From IMG/VR virus record IMGVR_UViG_3300049435_000037: 46,727 bases of DNA, one strand, 5' to 3'. Below, in pieces: positions 1 to 46,727 of this stretch. The position numbers and the translations under genes were made by a program. How positions within the stretch are numbered: position 1 is the stretch's first letter; each line of letters begins with the position of its first letter. Source of the stretch: a virus. The notes beneath the pieces are model-generated. The model worked only from the letters and a program-made list of their open reading frames with translations, was not told the origin of the DNA and searched no databases.

Positions 1-127
1 ATCTCAGCGCCGAAGAGGTAGCCGCACGCGTCATCGCAGCACTGGACGACAAGCGCGCCAAGACCCACAACCTCATCGTTGTGGGTCGCTTCGGTTTCGA
101 GGATCAGGAGGTGTTCCAGGCGGCCGT
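1..127. repeat. Terminal duplication: bases 1-127 are identical to 46601-46727 (circular or permuted genome written linearly)
   Basis: Base-by-base comparison of both ends shows an exact 127-nt match. The duplication lies inside an open reading frame. Confidence 0.95.
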
Positions 128-446
128 TGGCCCGCTGTCCACGCGGGCCGGCAAGGCTGCGCAGGCCGTGGGCGAGCGGTTCGCCTGGGACTACAAGAGC
201 AAGACCGGCACGGGGCGGTTCATGCTCTTGCCCCTGCTGCGTGATCCGGGAAGGGCCTGGGATTACGCCCGCACTCAGCGGGCTTTCCCGGAGGAGATCA
301 GAGATGATCTTGAAGCCATGGTGCGGGATCAGCTACCGCCCTGCTGCTGCGGGGCGCCGCTGGAGCGTCACCCCTCGACCACGTCGGCCGGGGACCGCAT
401 CACCGTCAACGTCTGCCCACGTCATCCGGAGGGAAGTCATGGCTGA
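1..446 (+). CDS. Hypothetical protein, 3' part of the junction-spanning gene (5' part at 46546-46727)
   Basis: The frame is open from base 3 and continues the frame seen at 46546-46727. Stop TGA 444-446 is embedded in ATGGCTGA with the next start. The C-terminus has a Cys/His cluster (PPCCCGAP...VCPRHPEG). Confidence 0.6.
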   Translation, partial: LSAEEVAARVIAALDDKRAKTHNLIVVGRFGFEDQEVFQAAVGPLSTRAGKAAQAVGERFAWDYKSKTGTGRFMLLPLLRDPGRAWDYARTQRAFPEEIRDDLEAMVRDQLPPCCCGAPLERHPSTTSAGDRITVNVCPRHPEGSHG

Positions 447-954
447 GGATCCGATGGTCCAAGCCGAAGAGATCATCAAGGACCAGGCCAGGAAGATCAT
501 GGCCAGCGCGGTCATGGAGGACGCCCGCCTGCTGCTCATGACCAACGTCGCGAACGCGGCCCCGGCGGGGGCCTTCGCCCTGTCCGCCGTGTCGGAGAGG
601 GGCCCGGTCTACATGGCCTCGGTCTGCGCCACCACGGTGCAGTTTGCCCACGGGATCTACACGAAGATGACCGGCATGCCCCGGGAGAGCGTCTTCGAGT
701 TGATGGACGAGCATGACGCCGAGGACGAGTGGCCGAACAGCGTGGCCCACGAGGTCGTCAGAGGCATGCTGGGCAGCAAGGAGGAGATGCTGGAGGCTTT
801 GCGGACCTTGACTCAGTTCGCGGAGAACGAGGACCGCCACGTGTCGGCCGGCGTCATGGTCCACATCGTGGCCTGCGCCGGGGAGCTTGTCTCCGGTCTG
901 TTCGACGCCATAGCGGTTCGGATGGACCTGGAGGTCGGAGAGGAAGAAGCATGA
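439..954 (+). CDS. Hypothetical protein (171 aa)
   Basis: ATG 439 is preceded by GGAGGGA. It overlaps the upstream stop, and its own stop overlaps the next ATG (ATGA). G/C-rich third positions. Confidence 0.75.
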   Translation: MAEDPMVQAEEIIKDQARKIMASAVMEDARLLLMTNVANAAPAGAFALSAVSERGPVYMASVCATTVQFAHGIYTKMTGMPRESVFELMDEHDAEDEWPNSVAHEVVRGMLGSKEEMLEALRTLTQFAENEDRHVSAGVMVHIVACAGELVSGLFDAIAVRMDLEVGEEEA

Positions 955-1832
955 CGCCGTTCGTACTGCCCGATCTCAACCGCCGGTGGGAGTGGCGAGC
1001 AGGCTGTCGGGGACTGCTGTCGGCAGTCTTCTTTCCGGACCCAGCGCGAGGGAAGGCTGACATCCCGCAGCCCATTCAGTGGGCCGCAGCCAAGAAGATT
1101 TGCTACCGGTGCCCGGTCTGGCTTGAGTGCCAGCGAGACAGCATGGGCGAGCGGGATGGCGTGTGGGGAGGGCTTGATCCTCTGGAGCGCAAGAAGATCC
1201 GCCGCCAGCGTGACCGCGAGGTCATGGTCATGCCCCGCCGGGAGCGGTACGCCATCGCCCAGTTCGTGGCCAAGGTCAAGAAGGACCACCTCTGGTCGGA
1301 AGTCAGCCGCATCGTCGGCTTGGGGGTGGGGGTGCTGATGGAGCTGGGTGAGCTGGCAACCCAGGAGCCTGACGCGGACGAGCCTGAGCGCAAGCCCAAG
1401 GCGGCGCCGGTCAACCGGCGGATCCCGATGACCACCGTCAACCGCATCATCCAGATGCGCGGGGCTGGACTGAGCCAGCGGGAGATCGCCAAGATCCTCC
1501 ACACCACCACGGCCACCGTGCGCAAGTACCTGGAGGCCGAGGACCCCAAGCTCATCTCCCCCAAGGCGATGCTCAGCTGGCCCGAGGATGCCCCGTCGGC
1601 CAGCCATGCCGACGGATGGGTCAAGCACAGCGGCCGGGTCATGAGCGCGGCATACAAGGGCGAGACCGAAGACGGCGAGTGGATCTCCATGAAGGTGCAC
1701 GTGGCCCGAGGGTCCGGGACTGTCGGCTGGTTCCGCAAGGATGACGTCCACCTCACCCGCAAGAACGTGGCCAAGGTGGTCATGGTGCGCAGCGACGACA
1801 ACAGGAGCCGCATCTATGGGAACACGGCGTAG
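951..1832 (+). CDS. WhiB-like Fe-S transcription factor fused to a C-terminal helix-turn-helix domain (293 aa)
   Basis: N-terminus has C-x(n)-CYRC-PVWLEC followed by GVWGG, the WhiB/Wbl signature. Mid-protein LSQREIAKILHTTTATVRKYL is HTH-like. ATGA coupling to the upstream gene. Confidence 0.85.
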   Translation: MTPFVLPDLNRRWEWRAGCRGLLSAVFFPDPARGKADIPQPIQWAAAKKICYRCPVWLECQRDSMGERDGVWGGLDPLERKKIRRQRDREVMVMPRRERYAIAQFVAKVKKDHLWSEVSRIVGLGVGVLMELGELATQEPDADEPERKPKAAPVNRRIPMTTVNRIIQMRGAGLSQREIAKILHTTTATVRKYLEAEDPKLISPKAMLSWPEDAPSASHADGWVKHSGRVMSAAYKGETEDGEWISMKVHVARGSGTVGWFRKDDVHLTRKNVAKVVMVRSDDNRSRIYGNTA

Positions 1833-1875
1833 CGCCCCCGAATCCTCAGTGCTTGGGTCTGGTGGCCCCAAGAAG

Positions 1876-2742
1876 ATGGAGCATGTCAGCTACTCCACCT
1901 TCTATTCGTGGTTCGAGTGCCCCAAGAAGGTGCAGCTGGCGAAGATCCAGAAGGCACCAGCGGTGCCGGCCTGGTGGTTCGCCGGTGGGTCGGCGGTCCA
2001 CGCCGCCACCGAGGAGTACGACCTGTGGACCCTGATGGATCCACTGACCCGTCCCACCTTCAAGCTGGTGGACGAGTTCGAGCGGGCGTTCGACGCCGAG
2101 GTCATGGACATCGAGTCACGCCACCCGGACCGGACCACCTGGCGTGCTGCGGGCAAGAAGGATGACCCCGAGACGTACGCCAAGTGGATGAAGCTGGGGC
2201 CTGTACTGGTGGGTAACTACATCCGCTGGAGGATGGCAAGCCCCGACTACGTCCTGTGGGAGACCCCCGACGGCAAGCCGGCCGTCGAGCTGGAGGTCAG
2301 CTGGCCAGGGTTCGTCAGCCCGGAGCCCTACCGGCTCCCGGTCAAGGCTTACCTGGACCGGGTCTTCAAGGACACCAGCAACGGCGACCTGGTCATCGTG
2401 GACATCAAGACCGGGACCAGGAAGCCGGACAGCCCCCTGCAGTTCGGGACCTACAACGCCGGGCTCAAGCTGACGTACGACGTCAGCGCCCGGTGGGGCA
2501 TGGCCTTCATGAACCGTGACGGGAAGCTGTCGACTCCGTTCGACATGGCCACCTACACCCCGGAGTACGTCAGCAAGCAGTACTCCCGGATGTCCATGGC
2601 GGTTCGGTACGACATCTTCCCGCCGCACGTGCACGGCGGATGCTTCCGGTGCGACGTGGCCACCAGCTGCTACGCGTACGGCGGCGACCTGTCCAACCTG
2701 TACGACCCGGACGACCCGCGCTATGACGGGCCACCCTTTTAG
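1876..2742 (+). CDS. Cas4/RecB-family PD-(D/E)xK exonuclease with Fe-S cysteines
   Basis: Motifs: VIVDIKTG (D-x-K), QFGTY (QxxxY), one N-terminal Cys (FECPKK) plus C-terminal CFRC-x5-C. Confidence 0.8.
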   Translation: MEHVSYSTFYSWFECPKKVQLAKIQKAPAVPAWWFAGGSAVHAATEEYDLWTLMDPLTRPTFKLVDEFERAFDAEVMDIESRHPDRTTWRAAGKKDDPETYAKWMKLGPVLVGNYIRWRMASPDYVLWETPDGKPAVELEVSWPGFVSPEPYRLPVKAYLDRVFKDTSNGDLVIVDIKTGTRKPDSPLQFGTYNAGLKLTYDVSARWGMAFMNRDGKLSTPFDMATYTPEYVSKQYSRMSMAVRYDIFPPHVHGGCFRCDVATSCYAYGGDLSNLYDPDDPRYDGPPF

Positions 2743-2752
2743 GAGAGGAACC

Positions 2753-3094
2753 GTGCACCTGCAGATCCTGTTCGCCAGTCTCGGCTTCGCCGCGCTGGCC
2801 ACCGCCCTCACCATGCTCGTCATGAACTACCACAGGCCACTCTTCTGGCTTGTCCTGGCCCTGGGAGTCGAGTCGTTCGCGCTGGAGGCCTACACCGTGG
2901 GCGCCACGTTCGACCTGGTCTTCGACTCGGCCATCAGCATGGGGTTCGTCGGTCTCTACTTCCGGTCCCAGATGAAGGTCAAGGCCTCTGGGGTCCACCG
3001 CAAGGTCGTCCACGACGACGACACCATCCAGGTCTCCATCAAAGAGATCATGAACATTCCGAAGCAGCGGAAGGGGGATGACGATGCCCGGTAA
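2753..3094 (+). CDS. Membrane protein (113 aa)
   Basis: GTG 2753 lies after AGGAGAGGAA. Three hydrophobic segments (ILFASLGFAALATALTMLV, LFWLVLALGVESFAL, ISMGFVGLYF). Confidence 0.7.
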   Translation: MHLQILFASLGFAALATALTMLVMNYHRPLFWLVLALGVESFALEAYTVGATFDLVFDSAISMGFVGLYFRSQMKVKASGVHRKVVHDDDTIQVSIKEIMNIPKQRKGDDDAR

Positions 3095-3263
3095 GAAGTC
3101 GAACAAGGACAAGTCGATGGCTGCCGACCTGAAGAAGCACCACGTCGAGCGCACCTCCGGCGCCTGCCCGTGGGGGTGTGGCCGGCAGGTCACCAACGGC
3201 GGCGGCGGTCTCATGCAGCACCTGAACGTGTGCCGTGGCAAGCGGTCAGTGATTTCGCGATGA
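3078..3263 (+). CDS. Small basic Cys/His protein, zinc-ribbon-like (about 60 aa)
   Basis: ATG 3078 or 3084 follows GGGGGA. Sequence has CPWGC...H..C. Its stop overlaps the next ATG (ATGA). Confidence 0.6.
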   Translation: MTMPGKKSNKDKSMAADLKKHHVERTSGACPWGCGRQVTNGGGGLMQHLNVCRGKRSVISR

Positions 3264-3511
3264 GCAAGTACGCCTTCGCCATCGAGGTGGGGGTGAAGAT
3301 CGCGGAGGCCCGCAGAGCGAAGGGGCTGACGCAGAAGGAAGTAGCCGACCACCTGGGCTTCCGCAACCACACCTCGGTAGCGTCCTGGGAGTCAGGGCGC
3401 TACACGATCTCCCTGCATGACGCCGTACTGCTGTGCGAATACCTGGACGTCACCGTCCCCTGGCTGGTGTCGGAGACGGTGCGTCTGGTCAAACGGGGCG
3501 AGAATGACTGA
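3260..3511 (+). CDS. XRE-family helix-turn-helix DNA-binding protein (83 aa)
   Basis: LTQKEVADHLGFRNHTSVASWESGRYTISL matches the HTH_3/XRE pattern. ATGA coupling. Confidence 0.8.
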   Translation: MSKYAFAIEVGVKIAEARRAKGLTQKEVADHLGFRNHTSVASWESGRYTISLHDAVLLCEYLDVTVPWLVSETVRLVKRGEND

Positions 3512-4283
3512 CCTACTTCAGTGCAGCCACCTGATGGTGGTGGGCGACGCACAGTGTCGCCTCTGCGGAGAGAGGAATGACGTGACGGATAACGACGGCG
3601 TTGACTGGGGCACGGTGGCCCAGAACCCCGATGCGGTGAACGCCACCCCTGAGGGGTACGGCGAGTCGACGGGGATGAACCCCAAGGTCAGCTACCCGGA
3701 GTACCCGGACAACCCGCACAACCACCGCTACACGATCAGCATCACCGGCAGCGGCGCTCCGATGATCGTGGTCCGTGGCAACACGGCCGCCGAGATGACG
3801 GCCGGACTCAACGAGCTGGAGGCGTACGGCGTCTTCGCCAACGTCGGAGCCGCACACGCGGCTCTGAAGGCCCAGGGCGCAGTCGGCAATGGCTTGGGTC
3901 CAGTGACCCCCGTTGTGCCGCTACAGCAGGCGCCAGTGGCCGCACTGCCCCCGGCAGGGCCTCCCGGTGGGTACGCCCCCGTCGGCCCCGCGCCGCAGCA
4001 GGGTGGCTGGCAGGGCAACCAGGCCGGCTACAACGGCCAGCAGCAGCAGCGTGGTGGCTACAACCAGGGCAACAGCGGCAAGGCCGAGCCTCAGCCGCAG
4101 CCCCCGGGCTGGCCGCGCGTCAACGCACGCACCGGCCCGGGCTTCGACGCGTGGAAGAACATGCGCGAGCAGTACAAGGACCAGTTCAAGGGCCTGATCA
4201 AGTGGGGCGGCAACGCCGACTACTGGATCGACCCGTCCATCGCTCAGTGGCTCCAGCAGCAGGGGTTCGCGGTCACGCCGTGA
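3504..4283 (+). CDS. Hypothetical protein with a Gly/Gln/Pro-rich low-complexity linker (259 aa; start uncertain)
   Basis: Long ORF with good codon bias. ATG 3504 overlaps the upstream stop. An alternative GTG about 3582 follows GGAGAGAGGAA. The GGWQGNQAGYNGQQQQRGGYNQG linker is followed by a conserved-looking C-terminal domain. Confidence 0.65.
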   Translation: MTDLLQCSHLMVVGDAQCRLCGERNDVTDNDGVDWGTVAQNPDAVNATPEGYGESTGMNPKVSYPEYPDNPHNHRYTISITGSGAPMIVVRGNTAAEMTAGLNELEAYGVFANVGAAHAALKAQGAVGNGLGPVTPVVPLQQAPVAALPPAGPPGGYAPVGPAPQQGGWQGNQAGYNGQQQQRGGYNQGNSGKAEPQPQPPGWPRVNARTGPGFDAWKNMREQYKDQFKGLIKWGGNADYWIDPSIAQWLQQQGFAVTP

Positions 4284-4606
4284 AGGTGACCTACCTGCTC
4301 TTCCTGGACAGCCGGGAGCGGGACGGGGTGGTCACGGGCTTGCGCGAGGAGATGCGCAGCCTGCGGCGCAGCCTCGTAGAGGGGGGTGAGCCGGATCTGG
4401 TCATGCCGTTCCGGCCCAACCTTGCCGTCCAGTGGCCCACACCCCTGCGGGCGTGGACCGGAGGCGCCATCGAGCCCGCTTCGATCATCCAGCTGGTGAC
4501 CGACGCACCCTTCGAGCATCCAGTCATGCTGGTGCTGCGGAGTGACCAGGACCATGCGTGGTCCTATCACCACATCTTCTACAAGCCTTCTGGAGAGGAG
4601 CTTTGA
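4280..4606 (+). CDS. Hypothetical protein (108 aa)
   Basis: GTG 4280 is in GTGA overlap with the upstream stop. Coding-type codon bias. Confidence 0.65.
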   Translation: MKVTYLLFLDSRERDGVVTGLREEMRSLRRSLVEGGEPDLVMPFRPNLAVQWPTPLRAWTGGAIEPASIIQLVTDAPFEHPVMLVLRSDQDHAWSYHHIFYKPSGEEL

Positions 4607-4608
4607 TC

Positions 4609-4812
4609 ATGCCCAAGGGACGCTGGCTGGCCATCGGTGTGGTGGTGGCGTTGTACTACGTCGTCGCCTTCACGCTGCCGACTCTGCTCAGCCGCATGCT
4701 CAACATCCACGACGTCTGGGCAACCACGCTGTTCATCGTGGGCCTTGGCCTGGCGGCCGGCTGGGCACTCATCCCCGCCATACGGGTGCCCGTCGACCCA
4801 GACGGCGAGTGA
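4609..4812 (+). CDS. Small membrane protein (67 aa)
   Basis: ATG 4609 follows GGAGAGGAG plus a GATC spacer. Two hydrophobic helices. Confidence 0.65.
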   Translation: MPKGRWLAIGVVVALYYVVAFTLPTLLSRMLNIHDVWATTLFIVGLGLAAGWALIPAIRVPVDPDGE

Positions 4813-4813
4813 G

Positions 4814-5662
4814 GTGTATCGACTCTCACGCCTGGTGAAGAGGGGTGCAGTCGGCGAGGAGCCGCTGCCCCCTCCTTTCACATCCTGGGCCAACCAGGGC
4901 ATCCGCATCCGTCGGGCGTCGGTGCACCTGTTCTCCGGCCAGTCGGGCAGCTTCAAGACGACAGTGCTACTGAACGCACTGATCAACATGAAGGTGCCCA
5001 CCCTGGCCTTCTCCACCGACAGCGACGACTCCACCGTGGCCTCCAGAATCCTGGGGATGACCACGCGGAAGGCGACCTCCGAGATGGAGGAGTGGCTATC
5101 GCCGTCCTCGCCCCACCTGGGCGAGGCGGCCAGGCTGCTGGAGCCGTACGACTTCATCCGCTGGGACTTCACCCCCGGCCCGTCGATGGACGACATCTGG
5201 AACGCGACGTACGCGTACGCCACCACCGAGGGTGTGTGGCCGGAGCAGATCCTCATCGACATCGCCTCCGACGTCGGTCACGACACCGGGGACGAGTGGG
5301 GGTCGCTGCGTGACCTGATGCGCCAGGCGAAGGTGCTGGCCCGGGAGACCAAGGCAGCGGTGCTGCTTGTCCACCACTGCGGCGACGCCTTCAACCCGAC
5401 CATCGACCGGCCCGTCCCTAGCAAGCGGGACGTCATGGGCAAGGTCTCGTTCCTGCCGGTGCTGATGGTCAACTTCGGCGTCGACACCAGCGGTGATCTG
5501 TTCTACGCCTGCGTGAAGAACCGGCACGCCAAGGCGGATCCAACCGCCCGGAGCTACCACCGCCTGCTGGTCGATGCGGCCAGCAGCTACGTGGGGGACT
5601 GGGTGCCAGGCCTGCATACCCGGCAGGCCTACCAAGGAGGAGAGGAGTGGTACGACTCATGA
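4814..5662 (+). CDS. DnaB-C-terminal / RecA-fold ATPase (replicative helicase-like)
   Basis: Walker A GQSGSFKTT; Walker B-like ILIDIASD; LLVHH strand. The layout matches DnaB/RepA-type ATPases. The start (GTG 4814 or 4835) is uncertain. Confidence 0.7.
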   Translation: MYRLSRLVKRGAVGEEPLPPPFTSWANQGIRIRRASVHLFSGQSGSFKTTVLLNALINMKVPTLAFSTDSDDSTVASRILGMTTRKATSEMEEWLSPSSPHLGEAARLLEPYDFIRWDFTPGPSMDDIWNATYAYATTEGVWPEQILIDIASDVGHDTGDEWGSLRDLMRQAKVLARETKAAVLLVHHCGDAFNPTIDRPVPSKRDVMGKVSFLPVLMVNFGVDTSGDLFYACVKNRHAKADPTARSYHRLLVDAASSYVGDWVPGLHTRQAYQGGEEWYDS

Positions 5663-5787
5663 GCGATCTCATCGCTGGCCTGATCTTCGGAACCGGAGCC
5701 GGCGTCGCCTACAAGGCGATCAGCTTCGTGTACGCCAGGTTTCTCGCCAGGTGGGAGAGAGAGGGTTCTGGTGACCCGACTGTCTGA
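5659..5787 (+). CDS. Possible 42-aa membrane peptide
   Basis: ATGA overlap with the upstream stop. Sequence MSDLIAGLIFGTGAGVAYKAISFVYARFLARW. It is below the ORF-track cutoff and overlaps the next gene by 17 nt. Confidence 0.35.
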   Translation: MSDLIAGLIFGTGAGVAYKAISFVYARFLARWEREGSGDPTV

Positions 5788-5977
5788 CATCGCCCTGCAG
5801 CTTGCCAAGACCGAGATGGAAGCCATGGACGCCATGGGCGTGGTGGTGGATGATCTGCGGGCGAAGGGCGCCACGCGCCAAGAGGCGCGCATCCTTATCT
5901 GCATCTACACCGAAGAGGCAGGCCATACCGAGCGAGCGCTGATGCTCTTCGATCTGGTCTGGGGGGAGGGGACGTGA
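5771..5977 (+). CDS. Hypothetical protein (68 aa)
   Basis: GTG 5771 follows GGGAGAGAGAGGG. Its stop is in GTGA overlap with the next start. Confidence 0.65.
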   Translation: MTRLSDIALQLAKTEMEAMDAMGVVVDDLRAKGATRQEARILICIYTEEAGHTERALMLFDLVWGEGT

Positions 5978-6213
5978 GGACTGTCATCCAGTACACGTTC
6001 GAGAAGGTGCCGCTGACCGTCAGCAAGACCGGCAAGTGTCCGGAGTGCGGCGAGCGGGTCAAGAGGGCGACGACCTTCTACCAAACGATCAACCCGTACA
6101 ACAAGACCGAAGACGGCCGGCCCAAGACGTACAAGGACATCTACCCGGAGCTGCAGGCCAAGGCTGACGAGTGGCGGAAGATCCCTCCGGTGCACGCACG
6201 GTGCGAGCCGTGA
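5974..6213 (+). CDS. Hypothetical small protein with CPEC...C motif (79 aa)
   Basis: GTGA coupling at both ends. Good codon bias. Confidence 0.7.
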   Translation: MRTVIQYTFEKVPLTVSKTGKCPECGERVKRATTFYQTINPYNKTEDGRPKTYKDIYPELQAKADEWRKIPPVHARCEP

Positions 6214-6473
6214 GTGACCTCCACTCCAAGCTGAGCCATGACCTGCCGGTCTACCAGATGGCTCGCACGCCCAAGCTGACCAGCAAGTATGTGACGCACG
6301 GCGACCGGCCGTACGTGTACATGGAGCGGTCCCAGAGCGGTCGGTGCTGGTGGTACTGGCGGATGATCCATCCGCTCTGGCCGGGCGCCACCGTCAACCA
6401 TGGGCCGTTCCTGAACCAGGGCATCGCGTGTGACGATGCCCGGACCTACATGGGCAACCGGAACTGGTCATGA
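6210..6473 (+). CDS. Hypothetical protein (87 aa)
   Basis: GTG 6210 in GTGA overlap; stop overlaps the next ATG (ATGA). Confidence 0.6.
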   Translation: MSDLHSKLSHDLPVYQMARTPKLTSKYVTHGDRPYVYMERSQSGRCWWYWRMIHPLWPGATVNHGPFLNQGIACDDARTYMGNRNWS

Positions 6474-7219
6474 AGCAGGCCACCATCCACGTGATGACCG
6501 GCCTGCCAGGCTCGGGCAAGACGACCTACGCGGATCGTCTGCTGAAGATGATCGCCCGGTCGCGGCGGGACTCCAGCAACGGGTGCGCGTACTTCGGCCT
6601 GGACGCCATCCGGGGCCACCCCAAGACCCAGGTCTGGCCCCGTCTGGAAGTCCTTCCTGACTGGGAGCGCATCTGCCTGAACATGCAGGAGATGTACCTG
6701 GCGTCCGTCCTCGTCGAGGGCGCCACGGCAGTGCTCGACAACACCCACCTGTGGCCGGAGCAGCTGGACAGCATGGTCGACACCGTCTGGGATACCTGCG
6801 ACCGGTACGGGGGTGTAGCGGTACCCAAGTTCGTGGTCCACGACCTGACCGACATCGGGCTGGAAGAGTGCATCAACCGCAACGCCCGGCGTAGCGACTG
6901 GGTGCACCCGGAGGTCATCTGGGAGCTGCACCACAAGCACCAAGAGGCGCGAGCCACCGGCTGGCGCCTCACTGCCGAGTGGCTGGATAGGAGCGTGCGT
7001 AGTGACGACACCGAATGGCAGGAAGGGGGCGGAGACAGAACGCAAAGTCGCGGCCTATCTCCGGACCTGGTTCCCGCTGGCCGACCGCGTACTGCGGCAG
7101 GGCCGCCGGGACGACAAGGGGGACGTGCAAGGAATTCCCTTCACGGCAGTGCAGGTCAAGTACTGGGAGTCCCCCAGGCTGCAGGCCTGGGTGACCGACA
7201 CCCTCAAGCAGCGCGATGA
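6470..7219 (+). CDS. P-loop kinase resembling the T4 polynucleotide-kinase kinase domain. The ORF reads 218 nt into the next gene.
   Basis: GLPGSGKTT Walker A, LDNTHL and ECINRNARR segments are laid out as in the Pnk kinase domain. After about residue 175 the translation becomes Arg/Gly/Pro-rich and looks out of frame. Confidence 0.7.
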   Translation: MKQATIHVMTGLPGSGKTTYADRLLKMIARSRRDSSNGCAYFGLDAIRGHPKTQVWPRLEVLPDWERICLNMQEMYLASVLVEGATAVLDNTHLWPEQLDSMVDTVWDTCDRYGGVAVPKFVVHDLTDIGLEECINRNARRSDWVHPEVIWELHHKHQEARATGWRLTAEWLDRSVRSDDTEWQEGGGDRTQSRGLSPDLVPAGRPRTAAGPPGRQGGRARNSLHGSAGQVLGVPQAAGLGDRHPQAAR

Positions 7220-7526
7220 AGCGGGCACCCCGCTCTGCCTGCTGGTCTCACGGATCAAGTACAAGCCCGAGGCCGAGTGGGACGCGTACATGCCGTCCCA
7301 CCAGATCAATCCCTCTCTGATCGTTCCGGAGGAAGAGGCGTGGACATGGCTGCGAATGGATCTCCGTCTGGCCGCAGCCGAACTCGTACGTCTGGCGGGG
7401 ATCTACGCGAACCGCTCCCCCTCGGGCCAGTCCTGGAACATTACGGGGTCTCCCTACGCGGTCAGCGAGGGGCGGGTCTATGTCCAGCCCATGGAGAACG
7501 ACGTGAATCCTTCTCCTACGATCTGA
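7002..7526 (+). CDS. PD-(D/E)xK Holliday-junction-resolvase-like endonuclease
   Basis: GTG 7002 lies 8 nt after AGGAG. Motifs GAETERKVAAYL, DDKGDV and VQVKYW (E/D...D...E-x-K layout). The last 40 or so codons look like an out-of-frame tail. Confidence 0.65.
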   Translation: MTTPNGRKGAETERKVAAYLRTWFPLADRVLRQGRRDDKGDVQGIPFTAVQVKYWESPRLQAWVTDTLKQRDEAGTPLCLLVSRIKYKPEAEWDAYMPSHQINPSLIVPEEEAWTWLRMDLRLAAAELVRLAGIYANRSPSGQSWNITGSPYAVSEGRVYVQPMENDVNPSPTI

Positions 7527-7765
7527 GCAAGGGCCTCTTCTGCTGCTTCGCCTGCGATGTGCGGGGGACAGCGATCGAACTGATCGTGGCCATGGAGGGG
7601 TGTGACCGTGCATCTGCCCACGACCGAGCAGAGGAAATTCTTCGAGCAAGCGGTGTCGCAGTACCAGAGCGATCTGCGTACGGATATCGCCGGCCAGGCG
7701 TATCTGACGAGCCGGGGAGTCAGCGCCGCCGCAGCCGCTACGTTCCGCCTGGGCGTGCTGCGTAA
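7346..7765 (+). CDS. DnaG-type primase, CHC2 zinc-finger part
   Basis: ATG 7346 lies 7 nt after GGAGGAAGAGG. CPAHGERRESFSYDLSKGLFCCFACDVRGTAIELI gives C-x2-H-x17-C-x2-C. The last 30 or so codons are Arg-rich and overlap the TOPRIM ORF. Confidence 0.7.
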   Translation: MAANGSPSGRSRTRTSGGDLREPLPLGPVLEHYGVSLRGQRGAGLCPAHGERRESFSYDLSKGLFCCFACDVRGTAIELIVAMEGCDRASAHDRAEEILRASGVAVPERSAYGYRRPGVSDEPGSQRRRSRYVPPGRAA

Positions 7766-8282
7766 CCCGCTGCTCGGCCACGAGCGTTACCAGGGCAGAC
7801 TGTGCATCCCGTACATCACCCCGGCGGGGGTGGTGACGATGACCTTCCGCTGCATCCAGCGCCACATCAACGTGACCTCGGGCGCAGTCGAGTCGTGCGG
7901 CGATCACAGCCATGGCAAATACCTGGCCCCCGAGGGCATCGACCGCACCCTCTACAACGTCACGGACCTGAAGAAGGTCAGTCAGCACATCCTCCTGGTG
8001 GAGGGTGAGATGGACGCGCTGACCTGGTCCATGTGCGGATGGCCGACGGTGGGGATCCCCGGCGTGGAGAACTGGAAGGATCACTTCTCCAAGTGCATAG
8101 ACGACTACGCGGAAATCCTGGCCATCTGCGACGGGGACGACGCCGGCTACCGGCTCGGCACCTTCCTGGCCCGCGAGGTGCGGGCCCGGGTCATCCGCCT
8201 CCCCCGTGGGGAGGACGGCAACAGCCTCTACGTGAAGGGAGGGCGTGATGCCCTCGCAGGAGTCCTCGCCGGACTCGACTGA
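7608..8282 (+). CDS. DnaG-type primase, TOPRIM catalytic part
   Basis: GTG 7608 (or 7602) follows GGAGGGG. Motifs AYLTSRGV, LLVEGEMDALT (E-G-x-x-D) and ICDGDDAG (DxD). It is in a different frame from the zinc-finger ORF. Confidence 0.8.
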   Translation: MHLPTTEQRKFFEQAVSQYQSDLRTDIAGQAYLTSRGVSAAAAATFRLGVLRNPLLGHERYQGRLCIPYITPAGVVTMTFRCIQRHINVTSGAVESCGDHSHGKYLAPEGIDRTLYNVTDLKKVSQHILLVEGEMDALTWSMCGWPTVGIPGVENWKDHFSKCIDDYAEILAICDGDDAGYRLGTFLAREVRARVIRLPRGEDGNSLYVKGGRDALAGVLAGLD

Positions 8283-8460
8283 GCCGGTGACCTGGATGAA
8301 GCTGAAGTACTCGGCTCCCAAGGAGAAGGGCCGGTACCGGTCCGGGCACAACGACAACGGCAAGGCGAAGCGCAAGAAGGGTGGCCCCAAGACCGTAGGG
8401 CGCTACGGCGAGCGGGTCCTGGTGATCCGCAACAGCAAGAGGATCTGGGTCTGGATGTAG
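8248..8460 (+). CDS. Small very basic protein (70 aa)
   Basis: ATG 8248 follows GAAGGGAGGG. Lys/Arg-rich. Overlaps the primase 3' end by 35 nt. Confidence 0.5.
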   Translation: MPSQESSPDSTEPVTWMKLKYSAPKEKGRYRSGHNDNGKAKRKKGGPKTVGRYGERVLVIRNSKRIWVWM

Positions 8461-8475
8461 ACCCACCCACGACGT

Positions 8476-8499
8476 GCCCCGGCTCAACCGAGCCGGGGC
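8476..8499 (+). terminator. Hairpin GCCCCGGCTC-AACC-GAGCCGGGGC (intrinsic-terminator-like)
   Basis: Perfect 10-bp GC-rich stem with a 4-nt loop, 16 nt after the stop at 8460. Followed by TTCCCC, so there is no long T tract. Confidence 0.5.
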
Positions 8500-8524
8500 T
8501 TCCCCGTTCCAGGAGAGGAACACC

Positions 8525-9106
8525 ATGTACGCCGAGATTCAGACCTTCGTCACCGCACAGGCCGAGGCCACCAAGACCTTCGAGGAGGCCCACCAGGCGC
8601 TGAGGGACAAGTACCCCAACCGGGACAGCTACACCGCCTCCTACGAGGTGCGGCGGGCCGAGAATGACGCCTTCTACATCGAGTTCGACAAGCTCAACAC
8701 CGACCAGCGCGTCACCATCAACGAGGCGTGGGCCAAGCTGCAGGAGTCAAACGACCCGCTGGTCCGCTGGATCGGCGCCAACTGCAAGGACTACCAGCGC
8801 GAGGCCACCTTCGTCCTGGAGGCCCTGCCGGCCAGCATGGACGACCTGGAGTCCCTCGCCGAGAGCCACGACTTCTGTGGCATCTGGCGCCGCATGGTCG
8901 AGAGCGCCCGCGCGGCCGGCGTCCTGCCCGCCGGTGACCCGGTCTCGGAGGCGCAGCGCGCGGTCGTGACCTGGGTGCAGGAGCACGGCGACATCTACCG
9001 CAGCGACATCCCCGCCCTGCGGCGGCTGGTCAAGGCTGTGGCCGACGAGGCTGTGGCCCAGGCGACCGGCGGTCCGATGACACCCACCCCGGCCGACCAG
9101 GCCTGA
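8525..9106 (+). CDS. Hypothetical protein (193 aa)
   Basis: ATG 8525 follows AGGAGAGGAA. Good codon bias. Confidence 0.75.
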   Translation: MYAEIQTFVTAQAEATKTFEEAHQALRDKYPNRDSYTASYEVRRAENDAFYIEFDKLNTDQRVTINEAWAKLQESNDPLVRWIGANCKDYQREATFVLEALPASMDDLESLAESHDFCGIWRRMVESARAAGVLPAGDPVSEAQRAVVTWVQEHGDIYRSDIPALRRLVKAVADEAVAQATGGPMTPTPADQA

Positions 9107-9243
9107 TGTACGCCTCGCCCCCCTGCCTGAGTGACGGCCTACCATGCCAGTGGCAGGAGGGCGAGGACGTGTGCCCCTGTCTCGAAGAGGCGCACGAGTT
9201 CTCCCGCCCGATCCAAGACGTACCGACAGGAGATTTTCTATGA
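9106..9243 (+). CDS. Possible 45-aa Cys-rich peptide
   Basis: TGATG overlap with the upstream stop. Sequence MYASPPCLSDGLPCQWQEGEDVCPCLEEAHEF. The stop overlaps the next ATG (ATGA). Below the ORF-track cutoff. Confidence 0.4.
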   Translation: MYASPPCLSDGLPCQWQEGEDVCPCLEEAHEFSRPIQDVPTGDFL

Positions 9244-9311
9244 GCTGCTCTAACCCTGATTGCCGCAAGATGGGGTGTCCAACCCCCGACGACCGCAAGG
9301 ATGGTAAGTGA
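9240..9311 (+). CDS. Possible 23-aa Cys-rich peptide
   Basis: ATG 9240 lies 6 nt after CAGGAGA. Sequence MSCSNPDCRKMGCPTPDDRKDGK. Stop is in GTGA overlap with the next start. Confidence 0.35.
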   Translation: MSCSNPDCRKMGCPTPDDRKDGK

Positions 9312-9535
9312 GCGATCCGCTCGCAGTGATCTACCAGCTTGAGGGGGGTCGGCAGCTTGAGCTGCTGATCCCCCCGGGCGCTACAGCCGCCGTGGTGGAT
9401 GCAGGCATCCTGGTCATGCACGAGGACGAGACCGTGACCGGGATCATCTCCGTGCGGCCCCTGAAGGCGCAGGTGGCCACCCCAGACGCAGGAGAGGTAG
9501 TGCCGGATGCCCTTGAAGCTGACGACGAATGGTAG
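9308..9535 (+). CDS. Hypothetical protein (75 aa)
   Basis: GTG 9308; coding-type codon bias. Confidence 0.6.
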   Translation: MSDPLAVIYQLEGGRQLELLIPPGATAAVVDAGILVMHEDETVTGIISVRPLKAQVATPDAGEVVPDALEADDEW

Positions 9536-9938
9536 GGGTGAGGTCAAGCTCACCTGGACTGCCATCGGCGAAGAGATGGAAGCTAGCTGGAAGCTGAAGT
9601 CTTCCGATGACGAGGACAAGATCCTCGAAGTGCTGACCAAGGCGGTTCGCTTCATCCGCGTGCAGCGCGGCGAGCAGCTGGCTGCGGAGAAGAGTCTGGA
9701 GGCTGAGATCTACGCCCCAATGGACCCGGAGTCGGAGGCGCCGGCCGACGCTCCTCGGATCGTCATGGGCCCTCCCTCGGCGGTCGGTGACCGCCCCAGC
9801 GACGGTGGCCCGCCGCCCATCTCGACCTTCAACTGGAAGGACATGCCGACCGGCAACATCCCGACAGAGGTCGCCAACCGCGAGTACGCCCCCGGCAAGA
9901 GCTATGGCTGGGAAATGATCCCGGAGTCGGAGCGATGA
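9507..9938 (+). CDS. Hypothetical protein (143 aa)
   Basis: ATG 9507 lies 9 nt after AGGAGAGG. Stop overlaps the next ATG (ATGA). Confidence 0.7.
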   Translation: MPLKLTTNGRGEVKLTWTAIGEEMEASWKLKSSDDEDKILEVLTKAVRFIRVQRGEQLAAEKSLEAEIYAPMDPESEAPADAPRIVMGPPSAVGDRPSDGGPPPISTFNWKDMPTGNIPTEVANREYAPGKSYGWEMIPESER

Positions 9939-10150
9939 TCACCGACAAGCAGTGGTGGGAGATCCGCTACGACGACGGGGCGCTCGCCGTCGAGACCAAA
10001 TTCTCGGACATCCAGCTGCTGCGGGCGACGGCGAAGGACATGCTGGAGACCACCGGCCGGCCGCTCCTGATCATGAAGTGCAGCGCCGTGGTGTTCAAGG
10101 TCATCCAGCGCACGGTCACCGTGGCAGAGACTGATCCCGTGGCATCATGA
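9935..10150 (+). CDS. Hypothetical protein (71 aa), last gene of the plus-strand arm
   Basis: ATGA coupling. Followed by the convergent terminator. Confidence 0.7.
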   Translation: MITDKQWWEIRYDDGALAVETKFSDIQLLRATAKDMLETTGRPLLIMKCSAVVFKVIQRTVTVAETDPVAS

Positions 10151-10241
10151 GCAGGGCCGGTAACTCCTCTCCTCCGGCCAAGCCCAACCCCTCCTAGGTC
10201 GAGCAGCGCCCTGCTCCCTCGGAGGGTGCGGGTGCACAACG

Positions 10242-10283
10242 GAAGGCCCCGGCAGTTCACCCTGCCGGGGCCTTCTTTGCGTT
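10242..10283. terminator. Bidirectional terminator at the convergence of the two arms
   Basis: GAAGGCCCCGGCAG-TTCACC-CTGCCGGGGCCTTC is a perfect 14-bp stem followed by TTTGCGTT. It lies between the plus-strand stop (10150) and the minus-strand stop (10329). Confidence 0.75.
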
Positions 10284-10328
10284 GAGCCGGGGCTCTGCAC
10301 TGGCGATGCACTTCTTCGCACCGCCAGG

Positions 10329-10766
10329 CTACGGCACCGCCACTGCCTGGTTGATGTACGCACTGCACCCCAGGACGTCGTAGCCGTCCTGGATGACCTT
10401 GAAGGCGTGGTCGTACTTGATGGGGTCTTCCGCCGCCTTGCGGGCGGCCGGCGACTTGGAGTCCAGGAAGACCTGGTAGAGCGGGCAGAGAGCCTTCTGG
10501 CGCTGCACGGTCTGCGCCACATCCAGCCGGTGGGTGAGCGTACCGATCTGCAGGGCGCCGATGGCCACGGCGATGGTGAGCGCGATGTCGAGGGCGAACC
10601 CGCCCACGGTCATCCAGATCAGGCGCCGGTTGGTGCGGGACGTACGGGCCAGCTTCACGATCTGACCTCCCGTCTCCTGGCCCAGGCGCTCAGCCTCTCC
10701 CAGTAGGGCTTCAGCGAGCATCACTGCCTGAGCGAGGCGCTCAGCCTGCCCGGGGTCCTGGGGCAT
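10329..10766 (-). CDS. Membrane protein, last gene of the lysis cassette (145 aa)
   Basis: ATG 10766 follows GAGGGAGG. One transmembrane segment (LIWMTVGGFALDIALTIAVAIGAL), helical N-terminus, C-terminal domain with 2 Cys. Confidence 0.65.
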   Translation of the reverse strand: MPQDPGQAERLAQAVMLAEALLGEAERLGQETGGQIVKLARTSRTNRRLIWMTVGGFALDIALTIAVAIGALQIGTLTHRLDVAQTVQRQKALCPLYQVFLDSKSPAARKAAEDPIKYDHAFKVIQDGYDVLGCSAYINQAVAVP

Positions 10767-10932
10767 CGTGGCCTCCCTCGGTCTTGTTGGTGGCTTCGGA
10801 CCGTAGGTCCACGACCGCTGCATCCAGCAGTTCGGAGAAGGTTTCCAGCCTAGTTGCCATGTGCAACATCTCTTGGCGGAGGCGCTCGGACTCCGCGATC
10901 AGACGATCGGTCTCGCTGGTGATCCTGGGCAT
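10741..10932 (-). CDS. Small coiled-coil protein (63 aa)
   Basis: ATG 10932 follows GAGAGGG. Heptad-like sequence ETDRLIAESERLRQEMLHMATRLETFSELL. Confidence 0.6.
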   Translation of the reverse strand: MPRITSETDRLIAESERLRQEMLHMATRLETFSELLDAAVVDLRSEATNKTEGGHDAPGPRAG

Positions 10933-10934
10933 GC

Positions 10935-11183
10935 CTACCCTCTCCGTACGGCAGAGAGGGCGTCGGCAATGGCATCGGTGGCCTTGGCGAGAGTGCCGAT
11001 GTACTCGCTCCGCACCGTCTCGTTGAGCTTAGCCAGCTCACTCTCCAGCCGGTCACCCCGCTCACGCTCCCGGACCAGCGCCTCGTTCAGTTTTCCGAAC
11101 AAGACCTTGGCGGCATACAGGGCGACCAGCGCCATAGCGCCAATCGCCCCGTATTGGATGAGCAGGTCGCCGACCGGGGTCAC
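10935..11183 (-). CDS. Membrane-anchored coiled-coil protein (82 aa)
   Basis: GTG 11183 is in GTGA overlap with the upstream stop. N-terminal transmembrane segment (AIGAMALVALYAAKVLF), then REREGDRLESELAKLNE. Confidence 0.55.
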   Translation of the reverse strand: MTPVGDLLIQYGAIGAMALVALYAAKVLFGKLNEALVRERERGDRLESELAKLNETVRSEYIGTLAKATDAIADALSAVRRG

Positions 11184-11266
11184 TGGGGCAGAACGCCCAG
11201 GACCATGAGCAGCACCATCACGAACGTGCCAACGATCAGAAGATCGATGATTCCCCAATCCCTCAT
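11180..11266 (-). CDS. 28-aa membrane peptide
   Basis: ATGA overlap with the holin stop. Sequence MRDWGIIDLLIVGTFVMVLLMVLGVLPQ. Confidence 0.45.
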   Translation of the reverse strand: MRDWGIIDLLIVGTFVMVLLMVLGVLPQ

Positions 11267-11463
11267 GCTGCCGGCGCCTCCTTCGTAGTCTTCGCCTGGC
11301 CCATCCGGTCCAGGACGTTCACCTTGATCGCCGCGATCCCCAGCGCGATCGGCGCTGCCCACCATGCCGGGATGGAGCCGAGATAGGTGATCGCCAGACC
11401 CGCGAGCGCCTCGGCTCCAGTCCACAGGGACCTCTCGATCATGTCCTTGCTGATGAAGTTCAT
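11263..11463 (-). CDS. Holin-like protein (66 aa, two transmembrane segments)
   Basis: ATGA coupling. Sequence SLWTGAEALAGLAITYLGSIPAWWAAPIALGIAAIKV with a charged C-terminus. Sits next to the PG-binding protein. Confidence 0.65.
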   Translation of the reverse strand: MNFISKDMIERSLWTGAEALAGLAITYLGSIPAWWAAPIALGIAAIKVNVLDRMGQAKTTKEAPAA

Positions 11464-11702
11464 GTCTCCTCTTTCGTGTAGACGTACGGCCGCAGCTTGT
11501 CGAGCGCGGTCGCAGTCGCTACATCGAGTATTCCCGTCACCGGGAGATTGAAGAGCCTCTGTGCGCCCCGCAGGGAGGCGCACGTGCTCTCGTCCATATC
11601 TCCGGTCGGATTCAGCCTCAGCGCCCGCTGAGCCACCCGTACAGCAGCGTGCTCAGCCTCTCCTGTCGGAGTGATGATGTCCCGGGGGAGCCACTCAGGC
11701 AT
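11460..11702 (-). CDS. Stand-alone peptidoglycan-binding-domain protein (80 aa)
   Basis: VRVAQRALRLNPTGDMDESTCASLRGAQRLFNLPVTGILDVATATAL fits the PG_binding_1 repeat pattern. No catalytic domain. Confidence 0.7.
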   Translation of the reverse strand: MPEWLPRDIITPTGEAEHAAVRVAQRALRLNPTGDMDESTCASLRGAQRLFNLPVTGILDVATATALDKLRPYVYTKEET

Positions 11703-11910
11703 GGCAGACGCAAATGCACGGGGCCCCACAGAACTTGCAGCTGGCCGGCGCCTTGTCCCAGGCGTGCTCGCCGTCGGTGCCGACGTTGGAGCGGCAATAC
11801 TCGTGCAGGTCTTCGCCGTTACGCCCCACCGCATGCATGCACGCAGTCGAGAGGTAGTAGTGGTAGCCCTGCTCCACTACCGGGGCAAGCTTCACGGTCT
11901 CGTCGTTCAT
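11695..11910 (-). CDS. Cys-rich small protein (71 aa)
   Basis: ATG 11910 lies 7 nt after GGAAGG. Eight Cys, including CKFCGAPCICVCH. Confidence 0.6.
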   Translation of the reverse strand: MNDETVKLAPVVEQGYHYYLSTACMHAVGRNGEDLHEYCRSNVGTDGEHAWDKAPASCKFCGAPCICVCHA

Positions 11911-11985
11911 CCTCGAACCTTCCACACATCACGCAGGGGGGACCAGCGGTCCAGTTTTGGGCGTGGCACTTGCCACAGGTCCAGC

Positions 11986-12372
11986 TCATGACGGCTCAGG
12001 CCAGTGCCAGGTCGTCCTGGCCTTGTCCTCGTCGTGCGGGGTGGCGACGTCCTGGCCCTCGAAGCCGGGCACGAAGACACGCAGCAGCCACTTGCGCTCG
12101 GGGGTGATGTCCTCGTCCGAGTCGACCTCGTCCGCCTCGATGACCAGGGCTGCGCGGCAACGCTCGCCATTCCAGAAGTGGACCATGTCCCCGATCCCGG
12201 CCTGGGTGAGCTTCAGGATCTTCGCGCGGGTGCTGGCGTAGCTGGTGTACAGCTCGTCGTTGGCGCCGGTGTTGATGGCGAAGTCGGCGAACGCGTGCTC
12301 TGCGCCCTGGTCAGGCTCGGGACGCTTGGGCGTCCCGTCCTCATTCCAGATGCTGCTCAGGGCATCTTCCAT
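11986..12372 (-). CDS. Hypothetical protein (128 aa)
   Basis: ATG 12372 follows AGGAGAGG. Good codon bias. Confidence 0.75.
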   Translation of the reverse strand: MEDALSSIWNEDGTPKRPEPDQGAEHAFADFAINTGANDELYTSYASTRAKILKLTQAGIGDMVHFWNGERCRAALVIEADEVDSDEDITPERKWLLRVFVPGFEGQDVATPHDEDKARTTWHWPEPS

Positions 12373-12383
12373 AGGTACCTCTC

Positions 12384-14324
12384 CTACGAGGAAGAAACGG
12401 TGTCCGCGATAGTGCGGAGCTGCACCGTAAGGTACCCGCCGTAGCCGGCAGCATTGTTCGCAGGCGCTGCGCGCTGGTCGAACTGGTAGTCATCGATCAC
12501 GCAAATGTAGGAGCGGCCGGCGGTGATGTCCTGGAAAGTCACCGAGTCACCGCGCTGGGCAAGCTGCTCGAACGCCTCCAGCCGGTCCAGGGTCCTGCCC
12601 TCGTAGCCGTCCCACTGGTTGTTCGTGTCCTTCTCGATGTCGAAGCAGAGGAGGGGCACCGTGAACAGGCGCTGACGCACCGCGCCCGGCAAGGCCTTGA
12701 GCTGCCAGGCGTTGACCTCGGGGCCCGTGGTGGTGTCAGCGCCACGCGTGAAGTCGAGCCGGACCTGGACGTACTCCACTGAGGTATTCGGTGCCGACAG
12801 GGCGATATCGGTGATGAACAGGCCTGATCCCTCGGTGATGGAGAAGACGGCAGTCTGCGCCAGGCCAGGGTCGATGATGCTGGCCAGCAGCGTCCCCTTG
12901 TAGACCTGCGGGACTCGCACCGTGAGGAACTTGTAGATCTTCGGCTCCATGGTGGAGTACCGGATCCGCCCGGTGTTCATGTAGCCGGTCGGCTCCAGCA
13001 CTGTGGCCGACTCCAGGTACGACCCCTGCGCCACCTGCCCGATGACCATCCGGTCGGTGGTCCCGAAGTTGGAGACGCCCGTGATCGCACCCGTCAGGTG
13101 GGTCTGCAGATCCGTGGCGTACGCGAACCTCAGGCCGGCAGCGTTCCCGGAGTCGTAGATGGGCTGGCCCAGGTCGACCCGGCACAGACCGGAGAAGCCG
13201 TCGATGCTGTTGGTGTGGCCGAAGAAGAAGAACCGGTCGTAGGCCGCGATTGCCTTCACGCCGTTGGTGTTGGTGACGATCAGCGGGCCGTAGGTGATGT
13301 CCCCGTTGCCGTCGATCTCCCCGACGCGGAACCCACGGTTGGTGCCGATGCCGATGAACGTGCCCAGGTAGCAGTACATCGAGTAGACGATCTCGCCCAG
13401 CGGGAGCTGGGCTGCCGTGGAGCCACCGCTGTTCAGGGTAGGCACCGCGCCCGAGGTGTCCAGGGTGAACTTGTAGATCTGGCTCTGGGCCCCGGCGTAG
13501 CCGGAGGCGTAGATGGCGTTGGTGCCCTCCGCGAAGGCCGTGAAGACGAAGGCGCTGTTGAGGTGCGTGAACTTCGCTGTCGGCAGGGTGGGCGGAGCGC
13601 CACCCACCAGCTCGTAGATCTTGTTGGAGATGCCAGCGACGAGCCTGCCCTTGACCCAGCCGACCACGGTGTTGGCGTTGCCGGTGTTCCAGGCCAGGGC
13701 CCCGGCTCCGACGCCCGCACCCTTGTAGATGCCGACGCTGTCAGCGGCGTAGTAGTTGGTGCCGTCGCTGGCCAGCGAGACGATCGTGTTGGCACCACCC
13801 CACGTCACCGCCGTGGTGGCGGAGCCGTCATCCGACTTGAGCAGGTTGCCGAACGCAGCCCAGAACTTGGGCACGCCCGCCAGGTCGTAGCCCTGGACGA
13901 AGTGGTTGTTGCCGGATACGTCGGCGATGCGTTGGGTGGTGGACCGCAGCAGCGTCATCTTGCCGTTGACCCAGGGGTTGACGCCCACCGAGTGGCCGTA
14001 CTGGATGGTGTGCCGGTTCTGCAGGTTGGCCACGGACACCTGGTCCGGGTCCTGGTACAGGATCCCCTCGCCACCGATGAACGTGGACTGACCACGCAGC
14101 CACCAGTTGGCCAGTGACTGCTCGCCCGGCTCCCGGGCGGCGTCGAACTGGTCCTTGCGTACCGGCGCAAGGCCACGGGTGTAGGGACGCTGGTCGGAGA
14201 TGCCCGAGATGAACGCCTGCCCGCCCATCGCGAAGTCGTAGGCCACCGTCCCGCTGGTGGAGCTGGAGGCGGCGGAGCCGACCGCCCTGCCCAGCGGCAG
14301 TGGCAGCCGCGAGACGATGTCCAT
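12384..14324 (-). CDS. Large tail protein, beta-rich and repeat-like (646 aa)
   Basis: TAATG coupling to the fibre gene. Recurrent Gly/Asn/Thr beta-strand segments. Position in the tail module. Confidence 0.7.
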   Translation of the reverse strand: MDIVSRLPLPLGRAVGSAASSSTSGTVAYDFAMGGQAFISGISDQRPYTRGLAPVRKDQFDAAREPGEQSLANWWLRGQSTFIGGEGILYQDPDQVSVANLQNRHTIQYGHSVGVNPWVNGKMTLLRSTTQRIADVSGNNHFVQGYDLAGVPKFWAAFGNLLKSDDGSATTAVTWGGANTIVSLASDGTNYYAADSVGIYKGAGVGAGALAWNTGNANTVVGWVKGRLVAGISNKIYELVGGAPPTLPTAKFTHLNSAFVFTAFAEGTNAIYASGYAGAQSQIYKFTLDTSGAVPTLNSGGSTAAQLPLGEIVYSMYCYLGTFIGIGTNRGFRVGEIDGNGDITYGPLIVTNTNGVKAIAAYDRFFFFGHTNSIDGFSGLCRVDLGQPIYDSGNAAGLRFAYATDLQTHLTGAITGVSNFGTTDRMVIGQVAQGSYLESATVLEPTGYMNTGRIRYSTMEPKIYKFLTVRVPQVYKGTLLASIIDPGLAQTAVFSITEGSGLFITDIALSAPNTSVEYVQVRLDFTRGADTTTGPEVNAWQLKALPGAVRQRLFTVPLLCFDIEKDTNNQWDGYEGRTLDRLEAFEQLAQRGDSVTFQDITAGRSYICVIDDYQFDQRAAPANNAAGYGGYLTVQLRTIADTVSSS

Positions 14325-15601
14325 TAAGCCTCCCGGTACCAGCCCTGCATGGTCCACACGCCGCCGGACGACATGTCAGCGGCGTTGTAGGGCGTGCCGC
14401 CACCGATGATCCCTCCCCACAGCGCTCCGCTGTCGGAAGCGTAGGTGCGCAGCTGGATCGGCAGGCCGTTGTAGTCGCCGGGGATCATCTGCCGGGTGGT
14501 GTTGGCGCCATTGCCGTCGCGGTAGATGTTGGTGGGCGCCGTGACGGTGATCTGGGTGCTACCGGTACCGGCGGTGCCGACCACCATGTAGTACTCGATG
14601 ATGATGATCTTGCCGATGCGCATGTACCAGCACACGTTGGTCGGCGTCGTCATGGCGCCGCCACCAGACCAGACGGGCGTGAACAAGGTCCAGGTGTTGG
14701 CCTGGTAGGTGGTGAAGGTGCCGTTCTGGTCAATGGCCGTCTTGGTGGCGCCGTTGACCTGGAGGCGCTGGAGGTCAGTGGCCTGACCGGCTGCAGCGTT
14801 CAGGGTCTCGACCACCACGCTGGCCGACGGGTTGACCGTCACGGCTCCCGTGGAGCCCACGGAGACGCGTGCCACCGAGCCAGAGTCCTGGATCTCCGCC
14901 AGGTTCACCGACTGAGCGGCGAAGCCGCGCGCGATCAGCGGGGTGCTGGCAGCGCCCGAGGTACCGATGATCGGGTTGGTCAGAGCCTGGCCACCACCGG
15001 CAGCGTTCGCGTGGTTGTGCGTGGCGTTGACGAACGAGGCGATGGTCGGCGTGGTCAGCGTCGGGGAGGCGGCGAACGTGCCGCCGGAGACGACGGGGGT
15101 GGTGATGACCGGCGAGCCCGAGAGCGTCAGGGCCCCGGAGAACGTCGGAGTGCCGGTGTAGGTACCGGCGAACGAGCCACCCGAGGCGAACGTGCCGTTA
15201 TTGATCGTCGGCGACGTCAAGGTCTTGCTGGACAGGGTCTGGATGTCGGTGGTGCCGACGATGGTGCCCGCTACGCCATGCACGCCCAGGGTGGCAGCCT
15301 CGTGCGTGCGGAAGTCGGTGGCGTCCTGCGCGTTGTAGATGTGCCGCACCACGGCGCCGGCCGAGTGGGACACCGCAGAGGTGCCGCCGTAGCCACGGGA
15401 GAACGTCAGCGTGTTCGAGGCGTTGGCGGTGACCCGCACCAGCTCCTCGGAGGCGCCGCCGTAGTCGAAGGCCACGATGTACGGGAAGCTGGACGGCCAG
15501 CCTGTGGTGGATCCCACCACGGCCGAGGTCACCGCGTTGTTGATCGAGCCGCTCAGGGTCGTGGCGACTGCGATGTTGGTGTAGAAGAAGGCGTTCGCCA
15601 T
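14324..15601 (-). CDS. Tail fibre / minor tail protein (425 aa)
   Basis: Gly/Thr/Ser-rich beta repeats and the ATHNHANAAGGGQ motif common in actinophage fibre proteins. Confidence 0.7.
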   Translation of the reverse strand: MANAFFYTNIAVATTLSGSINNAVTSAVVGSTTGWPSSFPYIVAFDYGGASEELVRVTANASNTLTFSRGYGGTSAVSHSAGAVVRHIYNAQDATDFRTHEAATLGVHGVAGTIVGTTDIQTLSSKTLTSPTINNGTFASGGSFAGTYTGTPTFSGALTLSGSPVITTPVVSGGTFAASPTLTTPTIASFVNATHNHANAAGGGQALTNPIIGTSGAASTPLIARGFAAQSVNLAEIQDSGSVARVSVGSTGAVTVNPSASVVVETLNAAAGQATDLQRLQVNGATKTAIDQNGTFTTYQANTWTLFTPVWSGGGAMTTPTNVCWYMRIGKIIIIEYYMVVGTAGTGSTQITVTAPTNIYRDGNGANTTRQMIPGDYNGLPIQLRTYASDSGALWGGIIGGGTPYNAADMSSGGVWTMQGWYREA

Positions 15602-15603
15602 GA

Positions 15604-16509
15604 TCAGCCACCTTGCCAGAACGCGTAGTTCGGGGTCTCGTCCATGATGCGAGCCCGCTCCTCTTCCTTGCGCTGGCTGAAGAGCGACTGGTAGTACGCA
15701 GCAGCCTGCAGCGCCGCCTTCGGGGGCGTCAGCGCTGCGCGCTCGGTTCCCTCAACGGACTGGGACTGGAGCCTGGCCGTCTCGTACGCCGGGATGATCC
15801 GGGCGCAGGCTCCCCAGACCACCATGTCCACGACCCGCTCGGTGTAGCCGGTAACCGCGATGTCGTCAGTGGGGTTGACCAGCGGGAGCGGGTCGATCGT
15901 GTAGACGACCCGCATCGCCCGGCCCGGGGTGACCCCGTCCAGGAGCTGGATGCTCTTACCGGAGGGGAAGTCGGTGGTGTTTGCCTTGGGGTTGTAGCGC
16001 CAGCGGGGTGCTGGCTGCCACACCTTCGTCGGGCCTACCAGCTGGTCAACCACGTACCAGACCCCGTTGGCGGCGGCCGGCAGGGCGTACTCGAACACCG
16101 GGGCCAGGTTGGTGATCTCGGTGACGGCCAGGATCGGGAGGTCTGGGCTGAGCATCCGGATCACGTCGTTGATCGCCTCGACGGTGCGGATACGTGGGAT
16201 GAGCGGGGATTGCGTGACCAGCTTGTTGGTCACATGGGCTGCTGCGGTCGTGCCCTGCTGGCCGCGACCATTGACGCCACCCATGACCGAGACGATGTTG
16301 GTGGCCCGGTCGACGGACTTGATCAGGATCAGCTCGTCATCGATCTCCACCAGCCCTCGACTGACGTTGTTGACCGTGGCCGCCTCGACGGTGAACGTCG
16401 TGTCGGTCGAGCCCATGTCGGCGGCGAGAGCCGACACCTGCTGCTGGTTCTGGGTGTAGCCCATGACCTGCTGCCGGATCCGCTGCTGGAGTCCCTCCAG
16501 GGTCGTCAT
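15604..16509 (-). CDS. Virion structural protein (301 aa; adaptor/tail candidate)
   Basis: Tightly packed in the tail module. Good codon bias. Confidence 0.7.
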   Translation of the reverse strand: MTTLEGLQQRIRQQVMGYTQNQQQVSALAADMGSTDTTFTVEAATVNNVSRGLVEIDDELILIKSVDRATNIVSVMGGVNGRGQQGTTAAAHVTNKLVTQSPLIPRIRTVEAINDVIRMLSPDLPILAVTEITNLAPVFEYALPAAANGVWYVVDQLVGPTKVWQPAPRWRYNPKANTTDFPSGKSIQLLDGVTPGRAMRVVYTIDPLPLVNPTDDIAVTGYTERVVDMVVWGACARIIPAYETARLQSQSVEGTERAALTPPKAALQAAAYYQSLFSQRKEEERARIMDETPNYAFWQGG

Positions 16510-16519
16510 CTCGCCTCCC

Positions 16520-17197
16520 TCAGTACCACTGGTTGATGCCGTACTGGAACGTGACCGACGGGGTGGTCCCGGCGATCGTCCACCCCAGCAGTATGTTCCC
16601 GGTCGGAGGGAAGATCATCGAAGTACAGCCCACCTCCATGACGGAGGCGGCTGTCGGGGTGCCGATGACGTTAGAGCCGGCCGTGGGGCCGAGGCAGATG
16701 CGCAGCTGCGTACCGGCGATCGGCGCGGCCGCCGCGATGCGGGGGAAGCAGTCCATCATGATGCCGTTGGCATCGGAGGCCTGGACGAACCAGATGATGG
16801 TCGGGGTGGTACCCGCGACCGCCGTGATGTTGATGGTGACCTCGACCATCGTGGGGGTGCCGGTCAGCGCGATGTTGCCCGTGGTGCCGCTGGTCGTGCG
16901 GGCCGAGCTGGCCGAGGTGATGCCCAGGTACTTGGGCAGGCGCTCTACCGGCAGCGTGCCGTTGGTGTTCACCAGCAGCGTGTCGGTGCCATCGTTGATC
17001 TTGATGGTCTGACCGGCGTTCAGCCCCACCTGGAGCGAGCCGTCAGCGTTGACGAGCAGGGTGTCCGTGCCATCTGTGATCTTTGTGGTGGAGCTTCCGC
17101 CACCGACCACGTTGATCGAGCCGTCGGTGTTGATGGCGAGGTAGTCGCCATCCCGGTCGGTGATCTTCGTGTCCGCGTAGTAACCACCTCCGCTCAT
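16520..17197 (-). CDS. Tail/fibre-like protein with three tandem repeats of about 21 aa (225 aa)
   Basis: Repeats TKITDRDGDYLAINTDGSINV / TKITDGTDTLLVNADGSLQV / IKINDGTDTLLVNTNGTLPV. TGATG coupling. Confidence 0.7.
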   Translation of the reverse strand: MSGGGYYADTKITDRDGDYLAINTDGSINVVGGGSSTTKITDGTDTLLVNADGSLQVGLNAGQTIKINDGTDTLLVNTNGTLPVERLPKYLGITSASSARTTSGTTGNIALTGTPTMVEVTINITAVAGTTPTIIWFVQASDANGIMMDCFPRIAAAAPIAGTQLRICLGPTAGSNVIGTPTAASVMEVGCTSMIFPPTGNILLGWTIAGTTPSVTFQYGINQWY

Positions 17198-17664
17198 CAG
17201 GCCCCCATCAACTTGACGGTCACCGTGTAGGCGCCAGTGCCAGCGGAGAAGTCACCGCGCCACCACCGGAAAGGCTTGTCGACGGCGGTCACCGTCTTGC
17301 CGACGGCGCCCGTCATGCCGTCCAGCGTCAGCGTCACGCCGGTGGTCACGTAGGTCGCGTTGTCGACCGAGCCCATCAGCGTCAGCGTGCCGGTGGTGAC
17401 CGTGCCGGTGACAGCCAGCGCCACGGCGGTCATGTTGTTGATGGCGATGCCGCAGTCGAAGGCGGTGCCGGTCGCTGTAGCGCCCGCTATGGCGCTCAGA
17501 GTCGTCAGGGCACCCGTCTGCCCGCTGAAGACCAGAAGGCCGCCAGAACCGGCGCCAGGGGCCACGGTGGCGGCACTGGTGCCGGAGCTTCCCGTCACTC
17601 GGATCTGGAGTGGGGCTGTTGCGGTAGTCAGGGAGCCGTCGATAGCGACGACGTTCTCGGCCAT
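17197..17664 (-). CDS. Virion protein, Thr/Gly/Ala-rich beta protein (155 aa)
   Basis: ATG 17664 follows AGGAGAAGG. Confidence 0.7.
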   Translation of the reverse strand: MAENVVAIDGSLTTATAPLQIRVTGSSGTSAATVAPGAGSGGLLVFSGQTGALTTLSAIAGATATGTAFDCGIAINNMTAVALAVTGTVTTGTLTLMGSVDNATYVTTGVTLTLDGMTGAVGKTVTAVDKPFRWWRGDFSAGTGAYTVTVKLMGA

Positions 17665-17672
17665 GCCTTCTC

Positions 17673-17957
17673 CTAGTCGGGCATCGGGTTGGCCTGGGAG
17701 AAGTCCCGGCCGTACGCCGCGCCGGCTGCATCGCTGCGGCGCTTGGCGGCGTCGATCTTTGCTGTCGTGGTCCCGTCGGGCCGGATGCCCTCCTTGCGAG
17801 CGGAGTAGTAGCTCTCCAGCTCCCGGTCCCACTTCTTCTGTGCGGTGCCGTCTTCGCCCTTGGAGGCGCGCACCAGGTAGGTGCGCAGCCCTGCGTCCAG
17901 GCAGCAGTCCGCGTACGTGGCGTGGTCCTGGGTCCTGCACCCAGAGCGGCAGGTCAC
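17673..17957 (-). CDS. Hypothetical protein (94 aa)
   Basis: GTG 17957 in GTGA overlap with the upstream stop. Confidence 0.55.
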   Translation of the reverse strand: MTCRSGCRTQDHATYADCCLDAGLRTYLVRASKGEDGTAQKKWDRELESYYSARKEGIRPDGTTTAKIDAAKRRSDAAGAAYGRDFSQANPMPD

Positions 17958-18169
17958 CCGAACTTCTCGAACTTGTAGACGCCCTGGATGTTGTCCACGC
18001 TCTCGTCCCACATGGCCTCGGGGCCTGCGCCGACGGGGGTGTTCTCGTACGTCGCTGCGGGGGCGTCGTCCTCGACCTGGTTGGTCAGGCAGGAGTTACC
18101 GCCGGTGGGGCCGTAGTTGGGCGGAGCGGCCATCTCCGGGTCGAAGTCGGTCTGCTGGATGCCAGTCAC
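17954..18169 (-). CDS. Hypothetical protein (71 aa)
   Basis: GTG 18169 in GTGA overlap with the Lys-rich micro-ORF. The C-terminal part has a clean coding pattern. Confidence 0.55.
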   Translation of the reverse strand: MTGIQQTDFDPEMAAPPNYGPTGGNSCLTNQVEDDAPAATYENTPVGAGPEAMWDESVDNIQGVYKFEKFG

Positions 18170-18294
18170 TTCTTCTTCACCGCCTTCTTGGCCGCAGCCT
18201 TCTTGGGCGCGAACTCCGTCATGTCCCCGTACTTCTCGCCCGGCTTGGCCGGCCGCACGGCGGCCTTCTTGGCGGGCACCTTCTTCGCGGCCAT
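18166..18294 (-). CDS. 42-aa Lys/Ala-rich basic protein (histone-tail-like AKKA repeats)
   Basis: ATG 18294 lies 5 nt after AGGAGGG. Sequence MAAKKVPAKKAAVRPAKPGEKYGDMTEFAPKKAAAKKAVKKK. Not in the ORF track (under 60 aa). Confidence 0.55.
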   Translation of the reverse strand: MAAKKVPAKKAAVRPAKPGEKYGDMTEFAPKKAAAKKAVKKK

Positions 18295-18303
18295 CCAGCC
18301 CTC

Positions 18304-18579
18304 CTAGCTGATCAGCGTGAAGTTGCTGGCGTCCACGCCGATGCCACCCGCGATCAGCGCGGCCTTCGTGGCGTCGTCCACGACGTACTCGTGGCCGCCC
18401 ATGTAGAAGTTGTAGGACGCTGCGATCTCGTCCGTGGTCGGGTACCGCAAGGCCCGGTAGGTACCCTGCGGCAACTCCGAAATGGACACCCCGCGCGCCA
18501 GCTTGTACCGGTTGAACAGAGCCCCATCTCCTGCGGGCCCCTCCTGTACGACTGGCGTGCGGAATGTCCAGGTCGACAT
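18304..18579 (-). CDS. Hypothetical head-module protein (91 aa)
   Basis: ORF tightly packed after the 108-aa gene. Good codon bias. Confidence 0.7.
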   Translation of the reverse strand: MSTWTFRTPVVQEGPAGDGALFNRYKLARGVSISELPQGTYRALRYPTTDEIAASYNFYMGGHEYVVDDATKAALIAGGIGVDASNFTLIS

Positions 18580-18581
18580 GC

Positions 18582-18908
18582 TTACTGCGCTCCGGTGATC
18601 TGCCAGTTGGTGCCATCGGAGATGACGGTCATGGCGCCGTTGGCGTTGGCCGCCTTCACCAGGACTCCGGTGGCACCGGCGGTGCCGTCGATGGTGGACG
18701 TGGTGGTCTTCACCGTCACGGCCGCACCGGCGGACACCTGCTGCTTGATCACGTACACACGCCCGGCGTTGGCAGCCGTGGCCTGCGGGAGGTTGACCAC
18801 CGAAGCACCGTTGATGTTGACCAGGATGTAGTAGTCGCTGGCCGTAGCGGTGTACGGGGTCGTGGTGACCTGGACCGTAGTCCAGGCGATGTCGTCCAGA
18901 CCGGACAT
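18582..18908 (-). CDS. Small beta-rich head protein (108 aa; decoration candidate)
   Basis: ATG 18908 lies 7 nt after GGAG, immediately downstream of the capsid gene. Confidence 0.65.
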   Translation of the reverse strand: MSGLDDIAWTTVQVTTTPYTATASDYYILVNINGASVVNLPQATAANAGRVYVIKQQVSAGAAVTVKTTTSTIDGTAGATGVLVKAANANGAMTVISDGTNWQITGAQ

Positions 18909-18921
18909 GTTGCTGCTCCGA

Positions 18922-19896
18922 TCAGGAGGCGTCGATGGTGGAGGTCGACTCGGCACGCACCAGGGACTCTTCCCGGTAGCGAGCCCAGCCGGCAACGCCG
19001 TACCAGCCGAGCGGGCGGAACCGCATCAGCTTGTCGGTGATCGGACCGGGGATGACGTGGAACTCGTCAGCCACGGCCTCCGCGAGGGCCTGCTGGCCCG
19101 CGTAGTAGGTGCGGAACCGGCGGACGGTGTTGTCGCCAGTACCAGCGTCCACGGCGTTGTAGCAACGCGGGGACTCGATGTAGAAGGCGCCCTCGTAGGC
19201 GCCGATCTCACCGGCCCAGATGTTGCCAGCAGCGCTGTAGTTGTGCGGGTCGCGCCAGGCAGCCGCGCCAGTCTCCGACCGAAGGTCGTAGGAGACCTCG
19301 GGGTGGATCGCGCACCAGTAGAGCGAACCCTTGCGGGGGACGGCCTTGTTGGTACGGAGCTTGACCACGGCCAGGCGCGCCATCGGCGAGGTGTAGCCGT
19401 CGGTGGCCGCCATGGTGGTGCCGACCGGGAGCGAGACGGTACCGGTGGTGACGTACGAGACGGCACCAGCCTTGCGCTGGATGACGTTGGTGCCGGACCG
19501 GAGCACGGTCTGGACAACCGAGTCGATGGAGTCGGCAGCGTTGAACGCGACGATGTTGGCGATCGCCGGGTCCACGTCGGTCAGCGAGAACAGGTAGAGC
19601 TTGCGGGTGCGGAGCACCGCGTTGCCGTACTCGTTCAGGGTGATGGTGACGGTGGTGGGGTTACCCAGCGCCACCGAGTCCGGGTCTACGGCCTCAGTGA
19701 GCGGGGTCGTGGTGGTCGCGAGGTCGACATACCGCTCCAGCACGATCGAACCGCCGGGGGCGGTCTGCTGCGCCGGACGCTTGTCCGCGACCTGCCGGAA
19801 CAGCGGCTGGCTGCGGAGGGCGAACTCGAAGTACTTGTCGTACGCCGTCTGAACGGCGTTCGACATGGCTGTGGTATCGGTAAATGCGTTGGCCAT
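18922..19896 (-). CDS. Major capsid protein (HK97-fold type)
   Basis: 324 aa, directly after the scaffold gene. N-terminal MANAFTDTTAMSNAVQTAYDK and the overall pattern are typical of phage major capsid proteins. Confidence 0.8.
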   Translation of the reverse strand: MANAFTDTTAMSNAVQTAYDKYFEFALRSQPLFRQVADKRPAQQTAPGGSIVLERYVDLATTTTPLTEAVDPDSVALGNPTTVTITLNEYGNAVLRTRKLYLFSLTDVDPAIANIVAFNAADSIDSVVQTVLRSGTNVIQRKAGAVSYVTTGTVSLPVGTTMAATDGYTSPMARLAVVKLRTNKAVPRKGSLYWCAIHPEVSYDLRSETGAAAWRDPHNYSAAGNIWAGEIGAYEGAFYIESPRCYNAVDAGTGDNTVRRFRTYYAGQQALAEAVADEFHVIPGPITDKLMRFRPLGWYGVAGWARYREESLVRAESTSTIDAS

Positions 19897-19952
19897 GGCC
19901 TCTCACCCCCTTCGGGGTGTTCGCGGGAACAGGGGAGAGGTCAGGAGGAGTG

Positions 19953-20510
19953 TTAGCCGTTCCAGTACATGGCCTGCTGGTTGCCGTTACTGGCCAGGAA
20001 TTCGGTGAGCTGCTCAGCGCTGGTGAACGTGTTCATCAACGCGACCTGCTCGGCCTCTGTCCCGGCCGGCGGGGCTACGCCCTGCGTGCCTGCGGCCTGG
20101 AGCGCCTGAAGCTGCGCCTGACCGTCCGGCGGAACTGTGGAGGCCGGCGTCCCCGCTCCCTGACCTGCGCCTGCGGCGTCCGTAACGCCGGGCTGCTTGG
20201 CCAGAAGAGAGCCGGTAGTTGCCAGCCACTCGTCCACCTTCGCGGGATCTCCCGAGTACAGCGTGGCTGCGGCTCGGTCATACCCCTTGGATTCGAGTGC
20301 GTCGGCGACAGCGTTTCGTGCGTTGACCTGCTGGAGAGCCTGGACCTGCGCTTCCAGCGCCTTCTTATCGTCAGCTGCCTTCTTCATGTACTCCCGGAAC
20401 CATCCAGGAGCCTGCGGAGGAGACTGTTGCTGAGCGGCATTGGGGTCGTACTGACCCTCTTGCCCGTCGTTCTGGTCGCCGTCGTAGTACCCAAATCCCA
20501 TTTCGGTCAC
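19953..20510 (-). CDS. Scaffolding protein (185 aa)
   Basis: GTG 20510 lies 6 nt after GGGAGAGG. Acidic, Gln/Ala-rich helical protein immediately upstream of the capsid gene. Confidence 0.65.
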   Translation of the reverse strand: MTEMGFGYYDGDQNDGQEGQYDPNAAQQQSPPQAPGWFREYMKKAADDKKALEAQVQALQQVNARNAVADALESKGYDRAAATLYSGDPAKVDEWLATTGSLLAKQPGVTDAAGAGQGAGTPASTVPPDGQAQLQALQAAGTQGVAPPAGTEAEQVALMNTFTSAEQLTEFLASNGNQQAMYWNG

Positions 20511-20657
20511 TGAAGACCTCTCCCTTTTCCTTCGCGCGGCCGGATCGCCCTCGGGGAAGGGCTCTCGCTCCACTACCGGACTTGCCTACGGACGGTGCCG
20601 GTCGACCCATCCTGTTGTGATCTATTCAGAATGTACCCCACCTGAAACCCATGGTCG

Positions 20658-21890
20658 TTAGCTCTGGAGGTACTGAGCCTGCGCCAGTCCCTGCGGAGTG
20701 GCACCGGACTGGCCGGAGAACAGACCCTTCTCGTTGCCCACGAGGCGCTTTCGCTTGGCGCTCGGGTTCTCGTCCATGAAGCGGGGCTCGGTCGGGTTGC
20801 CGGAGACGCCACCCTCGATGACATCCTTCTCGGCCTCGCGCTGGGTAAAGGTCTCGCCATACCGCTCCGCGATGGCCTGGATGTTGGGGAGCATCTCTGC
20901 GACCTGCTGGAACCCCTGGCTGACCTGGGACAGGCTGAGCCCGGCCGTGGCGAAATCCTCCAGATCCTGGCGGTCCAGGGCGAGGTTCCGCTTCAGCGCC
21001 TCGGCCCCGAAGGTGGCCGCAGCCGCCTGCTTCTGCAGCAGGGGCAGAGCGCGTGTCGGATCCAGGAAGTAGGCCGTGACGTGCGACTCATCGACGCCGT
21101 ACAGCATGTCCAGGGCTTGCTTCGTGGAGTTGTTAGCCGAGCCAGATTGAGCGACAGCCAGATCCACACGGCCCTTGATTTCGTTCGGCGAGACGTCGCC
21201 CGCGATCCACTTGGTGAAGTCGGTAGGGCTGTCGTAGAAACCCTTGGGCAGACCAGCGTCCTGCATGATCTGCCGGTAGCTGCGCTCCGTGGACAGGTAC
21301 TCGGCCGGCGACAGCACCGGCAGGCCAGCCTTCTTGCGGGCCTCGTTGCCCGCGAACCTCTCCTTGTACTCGGGCGTGTCGGCCAGCAGCAGGGAGATGA
21401 CGTCGGCGCCGTACCCCTGCTTGGCGAAATCGAAGATCTTGGGTGCCAGCGAGCCGAGGCCGAACCCGTTGAACAGGGACTGCAGGGCCAGGTACGCGTC
21501 GCGGTTGGCGCCTTGCAGGAGCTTGTCGTACTGGCCGGTCGCTGTGTAGTACTTGTTCTGCGCGCTCGTCTGGGCCTTGATCAGCGCCTGGTTGGCCGTG
21601 GTGGCCAGCTTGGTCTGCTTGACGGCGTTGTCGTACGCCCGCTGCCGGTTCGCCTTGGTCTTGGCGCTGATCCCCTTGGCGGTGATCGCCTTCTTCTGGG
21701 CTGCCAGCTGGGCGTTGCGGGTCTTGAGCTGCGCCGTGCTGGAGCTTGCCTTCGCCTTGGCAGCCGACAGCTTGATGTTCGCGGCCGCCGCGTCGGCGCT
21801 GTTGGGCGAGGCCGGGGCCGGCAGGTCAAGCTGGTCGGCGAAGTCGCCAGGGATGTAGTTGCCCTGCTCGTCCGTGTAGCCGTCAGCCAT
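20658..21890 (-). CDS. Virion protein with an Ala/Lys-rich coiled-coil N-terminus (410 aa)
   Basis: ATG 21890 follows GGAGGTGG. Good codon bias. Confidence 0.75.
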   Translation of the reverse strand: MADGYTDEQGNYIPGDFADQLDLPAPASPNSADAAAANIKLSAAKAKASSSTAQLKTRNAQLAAQKKAITAKGISAKTKANRQRAYDNAVKQTKLATTANQALIKAQTSAQNKYYTATGQYDKLLQGANRDAYLALQSLFNGFGLGSLAPKIFDFAKQGYGADVISLLLADTPEYKERFAGNEARKKAGLPVLSPAEYLSTERSYRQIMQDAGLPKGFYDSPTDFTKWIAGDVSPNEIKGRVDLAVAQSGSANNSTKQALDMLYGVDESHVTAYFLDPTRALPLLQKQAAAATFGAEALKRNLALDRQDLEDFATAGLSLSQVSQGFQQVAEMLPNIQAIAERYGETFTQREAEKDVIEGGVSGNPTEPRFMDENPSAKRKRLVGNEKGLFSGQSGATPQGLAQAQYLQS

Positions 21891-21904
21891 GATCCACCTC
21901 CACG

Positions 21905-23203
21905 TCAGTACGCCATTCCGAAATCACGCGCGATCTGCCGGGCCGTGGTGAACATCGACTCGCGAGCGTTGTTGGTCTTCTTCCACAGTGGGTCACTGCG
22001 CAGGTCATTCTCGAACTGCCAGAGCGGGTACTGCGCCCCGTCGCCGGTGCCGTTCGGCTTCGCCGACATTGCCGTGGCCACGTGCTTATTGAACAGGTCC
22101 ACGTCAGTCTCCGGCAGCTCCAGCACCCGCGCCACATCGGAGATGTATGGCTGCGCAAGGTCGAGGGCGTTCTGGCCAGCCATGATCTGGTTGGAGAAGG
22201 CGCTGTACTTGCCGGCTGCGATCTTCCGCATCTGGGCGGTCTGCAGCTCCATGGTCGACTTGCCGGACACCACGGAGCGGACCGTGGACTGGTACCAGTT
22301 GGTCGAGTGGGTGAGCCCGTTGAGGTAGGCCGTCTGGTGGAGCTGGTCGAACGCCTCTCCGGCGTCACCGCCCATGACGCCGCCGACAACCTTGACGTAC
22401 TGGCCCATGTAGTTCTTCAGCCGCGCGTCGGTCCAACCGTCGCGCATGGCGTAGCCGACCATCCTGGCCAGCAGCGGGTCGATGTGGCCGGGGGTGTTGC
22501 CCTTGGTCAGCAGGTTGCCCAGGCCGACGGAGACACCCATCTGCCCGAGGCGCACGGCCGTGGCCGTGTACTTGGACTTGTACGTCGCCGGGTCGGACGT
22601 CCGCAGGAGGAAGTATTTGCGCGCGGAGTCCGAGGTGGTGCGCCACCAGCTGGTGTTCTTCAGGGCGGCAGTGAAGCGGTCGGCGCTCCAGCCTCCCGCC
22701 ACGGCCTTGCCGAACAGGGACTTCAGGGACTTGTTTGCCTTGATGGTGGCGTAGGTCAGGCCGTACATCTCGGCGAGCGTGTTGTTGTCCAGGGACACGT
22801 TGGCCGCCCCCACGTTGTAGGTGGACCCCACGGGGATCTTGCCACCGCCGGTGACGTTGGCGCTGTAGGAGCCCCCGTAGTAGCGCCGGTAGGCGCCGTT
22901 CTTGTAGGTGCTCCACGGCATCCAGTTCTTGCCGCCGTTGGACATCTTGTAGGCGATACGGGCGTTGGTCAGCGCGTTGTACAGGTCGTTGTTCGACTTG
23001 AGCCCGTACCGGCGCCGACGGTCGGGGCCCATGGCGCCCAGCATGTTGATCTGGAACAGGCCGTAGCTGTTGTCGCCGGTCCCGGCGTTGCCGTTATGGG
23101 CGCCAGCGCGCCCACCCGACTCGGCCATGGCGATCGAGTAGGCCATCTTCAGGGCGTTGCCCCGGAACCCGGCCTGCTTGAGGATGCTCATCAGGGAGGC
23201 CAT
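21905..23203 (-). CDS. Virion-associated lytic transglycosylase (SLT domain plus a C-terminal module of about 290 aa)
   Basis: AMAESGG (catalytic Glu), YGLFQIN, ARIAY. The C-terminal module is paralogous to that of 23203-24549. Confidence 0.8.
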   Translation of the reverse strand: MASLMSILKQAGFRGNALKMAYSIAMAESGGRAGAHNGNAGTGDNSYGLFQINMLGAMGPDRRRRYGLKSNNDLYNALTNARIAYKMSNGGKNWMPWSTYKNGAYRRYYGGSYSANVTGGGKIPVGSTYNVGAANVSLDNNTLAEMYGLTYATIKANKSLKSLFGKAVAGGWSADRFTAALKNTSWWRTTSDSARKYFLLRTSDPATYKSKYTATAVRLGQMGVSVGLGNLLTKGNTPGHIDPLLARMVGYAMRDGWTDARLKNYMGQYVKVVGGVMGGDAGEAFDQLHQTAYLNGLTHSTNWYQSTVRSVVSGKSTMELQTAQMRKIAAGKYSAFSNQIMAGQNALDLAQPYISDVARVLELPETDVDLFNKHVATAMSAKPNGTGDGAQYPLWQFENDLRSDPLWKKTNNARESMFTTARQIARDFGMAY

Positions 23204-24549
23204 CAGAGCTGTCCTCCCGCCGCCAGGCCCATGTCAGAGGCCACCTGGTGCCCGATGGCCATGACGCTGGCTGCTGCGTTGGACGTCTTGCGCCAAGCGG
23301 GGTCATCGCGGAGCGCGACCTGGAAATCGGTCAGGCTCATCGGGGCCGGGTTGCCCTTGTCGTCCTTGCGCTGCAGAGCAGCCCTGACCTTGGCGTTGTA
23401 CAGATCGACGTCGGTGATCGGGACCTGCAGTTCGTTGCTGACCATCTGGATGTATGGCTGTGCCAGGTCGATCATGTTGGCGCCGGCCATGATCTGCTTC
23501 GCGAACGCCGGGTAGGCCGTGGCGGACTGAGCCCGCACCTGGGCCTGCTCCTTCTCCAGCGTGGAGATGCCGCGCGAGACGTACGCTGCGCTGTTCTTGA
23601 CCGACTGGTCGCTCAGCGAGATCCCGTTGTCGTACGCCGTCTTGCGCAGGCTGTCGTAGATCTGGCCGGCCTGGCCACCGATGACGTGCTTGGCGTTGAA
23701 GTTCACGTACTTGCCGAGGAAGTTCTGAATCTGCGCGTCATTCCAGCCGTACGTGACGATGTTCTTGGCCAGGCCTTGCAGGGCCTTGGTCGACAAAATG
23801 GCGCCCATCTGCACAGCAGCCGTGCCGGCGGCCGCCTGCGCCGCCGAGAGGTTTGCCTTGTAGGTGGCCGGGTCAGTCTTCGCGGTGATCTCAGCCTGGC
23901 GCTTGGTGGAGGTCGTCTCCTTCCACCACTTGGTGTTCTTCAGCTCCGCCGTGAAGCGAGCTGGCGTCCAGGTGCCGGACACAGCCTTGTTGAACAGGCC
24001 CTTCAGCTCGGGGATCGAGTCGAAGAATGCTTTGCTCATCCCGTACGTCTCGGCCAGCTCGGCTCGGGTCTGGTGGACCTTGTCCCCACCGCCGCTGAAG
24101 GTGTTCGGGTTGATGCCCGTGGCCCGCAGGGCGTTGCCGCCACCGGCGAAGCTTGAGCTGTTGGCGACACCGGCGATCCGCCGGCCGCCCATGAAGCGGC
24201 CCATGTAGTACGAGTCGGTCAGCGAGCTGATCTTGACGACGTCGCCGGTGTGCGGAGCGTGGATGAACTTCCCGCCGCCGATGTAGATGCCGACGTGGTC
24301 AGGGCCCTTGCGGGCCCGGTCGGTGTCGAAGAAGACCAGGTCGCCTGGCTGCAGCTTGTTGGCGCCCACCGAGGCGCCCTGCCCGATCTGCTCGTATGTG
24401 ACCCGGGGGACGAAGATCCCGAACGTCTTGAACACCTGCTGGACCAGCCCTGAGCAGTCGACACCGGCGGACAGGCTGTTGCCGCCCCAGACGTACTTGA
24501 CGCCCAGAGACCCCTTGGCCTTGTTGACGATGTCCATGCCAGTGACCAT
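23203..24549 (-). CDS. Virion-associated NlpC/P60 endopeptidase (plus the paralogous C-terminal module)
   Basis: VKYVWGG, VDCSGLVQQVF (catalytic Cys), DHVGIYIGGGKFIHAP (His). TGATG coupling. Confidence 0.8.
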   Translation of the reverse strand: MVTGMDIVNKAKGSLGVKYVWGGNSLSAGVDCSGLVQQVFKTFGIFVPRVTYEQIGQGASVGANKLQPGDLVFFDTDRARKGPDHVGIYIGGGKFIHAPHTGDVVKISSLTDSYYMGRFMGGRRIAGVANSSSFAGGGNALRATGINPNTFSGGGDKVHQTRAELAETYGMSKAFFDSIPELKGLFNKAVSGTWTPARFTAELKNTKWWKETTSTKRQAEITAKTDPATYKANLSAAQAAAGTAAVQMGAILSTKALQGLAKNIVTYGWNDAQIQNFLGKYVNFNAKHVIGGQAGQIYDSLRKTAYDNGISLSDQSVKNSAAYVSRGISTLEKEQAQVRAQSATAYPAFAKQIMAGANMIDLAQPYIQMVSNELQVPITDVDLYNAKVRAALQRKDDKGNPAPMSLTDFQVALRDDPAWRKTSNAAASVMAIGHQVASDMGLAAGGQL

Positions 24550-24551
24550 GG

Positions 24552-25457
24552 TCAGCCACCGTACGGGTTATTGAACACGGCGTTGTCGAGGGCGTTCTTG
24601 TAGGTCGTCGCGGCCTGCACCGCGCCGTACTCCTTCTTGCCCTTGACCTGCTGCTCGGCCAGGTACTGCTTGGCGTTGGCGCCGAAGCCTCCCTTGGACG
24701 AGGACTTGGTGCCGACAGCCTCACCGGTGTTCATGTCGTACTCGGTGGTGGTCTGCTGGACGATCGGGGAGTTGGACTCAGCAGTGTTGAGGGCACCGGC
24801 GAACGTGCCCAGCTCCCCCTTGCCGGGGTCGCGCCCCATCAGCTGCTGGAACACCGAGGTCGCGATGGCCTTGGCCGTGACCGGGTCAGTCAGGTCGACC
24901 TGCTGCTGGTAGGTCGTCTTGAAGTGGGGGCCGACGTACCGCTTCTCGCCGGTGTACCGGTTGACCTCGAAATCTCCCTGCCGCACCCAGGCGTCAGCAC
25001 TGCTGGACCTGGACTGCTGGCCGGTCAGGTACATGCTCAGCACATCCCACGGGGAGATCTTGCGACCGGCCGTGGTGTACGCCTGCGACCGGTCGACCAG
25101 CTTCTTCCAGAGCTTCTGGGCCTCCACGGGCCCGGCGTCGTCCTGGAGCTGGCCGGCCATGATGCCGTGGGCGATGAAGTCGTTGAGCTGCTTGCCGGAC
25201 CAGTGATCGAAATCCGTCAGCGCCTGGGTGGCCGGGATCTCGATGGGCTGTGCCTTGTAGATGCCGATCGGCTTGTTGAGCTGGGCCAGGCCCTTGGGGC
25301 TGAGCGGGCCCCGGGGGATGCCGGGCGTCGGGCCGGCGACCGCGCCCATGTAGACGTTGCCGCCCTTGGTCGGGCTGGTGCCGCCGCCCGAGTTGAGGAA
25401 TGCATTCTTGCCAGCGGTCTCGCCGCTGCTGCTGTTACCGCCGCCGTCGAGGCTCAT
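24552..25457 (-). CDS. Virion protein (301 aa)
   Basis: TGATG coupling to the 1650-aa gene. Gly/Ser-rich N-terminus. Confidence 0.7.
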   Translation of the reverse strand: MSLDGGGNSSSGETAGKNAFLNSGGGTSPTKGGNVYMGAVAGPTPGIPRGPLSPKGLAQLNKPIGIYKAQPIEIPATQALTDFDHWSGKQLNDFIAHGIMAGQLQDDAGPVEAQKLWKKLVDRSQAYTTAGRKISPWDVLSMYLTGQQSRSSSADAWVRQGDFEVNRYTGEKRYVGPHFKTTYQQQVDLTDPVTAKAIATSVFQQLMGRDPGKGELGTFAGALNTAESNSPIVQQTTTEYDMNTGEAVGTKSSSKGGFGANAKQYLAEQQVKGKKEYGAVQAATTYKNALDNAVFNNPYGG

Positions 25458-28400
25458 CAGACAACCCCCTGCGTCGTCTCCGGTGCTGCGTCCACGCCCA
25501 GATCGCGCGCCAGGTACCGGTGGTACAGGTCGCCGAACTTGGTGTCCTTCTCGATCAAACTATCCACGTATCCGACCCACTGCGTCTGTAGGTCAGCGTT
25601 GGCCTGCGCCGTGAGGGTGCCCGAGCCTCCGGCCTGCTTGCGGTCGTTGAGCATCGAGACAAGCTGCTGCCGGGCCCCCAGATACTCCTGCAGCTTCTTC
25701 AGGTCGGTGCGGGCCGGGTTGTTGGCCAGGGACGATCGTGCCACCCGCAGCAGAGCAGGGATCCTGCGCTCGTACTTACGAGCGTCCTGGGCGAACCAGT
25801 CCTTGGACCACTCGGCGTTGTAGTAGGGGTTCGGGGTGCCGTCCGGGTAGAGCGGCTCCGCGTACAGGGAGACCCAGGCCTTCTTGTCGGCCTTGAAGCT
25901 TTCAGCCCCGGGGTCATCGAAGGACTGGAACCCGGCCTTGTGCAGGTCGGCGGTGACCGAGTTCATCCGCTTGATGAACTTCGCCCATCCCAGCCGGCGC
26001 TGGTTCTCCGCGAGCGCCTGGTCGGCGCTCATCCGGGACCGCATCATCTCGGACCCGCCCGGGACGAGCGGGTTGTTCAGCTCGTACTGGTACGCGTCCG
26101 GGGAGAACGGGCCCTTCCCGTCCGGGCCGATGATCAGGGCGCCCAGCTCCGGGTTGGCAGCCAGCAGCCCGGCGTACTGCTTCTGCAGCGCCGCCGCGCT
26201 CTGGGTGGGGTTGATCCCGCCGTTGTTCTTGGTGATCTCCGCAGCGAAGATGAAGTAGCTTTCCCCGTACCGCTGGAGGAACTTGTCGTCTGCGGTCATC
26301 GGGTCCTTGCCCCGCAGGTTGTTGTACTGGTCCCGGTAGAACTGGAACGGGTCCTTGCGCTGGGTGGCCATCGGCTGCAGGAACGAGCTGGCGGCCTGGA
26401 AGAACCAGTAGTTGCGGGTCCGGTCCGCGATCTCCTTGGCCGAGGGCATCGGCACGTGGTTGTTGGCGTGGTCGAAGATCGCCTGCTGCATGATCTGCAT
26501 CTTGATCGACTGGTACCGCGAGTCGGACGTGTTCAGCCCAGTCACGAAATTGCGCAGGGTGGCCGGCAGCACCTGACTGGCCAGCTTCTCGTACGTGTTG
26601 CCGGTTGCCTGCCCCACGGGCAGGACTCCCAGGTGCCGCAAGACCTCGGCGTCCTTGGGCTTGTCGGCCACGAACATGTTCGCCGGGATGGTGACGATGG
26701 GGCCGACGCCCGGGTTGAACCAGGGGTCGCCCTGCGTGACCATGTTCATGCTGTTCTGGCTGAGTGCGAGGGTGCCGCCAGCCTTGGTGATGTTGAAGGC
26801 CACGCCCAGCGGGGAGTCGGCCACCCACTTGGGGACGCGGGTGACAATCCAACGCTCCGACTTGGGCACGATGCGCCACTTGCCGGTGACCGGGTCGAGC
26901 GCCTTGCCGTTCGGCAGGATGTGGTTGCCGTTGCCGTCCTGCATGGCGCCCAGGGCTAGCGGGGCGTTGAAGAAGGTGGCAGCGTAGCCGGCCACCTCCG
27001 GCTTGTCGGCGATGATCCGGCCCCAGCGCTGGAACGCCTCGGCCGTGGCCGAGAAGAAGGGGCTGATGAACCGCAGGGCTGCTGCGGCATCGCTGCGGTG
27101 AGCGATGTCGAATACCAGCTTGCGGGTGTCACGCAGCGCCAGCTGCCGGGCAGCGTCCGTGATGTGGGTGACCTCTTCGACCGTGCGGTTCGGCAGCTCC
27201 CACGCACCCTGGTTCTCCCGGGTGGCGACGATCTTCTTCAGGTGCCCCTCGTAGAGCTGGTTGTAGAGCGGGTGCCGCGACATCCGGTTGGCCGGCAGGG
27301 TCGCCGCGAAGTCGTACCAGCGCTGGACGACCCGGTCGAGGGTGTTCATGTGGTTGAGCTGGGTCAGGCCGATGTTGCCAATGTGCACGTCAGGCCGGGC
27401 AACCAGCTGGGGCACTGCCTTCTTCAGGAAATCGGGCGTGACCTCGCCCTCCAGGGCCTTGTCCCGGATCTCCTGGAAGGGCATGTACTGGTCGATCTCA
27501 TGCTGCATCGACCGAGCGATGTCCTCGGTCGTGATCATCTTCGGCAGGCGCTTGCGGTACGCGATCCCCTTGGCGTCCTTGGTCATCCAGTCGATGGCGG
27601 CCTGGACGTCCATGCCCGCGACCATCTGGGACTGGAGCGGATCCTGCATCATCTGGTGGTTGATCGCATGGGCCCACGCCTGGGCGTGCGCCGCCTCGTC
27701 CTGGGCCACCGAGATGGGCCGGGCGCCGTGGCTGAAGCTACGCTCCAGGTTCCCCTGGATCATTTGCTTGCTGGCGTTGAAGATGTTGCCGACCGACTGA
27801 TCCGCCGAGACCTGGGCCATGTGGTAGTCGGCCATCCGGCCGCCGAAGGCGGGCTCGAAGGTCTGACCGTTGACCGTTACCGGCTCCGAGCCCTGGATGA
27901 CCTTCTTGCTCTGGGCCTCGTAGCCTTCCAGTTCCTTCTTGACCAGCGCCTCGTGCGTGTTCAGGTGGTGCCACTGAAGCTCAAGATCCTGGAGCTTCAT
28001 GTTCTTGCCAGCGGCGCCGACGGTGACGCGCCGCTCAGCCTGGCGGAGCTGCAGGGTCCGGTTGCGCAGCATCTGGTCGTGCGCAGCGCGGGTCACCGGC
28101 CTGGTGCCGGCCGGGAGATTGGCGATCCGGTCCTGGATCTTGGCGACGCGCGCCTGTGCTTTTGTCAGGTCCCTGGCATTCGACACACGGCGGGCAGGGA
28201 CCTGAACCCGAAGATCCTTCAAGAGAGGCTCGATCAGCCCCTTTTCTGTGGAAATGTACTCAAGCTTCTGGAGCCCGATCTGCTGCTGCGCCTCGATGGC
28301 CGGGCGCGCCAGCCGGCGCGAGGCGTTGGTGACACCGTTCTTGATGCCGTACCCGATGCGTCCAGCCATGGCCACGGAGCCGAGGCGAGCCCACTGACCG

Positions 28401-30409
28401 GACAGGTCGTCGCCCATGACGCGGGGGATGTAGCCGAGGCGGAACAGGGTGCCGAACTTCCACATGTACTGGAGGTTGTCGGCCGCCGTCTTCACCCAGT
28501 CCTCAGCATTCCCCGCCGATCGGCGGAGAGCCTGCAGCCCGTCGCCGTGGCGCCGGAACACCTTGTCCATGGCGTCGAGGTCTTGGAAGATGTGGTCGTT
28601 GATCAGCCGGGTGACCGTGAACGGCTCGATCGAGACCTTGTTGCCACCGGTCGTGAAGTGGTCGATGTGCAGGGGCTGGCCGGCAGCCACTTCCTCGGGG
28701 GAGCGCTGCGCGGCCGAGAAGACCTTGTCGTCCTGGGCCCGAGCCTGCAGCCCATCCCGCTCCGCAGCCAGGTTCCGCATGTGCTCGTCGTAGATCGCAC
28801 TGCCGTCCTCCGGGGAGAACCCGTGCTTCTGCGCGACCTTGGCCGCGCCGATCCGGCCGATGTCGTCCAGCAGATCCTTGCGCTCAGACTCGGTCGTGGT
28901 CTTCATGTACTTGTTGAGCATGCTTGCCCTGGTCTCCGGCTTGATGCCGGGGATGCGGGCGAGGAACCCGCGCAGCTCGGTGATCGAGTCCTTCTCCAGG
29001 GTGCCGATCCGCATGTAGCCGTTGGGGGTGGCGTTCTTGAGCATCCGCACCACGGTGACCGGGCCGGAGAAGAAGTCGCCGGCCCCCCACAGGGTCGACT
29101 TCACGAATCCGGCGTCGATCGGGGTTGGCGTGTAGCTGGCCTTGCTCAGCACCGGCTTGCCCGGCGTGATGGTCACCGGGCGGGGCCCGCCACGGCCAGC
29201 GCCGATCGTGTAGACGTTCTGCGCGTCCGTCATCTGCTGGGCCCGAGCCATCGACCACCGCGAGGTGTTCAGCTCGTCCAGCATGTCGCCGTTCTGGAGG
29301 ATCTGGTCGTACCGATTGATCAGCGCGCCGTCGGCGGCCCGGTTGTCGGACAGCCGCTTCATCTCCATCTCCACCAGCTTCTGGTGGGCGGGAAAGTTGG
29401 TGTACCGGGCGTGCTGGAGGTCCAGGGCGCTCAGCCGCGAGAGGTCAGCGTCCATCCGCTCGGCCGCCATGCGGTTGGCGTTCCGCAGCTCGGCCATGGC
29501 GTCGACATCGCCCATGCCGGAGCGTACGAACAGCGACACTTCCTCCGGGGTCTGCAGCGTGGCCGCGATCGATCCGAAGCGAGGGCCCATGGCGCTGTTG
29601 CGTGCCATCGAGGTGTTGTTCAGCAGCTGCGGGTTGTCCCGGTTGTCGTAGATCGCCTGGATCATCTTCTTGACCGGGGACTTGTCCATCATCTTGGCGA
29701 TGGAGTCGGACGCCCACCCGCCCTCGGGGCGGCGCATGACGACCTTCGCCTCACGCAGGGCGCCCAGCGCCTTGCCGCCCAGGATGGTGGGGTCGAGCGT
29801 CATCACCGATGCAAAGTCGACGGCGCCAGTGCCGTACTTGAACCAGTCGGACCCCTGGCGCTTCTGCTCCACGAAGGCGTTGCCGACCGCAGGCATCCCG
29901 GCCTGCTTGAGGATGTTCTGCTGCTCCTCGGGCGCCATCTTCTCCCAGCCGGCGGGGAGGAAGGATGCGGCGGGGGTGTAGTAGAGAAGCGGCGAATCGA
30001 CAGCCTTCTGCCGGTCCTCATCGGACAGGAAGATCGCCTGACCGGGCGAGATGTGCTCAGCCGCATGCCAGGCCTTGCCCCACTTGGCCGCAGAGAAGAA
30101 GTCGCCGTACGACCCGCCGTGGCGGGTCATGCCGCCCTCCAGGATCGCCGAGGAGATGGGCTGCGACACCCCGTTGCTGTAGAGCCACCGCATCCCGGCC
30201 ATGGTGCTCTCCAGGCCCGGAGCGGCGAAGTTTGCGTGCGCGTTCGGATCGCCCGTGGTGTTCGGGGCGTTCGGGAACTGCTTGGTGGCCTTGCCGGGCG
30301 TGTAGAACGGGTCGATGTACTTGTCGACCGTCTGGCCGGCCGTGTATACCCCGGCGATGCCGGTGGCGATACCGTCGCCGATATCCTTGAGGAAATCCCC
30401 GATGCCCAT
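25457..30409 (-). CDS. Giant virion protein (1650 aa; internal/ejection-protein candidate)
   Basis: Uninterrupted 4.95-kb ORF with consistent codon bias. TAATG/TGATG coupling on both sides. I recognised no catalytic motif. Confidence 0.85.
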   Translation of the reverse strand: MGIGDFLKDIGDGIATGIAGVYTAGQTVDKYIDPFYTPGKATKQFPNAPNTTGDPNAHANFAAPGLESTMAGMRWLYSNGVSQPISSAILEGGMTRHGGSYGDFFSAAKWGKAWHAAEHISPGQAIFLSDEDRQKAVDSPLLYYTPAASFLPAGWEKMAPEEQQNILKQAGMPAVGNAFVEQKRQGSDWFKYGTGAVDFASVMTLDPTILGGKALGALREAKVVMRRPEGGWASDSIAKMMDKSPVKKMIQAIYDNRDNPQLLNNTSMARNSAMGPRFGSIAATLQTPEEVSLFVRSGMGDVDAMAELRNANRMAAERMDADLSRLSALDLQHARYTNFPAHQKLVEMEMKRLSDNRAADGALINRYDQILQNGDMLDELNTSRWSMARAQQMTDAQNVYTIGAGRGGPRPVTITPGKPVLSKASYTPTPIDAGFVKSTLWGAGDFFSGPVTVVRMLKNATPNGYMRIGTLEKDSITELRGFLARIPGIKPETRASMLNKYMKTTTESERKDLLDDIGRIGAAKVAQKHGFSPEDGSAIYDEHMRNLAAERDGLQARAQDDKVFSAAQRSPEEVAAGQPLHIDHFTTGGNKVSIEPFTVTRLINDHIFQDLDAMDKVFRRHGDGLQALRRSAGNAEDWVKTAADNLQYMWKFGTLFRLGYIPRVMGDDLSGQWARLGSVAMAGRIGYGIKNGVTNASRRLARPAIEAQQQIGLQKLEYISTEKGLIEPLLKDLRVQVPARRVSNARDLTKAQARVAKIQDRIANLPAGTRPVTRAAHDQMLRNRTLQLRQAERRVTVGAAGKNMKLQDLELQWHHLNTHEALVKKELEGYEAQSKKVIQGSEPVTVNGQTFEPAFGGRMADYHMAQVSADQSVGNIFNASKQMIQGNLERSFSHGARPISVAQDEAAHAQAWAHAINHQMMQDPLQSQMVAGMDVQAAIDWMTKDAKGIAYRKRLPKMITTEDIARSMQHEIDQYMPFQEIRDKALEGEVTPDFLKKAVPQLVARPDVHIGNIGLTQLNHMNTLDRVVQRWYDFAATLPANRMSRHPLYNQLYEGHLKKIVATRENQGAWELPNRTVEEVTHITDAARQLALRDTRKLVFDIAHRSDAAAALRFISPFFSATAEAFQRWGRIIADKPEVAGYAATFFNAPLALGAMQDGNGNHILPNGKALDPVTGKWRIVPKSERWIVTRVPKWVADSPLGVAFNITKAGGTLALSQNSMNMVTQGDPWFNPGVGPIVTIPANMFVADKPKDAEVLRHLGVLPVGQATGNTYEKLASQVLPATLRNFVTGLNTSDSRYQSIKMQIMQQAIFDHANNHVPMPSAKEIADRTRNYWFFQAASSFLQPMATQRKDPFQFYRDQYNNLRGKDPMTADDKFLQRYGESYFIFAAEITKNNGGINPTQSAAALQKQYAGLLAANPELGALIIGPDGKGPFSPDAYQYELNNPLVPGGSEMMRSRMSADQALAENQRRLGWAKFIKRMNSVTADLHKAGFQSFDDPGAESFKADKKAWVSLYAEPLYPDGTPNPYYNAEWSKDWFAQDARKYERRIPALLRVARSSLANNPARTDLKKLQEYLGARQQLVSMLNDRKQAGGSGTLTAQANADLQTQWVGYVDSLIEKDTKFGDLYHRYLARDLGVDAAPETTQGVV

Positions 30410-30606
30410 TACGCCCCCAGGCTGGGTGCGAACGGCTGCTCTTCCGCCGGGTAGACATTCAGCGGGGTGGGGCTGTCCTGGATGTTGTACGCCAGCGAGT
30501 AGTTGAAGGCGTCGTGGTTCGGGCCCTTGGTGGCCATGTCGAAGGCCAGGGCCGGGGTGTCGGGCATGAACTGCGCCATGTTGCCCAGCTGCGTGAACCA
30601 GTCCAC
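30409..30606 (-). CDS. Hypothetical small protein (65 aa)
   Basis: GTG 30606 overlaps the upstream TAG by 1 nt. Confidence 0.55.
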   Translation of the reverse strand: MDWFTQLGNMAQFMPDTPALAFDMATKGPNHDAFNYSLAYNIQDSPTPLNVYPAEEQPFAPSLGA

Positions 30607-31079
30607 TACACCGCCCCCTTCAGCTGTCGGACGAGATTGCGGGCCGCCGAGCTGGCGCCAGGCTGGTTGGCCATGTGCTCCAGCACCGGCAAGTACTGGA
30701 CGAGGCGCTTGATGTCCTCATCCGACTGCGGCGTCATGTTCAGCGCAGCGGTGCCTGGACCGGGGCCCAGGTCTGCGCCGGCCGTGACTGGTTCATCGGG
30801 GCGCTGCGTTCCCTGGTCCAGCCCCGGTCCCTCAGGAAGACCGAGGCCGGCCAGGAGGCCGGGCGATGCGCCACCAGCCTGATCCCCGCCGGGCGACGCC
30901 GCCATGGGAGCGCCCTGCTGGGTCTGGAGCGACGCCGTGGCGTCGCCGTAGTTGCCCCCGGTGGGGACACGGATGGGCTGCTTGGCATTACCGGGGCCGC
31001 CATCCGTACGACGCGAAAGGGCACCCGGGCCCGATACCGGGGCCGGGTGCTTCGGCGTGCGGGGGCCGCCCGAGGCCAT
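30606..31079 (-). CDS. Gly/Pro-rich hypothetical protein (157 aa)
   Basis: TGATG coupling. C-terminal helical segment DIKRLVQYLPVLEHMANQ. Confidence 0.6.
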   Translation of the reverse strand: MASGGPRTPKHPAPVSGPGALSRRTDGGPGNAKQPIRVPTGGNYGDATASLQTQQGAPMAASPGGDQAGGASPGLLAGLGLPEGPGLDQGTQRPDEPVTAGADLGPGPGTAALNMTPQSDEDIKRLVQYLPVLEHMANQPGASSAARNLVRQLKGAV

Positions 31080-31315
31080 CAGGTGCTCTTGGTCCGAGAG
31101 TCGTTGCCGCTGATGCCCTTACTGCCACCGGTGCCGTAGTTCAGGGACGTGCTGTCCCAGCCCGGCCACGGGTCAGGGGACTGACCGCGAGCGTTCTCCT
31201 GGTTCTCGCCCTGCATCGGCTCCTGGGTGTGCACCTCGGAACAGGTGCCCTTCAGGCCCATCATCGGCTTGGAGCCACCCTCGTGACCGGGGTCGCCCGG
31301 GAATCCTTCCGCCAT
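31079..31315 (-). CDS. Hypothetical protein (78 aa)
   Basis: ATG 31315 follows GGAAGGAG. Confidence 0.6.
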   Translation of the reverse strand: MAEGFPGDPGHEGGSKPMMGLKGTCSEVHTQEPMQGENQENARGQSPDPWPGWDSTSLNYGTGGSKGISGNDSRTKST

Positions 31316-31318
31316 GGC

Positions 31319-31615
31319 TTACTCCTTCCTGCTCTTGGGGTCCTTGTGTGCCTCGCAGTACTTGGGCTTGGGGCCCTTGCCTGCGGGACGCTTTGGGTTT
31401 TCGCAGCCGGTGAAGTCGCAGAGGGCGACCGGGGCCGGCTCGACCTCGGGTTCGACCTCTTCAGGCTTCGGCTCCTCTTCGGACTCCGGGTCTTCCCGGG
31501 GGCCGATCGGCTCAGGGGCCTTCTCCGGCTCCAGACGGGAGATGGCCGGGCAGCCGAGCCAGTGGGTGGTGAACCCCTGCTCGAACTCGCGGCCACACTC
31601 CGGGCAAGACTTCAT
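31319..31615 (-). CDS. Acidic protein with two Cys pairs (98 aa)
   Basis: ATGA overlap with the portal stop. CPEC...C and C..C...C flank a Glu/Pro-rich linker. Confidence 0.6.
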   Translation of the reverse strand: MKSCPECGREFEQGFTTHWLGCPAISRLEPEKAPEPIGPREDPESEEEPKPEEVEPEVEPAPVALCDFTGCENPKRPAGKGPKPKYCEAHKDPKSRKE

Positions 31616-33441
31616 GCGGGCTGGCTCCTCTTGACGGACGCGGTCAGGTTGGCTTTCCCGCCGCCGCCGAGGCCGGCGAGCAGGGTCATCAGGTCAGGCT
31701 TGCCGCCAGGGCCCATCTGGGCCTGGCCGGGGGCGGTTCCGCCCGGCAGGCCGGTGCCCGGGTTCATGCCGAACGGGACTCCCCCTCCAGGGCCACCGCC
31801 CGGAGCGCCCGCTTCCTGTGGACCGCTTCCGGGGGCCCCGGGCGGACCAGGCGGTGGTGCCTGGAACGCCTGGAGGATAGCCGCATGCATCGGCACGCCC
31901 TTCTCGCGCATGTCGATCATGGCTGCGGCCTTGCGCAATGTCTCCGTGGGGTCCATGCCCTGCTGGGCCATGATGCCGGCCGAGCTGAGCATCGCGAAGA
32001 CGCCCTGCTTGAGTGCGTCGGTGATCTGCTCGTTGTCGATCTCGGCCTGCATCTGGGTGACGTCGATGTCCATCGGGAGCTGCCGCTGGAGGAAGTCGCG
32101 GGAGATGTCCTGGTCTCCACGGAGCTGGAGCAGGAAGACCAGGGCCTGGTTGGGGTTCATGCCCGAGGCGAACCCGTAGGAGACCGAAACGCGGTAGTCG
32201 CCCTTGATGTCCTTGTCCGGCTGGTAGCTCTCGGAGAAGGGGGTGCCGTTGACGACGCCGGTGATGGTCTTCTTGTGCTTCGGCCAGAACTTCTCGTCCA
32301 TCTCGAAGGCAAGTTCCAGGGCCTGCTCCAGCGCGTGGCCGATCATGACCTGGCCGGTGGCGATCTGGATGTCGTAGCCGCCACCCATCGCCTCGACGCC
32401 CTTGCCGGTGATGATGCTGGCGTGGATGTCGCCGGTGGCCGCCGCAGGCGTACGCGTACCGCGCATCACCTCTTCCTGGAGCACGGCCTCCTGCTGGAAG
32501 GCGTGCTGCGGGATGTCGGTGGTGATCCGGCGGATCTTGTCCGGGTTGTTGGTCCGCAGGATGGCGTCGTCACCGAATGCCACCTTCTGGACGTCCGGCG
32601 GCAGGGCGAGCGGGGCTCGCACGTTCCGCTGGGTTCCCTGCAGCCCGAGCAGCGCCATCCGGGCGCGAGCGAGGTAGGGGTAGATGACGTCATCGAACTG
32701 GCCACGGTCCTGCTCGTCGTAGGAGGGCTTGAGGCCGATGGCGACCGGCACCTTCCCCAGCAGGTTGGGCGTGTTCATCAGGACGTAGTTCTTGCGCTCC
32801 GGCAGGTACAGCACGTAGCTGTCCTTGTCGCAGTACTTGACGCATTCCATGAGCGTGTCCGGCGCTACCTGGGCGGTGTCGCCGTACGGCCGGCCGAGGA
32901 TGGCGGTGCGCGACTCGGGGAACTTGTCCGCGAGCCGCCACGCCTCTTCGCGCCACACCTTGGTGTAGCTGATGACCTTGCCGTCCAGACCGAACTGCGG
33001 GTAGGTCTTCATCGGGTTGTCGATGCGGATACGGGGTCCGCCAGCCTCGAAATCAGGCTCCACGACGAAGGGCATCGAGCCGTACGTCAGGTACCAGTCG
33101 CAGCCCTGCGGCATCTTCGCCTTCAGGTTGCTATTGATCATGTACCAGTGGGCGATCTTCGTGCGCCGGCCGACGAACTTGCGGGCACGCTCGGAGCTGA
33201 TGACGCCCGACGCGCAGTTGATCGCGGGCAGCGAGGCCAGGTTCTCGGCCAGCTGTCGGGCGGAGATGTCGATGGCGTTGGCCACGATCGGCTTCGGCCA
33301 GACATCGGGCATGGTGCCCGGCATGACGTTGTCGATCCGGCCGGAGCGTACGTCGTACACGGTCTGGTGGCGGGCGTCTCGCTCGGAGTAGTACCGCCGT
33401 AGCCCGTCGACCCGCTTGGCCACAATGTCGATGTCGGTCAT
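31612..33441 (-). CDS. Portal protein (putative, 609 aa)
   Basis: Size and position downstream of the terminase. ATG 33441 follows GGGAGGTG. Gly/Pro-rich C-terminal tail. Confidence 0.65.
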   Translation of the reverse strand: MTDIDIVAKRVDGLRRYYSERDARHQTVYDVRSGRIDNVMPGTMPDVWPKPIVANAIDISARQLAENLASLPAINCASGVISSERARKFVGRRTKIAHWYMINSNLKAKMPQGCDWYLTYGSMPFVVEPDFEAGGPRIRIDNPMKTYPQFGLDGKVISYTKVWREEAWRLADKFPESRTAILGRPYGDTAQVAPDTLMECVKYCDKDSYVLYLPERKNYVLMNTPNLLGKVPVAIGLKPSYDEQDRGQFDDVIYPYLARARMALLGLQGTQRNVRAPLALPPDVQKVAFGDDAILRTNNPDKIRRITTDIPQHAFQQEAVLQEEVMRGTRTPAAATGDIHASIITGKGVEAMGGGYDIQIATGQVMIGHALEQALELAFEMDEKFWPKHKKTITGVVNGTPFSESYQPDKDIKGDYRVSVSYGFASGMNPNQALVFLLQLRGDQDISRDFLQRQLPMDIDVTQMQAEIDNEQITDALKQGVFAMLSSAGIMAQQGMDPTETLRKAAAMIDMREKGVPMHAAILQAFQAPPPGPPGAPGSGPQEAGAPGGGPGGGVPFGMNPGTGLPGGTAPGQAQMGPGGKPDLMTLLAGLGGGGKANLTASVKRSQPA

Positions 33442-33472
33442 GTCACCTCCCGATTTGATCTAACTGTAGGGG

Positions 33473-34111
33473 CTACTTGGCAGGTGCGGGCCATGCTCCC
33501 GGCTTGGCCCGCAGGCAGGCAGCCAGGTCGATGCGAAAGGTGACCATACCGAACCCCTTGGGGTCAGGCTTCCAGTCAGACCACTCCTTGTGGCCGATGC
33601 AGCTCTTGGCCGACCACTTGTGGAACCGGCAGATGGCCGCTGCAGCCTTCACCATGGCGACGTACTGCTCGTGCGGCCAGGGGTCGTCGCCGGTGCCGAG
33701 GTTCTCGCACTCGAACCCGTAGAAGTGGCTGTTGCCGTCCACGGCTCCGTTGGATCCCTCGTGCTGGTGCGGGGCCGGGGGGCGCGCCCCGTAGTTCTCG
33801 GCCACCACGGCCGCGAGCACCCGGGGGTCACCGCCACCGGCGTGGTTGGCCCGGCCGTGGCCGGTCATCCAGACGGTGCCAGCCTTGTCGATGTAGTGCT
33901 GGGCAAGCGGGCCACGCAGATCGGCCCGGCCGTTGTAGATGACGTCGAGGGCGTTCAGTGCGGCCGTGTGGTGCATCATGACGCCGTTCAGCGGGCCCCA
34001 GCCGCCATGGCCGGCCCGATTGTGGGTGCGCCAGTTCTTGTACTGCTTGATGTGTAGCTTCTCGGCCGTGAAGGCCCTGATCAGTTGGTCTGCGGTCATC
34101 GGGTCGCTCAT
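33473..34111 (-). CDS. N-acetylmuramoyl-L-alanine amidase (PGRP/Amidase_2 type)
   Basis: MMHHTA, HFYGFECEN, IGHKEWSDWKPDP (Zn-ligand and substrate motifs). ATG 34111 follows AGGAGAGGG. Confidence 0.8.
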   Translation of the reverse strand: MSDPMTADQLIRAFTAEKLHIKQYKNWRTHNRAGHGGWGPLNGVMMHHTAALNALDVIYNGRADLRGPLAQHYIDKAGTVWMTGHGRANHAGGGDPRVLAAVVAENYGARPPAPHQHEGSNGAVDGNSHFYGFECENLGTGDDPWPHEQYVAMVKAAAAICRFHKWSAKSCIGHKEWSDWKPDPKGFGMVTFRIDLAACLRAKPGAWPAPAK

Positions 34112-34121
34112 GTGCCCTCTC

Positions 34122-36116
34122 CTACCAACTAAGGCTGCCGTCCCAAACGACGCTGGCGTTGCCAGCGACCTGCTGCTGGATGGCGTAGTCGATGTCGATC
34201 ACCATCTGGTCCTCAGTGTCGCGCAGGTTTCCGAACTCGCCTGCGCCCAGGTGGTGGCCGCTGTACTCCGTGAACATCAGCTCTCGACACCGGATCTCCG
34301 CGAACCACATGGCCATCACCACGTCGGTGAGGCCTTTGGTCTCGGGGAACCAGGCACACAGCTGCTCAATCATGTTGCGGATCGGCTCGCTGCGCGTCTG
34401 GCAGGGGAGCCTGATCAGGTTATGCCCTTTTTCCCAGCCCTCGAAGAGTGTGGCCATGGAGGCCACGCCGAAGTCGGGATCCCACTTCTTGGAGTCGGTG
34501 TGGTGGGGGTTGATGACGCAGCCGCGCGAGTGGAGCATCGTACGGATCAGCTGGTCCTGCACGATCGACCCCTGGTAGGCGTTCTTCTCGATCCGCCACT
34601 CGTTGATCCGGTACTTGTCGGTCAGCCGCTCGATCTCGTTGCGCATCTCGTGCGGGGGCAGGGCGCGACGGTTGACGACCTCCAGGACCCACCGCACACC
34701 CGACTGCCGGTCAAGACCGATGACCACCATGGCGGTGAAGCCGGACGCGGCCGGGTCAAGGCCGGCCACGACGTACAGCCCTTCCATGCCGTGCTGGCGG
34801 TGCTGGCTCTGGCCGTCGTACATGGGGCCAGGAACGCGGGCCCGGTCGACGCACCCCTGCACCGCCTCCATGGAGAAGGTCGAGTCGTCGGAGACCTGGT
34901 CCTGCATGTAGATCATCGACCAGTTACGGGCCGACATCTTGCGCCGCTTACGCTGCAGCGCCTCGCCGTGCCACATCGGCCAGTTGCCGTCATCGTCAGG
35001 CCAGCCAGCCTCCTCGGCCACCCGCCTGCCCTGGCTGGTCACCGGTGGCCGGTTGGTAACCGGCCACAAGGTCACCCAGTCCCTCGGAGCGTCCGCGTAC
35101 TCCATGACGGCCGGCTGGGTCAGGTACGTCCACGGGCTTTGGCCCTCGACGTAGTAGTGGTCCTTCAAGATCTCGCTGTACAGGTCGACGGACTCGATGC
35201 GGGTGCCAACCAGCAGCATGCGGCCGCCAGCGTCCGCCACCCGGGTACCGACCTGGTTCTGGATCCAGTCGATCTGGCTCTGGAACTGCTGGAAGTTCGT
35301 GTGGTCGACGCAGTCGTCCATGATGGCCAGGTCGGCGCGAGTTCCGTAGATCTGGCCGCCGACGCCCACGGCCTGGACCGTGTAGGCGTGCTCACCCGAG
35401 TCGGAGCCGTTGACCCGGATCTTGGTCTGCGCCCAGGTGTCGCCCGAGGCGAACCCGCCCGGCGGGGCGAACGCCGCCTGCAGAGCGGCGTAGCTGGCAT
35501 TGCCGGCCAGGCGCTCCTTGATGGCGTGCAGGAACTTGCCGGCCATGTCCTGGGTCCGGCTGATGATCAGCACCCGGATGTTGGGATCCTGGCAGATCCG
35601 CCACACCACGTAGTTCACGGACAGCGTCGTGGACTTCGCGTGCTCCGGCGGAGTGTTGATCAGGATGTTGTCGATCTCGCCCTTGACGTAGATCTGCCGA
35701 GGATGCAGATCCCGAGGCTCCCGACCCTCCAGAACATCGATCCACTGCAAGTGGTGCCGGAAGAGCTGAGTGCCCAGGTACTCCGAGCAGAAGTCCGGGA
35801 AATCGGGGATGGTCGCCCTGGCCGTCGCCAGATCCGTGGTCCGCTGCGTGAGGATCAGATCAACCTGATCCCGCCACTCAGGGAAGTTGTCCCGGTAGTA
35901 CTGGTACGCAGACCGGGACCGCTGAGCGGCCCGGCACGCGTCATCAATGCTGAACCCCTTCGTCAGGGCTGCCAGCATCGTGTTGCGGGACTGCTGCGAG
36001 GAGCCGGCACTACGGCGGTTGTCACGGCCGAGCGCAGCGGCGCCGGCCGAACCCTGACGACCCCGGTAGCTGGGGCCATCCTTCGGCTCATCAGCCGGGA
36101 TCTCGATCCTCACCAT
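34122..36116 (-). CDS. terL: Terminase large subunit with an N-terminal HTH-like extension (664 aa)
   Basis: PPEHAKSTT (P-loop-like), LAIMDDCVD (Walker B), VVAGLDPAASG and EKNAYQG nuclease-domain segments. An N-terminal SIDDACRAAQRSRSAYQYYR HTH precedes them. Start ATG 36116 has a weak RBS. Confidence 0.85.
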   Translation of the reverse strand: MVRIEIPADEPKDGPSYRGRQGSAGAAALGRDNRRSAGSSQQSRNTMLAALTKGFSIDDACRAAQRSRSAYQYYRDNFPEWRDQVDLILTQRTTDLATARATIPDFPDFCSEYLGTQLFRHHLQWIDVLEGREPRDLHPRQIYVKGEIDNILINTPPEHAKSTTLSVNYVVWRICQDPNIRVLIISRTQDMAGKFLHAIKERLAGNASYAALQAAFAPPGGFASGDTWAQTKIRVNGSDSGEHAYTVQAVGVGGQIYGTRADLAIMDDCVDHTNFQQFQSQIDWIQNQVGTRVADAGGRMLLVGTRIESVDLYSEILKDHYYVEGQSPWTYLTQPAVMEYADAPRDWVTLWPVTNRPPVTSQGRRVAEEAGWPDDDGNWPMWHGEALQRKRRKMSARNWSMIYMQDQVSDDSTFSMEAVQGCVDRARVPGPMYDGQSQHRQHGMEGLYVVAGLDPAASGFTAMVVIGLDRQSGVRWVLEVVNRRALPPHEMRNEIERLTDKYRINEWRIEKNAYQGSIVQDQLIRTMLHSRGCVINPHHTDSKKWDPDFGVASMATLFEGWEKGHNLIRLPCQTRSEPIRNMIEQLCAWFPETKGLTDVVMAMWFAEIRCRELMFTEYSGHHLGAGEFGNLRDTEDQMVIDIDYAIQQQVAGNASVVWDGSLSW

Positions 36117-36194
36117 GACATGAGTGTGCCCCCTGCTCTGGGATACTGATGAGTGTCGAGCTTCACCAGGTCCAAGAAGGAGGGGGCATCTCTG

Positions 36195-36503
36195 GTGTCC
36201 ATAGAAGCACAGTGGCCCGGTACCTGCCAGCGCTGCACCAAAGGCTGGGGCAAGGGCGACAAGCTTGACCGCCCCAAAAGCGGCGGTCCCTGGATGCATA
36301 CCCGCTGCGCCCGCCAGACCCCAGCCGCCGAGCGGCCGGTCCCCACCAATCTGGACGGCGTCACCGTCACCACCGAGCAGCGGCAGAAGATCGCCAGCGG
36401 CAAGACGCTTCACAAGGATCTGGCCGAGCGTGCCCTGGAGACATGGAAGGTTGACGGCTGGAAGCTCACCGAGGAGCAGGCCGAAGGTCTGATGGGGAGC
36501 TGA
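36195..36503 (+). CDS. Hypothetical Cys/His protein, first gene of the plus-strand arm (102 aa)
   Basis: GTG 36195 lies 8 nt after AAGGAGGGGG. Sequence CQRC...H..C. Confidence 0.65.
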   Translation: MSIEAQWPGTCQRCTKGWGKGDKLDRPKSGGPWMHTRCARQTPAAERPVPTNLDGVTVTTEQRQKIASGKTLHKDLAERALETWKVDGWKLTEEQAEGLMGS

Positions 36504-37950
36504 AGGGCGCTTGTAGGGTTCTCACAAACTTTGTTGTGGGGATCCTCCAAAAATACCCAGGGGGGGTATTCAATTCGCGTTCATGACGACGTATAACGCC
36601 GCATAAGTCCAGTTTTGGCTTTGCGATAGGATACGTCTGACCGTCGGGCCGCAGCGCCCGACGGAAGCAGTTAGAAGCATGGAAGGCCTGATCAAGGGGT
36701 CCGCAGCGACCCCCAAGGGAGCTGCGGGAAGTACCTGGTCGCGCGGAGCGCGAGGACCAAGGGGTCTGGTGGGCATGGGTGGACGGAGTCCATCCCATCC
36801 CATCAGCCCCAGTTAAAAAGCCTGGGGTCAAGGATGACGCAGAGTCATCCTTGCAGGTCAGGGGGCTGATGGGCTGGAGCGGAGCGAACAGCTCATCCGC
36901 AGCGATGAGCAGTCCGCCAGCCTGCTACTGATCAGCAGCCGATAGCTGCTGATCATAGACATGTGGATCACAGCATGTATGCATGCAAGGGCATGCCGAT
37001 CTGTCGATCGGCCAGCCCCCTCACAGGGGGTGGCCGAGGTAGTGGGTAGGTGCAGGTAGTAGCAGGCTCCTCGTCGCAGTGCTGCGCACTGCTCCTCGTA
37101 GCCCGCTCCCTCGGTCGTAGCCGAGAGGCTGGCGCCTCTCACCTACTCCCTCGCTCGCGGTGCCGTTGGTTGACATGACCATGGCTGATCCTCGTACGCC
37201 CGTGCGCGCGTAGGCGCGCCCGTGTGTGCACACCATGCGCACGCGCATCACGCGCGTGCGTGCAGGGATGATCCTTGATCTTGATCCCAGGCCTTGCTGA
37301 TCATGCTCTGTGATCTTCGCAGGGGTAGAACACGTTCTAAATGACTCTCCGTGCACGCCCTCTGAGCTGCGTCTTTGAGAGCTTTACCATCTCTTTGCCA
37401 CGGGATCGCTTGACTCTGACTCACGCCTAAAGGAGCTTGGGGAACGTTCCACCCCAACTCAACAGCCCGGCAGGCAGGCCCCCGCTCCTCAGGAGCGGTT
37501 GTGGCAGCCAGTCTCAGGGGAGCAGCCCGCAGCGCGGGCCACGTGCAGGGATGGGTGAAGCGAGCGGGAGAGGTCCGCAGGGATCTTGAACGGATCGCGT
37601 GGGGACATGATCCATTGACAGCTGAAGAGTCCGACCACACCGGCCCCCGTAGAACGGGGCGCGGACGGGTGACCACCCTGGACATGGCCGTACCCCGAGA
37701 GGGGATGCGGTGAGCCAGGAGGTGAACCGACAGACCAGCCCCGGCAGGGACTGGCAGGGTGTGGGCTACTGGACCCCGTGGACCCCCGCCGTGAGGCGTT
37801 GGGGACGGGACAGACCGTATGACACAGACTTGTCAGTACAGGGCGTGAGACAGGCTCTCACAGCGTTTTCTGTACCACGCTTTGTACTGACCTCTGTCAT
37901 GAGGGACTGGCCGACCGGGCCAGCCCTTGATGATGGTGGGAGAGATCATC
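36504..37950 (+). other. ORF-poor, lower-G+C, hairpin-dense region (candidate origin / early control region / structured ncRNA locus)
   Basis: No ORF here shows the genome's codon bias. More than 20 perfect or near-perfect inverted repeats, a recurring CCGCAGCG motif, palindromes, a GATC cluster and short direct repeats (coordinates in the findings). Confidence 0.6.
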
Positions 37951-38175
37951 ATGGAGCTTCACGAGTTCGGGACGTTCAACCAGTTCGGTGCCCCCGTGAG
38001 GGCGTACGAGCGGGGCGAACTGATCAAGGACTTCAGGGGAGACGAGTGGGTGTATCTCGGCGTTGCCGATGCCCCCTCGCCCGGCAAGAGTGGCAAGGTG
38101 CGCGTTACTTCGCCGACCGGAGACGAGCGGGTGTTCTACCCGACCGTGTTCGACGCGGTGATCTTGCCCAAGTGA
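37951..38175 (+). CDS. Hypothetical protein (74 aa)
   Basis: ATG 37951 lies 6 nt after GGGAGAG. Clean coding pattern. Confidence 0.7.
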   Translation: MELHEFGTFNQFGAPVRAYERGELIKDFRGDEWVYLGVADAPSPGKSGKVRVTSPTGDERVFYPTVFDAVILPK

Positions 38176-38191
38176 TCTAGTTCGCTCGGAG

Positions 38192-38213
38192 CGCACGGCT
38201 TCACGGCCGTGCG
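38192..38213 (+). terminator. Hairpin CGCACGGC-TTCACG-GCCGTGCG
   Basis: 8-bp stem, 17 nt after the stop at 38175. Followed by TTGCGG. Confidence 0.4.
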
Positions 38214-38238
38214 TTGCGGGGGGCAACTAGGCCTCACT

Positions 38239-38259
38239 GATCATGTGGGAGTGATCATG
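38239..38259 (+). promoter_or_regulatory. Conserved 21-nt leader GATCATGTGGGAGTGATCATG (copy 1; includes SD and start codon)
   Basis: Identical to 39483-39503. Confidence 0.6.
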
Positions 38260-38667
38260 GCAACTCAGCTTCACCCCTTGCTCATGGGTGCGTTGTACGA
38301 CGCCACGTTTCTCGATGGCGGTGCAACGGTGGAGATCAGCGATGACGGACAGGTCGACATCCCGGAAAAGGGGTTCGTCGTGTCCGCCACCGCAATGGAC
38401 TTCACGGCGCAAGCCGATGAGGACCCGAGCAAGTTCTTTGACGTGATGGTGGACGTCCTTGCGGACTTCAACCCTCCCGCGTTGGGTGTCTGGCGAGAGC
38501 CTGGCACCAACACGATCTTTGTGGACCCCGTAGAGATCTACGAGCTGCAGGCGGACGCGATGGCGGCCGCCTACGCACGCGGAGAGATCGCGATCTACGA
38601 CCTGTCCACGCAGACCACACTCCACGTGTCCGCTGATGTGGCGGGGTACGAGGGGTACGAGGACTGA
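38257..38667 (+). CDS. Hypothetical protein (136 aa)
   Basis: ATG 38257 follows GGGAG. Good codon bias. Confidence 0.75.
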   Translation: MATQLHPLLMGALYDATFLDGGATVEISDDGQVDIPEKGFVVSATAMDFTAQADEDPSKFFDVMVDVLADFNPPALGVWREPGTNTIFVDPVEIYELQADAMAAAYARGEIAIYDLSTQTTLHVSADVAGYEGYED

Positions 38668-38669
38668 TC

Positions 38670-38762
38670 ATGCCTCGGGGGCACCGGCTGACGTCGGTGC
38701 CCACCGGCGAGGTGATCACCCTTGATCATCCAGTGATCGTTAGGAGAGGCGATCATGACTGA
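38670..38762 (+). CDS. Possible 30-aa peptide
   Basis: ATG 38670 lies 6 nt after GAGGA. Sequence MPRGHRLTSVPTGEVITLDHPVIVRRGDHD. Overlaps the next start by 8 nt. Confidence 0.3.
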   Translation: MPRGHRLTSVPTGEVITLDHPVIVRRGDHD

Positions 38763-38847
38763 ATTCCAAGCATGGTGGACGATCGGCTGCGCGTTCGTGG
38801 CAGTCGTGTACATCCTCGCCGTCTTCCTGATCTTCGGGGAGTGGTGA
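38755..38847 (+). CDS. 30-aa membrane peptide
   Basis: ATG 38755 follows AGGAGAGG. Sequence MTEFQAWWTIGCAFVAVVYILAVFLIFGEW. Confidence 0.45.
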   Translation: MTEFQAWWTIGCAFVAVVYILAVFLIFGEW

Positions 38848-38849
38848 TC

Positions 38850-38948
38850 ATGTCCAACCGTGCCGTCGACATCATGGCGCCGCTGCTCATCGGCGCCACC
38901 ATTGCCGTCGTGGCGTACGTCATCCTGCACACCCTTGGGTGTGTGTGA
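38850..38948 (+). CDS. 32-aa membrane peptide
   Basis: ATG 38850 follows GGGGAGTGG. Sequence MSNRAVDIMAPLLIGATIAVVAYVILHTLGCV. TGATG coupling to the next gene. Confidence 0.45.
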   Translation: MSNRAVDIMAPLLIGATIAVVAYVILHTLGCV

Positions 38949-39193
38949 TGCCTGCATTCACCCACGTCATGGGTACCTGCGTCTTTCCGGATGACCTTGC
39001 CTACCGATTCCAGGTGGGCCAGTTCGTGTACGTCCACACTCAGTGGCCGCACATCAATCCGCTGGACGCGCTTGAGTGCGTGATCACTGATGTCTCGCAG
39101 GCCCCGGAGACGGTCACGCTCTACCCCTGCAATCACCCCACAGAGCAGTTCGACATGCCGCAGGCTGCCCTGTCTGCGCCGATCATGGTTTAG
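38948..39193 (+). CDS. Hypothetical protein (81 aa)
   Basis: ATG 38948 coupled to the upstream stop. Good codon bias. Confidence 0.65.
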   Translation: MPAFTHVMGTCVFPDDLAYRFQVGQFVYVHTQWPHINPLDALECVITDVSQAPETVTLYPCNHPTEQFDMPQAALSAPIMV

Positions 39194-39201
39194 GAGAGGT
39201 C

Positions 39202-39399
39202 ATGATCAAGAACACTGACACCGTATGCGTCAAGGGAAACCGTTGCTCGGTATGCCGGGCAGCCGTAGCGCCCCCGGCGGCCGCACCGGTCAACCCGTAC
39301 GCGCTGCTGAATGTGTACGTCCGGCCGAGCGTCGACAAGATCTACAAGGCCAAGATCGCCCTGCCCCCCACCCACGTCGTCAACCGTGGCTCATGGTGA
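39202..39399 (+). CDS. Hypothetical small Cys protein (65 aa)
   Basis: ATG 39202 follows AGGAGAGG. Sequence VCVKGNRCSVC. Confidence 0.65.
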   Translation: MIKNTDTVCVKGNRCSVCRAAVAPPAAAPVNPYALLNVYVRPSVDKIYKAKIALPPTHVVNRGSW

Positions 39400-39416
39400 C
39401 CCGATTCCCGCTCGTT

Positions 39417-39444
39417 CTGCCGGACCCCCCAAGGGGCCCGGCAG
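39417..39444 (+). terminator. Hairpin CTGCCGGaCCCC-CCAA-GGGGcCCGGCAG
   Basis: 11 bp with one mismatch, followed by GGCTTT. Lies 18 nt after the stop at 39399. Confidence 0.5.
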
Positions 39445-39482
39445 GGCTTTGAGGCCAATCGGTCTGCACAATCCAGCATCTC

Positions 39483-39503
39483 GATCATGTGGGAGTGATC
39501 ATG
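39483..39503 (+). promoter_or_regulatory. Conserved 21-nt leader GATCATGTGGGAGTGATCATG (copy 2)
   Basis: Identical to 38239-38259. Confidence 0.6.
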
Positions 39504-39842
39504 AAACTGGTTCACGCAGAGACTGCCCGGGTGATCAATCCGGGCAGCATGTTGCACGCAACGTCCGGCCCGGCATGGCGGTACGAGCGCATCGTCCCGC
39601 ACCCGGTTGACGGGCACCGGGTGCACGTCTCTCGGCACCACCCGAAGCTTGGGCGGGTGCACAAGGAGTTCCACCCGAGCATCTTTGGATGCTGCGTCGT
39701 CATCGACGTGAAGTTCTACGCCGACACGGCCAAGATCAAGCACTGCATTTCGGTGTTGGGCACGCAGTTGATCTTGCTGACTCTCGGCGGATTCATCGCG
39801 TGGTGGATCGCTGAATGGTGCCACGCACACTTCGGCGGCTGA
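39501..39842 (+). CDS. Hypothetical protein with a C-terminal membrane anchor (113 aa)
   Basis: ATG 39501 follows GGGAG. C-terminal LILLTLGGFIAWWIAEW. Confidence 0.7.
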   Translation: MKLVHAETARVINPGSMLHATSGPAWRYERIVPHPVDGHRVHVSRHHPKLGRVHKEFHPSIFGCCVVIDVKFYADTAKIKHCISVLGTQLILLTLGGFIAWWIAEWCHAHFGG

Positions 39843-39947
39843 TCTTCCGATGAGCATCCCGCACGGGCACAACTGATCAAGTTGAGCTACTGGCAACCCT
39901 GCCAGGCCCGTGCCGGGTGTCCCTCGGATGATCAAGGAGAGGACATC

Positions 39948-40508
39948 ATGAGGATGAACCTGGCAAATGGATCATGGGAGACCCAAGAGAGGCTGCTCAA
40001 CCTGCAGCCGTTCAAGGGGAGCAACTTCTATGCGGGCCCCCCGCCCTACGCGCTCAATACGGGCAGGCTGCCTGCCACGTGGCGCGAGCGGTACCGGGAG
40101 GACGTCGAGACGTGCGGAGTGGTCTACGCCGTCATGTCGTACGCAACGCCCATCGCATGGGTGTGCGCCGACGGAACCGTCGTCATCCCGGACGTCAAGT
40201 ACAGCGTGTCCACAACGCGCCATCAGAGCTACCTGCACGCCCTGCGGCCAAACCTGTCCGATGAGGCGCGGGTGAGGGTCCTGGACAACGCCACCAGGGA
40301 GCGTATGACGCGCTCCGGACGGGTGGTGCATGCTCCCGAGCCTCTGGCACCCCGCGCGGCCGCCAAGAGGCCTACGGAGTACCTCGCCGTACGCCTGGAA
40401 TACAGCGACTCCTACTCGCTGCGGCAGGGCTGGGCCACGTCCTACGTGGACGGGCCAGCATCTCAGGTGGGTGGCTACGCCACGTACGGAACCAATGAGG
40501 AGAGGTAA
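39948..40508 (+). CDS. Hypothetical protein (186 aa)
   Basis: ATG 39948 follows AAGGAGAGG. Conserved-looking core YAVMSYATPIAWV...KYSVSTTRHQ. Confidence 0.75.
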   Translation: MRMNLANGSWETQERLLNLQPFKGSNFYAGPPPYALNTGRLPATWRERYREDVETCGVVYAVMSYATPIAWVCADGTVVIPDVKYSVSTTRHQSYLHALRPNLSDEARVRVLDNATRERMTRSGRVVHAPEPLAPRAAAKRPTEYLAVRLEYSDSYSLRQGWATSYVDGPASQVGGYATYGTNEER

Positions 40509-40723
40509 TGAACAGTTTCGATCTGTACGTGTCCAAACAGGCTCACTACCGCAGCGTGCTGCGAGACGTGAGCGGCGACCGCTGGTGTGCTGCTGGCACC
40601 CCTAGCCAGCCTGGACAGGGCCCTAAGGACCCCCGTGACCCGGTCGGCAACAACCCGACCGGCAACCCCCGCAAGTCGTCCGCCGGTAAGCGTCGGCAGG
40701 AAGAGCGCAAGGGGAAGAAGTAG
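40508..40723 (+). CDS. Small protein with a basic C-terminal tail (71 aa)
   Basis: TAATG coupling. C-terminus KSSAGKRRQEERKGKK. Confidence 0.6.
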   Translation: MNSFDLYVSKQAHYRSVLRDVSGDRWCAAGTPSQPGQGPKDPRDPVGNNPTGNPRKSSAGKRRQEERKGKK

Positions 40724-40740
40724 GCACCATCCCTCAACGT

Positions 40741-40784
40741 CCGGCAGGGCGCCCGAGACTCCACGTCCAGCGCAGCCCTGCCGG
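40741..40784 (+). terminator. Hairpin CCGGCAGGGC...GCCCTGCCGG (10-bp stem, 24-nt loop)
   Basis: Starts 18 nt after the stop at 40723. Confidence 0.4.
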
Positions 40785-40829
40785 GCCTTGACCTGATGGC
40801 CAGGTCCAAGTGATCCAAGGAGAGGGATC

Positions 40830-41060
40830 ATGACAAGCACAGAGAACGAGCGGGAGCGCATCGCGACCGCGCTCGCCGTGGCCAACCTGTTCATGGGCGA
40901 TATGGGGTACGACGTTGCCCCCTCGCTCACGTGCTCAGAGGCAGACATGGTGGCCGAGTACATCGCGGCCAACGACGGTGACTCGGACGAATTCCTCAAG
41001 GCTCACGCCCAGTCTGACGACGAGGGCGACGATCACTTTGAGCTGAGGTCCGACTCATGA
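40830..41060 (+). CDS. Highly acidic small protein (76 aa)
   Basis: ATG 40830 follows AAGGAGAGGG. About a quarter of residues are Asp/Glu by my count, with few basic residues. Confidence 0.7.
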   Translation: MTSTENERERIATALAVANLFMGDMGYDVAPSLTCSEADMVAEYIAANDGDSDEFLKAHAQSDDEGDDHFELRSDS

Positions 41061-41308
41061 GCGAGCCCCGGAGCCTCAACGTGATCGCGCGAGAGATCAT
41101 CGCCGACTACCCCAAAGCAGGAGACGAGAGCCAGTACGCCGGTGCGTACGTCGTCCCCATGCTCGCGCTCAACAAGATCACCGACAGCTACTTCCTGGAC
41201 TCGGGCGCCTCTGTGGTCCGCTACGCACTGGCCAACCTGACGTCCTGGCGCGGTGAAAAGGCGCGCGCCATCAAGGCTGAGCTGCGGGAGATGCTGAAAG
41301 GCCACTGA
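41057..41308 (+). CDS. Hypothetical protein (83 aa)
   Basis: ATGA coupling. Good codon bias. Confidence 0.7.
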   Translation: MSEPRSLNVIAREIIADYPKAGDESQYAGAYVVPMLALNKITDSYFLDSGASVVRYALANLTSWRGEKARAIKAELREMLKGH

Positions 41309-41312
41309 GACC

Positions 41313-41350
41313 GGCGGGGGCGTTCCATTAGACCGGGTTGCGCCCCCGCC
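41313..41350 (+). terminator. Hairpin GGCGGGGGCG...CGCCCCCGCC (10-bp stem, 18-nt loop)
   Basis: Immediately after the stop at 41308. Confidence 0.4.
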
Positions 41351-41375
41351 ACCCACCATGACTTAGGAGAGGATC

Positions 41376-41984
41376 ATGGAGCTTTACCCGCTCGACTCCA
41401 CCACTGACGTACTGGTGCGCAACATCCTGAGTGTCTACTACCGGGCCACCACGGGGCAGTACGCCCGAGGCATGACCTGGTACGAGACCGCACATGATCT
41501 TGCACTGATGGTCGGCAAGGGAGACCCGATCATGGGCGCCGGTGTCATCGCCGCTCTGTCGGCGAACACCGGGTGGGGCCAGAACCGCAAAATGGCCGTC
41601 GACCTGAGCCGTGAAGGCTCAACCCGAGGCCTGCCCAACAGCATCGGCAAGGCGACCGCGATCCTCGCGGGCGGCGACCCGGCGGTGATCTTGGGCAAGG
41701 GGCTGAAGACGCAAGCCTTCTTCGACAACATCGCCCACCCGACCACCAGCCAGCAGGTCACGGTGGACCGGCACGCCCACGACGTGGCGGTCGGCAAGGT
41801 GTACGGCAAGGAGAATCGCGGCCTGTCCACACCCAAGCGGTACGAGTTGTTCGCCGACGCGTTCCGGGACGCTGCGCAGGACATTGGCGGCGGCATCCTG
41901 CCGAGTCAGGTCCAAGCCGTTACCTGGATCGCCTGGACCGAAGAGATCGCGGGCACCAGCACGCGCGGCCCGAGGAAGGATTGA
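41376..41984 (+). CDS. Hypothetical protein (202 aa)
   Basis: ATG 41376 follows AGGAGAGG. Good codon bias. Confidence 0.75.
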   Translation: MELYPLDSTTDVLVRNILSVYYRATTGQYARGMTWYETAHDLALMVGKGDPIMGAGVIAALSANTGWGQNRKMAVDLSREGSTRGLPNSIGKATAILAGGDPAVILGKGLKTQAFFDNIAHPTTSQQVTVDRHAHDVAVGKVYGKENRGLSTPKRYELFADAFRDAAQDIGGGILPSQVQAVTWIAWTEEIAGTSTRGPRKD

Positions 41985-41986
41985 TC

Positions 41987-42193
41987 ATGGCTGAGACGTA
42001 CGAGATCGTTCGGTACTACCGGGACTACCCCGGCGGTCATGAAATCTCACACACGGGTCTCACGCTGGAGCAAGCGCAAGCCCACTGCCACGACCCCGAG
42101 ACGTCGTCCACCACGGCCACCAGCGCGCAGGCGCAGGCGCGTACGACCGAGTACGGCCCGTGGTTCGACGGGTACCGGCTGGAGCGTCCGTGA
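41987..42193 (+). CDS. Hypothetical small protein (68 aa)
   Basis: ATG 41987 follows AGGAAGGA. Sequence YEIVRYYRDYPGG...GLTLEQAQAHCHDPETSS...WFDGY. Confidence 0.65.
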   Translation: MAETYEIVRYYRDYPGGHEISHTGLTLEQAQAHCHDPETSSTTATSAQAQARTTEYGPWFDGYRLERP

Positions 42194-42378
42194 CCCAAAT
42201 CCCTGGAGAGATCTACGTCCTGCAGTACGGGCCGGATGAAGATCACCTGATGTACTCGCAACCCATGTGGGAACACGAGCGCGCCGTCCAGCGCGCCGAC
42301 GCTCTGGCAGAGTTCCTGCCGTACGTCGAGATACGGACCTATCACCTTGACCTTCAAGCCAAGGTTGTAGGCCACTGA
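42190..42378 (+). CDS. Hypothetical protein (62 aa)
   Basis: GTG 42190 in GTGA overlap with the upstream stop. Confidence 0.55.
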   Translation: MTQIPGEIYVLQYGPDEDHLMYSQPMWEHERAVQRADALAEFLPYVEIRTYHLDLQAKVVGH

Positions 42379-42381
42379 GCG

Positions 42382-42420
42382 CCCGTAGGGAGGGGTTCTG
42401 GCCCACACCCTCCCTACGGG
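42382..42420 (+). terminator. Hairpin CCCGTAGGGAGGG-(13 nt)-CCCTCCCTACGGG
   Basis: Perfect 13-bp stem starting 4 nt after the stop at 42378. Confidence 0.55.
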
Positions 42421-42587
42421 TCCACCCGTACCGCCCCATGGGCGTACGCAGGCACTGAGCGCCGCTCCCTGGTGTTCCGACACTCTCCCCGCTCCTCTCC
42501 CACGTGCGGGGAGGTCTGTTGTGAAGAGTGCTTGCGTACGTCCTTGAGGCTGCACGGTGCAGTCGGTTTTCAGGAGAGGAAACCAAA

Positions 42588-42998
42588 ATGATCACCCAAG
42601 AGGAAGCCCTGGACCTGATCAACAACCACGTCACGTTCTCGCCCACGTTCAAGCTCTGGGCAGCGGTGTCGTTCGGGGATTTCATGCGACAGAACACGAT
42701 CACGCTTGGCGTCAACTACGACGCGTACGAGACTGACGTCCTCCCGGCTGTCACGAAGCCGGTCAAGATCGCACTGGACGCCATCTTCGTGATCGATCCC
42801 GCATGGGATCGCGAAGAGTTGCTGCGCGCGGTGCTCAACACCGCGCTGATCATCCAGGAGCACGAGGCCCGCGAAATGTTCAAGGTCGACGGCGTCGGGA
42901 TCTTCAACCCGCACCGTGACGACGGGATCGAGACGTGGGACCGCACAGAGAAGGTCCGCCAGACGGTGGACAGCTCGTCGGTGCCGCGCGAGTCGTAA
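42588..42998 (+). CDS. Hypothetical protein (136 aa)
   Basis: ATG 42588 follows CAGGAGAGGAAA. Good codon bias. Confidence 0.75.
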   Translation: MITQEEALDLINNHVTFSPTFKLWAAVSFGDFMRQNTITLGVNYDAYETDVLPAVTKPVKIALDAIFVIDPAWDREELLRAVLNTALIIQEHEAREMFKVDGVGIFNPHRDDGIETWDRTEKVRQTVDSSSVPRES

Positions 42999-43078
42999 TC
43001 CAAGTCCGGTGGGGAAAGGGCGACGACCCTAGGGCGTGCAGTCTGGTACCGAGGCGGTAAAGAGCCGCCCCACAGGAA

Positions 43079-43151
43079 GCCCCCGTAGCTCAACTGGCAG
43101 AGCGCCCCCTTCGTAAGGGGGAGGTTGCAGGTTCGACTCCTGCCGGGGGCC
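43079..43151 (+). tRNA. tRNA-Thr (anticodon CGT)
   Basis: Manual cloverleaf: acceptor GCCCCCG/CGGGGGC; D arm GCTC-AACTGGCA-GAGC; anticodon arm CCCCC-TTCGTAA-GGGGG; T arm GCAGG-TTCGACT-CCTGC. No encoded CCA. Confidence 0.85.
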
Positions 43152-43177
43152 CTAGATCAACCAAGGAGAGGGACGCA

Positions 43178-43678
43178 ATGAACCGATGGGCGGCCGGAGA
43201 GGTCCAGAAGGATGGGATCACGGTCCCGCTGACCGTGGACGACTACGGAGCGTGGACTGCCACGGTGGCCGGTACGACCCTGGTGGCCGATACCCGAGAC
43301 AAGCTGGTGACGAAGATCGGTCAGGTCACGAAGGGACTGACCGCCGAAGTGGCGGTGCCCTTCACCATCTTGGACCGAGGCAACCATGACGTCATGCCGA
43401 GCGTCCGCCACGGGGTCGCGACCGGGATCCACGCCGGAAACGGCAACATCCTGGCGACCATGGATTCACGACGCGGCGAGGTGCGCGAGCAGCTGCGTCG
43501 TGGCTTGCCGCTGCGCACCAGCTATAGCAAGCACCTCACCGACGACGAGTCGGCCGAGTACCAGCGTCTGGCCACCACCGCGCGTGACGCGTCGCTGGCT
43601 CTGAGCGCGTACATCCGCGACCACACCGTGGACCTGCGGGCGCTTATCGAGCAAGCGCTCAGGAAGGCTGCAGGCTAA
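43178..43678 (+). CDS. Hypothetical protein (166 aa)
   Basis: ATG 43178 follows AAGGAGAGGG. Confidence 0.75.
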   Translation: MNRWAAGEVQKDGITVPLTVDDYGAWTATVAGTTLVADTRDKLVTKIGQVTKGLTAEVAVPFTILDRGNHDVMPSVRHGVATGIHAGNGNILATMDSRRGEVREQLRRGLPLRTSYSKHLTDDESAEYQRLATTARDASLALSAYIRDHTVDLRALIEQALRKAAG

Positions 43679-43793
43679 CCTCAAGAGCTTCCAGTGTGGC
43701 GAGGAGGACACCCCCCAAGGGCCCCGCCACGGCCCCACCGGTCTGGTCCACCGGGGAAGAAACGGACCACCTACGTCAAACTCAGGAGATGTC

Positions 43794-44522
43794 GTGACGA
43801 AGCTCAACCAGATCGTTGCCGTGGTGGAAGGCGGCCTGAAGCAGAAGACTGCAACGCAGGCCACCAACCTGGCCAACAACCTGCACAAGAGGGACCTGTT
43901 CAACGGGTTCACGAAGTCCTTTGAGCCGCTCACCGAGGACGGCGAGACGTTCCCCCCGGAGCGTCAACTGGTCCAGCAGAACGTCCAGCAGGGCCTGGAC
44001 GCGCTGGGCAAGACCCTCGGCCGGCTGTATGACGCCGTCGCCACCCGCGACGTCGCCAACCAGGACGCAGCGGCGTCGGTCCAGGTGGACAACGCCGTGA
44101 TCTTGTTCGACCTGCCGGTCCCGACCCTGCTCTACCTCCGCAACCAGCTCGCAGAGCTGCGGCCCGTCCTGGCCAAGCTCCCGACCTTGGACCCGGCGGA
44201 GGAGTGGCACCTGGTCGACGGTGTCTACCGCACCGACCCGGTGCGCGTGGCGCGCCCCAGGAAGATCCCCACCGTGCTGGTCAAGTACCCGGCCACGAAG
44301 GAGCATGCTGCGCAGACCGAGGTCTACATGCGTGACGAGACCCTCGGCCACTGGGTGACCACGAAGCTCTCGACCGCGCTGCCGGTGCAGCGGAAGGTCG
44401 AGATCCTGGAGAGGCTGGACAAGCTGTCGGCCGGTATCCAGGTCGCCATCGAGAAGGCCAACGACATCGAGGTCGAGCAGCAGCATTTCGCCGAGGATCT
44501 GTTCGGCTACCTGCTCGGCTGA
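43794..44522 (+). CDS. Hypothetical protein (242 aa)
   Basis: GTG 43794 follows CAGGAGA. Long ORF with good codon bias. Confidence 0.75.
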   Translation: MTKLNQIVAVVEGGLKQKTATQATNLANNLHKRDLFNGFTKSFEPLTEDGETFPPERQLVQQNVQQGLDALGKTLGRLYDAVATRDVANQDAAASVQVDNAVILFDLPVPTLLYLRNQLAELRPVLAKLPTLDPAEEWHLVDGVYRTDPVRVARPRKIPTVLVKYPATKEHAAQTEVYMRDETLGHWVTTKLSTALPVQRKVEILERLDKLSAGIQVAIEKANDIEVEQQHFAEDLFGYLLG

Positions 44523-44680
44523 CCCACCAAGCTCCCGTCTGAGCGACGGGTGGCCCGCAAGGGCAAGACTAAAGATGATCTTGAAGCTGAGAGCCACGGG
44601 GAACGAAGTGCCCCGGGCGCCTAAGACTCAAGCTCTCGCTCTAGTCACAACCAAAACCAGCGCCACCACCGATCGAAGAG

Positions 44681-44763
44681 ACCGGTCAACGACGGGTAGA
44701 TGCTAGTTCGATTCTGGCCCGGGGAACTCGATCCCCGGTGGGTGTAATGGCAACACCGACCTG
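44681..44763 (+). other. Two complementary tRNA halves in permuted order (3' half, 5-nt linker, 5' half)
   Basis: 3' half: ACCGG-TCAACGA-CGGGT, AGAT, T arm GCTAG-TTCGATT-CTGGC, CCGGGGA, A. Linker: CTCGA. 5' half: TCCCCGG, TG, D arm GGTG-TAATGGCAA-CACC, G, ACCTG. The two acceptor strands and ACCTG/CGGGT are mutually complementary. I could not fold a canonical tRNA here. Confidence 0.45.
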
Positions 44764-44837
44764 CCTAAATCAAACCCCGGTCCCACCGTTTCGGAGTGGA
44801 TACACGCACAATTGAGACTTGAAATCTCTCTCACCCA

Positions 44838-44873
44838 GGGGGGTACCGACAGGTGAGTCGGTGCCCCCCGCCA
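44838..44873 (+). other. 13-bp minihelix ending in GCCA, abutting the 5' end of tRNA-Pro
   Basis: GGGGGGTACCGAC-AGGTGA-GTCGGTGCCCCCC (one T-G pair), then G-CCA. tRNA-Pro starts at the next base. Confidence 0.5.
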
Positions 44874-44947
44874 CGACAGGTAGCTCAGGTTGGTAGAGCA
44901 CCGGGCGCGGAGCCCGGAGGTCGGTGGTTCAACTCCACCCCTGTCGA
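44874..44947 (+). tRNA. tRNA-Pro (anticodon CGG) with a non-canonical G at position 33
   Basis: Acceptor CGACAGG/CCTGTCG (C1-G72, A73); D arm GCTC-AGGTTGGTA-GAGC; anticodon arm CCGGG-CGCGGAG-CCCGG; T arm GGTGG-TTCAACT-CCACC. Confidence 0.75.
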
Positions 44948-45041
44948 CTCCCTCCCGCGCCGCAGTGAGGACCCCGGGCGCGTGGGGTGCGAAGGGTCCG
45001 TCCCGACGCGGGAGGGGCACTACATCAGGAGAGGAAGCAAC

Positions 45042-45104
45042 GTGGACATCAGCGGACTCAACGACGCCGCAGTCGGCGGCGAGCAGGCCTCTGCGCAGTC
45101 GTGA
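45042..45104 (+). CDS. Possible 20-aa leader peptide
   Basis: GTG 45042 lies 7 nt after AGGAGAGGAAG. Stop in GTGA overlap with the next start. Sequence MDISGLNDAAVGGEQASAQS. Confidence 0.35.
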   Translation: MDISGLNDAAVGGEQASAQS

Positions 45105-45478
45105 AACCAACCCTCAATCAGCGCCTGCTGCGATCCATGCGGTACGGCATGTGGGTGCGCACGAAGGCTCCGCCCAAGCGGGCGGTCACCTGGATCCACG
45201 AGACCCGCGAGGATGGCACACAGCGCGTCCAGGGACGCCGATGGAGGGAGGTGATGGGGGTCGGTGACGACCACGAGCCCCAGACCTACTACGCGGCCGA
45301 TGTCGAACTCGCCCCCCCGAACGAGTCCATGGAGTACCCCCCGGGGGTGGACGAACAACTGTGCGGATACCTGCTCGGGCGCGAGCCGGACCGTTACTGC
45401 CCGCAACCCAGAGTTGCGGGCGCTGCCTTCTGCAGGAAGCACGAAGCGCAGTTCAACCAAGGAGAGGAACCCAAGTGA
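45101..45478 (+). CDS. Hypothetical protein with a C-terminal Cys cluster (125 aa)
   Basis: GTGA coupling at both ends. Sequence CGYLLGREPDRYCPQPRVAGAAFCRKHE. Confidence 0.6.
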   Translation: MKPTLNQRLLRSMRYGMWVRTKAPPKRAVTWIHETREDGTQRVQGRRWREVMGVGDDHEPQTYYAADVELAPPNESMEYPPGVDEQLCGYLLGREPDRYCPQPRVAGAAFCRKHEAQFNQGEEPK

Positions 45479-46332
45479 CCACACCCGAGAGCCAGTACAG
45501 GCTCCCCAGCGAGGAGGGTGTCTACGAAGTCACCCCCGAGATGGCGAGCGACTGGGTCACCACCCGCAACCACCCCCGCAACCGGCGGATCTCGCCCAAC
45601 GTGGTCGGCAAGTACCTCGGCGACATGATCGCCTCACCGAGCCGGTGGCGGGAAGCTTCCCCCGAGGGTCTGATCTTCGACACCGAAGGGAAGATCATCT
45701 CAGGGCAGCACCGGCTGCGGGCCCAGGCCAACAGCGGGAAGACCCTCAAGTGGTGGATCTTCCCCAACCAGCCCCGCTCCCTGTTCCAGGTCGTGGACCA
45801 GGGCTACAAGCGTCAGGCTGCGCACGTCATTGGTGGGGCCAACCCCACCGTCGTGGCCGCTGCCGCCCGGTACATCGCAGCGCTGGGCGACCGGACCCGG
45901 TTCGCCCTGCCCCGCTTCCCCCGGGTCACCACCCAGGAGGTCGTGGACACGCTCAGGACGTACCCGGAGCTTGACTGGTACAGCAAGGACGCGCACAACG
46001 TGCGTCTGGCCGCGCGGGTCCCCTCGGGACCGCACGACGCAGTGCTGGCCATGGCTGCCACCACCGCGCACCGGGACAAGATCCCGTCCTGGATCGATGG
46101 CCTGATCACCGGCATCGACCTGTCCACCGGCGACCCTCGGCGTCACTTGCGCAACCGGTTCATGTCCGGCCAGCGACTGAGCCGCGCCGTGGGTGGGCGT
46201 GACTACGTCTACGCCCTGATCGCCAAGTCCTGGAACGCACACGCAGCTGGGGAGGAGATCTTCAACCTCCGTCACGCTATGACCGAGCCTCTGCCGACCG
46301 TCGTCGGCTTCGAACTCAGGGACGGACAGTAA
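45475..46332 (+). CDS. ParB-like nuclease-domain protein (285 aa)
   Basis: GTG 45475 follows AAGGAGAGGAA. IISGQHRL matches the ParB/Srx DGQHR motif; RNRRISPNVV lies upstream of it. Confidence 0.75.
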   Translation: MTTPESQYRLPSEEGVYEVTPEMASDWVTTRNHPRNRRISPNVVGKYLGDMIASPSRWREASPEGLIFDTEGKIISGQHRLRAQANSGKTLKWWIFPNQPRSLFQVVDQGYKRQAAHVIGGANPTVVAAAARYIAALGDRTRFALPRFPRVTTQEVVDTLRTYPELDWYSKDAHNVRLAARVPSGPHDAVLAMAATTAHRDKIPSWIDGLITGIDLSTGDPRRHLRNRFMSGQRLSRAVGGRDYVYALIAKSWNAHAAGEEIFNLRHAMTEPLPTVVGFELRDGQ

Positions 46333-46601
46333 TGGCAGGCAACAGCAAGCCCAACCTCAGCCGCCAGCAGCGCATGAATCTGACCAAGAAGATGGAGAAG
46401 GCTGACGACGCCCGCCAGAAGGCTCACGACGACTACCTCGTAGCCATCTCGGAACTGATGGACCAAGGTCTCACCGGCCAGGATGTGGTCTACGTGCTCG
46501 GCAATATCACCGAGTCAACCGTCCACTCACGCCGGAGGCTGGGCCGTGCCATCAGAGACGAACGTAGTGGCAGCGATTCTGTCGAATCCGGAGAACAGTG
46601 A
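46332..46601 (+). CDS. Hypothetical protein (89 aa)
   Basis: TAATG coupling. Charged helical protein. Confidence 0.7.
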   Translation: MAGNSKPNLSRQQRMNLTKKMEKADDARQKAHDDYLVAISELMDQGLTGQDVVYVLGNITESTVHSRRRLGRAIRDERSGSDSVESGEQ

Positions 46602-46727
46602 TCTCAGCGCCGAAGAGGTAGCCGCACGCGTCATCGCAGCACTGGACGACAAGCGCGCCAAGACCCACAACCTCATCGTTGTGGGTCGCTTCGGTTTCGA
46701 GGATCAGGAGGTGTTCCAGGCGGCCGT
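46546..46727 (+). CDS. 5' part of the junction-spanning gene (continues at base 1 as 128-446 of the unit genome)
   Basis: In-frame GTG 46546 lies 7 nt after GGAGG; GTG 46567 is an alternative. The frame is identical to feature 1-446 through the 127-nt duplication. Confidence 0.45.
   Translation, partial: MPSETNVVAAILSNPENSDLSAEEVAARVIAALDDKRAKTHNLIVVGRFGFEDQEVFQAA
46601..46727. repeat. Second copy of the 127-nt terminal duplication
   Basis: Exact match to 1-127. Confidence 0.95.

Follow-up and report, generated by a model that had tools for sequence, protein, structure and literature searches.

A hairpin-dense, gene-free tract as a candidate terminal-repeat and packaging junction in a clade of Streptomyces-type phages

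The 46,727-nucleotide viral DNA analysed here (the window) contains a 1.45-kb tract, at positions 36504-37950, that is non-coding, and this gene-free tract and its architecture are conserved across a clade of Streptomyces-type phages. Within the tract lies a multi-branched element on the plus strand (36758-36899), hereafter module A, which is a conserved structure with strong Watson-Crick covariation. We put the chances at about even that the whole tract represents a terminal-repeat and packaging junction whose hairpins operate at the level of DNA, joined to an early promoter. The window itself is a circularised (collapsed) assembly with a 127-nt overlap between its ends.

An earlier reading of this DNA from its letters alone (the sequence-only reading) had noted that no ORF in 36504-37950 shows the third-position GC bias of the genome, and the codon-position GC signal is indeed absent. 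In sliding 180-nt windows across 36480-37860, the GC spread among codon positions is 0.02-0.18, compared to 0.3-0.6 in the flanking genes. Furthermore, 10 of the 11 indels that separate the tract from that of a near-identical phage (L001) are not multiples of three. The tract, which is the largest non-coding tract of the genome, had also been described as lower in GC; this is true, but the difference is slight (62% versus 65.4% for the genome). The more local claim that 37260-37440 is AT-richer agrees well with the 53% GC found for 37260-37439. A scan for tRNAs and tmRNA found none in the tract, a nucleotide search of 50,697 phage records returned no match, and the sole match from megablast of the 16.7-kb arm was a 65-nt endolysin patch.

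On its TerL side, the tract is bounded by a small orphan gene on the plus strand (36153-36503; GC3 of 0.83) that encodes a 116-aa protein with a CxxC...HxxC pattern. TerL starts at 36116 on the minus strand and is divergent from this gene. The small protein has only a weak match to phrog_1581 and belongs to a single homolog cluster, and searches for Pfam or PDB relatives produced no family, structure or named homolog. The adjoining flank (36504-36738) contains the lowest-GC spacer, has no alignable relatives, and carries hairpins at 36552-70, 36641-64 and 36696-713. The latter two share the loop CCGCAGCG, a motif with 4 of its 11 genomic copies inside the tract, all on the plus strand. We dropped this loop as a clade-wide signal because its enrichment is confined to the window, and CGCAG was also set aside because its enrichment is inconsistent among relatives. 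The P0 hairpin (36739-36753, plus strand), with the sequence TCGCGC-GGA-GCGCGA, lies directly 5' of module A; relatives carry a hairpin of different sequence at this position.

All 15 inverted repeats listed in the sequence-only reading are real, those at 36775-98, 37010-35 and 37842-91 being imperfect, and its description of the region as hairpin-dense is borne out by counts. When perfect hairpins are defined by a stem of at least 6 bp and a loop of 3-9 nt, there are 21 in the 1447 nt of the tract versus 2.9±1.7 (maximum 8) in 300 dinucleotide shuffles, and 10 hairpins have stems of at least 7 bp where 0.8 are expected. Equal-sized windows of the genome hold a median of 7 hairpins, and the tract is the genome maximum. 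RNA folding yields z = -10.5 (plus strand) and -10.9 (minus strand) for 36504-37260, versus -3.3 and -4.2, respectively, for 37261-37950, and therefore the hairpin excess is concentrated in the left half.

Most hairpin loops are short (65% are 3-4 nt), and the majority are closed by C:G. Of the GNA triloops, 34 are on one strand and 10 on the other, where chance would give approximately 10 (p = 4e-4), and no position-dependent switch of this strand bias was seen around a putative origin or end. This asymmetry is not predicted by a pure double-strand cruciform model. Downstream of the branched core of module A, perfect palindromes that are not conserved in sequence are packed into 36891-37160 (36891-910, 36929-55, 36981-96, 36995-37012, 37016-30, 37076-92 and 37123-40). 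Between the window and L001, hairpin potential is kept via compensated or replaced stems, as in the hairpin at 36891-910, which differs in L001 by two compensated base-pair swaps.

At least 12 uncultured relatives, found via TerL, carry a syntenic tract of 1.4-2.1 kb whose sequence is barely alignable. These tracts are ORF-free and contain 12-27 hairpins/kb, compared to 2-3/kb in shuffles. Across the clade, hairpin density is 21-42/kb between -200 and +600 nt relative to the start of module A, returns to background at +600 to +860, where a CTCTGAsCTGC motif begins, and is 5-12/kb beyond +800. The near-identical phage L001 has a TerL that is 100% identical to that of the window and a left half of the tract that is 98% identical.

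Module A is present at 17 loci, in one copy each, and its position and strand relative to TerL are constant. Covariance model R2 scores module A at 80.9 bits (E = 4.5e-13). The element comprises a GGGGTCTGG motif (36761-69), P2 (36775-98), a long-range helix called P_long that pairs 36795-36810 with 36862-36877, P3 with the loop TTAAAAAGC (36807-27), the sequence GGGGTCA (36824-30), P4 (36829-53), and a GC-GGA-GC mini-hairpin (36879-85). P_long encloses P3 and P4 and covaries through at least seven sequence versions; both sides have changed in nine of its 13 pairs, and 91% of cells are paired.

For module A as a whole, 83-91% of cells are paired, compared to 68-73% in shuffles. Covarying pairs, which the sequence-only reading had proposed to look for, are evident here: the covariation score is 0.354 versus 0.125±0.013, a value reached by none of 500 shuffles, and slid controls score 0.04-0.08. 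Changes on both sides are seen for 25-32 pairs, although these counts are somewhat inflated, the alignment having been fitted to the model. Support for the P3 helix is weak, with 83% paired and two pairs broken in 6-10 of the 17 sequences. An additional helix between GGTCTGGGG and CCCCGGGTC with three invariant G·U pairs, suggested by RNAalifold on a plain MAFFT alignment, was rejected on the grounds that it fails in the second subclade and lacks covariation. The fold is conserved over about 140-240 nt only, not over the full 1.4 kb.

A possible role for module A is suggested by the cultured Streptomyces phages of cluster BI (Beephvirinae) Immanuel3, FlowerPower and WRightOn, which have exact terminal repeats of 275, 253 and 264 bp, respectively. 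Their TerL proteins belong to the same family (about 50% amino-acid identity) and, as here, a non-coding junction lies between TerL and a divergently oriented early arm; in BI phages this junction is about 1.9-2.2 kb. In all three phages, the TerL-proximal repeat boundary reads ...GGGGACT|CACTCCCC... and lies about 15 nt before GTTTAACAACCCCSGGGT. In every one of the three BI junctions, the top match of a module A profile HMM coincides with this boundary, with weak scores in a small search space (E = 0.003 to 0.19), and the shared boundary motifs are visible by eye. The core common to BI phages and the clade consists of GGGGWCT, a C-rich stretch, and GTTTAACA-CCCCGGGTC. Moreover, the order of elements is the same in both: the core, RY-rich DNA, a CTGACCTG motif, TTGACA promoters, and early genes. 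The BI terminal repeats are themselves RY-rich. In Immanuel3, CCTGACCTG occurs 17 nt beyond the distal boundary of the repeat, with further copies still farther out, and there are two promoter copies of the form TTGACA-18-GAGGTT.

By homology to the BI phages, the TerL-proximal repeat boundary, and hence the putative terminase cut site, would lie within 36768-36791, with the cut placed at 36790|36791 by HMM alignment or at 36767|36768 by alignment of the GGGGWCT motif. We infer that this phage has terminal repeats of about 550 bp and that terminase acts at module A. Among the functions offered by the sequence-only reading, a packaging or early-promoter region fits better than a replication origin by virtue of this homology. 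A search for another copy of the cut motif, meant to set the far repeat boundary, found none at a consistent distance. Contig ends were rejected as markers of physical ends, given that breaks are scattered; only one contig (L017) is suggestive, and its end 2 nt from the predicted cut is a hint only.

There are clear differences between the two groups. BI junctions are not hairpin-dense (~5 hairpins/kb), lack the covarying P_long fold and give no match to the covariance model, and BI phages have no small gene beside TerL. Their repeats, at 253-275 bp, are also shorter than the putative one here, which would be about 550 bp. BI phages therefore keep the same type of end without a forest of hairpins, which indicates that hairpins are not required for terminal-repeat packaging as such.

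Part of the core is also found outside phages. The 5' half of module A, followed 25 nt on by CTGACCTGCGG, occurs in two Streptomyces chromosomes approximately 400 nt from the end of an integrated element. Both chromosomal loci lack TerL, and satellite-like element L071 carries a primase-polymerase/D5-type primase-helicase gene. The chromosomal copies of the core would look like a satellite borrowing the packaging signal of a helper phage.

To the right of the packed palindromes, a tract of alternating purines and pyrimidines (RY) extends across 77 nt (37193-37269) with an alternation of at least 0.85, and includes overlapping palindromic hexamers and hairpins at 37204-19 and 37238-60. Relatives have RY tracts of 50-350 nt at the equivalent relative place. 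The right part of the RY tract, on to about 37310, is hypervariable compared to L001: 32 of the 92 substitutions fall in 37200-37300 and 4 of the 11 indels in 37223-37297. Beyond this patch are a palindrome, TAGAACACGTTCTA (37326-39), replaced by TGTCGACA in relatives, and a conserved CTCTGAGCTGC motif at 37360-70 (CTCTGAsCTGC). The segment 37326-37370 is a candidate distal repeat boundary or operator.

A promoter-like site on the plus strand (37410-37438) consists of TTGACT, a 17-nt spacer and GAGCTT, with a CA-rich stretch downstream (37450-67). In seven clade members, TTGACA is conserved and is followed 16-18 nt downstream by a hexamer that keeps A2 and T6. The proposed promoter has a -10 element that fits the consensus poorly, and a generic sigma-70 scan of the tract called no promoters, this site included. 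The remaining DNA (37439-37950, plus strand) forms a leader of approximately 500 nt that runs up to the start codon of the first early ORF (ATG, 37951), with a z-score of -3.3, six hairpins and a weak hairpin excess. This leader is alignable only in relative L010 (37588-37689). It contains a 60-nt imperfect hairpin on the plus strand (37832-91), and the one terminator-like site detected by a terminator scan (37845-61) is at chance level.

We propose that the tract could serve as the concatemer junction of a Streptomyces-type siphophage, most likely with direct terminal repeats, in which four jobs would be arranged side by side. Module A would constitute the conserved core that is recognised and cut by terminase at the repeat boundary nearest TerL. 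From module A to about 37325-37345, the terminal repeat would be filled with packed perfect palindromes and the RY tract. These palindromes would fold as DNA, either into fold-back hairpins on strand separation or into cruciforms under supercoiling, and the strands might become separated when an exonuclease resects the end, when the repeat is copied by strand displacement, or where the lagging strand has gaps. The folded palindromes may act like the telomere arrays of Streptomyces, providing compact, nuclease-resistant ends and/or structural cues for end processing. The segment 37326-37438 would then supply an operator-like palindrome and an early promoter firing rightward, and 37440-37950 would serve as the leader of the early operon.

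The hairpins in this tract may well function as DNA, and the evidence favours folding of module A at the DNA level over the RNA level. Mismatches of the G·U and A·C types number 17 and 14 in module A helices, 0 and 6 in P_long, and 11 and 14 in the single-mismatch tract hairpins of the clade, and neither this comparison nor folding energy gave any signal for strand assignment. With DNA parameters, the two strands fold with -167.4 and -167.7 kcal/mol (z = -7.9 and -8.8). It is nevertheless conceivable, if unlikely, that module A and perhaps neighbouring hairpins are structured ncRNAs or a cis-regulatory RNA. Transcription would run either rightward, starting from the small gene, or leftward, in which case the RNA would be a long leader of the late (TerL) operon. 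Such an RNA might be associated with packaging, act as a leader in antitermination or attenuation, or stabilise a message as its 3' UTR. Module A forms a closed multi-stem junction in which unpaired motifs are conserved and covariation is strong, and multi-branched folds with conserved motifs in loops and junctions are typical of functional RNAs too. A small gene lies directly 5' of module A in this phage and likewise in the chromosomal elements of Streptomyces. Some loops resemble those of RNA: one subclade has GUGA in its P6 mini-hairpin, and UUCG tetraloops occur at other places in the tracts. The hairpin at 37832-91 has G·T pairs and a T-run.

On the other hand, the Rfam comparison proposed in the sequence-only reading produced no match at gathering score (Rfam 15), and at E <= 5 only chance-level matches to miRNAs and snoRNAs rather than a family. 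Its suggestion of a structured ncRNA holds for the existence of a conserved covarying structure at 36758-36899, but a G·U excess is absent on both strands, and the strands fold equally. Triloops, which are unusual for RNA hairpins, dominate, and the sigma-70 and terminator scans framed module A with neither a promoter nor a terminator. The most conserved letters, TTTAACA and CCCCGGGTC, persist in BI phages and chromosomal elements without the surrounding helices, which suggests sequence-specific recognition of DNA. Large or ornate phage-associated RNAs are represented by GOLLD and ROOL, which are giant bacterial ncRNAs, and by the phi29 packaging RNA. As with the tract, these are phage-encoded near packaging genes or genome ends and combine a multi-branched fold with fast-evolving sequence. 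Unlike them, the tract has no Rfam match, G·U signature or strand preference, and its conserved fold covers ~140-240 nt rather than 1.4 kb. If module A were instead a new packaging-associated structured RNA, this alternative would be as novel as the phage 'telomere' described below. A covarying, ornate fold need not be RNA, and Watson-Crick-only covariation together with strand symmetry points to DNA.

The preferred proposal of the sequence-only reading was a replication origin, wherein hairpins would be loading or priming signals for helicase and primase and the AT-richer stretch an unwinding element, an idea to which we now give little credence. The helicase and primase it named are present (a DnaB-like helicase at 4637-5662 and a primase at 7602-8282), and it would fit an origin that this is the largest non-coding tract of a genome with both. 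The one-strand GNA bias would suit hairpins on a lagging-strand template, and terminal repeats and origins can coincide. Furthermore, the BI repeat holds five GGACA sequences (reverse complement TGTCC) at about 10-nt phase, two of which match the Streptomyces DnaA-box consensus, TTGTCCACA, at 8 of 9 positions. However, sites with up to two mismatches to this consensus are not enriched in the tract: it has 6 where the rate for the whole genome predicts about 4, and the genome as a whole has 120, versus 103±10 in shuffles. Iterons, sought as at least three direct repeats of 15-25 bp, are absent from the tract, which has only two-copy families of 10-15 nt. The AT-richer block is conserved as a unit of palindrome, motif and TTGACA, as in a promoter region, and no adjoining initiator gene was recognised. 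The genome also encodes an exonuclease and a RusA-like resolvase, so recombination-driven replication from terminal repeats is possible, and the argument that a cis-acting origin is needed here is therefore not compelling. We find it similarly hard to believe that the hairpins are functionless in themselves, being products of intra-strand template switching that accumulated and were 'perfected' while the spacer was retained only for its length or its few motifs. Template switching is an established mutational mechanism in which a single event creates apparent compensatory double changes; individual hairpin sequences do differ between relatives, and BI phages manage without hairpins. Yet the density, extent and position of the hairpin forest are conserved across a clade in which TerL identity drops to about 60%, and it is rare for a phage genome to retain 0.5-0.9 kb of DNA that serves no purpose. 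The many covarying versions of P_long, and the near-identity of the left half to L001 beside a hypervariable patch, likewise argue against this explanation.

The tract also resembles the telomeres of linear Streptomyces chromosomes and plasmids, whose overhangs consist of packed palindromes that form nuclease-resistant hairpins with GNA loops and include a 13-bp terminal duplex around two hairpins, the 'Rabbit Ears' (PMC5449611). Both the archetypal telomere and the tract have tightly packed perfect palindromes with GNA loops of three nucleotides and C:G closing pairs, a likeness that concerns form only. The 13-bp telomeric duplex around two hairpins has its counterpart in the 13-bp P_long enclosing P3 and P4, and the host genus is the same. 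By eye, however, generic C-GGA-G hairpins are the sole similarity in sequence. Streptomyces telomeres work as 3' overhangs that the telomere proteins Tap and Tpg patch, and their 5' end carries a terminal protein, whereas no genes for Tap, Tpg or a terminal protein were recognised among the phage ORFs scanned. The phage array is also longer and presumably resides in a direct rather than an inverted repeat.

A bolder proposal, which we consider decidedly improbable, is that the palindrome array is a phage 'telomere' whose core signal has been copied by chromosomal satellite elements. The terminal repeat would start 2-4 nt ahead of the point where the 5' strand of P_long begins, and a 3' end that had been resected or only partly replicated would fold back into a rabbit ear (a 13-bp duplex with two hairpins) followed by GNA-loop hairpins. 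Such a fold would shield the end against nucleases of the host and might also serve as a primer or guide for copying the end and for cutting by terminase. The inverted terminal repeat of adeno-associated virus (AAV) is T-shaped, with a long stem around two small hairpins and a nick site beside the folded end palindrome; in the tract, too, a long stem encloses two small hairpins beside the putative cut site. Strand-displacement copying of the repeat, as with T7-type or AAV ends, would expose single strands. In contrast to parvoviruses, this phage lacks a Rep-like nickase and self-priming is not indicated, and the terminal repeats of T7 are not palindrome arrays. If the 'telomere' proposal were true, a tailed dsDNA phage would have arrived at a Streptomyces-telomere or parvovirus-like solution.

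Returning to the terminal-repeat and packaging junction, this assignment, if true, would provide a marker in sequence and structure for the physical ends and the packaging signal of a clade of uncultured soil Streptomyces-type phages that look circular in assemblies. The presence of the core in satellite-like elements suggests that helper-satellite pairs may exist in Streptomyces. Finally, a tailed phage would be building its terminal repeat from telomere-like DNA hairpins, which would tie the ends of phage genomes to the hairpin telomeres of their host genus.

The genome in the window (~46.6 kb, 65.4% GC) was assembled as a circle. Positions 1-127 and 46601-46727 are identical, with the hairpin GACCCACAAC-ctcatc-GTTGTGGGTC, for example, present at both 62-87 and 46662-46687. 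This identity shows that the assembly was circularised and that the window ends are not physical ends. Structural genes occupy the minus strand from 36116 (the large terminase, TerL; phrog_38) down to ~10329, and early and replication genes occupy the plus strand, starting at 36153 and continuing across the circular join to ~10150. The early arm includes tRNA genes for Thr(CGT) at 43079-43152 and Pro(CGG) at 44874-44948, and the convergent junction of early (+) and structural (-) genes holds the strongest hairpin of the genome (10242-10275). Its GC-rich stem of 14 bp precedes a T-run, and it is probably a bidirectional terminator. At the opposite junction, the start of TerL (minus strand, 36116) and that of a small divergent gene (36153-36503, plus strand) are only 36 nt apart. 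As a result, the late promoter for TerL must sit inside or beyond the small gene, and late transcription would cross this gene antisense; no late promoter for TerL was identified.

Between the small gene and the first early ORF (ATG at 37951, plus strand) lies a tract (36504-37950) that a sequence-only reading had described as devoid of coding and dense in hairpins, and both descriptions hold. Codon-position GC periodicity is absent from 36503 to the ATG, and comparison with L001, a near-identical phage whose TerL protein is 100% identical, reveals 92 substitutions and 11 indels, ten of which would shift the frame if the tract were coding. We therefore concluded that the tract is non-coding. 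It carries 21 perfect hairpins with stems of at least 6 bp, the genome maximum, compared to 2.9±1.7 in dinucleotide shuffles and a genome median of 7. This excess resides mainly in 36504-37260 (folding z ~ -10.5 on either strand), whereas the right half is far weaker (z ~ -3 to -4). The feature is real, and it is of greater interest than an ordinary spacer between genes.

No nucleotide-level match of the tract to annotated phages was found. TerL-based searches of IMG/VR and soil metagenomes recovered ~45 uncultured relatives. Wherever the sequence upstream of TerL is long enough, it includes an ORF-free tract (1.4-2.1 kb) in the same place, with 12-27 perfect hairpins per kb, or five- to ninefold the density in shuffles. 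BLAST alignment of these tracts to the window yields almost nothing. Between the window and L001, hairpin 36891-36910 is kept by double compensatory changes (CT..AG to TC..GA), hairpin 37482-98 through an indel that shifts the stem, and hairpin 37907-23 by wholesale stem replacement.

Iterated nhmmer searches revealed conserved islands in the tract, including a multi-branched element that we call module A (142 nt by covariance-model match, ~240 nt by nhmmer). Two covariance models were built for this element, the second of which gives exactly one full-length match at each of 17 loci, with position and strand relative to TerL constant throughout. In the window this match lies at 36758-36899 on the plus strand (80.9 bits, E = 4.5e-13), and reverse-strand matches score far lower. 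The fold consists of a 13-bp long-range helix, P_long, around two or three hairpins, with more hairpins on both sides, and leaves unpaired the conserved motifs GGGGTCTGG, TTTAACA, GGGGTCA-AGA, GGACA, and C-GGA-G or GUGA. In an alignment of the 17 sequences that was itself fitted to the model, 83% of cells pair versus 68% in shuffles, and the covariation score is 0.354 versus 0.125±0.013, a value reached by none of 500 shuffles (slid controls, 0.04-0.08). P_long shows both-sided changes in nine of its 13 pairs and occurs in at least seven sequence versions. When 14 loci are anchored on the first position of module A, they show 21-42 hairpins per kb between -200 and +600 nt, and the density drops to 5-10 per kb at the start of a promoter-like block.

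Among cultured phages, the closest TerL proteins (~50% identity) belong to Streptomyces phages of cluster BI, whose linear records have TerL as gene 1 and non-coding DNA at both ends. Three of these phages carry exact terminal repeats (Immanuel3, 275 bp; FlowerPower, 253 bp; WRightOn, 264 bp). Read in window orientation, a BI junction begins with TerL and a ~400-nt flank ending in ...ATGGGGACT. The repeat then opens CACTCCCCCC..(G)TTTAACAACCCCSGGGT.. and carries GGACA repeats phased at ~10 nt, a GGC-GGA-GCC element and a remainder rich in alternating purine-pyrimidine (RY) sequence, beyond which lie CCTGACCTG and CTCTGACCTGC motifs, two TTGACA-18-GAGGTT promoters and the early genes, in that order. 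The window shows an identical order of elements, and the opening of the BI repeat is recognisably the module A core. In each of the three BI junctions, the best match of a module A profile HMM falls on the repeat boundary. With E values of 0.003, 0.037 and 0.19 over 28.7 kb, these matches are weak singly, yet in the same place thrice. By homology, the TerL-proximal repeat boundary of the window would be at 36768-36791, and its repeat, of a kind that the assembly is unable to show, would be the hairpin-rich and RY-rich segment up to ~37325-37345. The contig of one relative (L017, IMGVR_UViG_3300046459_000185) ends ...CTATGGGGT within the conserved GGGGTCT motif, at a distance of 2 nt from where the measured BI boundary would fall by homology, which is only a hint that this end marks the predicted cut. 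Several other contigs also break within the hairpin/RY zone.

Positions 490-540 of the Immanuel3 junction (window orientation), in the terminal repeat, hold five GGACA motifs spaced by ~10 nt, and module A of the clade has one or two copies. The Immanuel3 motifs are predicted to be phased protein-binding sites, for terminase or for DnaA; two copies (reverse complement TGTCC) are 8/9 matches to TTGTCCACA, which we take to be the Streptomyces DnaA-box consensus.

On the 3' side of module A, tightly packed palindromes that are not conserved in sequence are followed by an RY tract (37193-37269 in the window; 50-350 nt in relatives). RY tracts such as CGCGTGCGTACGCACACGCGC comprise overlapping 6-bp palindromes, recur several times within a locus, and might adopt Z-DNA or cruciform conformations. 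Their position is kept across the clade (e.g., up-coordinates 1670-2030 in comparison locus L025), and they are also present in BI terminal repeats such as that of Immanuel3. A patch at 37200-37310, located where the RY tract ends on the right and over five TGATC repeats (37268-37320), is hypervariable relative to L001, with 32 substitutions between 37200 and 37300 as well as four indels of 6-11 nt at 37223-37297. The conserved promoter-like block includes a palindrome (TAGAACACGTTCTA in the window, TGTCGACA in relatives), a CTCTGAsCTGC motif, a CA-rich stretch, and TTGACA followed 16-18 nt on by a hexamer with A2 and T6 kept; the window hexamers are TTGACT (37410-15) and GAGCTT (37433-38). 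A leader of ~500 nt with hairpin density near background comes next. Located ~60 nt 5' of the first early gene is a 60-nt imperfect hairpin (37832-37891), 100% conserved in L001, with 22-nt arms that are 82% complementary, two G·T pairs, and a nested hairpin plus TTTT run (37845-61). In contrast to the rest, this stem has the look of an RNA-level element and may function in attenuation or in the leader.

Searching 185,579 species genomes for the pattern GGTCTGG..TTAACA..CCCCGGGTC gave two matches, both in Streptomyces chromosomes, in elements at 5436-8000 of locus L070 (Streptomyces sp. NPDC052107) and 1735-8000 of locus L071 (Streptomyces sp. NPDC048192). Each has a 5' half of module A, with covariance-model scores of 39 and 28 bits at the two loci, then 25 nt, and then CTGACCTGCGG. 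A small GntR-type gene lies just 5' of the copy, and the region common to both loci ends ~400 nt from it; beyond that end, the chromosomal genes differ. The integrated element encodes a primase-polymerase/D5-type primase-helicase, and neither TerL nor a hairpin forest was found in the 8-kb locus of either element. A replicating integrated element with no more than the short module A cis-signal would resemble a satellite borrowing the packaging site of a helper phage.

Several characteristics of the hairpins speak to the molecule in which they act. Loops of 3 or 4 nt are present in 65% of 392 clade hairpins, the closing pair is mostly C:G, and stems are strictly Watson-Crick, with single mismatches comprising 11 G·T and 14 A·C. 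Counts of G·U versus A·C are 17 versus 14 in module A and 0 versus 6 in P_long. Folding of 36740-37345 under DNA parameters gives -167.4 kcal/mol for one strand and -167.7 kcal/mol for the other (z = -7.9 and -8.8), and the minus strand is enriched in GNA triloops (34 versus 10 on the plus strand, ~10 by chance; p = 4e-4). This make-up is the signature of DNA hairpins, and not that of an RNA under selection on a single strand. Of the structures described to date, the telomere overhang of Streptomyces is the closest parallel. It consists of packed palindromes, its GNA loops contain a sheared G:A pair, it resists nucleases, and it adopts a 'Rabbit Ears' form with two hairpins inside a 13-bp duplex (PMC5449611). 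A structured RNA, possibly transcribed but a less likely reading, would suit the ornate and covarying fold of module A, but the strand signature is absent, an Rfam search of the tract returned no matches, and both BI phages and the chromosomal elements keep the best-conserved letters without the helices. Likewise, template switching can perfect palindromes, which would make the forest a mutational by-product, but its extent and position are conserved, its long-range helix covaries, and the left half of the tract is 98% identical to L001 beside the hypervariable patch; together these observations argue for constraint.

The sequence-only reading had preferred a replication origin, which we consider improbable, with a small probability left for an origin that overlaps the terminal repeat. 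DnaA boxes are not enriched, iterons are lacking and no initiator gene was recognised, and an exonuclease and a RusA-like resolvase make recombination-dependent replication plausible. The AT-richer stretch noted in that reading holds a conserved block that looks like a promoter. Among the alternatives it had listed, BI homology points to a packaging and early-promoter region.

We conclude that the tract is a conserved ~0.8-kb palindrome forest with an embedded covarying fold, followed by a putative early promoter and a leader, and that the forest is most likely at the terminal-repeat and packaging junction, where it might protect the ends, take part in their processing or be recognised by the terminase. 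As a kind of region, phage genome ends with their packaging signals are known; the telomere-like construction from DNA hairpins is the unusual aspect. The satellite-like core copies fit this packaging reading of module A, as well as a host for the clade in Streptomyces, and the chromosomal element may be a phage satellite or an actinomycete-type integrative element (AICE) that uses the packaging signal of the clade.

What the first reader, a model, noticed from the sequence alone, without database searches (positions are those of the whole stretch)
36641..37539. The octamer CCGCAGCG recurs four times, each at the apex of an inverted repeat
The four copies are:
- CCGTCGGGC-CGCAGC-GCCCGACGG (36641-36664)
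- GGGGTC-CGCAGC-GACCCC (36696-36713)
- GCTCATC-CGCAGC-GATGAGC (36891-36910)
- GCCCGC-AGC-GCGGGC (37525-37539, contains CCGCAGCG)

The stems differ in sequence, but the loop CGCAGC, closed by a C-G pair, is the same in the first three. A fifth partial copy, GGTCCGCAGG, is at 37572-37581. My rough base-composition estimate puts the expected count of this octamer in about 1 kb well below one. Different stems presenting the same loop is the pattern expected for a hairpin-loop recognition element. The partner could be a protein binding RNA or single-stranded DNA, a primase or initiator loading site, or a nicking site. It is not the pattern expected of random GC-rich palindromes.
Basis: seen in the sequence. 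Interest (0 to 1): 0.7.

Follow-up and report, generated by a model that had tools for sequence, protein, structure and literature searches.

The report
Phage genome-end hairpins sharing one loop
Three short hairpins with the same loop are real and under selection. They belong to a dense field of hairpins in the non-coding end region of a Streptomyces-type phage genome, and what reads them remains unknown.

Summary
Three perfect hairpins (36641-36664, 36696-36713, 36891-36910) share the loop CGCAGC on the + strand. The fourth copy is a different hairpin (loop AGC) whose octamer is lost in a relative. The fifth is an imperfect C-GCAG-G hairpin.

They lie in a 1,447-nt non-coding zone (36504-37950) between the large terminase gene and the early genes of a circularly assembled 46.6-kb phage. 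Its nearest isolates are cluster BF Streptomyces podoviruses, whose terminal repeats sit at this position. The zone holds 19 perfect hairpins against 2.4 in shuffles.

Near relatives keep hairpin 3's loop on three different stems. An 82%-terminase relative keeps hairpin 2's stem with a different loop. The loop is therefore selected, but only within this lineage.

Across the clade, each genome reuses its own loops. C-GNA-G apexes, typical of stable DNA hairpins, are three-fold enriched. Their strand flips within the zone.

My best reading, with moderate confidence, is single-stranded DNA hairpins used in end replication or concatemer processing, resembling Streptomyces telomere palindromes. RNA hairpins are the main rival.

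Separately, 37613-37900 is a well-supported candidate structured RNA.

The parts
36195..36503 (+). Small Zn-ribbon protein gene (YPGxCxxC...HxxC). It is divergent from the large terminase gene and reads toward the hairpins. Context; a possible partner.
   Evidence: GC3 periodicity and ribosome-binding site. Weak match to phrog_1581, a family of unknown function. Homologues occupy the same place in L049, L050 and L042, with a conserved N-terminus and a variable C-terminus.
36504..37950 (.). Non-coding zone between the terminase side and the first early gene. It is packed with short perfect palindromes.
   Evidence: No GC3 periodicity. 19 perfect hairpins against 2.4 +/- 1.6 in shuffles. Every relative with enough flanking DNA has an equivalent 0.6-2 kb zone; those with 0.7 kb or more of it held carry 17-37 hairpins. 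In cluster BF isolates the terminal repeat lies in the equivalent position.
36641..36664 (+). Hairpin 1: CCGTCGGGC-CGCAGC-GCCCGACGG.
   Evidence: Identical in L003 and L049. Absent from L050, where this segment is replaced.
36696..36713 (+). Hairpin 2: GGGGTC-CGCAGC-GACCCC.
   Evidence: Kept in L003 and L049. In L042 the same stem carries loop GGC.
36739..36753 (+). Anchor hairpin TCGCGC-GGA-GCGCGA. Its central heptamer is GCGGAGC.
   Evidence: The stem is conserved across the clade while the loop varies (gga, agt, gaa, acc, atac, cccc). One paper states that this heptamer's complement is the loop segment shared by the N4 promoter hairpin and Streptomyces telomere Palindrome I (PMC5449611).
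36761..36810 (+). Conserved core. It folds as one long imperfect hairpin with a C-GGA-G apex (GTA in L042). It marks the mosaic joint with L050 and is a candidate terminal-repeat boundary or terminase site.
   Evidence: Nearly invariant in window, L003, L050 and L042; kept in L049 with one base change. Homology with L050 starts at 36760. The L049 contig ends at 36821. It resembles the Kumquat repeat boundary GGGGATGGACT|GTCCCATCC by eye only; BLAST finds nothing significant.
36795..36877 (+). Long-range stem (36795-36806 with 36866-36877) that encloses two hairpins, 36807-36827 and 36829-36853 (loop GCAGA).
   Evidence: (pair I10). L042 carries a compensatory T>G / A>C change in this stem. The GCAGA loop reads ACAGA in L003 and GGAGA in L050.
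36891..36910 (+). Hairpin 3: GCTCATC-CGCAGC-GATGAGC.
   Evidence: The loop is kept on three different stems in window, L003 and L050. Absent from L042.
37076..37092 (-). Hairpin GCAGTGC-TGC-GCACTGC. This is the first apex with C-GCA-G on the minus (terminase-sense) strand, so the polarity flip lies between 36910 and 37076.
   Evidence: Conserved in L003 and L050.
37196..37265 (.). Block of alternating purine-pyrimidine palindromes (GCGCGC, GTGTGCAC, CGCACGCGC...).
   Evidence: Blocks of similar composition occur in L005, L007, L008, L012, L027 and next to the FlowerPower terminal repeat.
37525..37539 (+). It is a separate 3-nt-loop hairpin and the octamer in it is incidental.
   Evidence: L050 has GCTCGC-ACT-GCGAGC, with a compensated stem and a changed loop.
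37571..37586 (+).
   Evidence: It is perfect in L050, AGATCC-GCAG-GGATCT. DNA folding is weak here, z = -0.8.
37613..37900 (+). Candidate structured RNA or 5' leader of the early operon. It shares the non-coding zone but is not part of the hairpin set.
   Evidence: 78 pairs in 10-11 helices. 23 pairs (4 sequences) or 39 pairs (5 sequences) show compensatory change, against 8.9 +/- 2.2 and 14.5 +/- 2.8 in shuffles and at most 9 in slid controls. G-U pairs fall on the + strand. The covariance model finds it in L003, L050, L042 and L012. No Rfam match.
37907..37950 (+). Hairpin CTGGCC-GACCG-GGCCAG, followed by a hairpin that holds the ribosome-binding site in its loop (GATGAT-GGTGGGAGAG-ATCATC), directly before the ATG at 37951.
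   Evidence: The first hairpin has four different perfect stems in four genomes. The ribosome-binding-site palindrome recurs at other early gene starts.

Best explanation
What is shown. Hairpins 1-3 are real stem-loops under selection. They are three members of a dense array of short, perfectly Watson-Crick palindromes. The array fills the non-coding region between the large terminase gene and the early genes of a 46.6-kb phage. In the nearest isolated relatives (cluster BF Streptomyces podoviruses) this region carries the direct terminal repeat.

What is inferred. The hairpins most likely work as single-stranded DNA hairpins.
- Their shared apex can be read as the very stable DNA mini-hairpin C-GCA-G plus one bulged C. 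This is one version of the C-GNA-G apex that dominates these arrays across the clade.
- The strand carrying the GNA apex flips inside the zone. On each side it is the strand that would end 3' at a genome end lying in the zone. That strand is also the lagging-strand template of a fork running toward that end.
- I therefore propose that the array folds when the genome ends become single-stranded, during end replication, resection and annealing of the terminal repeats, or concatemer cutting. The folded hairpins would protect or organise that DNA, as the GNA-loop palindromes of Streptomyces telomeres do.
- The identical CGCAGC apex in this lineage is either a site read by a lineage-specific factor (candidates: the adjacent Zn-ribbon protein, or terminase) or simply this lineage's preferred stable apex, spread by local duplication.
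For: Hairpin density and shared loop are far above chance.

Stems are compensated while the loop is kept:
- Hairpin 3 has three different stems with the same loop.
- Hairpins 1 and 2 differ by one compensatory pair in their centres.
- Other hairpins in the zone also covary, for example 37907 with four different stems.

Clade-wide evidence from 17 genomes:
- 188 of 274 3-nt-loop hairpins are closed by a C-G pair. Of these, 37% have a GnA/TnC centre against 11.4% expected.
- The strand with GNA is the window-like + strand near the terminase gene and the opposite strand further away (55 of 66 within-genome pairs, permutation p = 0.0002). The switch is clean in L042.
- Hairpins 1-3 and the GGA apexes at 36739 and 36783 all follow this rule.
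- Stems show no preference for G-T over other mismatches (7 G-T, 4 A-C, 22 other).
- RNA folding energy shows no consistent strand bias.
- Loop sharing within a genome exceeds sharing between genomes.

Position:
- BF isolates have 253-275-bp terminal repeats ending about 360-400 nt upstream of the terminase gene, inside 1.8-1.9 kb of non-coding DNA (PMC9753666).
- The conserved core at 36761-36810 is a mosaic joint.

Precedent: Streptomyces telomere overhangs fold into tightly packed palindromes with GNA loops that resist single-strand nucleases, and one paper states that the N4 promoter hairpin shares the central heptamer (PMC5449611).

Host: terminase relatives at 64-67% identity sit in Streptomyces assemblies.
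Against: - The physical ends of this genome are unknown. The window is a circular assembly, and similarity to BF repeat boundaries is by eye only.
- BF isolates, the only relatives with mapped ends, have no C-GNA-G hairpins with a 3-nt loop in their terminal DNA. The model therefore cannot be checked where the ends are known.
- If the repeat lies on the terminase side of the core, hairpin 3 and the GCAGA hairpin have the wrong polarity by about 130-290 nt.
- The nearest-neighbour DNA model predicts an open 6-nt loop. The C-GCA-G-plus-bulge apex is my inference from published work on GNA loops.
- Purine skew of the proximal half (GC skew +0.13, AT skew +0.10) explains part of the polarity.
- The genomes are related, so the p-values are overstated.
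- The same polarity is predicted by divergent transcription.
- The distal part of the zone is clearly a + strand RNA structure.
- A long-range stem with a compensatory change (36795/36877) is easier to picture in RNA.
Confidence: 0.4

Rival explanations
1. RNA hairpins. The zone is transcribed on the + strand as a long structured leader or non-coding RNA ahead of the early genes. A phage RNA-binding protein reads the CGCAGC loops, for example for antitermination, processing or stabilisation, in the manner of lambda boxB and N protein.
For: - All three copies are on the + strand, the sense strand of the Zn-ribbon gene that reads into them and of the early genes.
- The distal 290 nt of the same zone is a well-supported + strand RNA structure.
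- The long-range stem 36795/36877 has a compensatory change.
- Two single changes in near relatives leave G-T pairs on the + strand (36775 in window against L049; 37573 in window against L050).
- The window zone folds 37 kcal/mol better on the + strand.
Against: - Stems are perfect Watson-Crick palindromes, and G-U is not favoured among mismatches.
- There is no consistent strand bias across 16 genomes, and coding controls show similar + strand differences.
- The three-fold enrichment of GnA/TnC centres closed by C-G is a known DNA-hairpin signature. With divergent transcription the RNAs would carry UNC loops, which have no known special property (my own knowledge).
- Loops of homologous hairpins vary and can even appear as the reverse complement (ggt/acc) while the stems are kept.
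- No Rfam family matches.
Confidence: 0.25
2. No dedicated function for the shared loop. The palindromes are generated and kept perfect by a DNA-level process, such as template switching or fold-back synthesis in a frequently single-stranded end region. Hairpins 1-3 would then be local duplicates whose centre has not yet diverged.
For: - Arms are perfect and changes are always matched, as palindrome correction predicts.
- Hairpins 1 and 2 lie 55 nt apart and share 12 of 14 central bases.
- The loop is lost in L042 while the stem stays.
- The hairpin 1-2 segment is dispensable in L050.
- The hexamer is common genome-wide.
Against: - Hairpin 3 keeps 9-10 central bases while 4-5 bases of each arm changed, in a region only 78% identical.
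- Whole stems are replaced by unrelated stems of the same shape (37907), which arm-to-arm correction cannot produce.
- The array is kept in every relative with enough flanking DNA, with enrichment of particular apex classes and a strand polarity.
Confidence: 0.15
3. Duplex-DNA recognition sites. TCCGCAGCGA would be bound as double-stranded DNA by terminase or another phage protein as packaging or terminal-repeat recognition sites, and the flanking palindromy would be secondary.
For: - The sites lie beside the terminase gene and the probable terminal repeat.
- The motif is one-stranded, like the CCTAAAG repeats in and next to the T7 terminal repeat.
- No small terminase subunit was recognised.
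Against: - The variable flanks always stay complementary, which duplex recognition does not require.
- The motif is absent from L042, and from the equivalent segment of L050, although their terminases are 82% and at least 90% identical.
Confidence: 0.1
4. N4-type hairpin promoters. The hairpins would extrude from supercoiled DNA and be read on the template strand by a virion-carried RNA polymerase.
For: - The GNA apex lies on the template strand of both divergent gene blocks.
- The anchor hairpin has the heptamer GCGGAGC, whose complement one paper gives as the N4 promoter loop segment (PMC5449611).
- The phage is from a podovirus clade and has a 1650-aa virion protein of unknown function.
Against: - No RNA polymerase was found. 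The 1650-aa protein has no Pfam hit, and a 20-sequence profile has no PDB hit. One source names a homologue 'large polyvalent protein associated domain'.
- There are 19-37 hairpins per genome, which is too many for promoters.
- Hairpins 1-3 have 6-nt loops, and no sequence is conserved at a fixed distance from them.
Confidence: 0.04
5. Intrinsic terminators of the Zn-ribbon gene transcript, or general transcription insulators.
For: Hairpins 1 and 2 follow the stop codon at 36503 by 138 and 193 nt, and actinobacterial terminators often lack clear U-tracts (my own knowledge).
Against: - No T-run follows any of them. The scan found one terminator-like site in 36000-38300, at 37845, which is no more than chance.
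- An array of about 19 hairpins is far more than termination needs.
- Genomes that carry a different gene segment here still have arrays.
Confidence: 0.05

Closest known systems
Telomere palindromes of Streptomyces linear chromosomes and plasmids (Tap/Tpg end patching)
   Same: - Tightly packed short palindromes at the ends of a linear replicon in the same host genus.
- 3-nt GNA loops closed by C-G on the strand that becomes single-stranded; these are compact and resist nucleases.
- Stems differ while the loop class is shared.
- Neighbouring palindromes are protein-binding sites (PMC5449611).
   Different: - Telomere palindromes occupy the first 170-330 nt of a protein-capped end and are conserved in sequence.
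- Palindrome I has no match here beyond chance.
- This array spans 0.7-1.5 kb next to a direct terminal repeat.
- No terminal protein, Tap or Tpg was recognised among the products screened.
- The apex of hairpins 1-3 is a 6-nt loop, not a plain 3-nt loop.
Left and right end regions of phage T7 (terminal repeat plus CCTAAAG short repeats and early promoters)
   Same: - A podovirus with a direct terminal repeat and about 0.9 kb of non-coding DNA before the first early gene.
- A short motif repeated on one strand, in and next to the repeat: CCTAAAG 11 times in the first 340 nt.
- Small hairpins inside the repeat.
   Different: - The T7 motif is not at hairpin apexes.
- T7 genes all run in one direction, and T7 carries its own RNA polymerase.
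- There is no detectable sequence relationship.
Phage N4 early promoters (DNA hairpins read by the virion RNA polymerase)
   Same: - Several hairpins near a genome end, with differing stems, 3-nt purine-centred loops closed by C-G, and strand specificity.
- The anchor hairpin carries GCGGAGC, the complement of the N4 promoter loop segment as given in PMC5449611.
   Different: - No virion RNA polymerase was recognised.
- There are far more hairpins here.
- Hairpins 1-3 have 6-nt loops.
Lambda-type nut/boxB RNA hairpins bound by N protein
   Same: Short hairpins in the early leader whose loop, not stem, is what the protein reads (my own knowledge).
   Different: - boxB loops are GNRA-like 5-nt loops, and the stems are conserved within a phage.
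- No N-like protein or boxA was identified.
- Transcription of these hairpins as RNA is not shown here.

Membership tests
Streptomyces-type telomere palindromes | Tightly packed palindromes with C-GNA-G apexes on the strand ending 3' at the replicon end | tested here: inconclusive
   GnA/TnC centres are enriched three-fold and their strand flips within the zone. The position of the physical ends in this genome is unknown.
Streptomyces-type telomere palindromes | Conserved Palindrome I sequence (CCCGCGGAGCGGG) at the extreme end | tested here: not met
   7 matches with up to 2 mismatches, against 8.3 expected. The match at 36740 is only the anchor hairpin.
Streptomyces-type telomere palindromes | Covalently bound terminal protein and the Tap/Tpg genes or dependence on them | not tested
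   None of the 33 products screened against PHROGs or Pfam matched a terminal protein, Tap or Tpg, but most small products were not screened. BF relatives are reported with direct terminal repeats (PMC9753666).
N4-type hairpin promoters | 5-7 bp stem with a 3-nt purine-centred loop on the template strand | tested here: inconclusive
   The polarity fits the template strand of both gene blocks. Hairpins 1-3 fold with 6-nt loops in the nearest-neighbour model.
N4-type hairpin promoters | A phage-encoded virion RNA polymerase | tested here: not met
   No RNA polymerase was found among the products screened. The 1650-aa virion protein has no Pfam or PDB match, even as a 20-sequence profile. No fold comparison was made.
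Intrinsic (rho-independent) terminators | GC-rich hairpin followed by a T-run | tested here: not met
   The scan of 36000-38300 found one site (37845), which is chance level. None is at hairpins 1-3.
Any Rfam RNA family | Match to a curated covariance model | tested here: not met
   Only two tRNAs reach the gathering score in the window. Nothing meaningful appears at E<=5 in 36100-38000.
Direct-repeat hairpin arrays (CRISPR repeats and RNA mimics of them, REP elements) | The same stem-and-loop unit repeated | tested here: not met
   The stems differ. Only 8-14 central bases are shared.
Lambda-type nut/boxB | RNA hairpin with a GNRA-like 5-nt loop in the early transcript, plus an N-like protein | not testable with these tools
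   The loop is not GNRA-like (read directly from the sequence). Transcription and the protein partner cannot be tested here.

The most novel reading that the evidence does not exclude
A large, mostly uncultured clade of Streptomyces-type podoviruses, sister to cluster BF, carries telomere-like arrays of 17-37 DNA hairpins beside its terminal repeat. The arrays have a strand polarity that flips at the genome end. Each lineage has its own apex 'code' (CGCAGC here; GGT, AGT or TTC elsewhere), read by a co-evolving phage protein such as the Zn-ribbon protein next to the terminase gene. This would be a previously undescribed way of replicating, protecting or packaging the ends of a terminally repeated phage genome, possibly borrowed from or competing with the host's own telomere machinery.
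Probability: 0.2. Interest if true: 0.8.

Novelty: new variant of a known kind. Interest (0 to 1): 0.55.

Why it matters
How phages with direct terminal repeats copy and process their ends is still only partly understood, even for T7, and the short repeats beside the T7 repeat have no assigned function.

This clade offers a natural experiment. It has many genomes, each with dozens of hairpins that evolve quickly but keep their shape, apex class and strand polarity. If the hairpins act as single-stranded DNA, they link phage end biology to the hairpin telomeres of the Streptomyces host. They would also point to new hairpin-binding proteins.

Even the modest reading is useful. It also gives testable oligonucleotides and candidate partners.

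The side finding, a 290-nt covarying RNA-like element ahead of the early genes, is a candidate new phage regulatory RNA.

Tried and rejected
- Nucleotide search of the zone against 50,697 phage records found no match.
- Two DNA-pattern scans of the metagenome collection, using the conserved core and the hairpin 3 flank, found nothing. The viral-collection scan found only L003 again.
- BLAST of the zone against the Kumquat end junction gave nothing significant, so the terminal repeat could not be transferred by homology.
- Contig ends of relatives cluster 560-840 nt upstream of the terminase gene but share no end motif, so they do not define the termini.
- Tests meant to separate RNA from DNA were underpowered or mixed:
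  - mismatch types in stems: 7 G-T, 4 A-C, 22 other;
  - mismatch types in GNA hairpins only: n = 6;
  - folding energy of the two strands across 16 genomes.
- BF isolates could not be used to test the polarity model because they lack C-GNA-G hairpins with a 3-nt loop.
- The idea that the Zn-ribbon protein is the primase's detached zinc domain was dropped. A CHC2-type zinc domain is encoded just upstream of the primase core, in ORF 7277..7765.
- The idea that the 1650-aa virion protein is an RNA polymerase found no support. No structure prediction was run.
- A loop-to-GCTGCG kissing interaction (sites at 36721, 37081, 37366) was considered. It was not pursued because the counts are near chance and one site changes in L003 and L050.
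Full report
**1. What is in the sequence**

- Hairpin 1: CCGTCGGGC-CGCAGC-GCCCGACGG (36641-36664).
- Hairpin 2: GGGGTC-CGCAGC-GACCCC (36696-36713).
- Hairpin 3: GCTCATC-CGCAGC-GATGAGC (36891-36910).
- "Copy 4": GCCCGC-AGC-GCGGGC (37525-37539).

The octamer CCGCAGCG occurs 11 times on both strands of the window, against 6.1 +/- 2.4 in shuffles. Four of these lie on the + strand within 886 nt.

Clustering of an octamer is not remarkable by itself. Twelve octamers reach four copies in 900 nt in the real sequence, and one shuffle in three produces such a case. The hexamer CGCAGC is common everywhere in this genome, 106 copies against 63 expected.

The hairpin context is what stands out.
- The region has 19 perfect hairpins (stem >=6, loop 3-8) in 1,447 nt, against 2.4 +/- 1.6 in dinucleotide shuffles and 2-8 in coding segments of the same length.
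- Its only three 6-nt loops are identical. Only 2 of 2000 shuffles gave even two hairpins sharing a loop of 5 nt or more.
- None of the seven other octamer copies in the window is at a hairpin apex.

**2. Corrections to the observation**

- Copy 4 is a 3-nt-loop hairpin in a different register. In relative L050 it reads GCTCGC-ACT-GCGAGC, so its octamer is incidental.
- The "partial fifth copy" is the apex of an imperfect hairpin, AGGTCC-GCAG-GGATCT (37571-37586), which is perfect in L050.
- A further related apex is CAAGGATGAC-GCAGA-GTCATCCTTG (36829-36853).
- Hairpins 1 and 2 share 12 of 14 central bases and differ by one compensatory pair. Hairpins 2 and 3 share TCCGCAGCGA.

**3. Where the hairpins sit**

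The window's first 127 nt equal its last 127 nt. It is therefore a circular assembly of a 46,600-bp genome.

Gene content:
- Minus strand, about 10.3-36.1 kb: large terminase, endolysin, portal, major head protein, tail proteins and a 1650-aa virion protein.
- Plus strand, from 37951 through the origin of the record to about 10.1 kb: exonuclease, DnaB-like helicase, primase and many small proteins.

GC3 periodicity shows that 36504-37950 is non-coding. A small + strand gene (36195-36503) for a Zn-ribbon protein lies between the terminase gene and this zone.

The nearest isolates are cluster BF Streptomyces podoviruses of the subfamily Beephvirinae, with terminase about 50% identical. They show the same terminase-endolysin-portal order (PMC11536984). 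They have 253-275-bp direct terminal repeats (PMC9753666). In them the repeat ends about 360-400 nt upstream of the terminase gene, inside 1.8-1.9 kb of non-coding DNA that joins the two genome ends.

By position, the window's zone is the end region of the genome. Nucleotide similarity to the BF junction is absent, so the exact ends cannot be placed. T7 has a comparable layout: 924 nt of non-coding DNA holding the repeat, a one-stranded short motif (CCTAAAG, 11 copies) and the early promoters.

**4. Relatives**

Terminase searches gave 39 viral contigs and, through the protein collection, closer genomes.

- L003 and L049 are near-identical strains. They keep hairpins 1 and 2 unchanged.
- L003 changes hairpin 3 by two compensatory pairs, GTCCATC-CGCAGC-GATGGAC.
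- L050 has a terminase at least 90% identical. It aligns at 78% identity from 36760 rightwards but carries unrelated sequence between 36214 and 36760. Hairpins 1 and 2 are therefore absent.
- L050's hairpin 3 is CATCCCTC-CGCAGC-GAGGGATG, a third stem with the same loop.
- L042 has a terminase 82% identical. It has GGGGTC-GGC-GACCCC in place of hairpin 2 and no hairpin 3.
- Relatives at 60-77% terminase identity have no hairpins with a CGCAGC loop.

The loop is therefore under constraint within a narrow lineage and is not conserved beyond it.

**5. The array is a property of the whole clade**

Every relative with enough flanking DNA has a 0.6-2 kb zone without coding periodicity beside the terminase gene. 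Those with 0.7 kb or more of it held carry 17-37 perfect hairpins.

Homologous hairpins keep their stem while the loop drifts. One example is the anchor hairpin (G)TCGCGC-nnn-GCGCGA(C), at 36739 in the window. Its loop reads gga, agt, gaa, acc, atac or cccc in different genomes.

Other hairpins keep only their shape. Hairpin 37907 has four unrelated 6-bp stems in four genomes.

Within a genome, hairpins share loops more often than hairpins from different genomes do: 44 identical-loop pairs against 21.2 +/- 4.5. Examples are GGT five times in L008, TTC four times in L024 and TTAG three times in L037. "Different stems, same loop" is a family habit, and the loop differs by lineage.

**6. DNA or RNA?**

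Three tests gave no sign of RNA-type tolerance:
- Single mismatches in stems are 7 G-T, 4 A-C and 22 other, which is the random proportion.
- Folding energies of the two strands differ in no consistent direction across 16 genomes.
- The stems are near-perfect Watson-Crick palindromes.

A DNA signature is present. Of 274 hairpins with 3-nt loops, 188 are closed by C-G. Of those, 37% have a GnA/TnC centre against 11.4% expected.

C-GNA-G is the classic very stable DNA mini-hairpin apex. It characterises the palindromes of Streptomyces telomere overhangs, and one paper states that the N4 promoter hairpin shares the central heptamer of telomere Palindrome I (PMC5449611). The window's anchor hairpin carries the complementary heptamer GCGGAGC discussed there.

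The shared apex of hairpins 1-3 can be read as C-GCA-G plus one bulged C. This is my inference. The nearest-neighbour model, which has no term for such loops, leaves the six bases open.

**7. Polarity**

The strand carrying the GNA apex is not random. It is the window-like + strand near the terminase gene and the opposite strand further away. This holds for 55 of 66 within-genome pairs (label permutation p = 0.0002). The switch is clean in L042.

In the window, all of the following carry the G-type apex on the + strand:
- hairpins 1-3;
- the GGA apexes at 36739 and 36783;
- the GCAGA hairpin at 36829.

The first apex of the opposite type is at 37076.

If the physical ends lie in the zone, as in BF phages, the GNA strand on each side is the strand that ends 3' at that end. 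It is also the lagging-strand template of a fork running toward that end. This is the geometry of Streptomyces telomeres.

Three caveats apply:
- The same polarity equals the template strand of the two divergent gene blocks.
- Purine skew of the proximal half explains part of the effect.
- The genomes are related, so the p-values are generous.

BF isolates cannot arbitrate, because they have no such hairpins.

**8. The conserved core**

Positions 36761-36810 are almost invariant in window, L003, L050 and L042. L049 keeps them with one base change.

The core folds as one long imperfect hairpin with a C-GGA-G apex (GTA in L042). It marks the mosaic joint with L050, and it lies 11 nt from the end of the L049 contig.

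By eye it resembles the BF repeat boundary (Kumquat GGGGATGGACT|GTCCCATCC against the window's minus strand GGGATGGACTCC|GTCCACCCAT). This is not statistically supported. I treat it as a candidate repeat boundary or terminase site, no more.

**9. Mechanism I commit to, and its rivals**

Shown: hairpins 1-3 are selected stem-loops within a clade-wide hairpin array in the genome-end region.

Inferred, with confidence about 0.4:
- They act as single-stranded DNA hairpins of the GNA class.
- They form when the ends are single-stranded, during end replication, repeat annealing or concatemer cutting.
- The lineage-specific CGCAGC apex is either read by a lineage-specific factor or is simply this lineage's stable apex, spread by local duplication.

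Rivals:
- RNA hairpins in a + strand leader read by an RNA-binding protein (0.25).
- No dedicated loop function, with palindromes maintained by template switching (0.15).
- Duplex recognition sites for packaging (0.1).
- Terminators (0.05).
- N4-type promoters (0.04). No RNA polymerase was found: the 1650-aa virion protein has no Pfam or PDB match even as a profile.

**10. Side finding**

The distal part of the zone, 37613-37900 on the + strand, is a different kind of object.

- It has 78 pairs in 10-11 helices, including long-range ones, with conserved unpaired blocks.
- With four sequences, 23 pairs show compensatory change, against 8.9 +/- 2.2 in shuffles and at most 6 in slid controls.
- A covariance model finds it full-length in L003, L050, L042 and the more distant L012 at 89.8 bits.
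- With L012 included, 39 of 78 pairs are compensatory against 14.5 +/- 2.8. That alignment was fitted to the model, so it leans towards the structure.
- G-U pairs fall on the + strand.
- It sits directly upstream of the first early gene and matches no Rfam family.

It is a good candidate for a new structured leader or regulatory RNA.

**11. Verdict**

Nothing like it appears in the papers I could search. The closest known systems are Streptomyces telomere palindromes, N4 hairpin promoters and the T7 end region. I rate it a new variant of a known kind, of moderate interest, with a clear set of decisive experiments.

Noticed in passing
window 37613-37900 (+): A roughly 290-nt element with 10-11 helices, long-range stems, conserved unpaired blocks and strong covariation (23-39 of 78 pairs compensatory). 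It is found in L003, L050, L042 and L012 and matches no Rfam family. It sits directly upstream of the first early gene and is a candidate new structured RNA or leader.
   Followed up: yes
window 37929-37953, 38238-38259, and ATCATG at 38752, 38847, 39945, 40827: At least six early genes start with a palindrome that places the Shine-Dalgarno sequence in the loop and the ATG just after the stem (TGATC..GGAG..GATCATG). Relatives show the same pattern.
   Followed up: partly
window 1-127 and 46601-46727: The first and last 127 nt are identical. The record is a circular assembly of a 46,600-bp genome, so a terminal repeat would be collapsed to one copy.
   Followed up: yes
window 36195-36503 (+); L050 4285-4593 (-); L042 4325-4561 (-): A small Zn-ribbon protein (YPGxCxxC...HxxC, phrog_1581, unknown function) is always encoded between the terminase gene and the hairpin zone. 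Its N-terminus is conserved and its C-terminus is variable.
   Followed up: partly
window 36760 (joint), 36214-36760: There is a sharp mosaic boundary with relative L050. The sequences are homologous to the right of 36760 (78% identity) and unrelated between 36214 and 36760, although the terminase genes are at least 90% identical.
   Followed up: yes
window 7277-7765 (+) and 7602-8282 (+): The primase appears split between two overlapping reading frames. A CHC2-type zinc-binding domain ORF is followed by the TOPRIM core ORF. This could be a frameshift, an assembly error or two separate genes.
   Followed up: no
window 25457-30409 (-): A 1650-aa virion-module protein has no Pfam or PDB match, even as a 20-sequence profile. 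One source names a homologue 'large polyvalent protein associated domain-containing'.
   Followed up: partly
proteins P0044, P0074, P0080, P0207, P0233 (relatives): Homologues of the terminase (64-67% identical) and of the 1650-aa protein lie on 8-9 Mb Streptomyces contigs. They suggest chromosomal or integrated copies of a phage clade whose isolates are called virulent.
   Followed up: no
window 37196-37265: A block of alternating purine-pyrimidine palindromes (GCGCGC, GTGTGCAC, CGCACGCGC), which is prone to Z-DNA or cruciform formation. Similar blocks occur in many relatives and directly beside the FlowerPower terminal repeat.
   Followed up: no
L018 (about 2074, 2424, 2977 nt from the terminase gene), L021 2899, L025 2053 and 2384, L026 2687: In the 65%-terminase group, hairpins with different stems and the loop (G/A/C)TGCCA recur between early genes. 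This is another case of the same loop on different stems.
   Followed up: no
loci L015, L016, L019, L022, L032, L038, L043, L049: Contigs from independent assemblies end 560-840 nt upstream of the terminase gene far more often than a uniform distribution predicts. The cause could be the physical ends, repeat-induced breaks or poor sequencing of palindromes. The ends share no motif.
   Followed up: partly
window, whole: The hexamer CGCAGC and its complement are over-represented genome-wide, 106 copies against 63 +/- 8 in shuffles.
   Followed up: no
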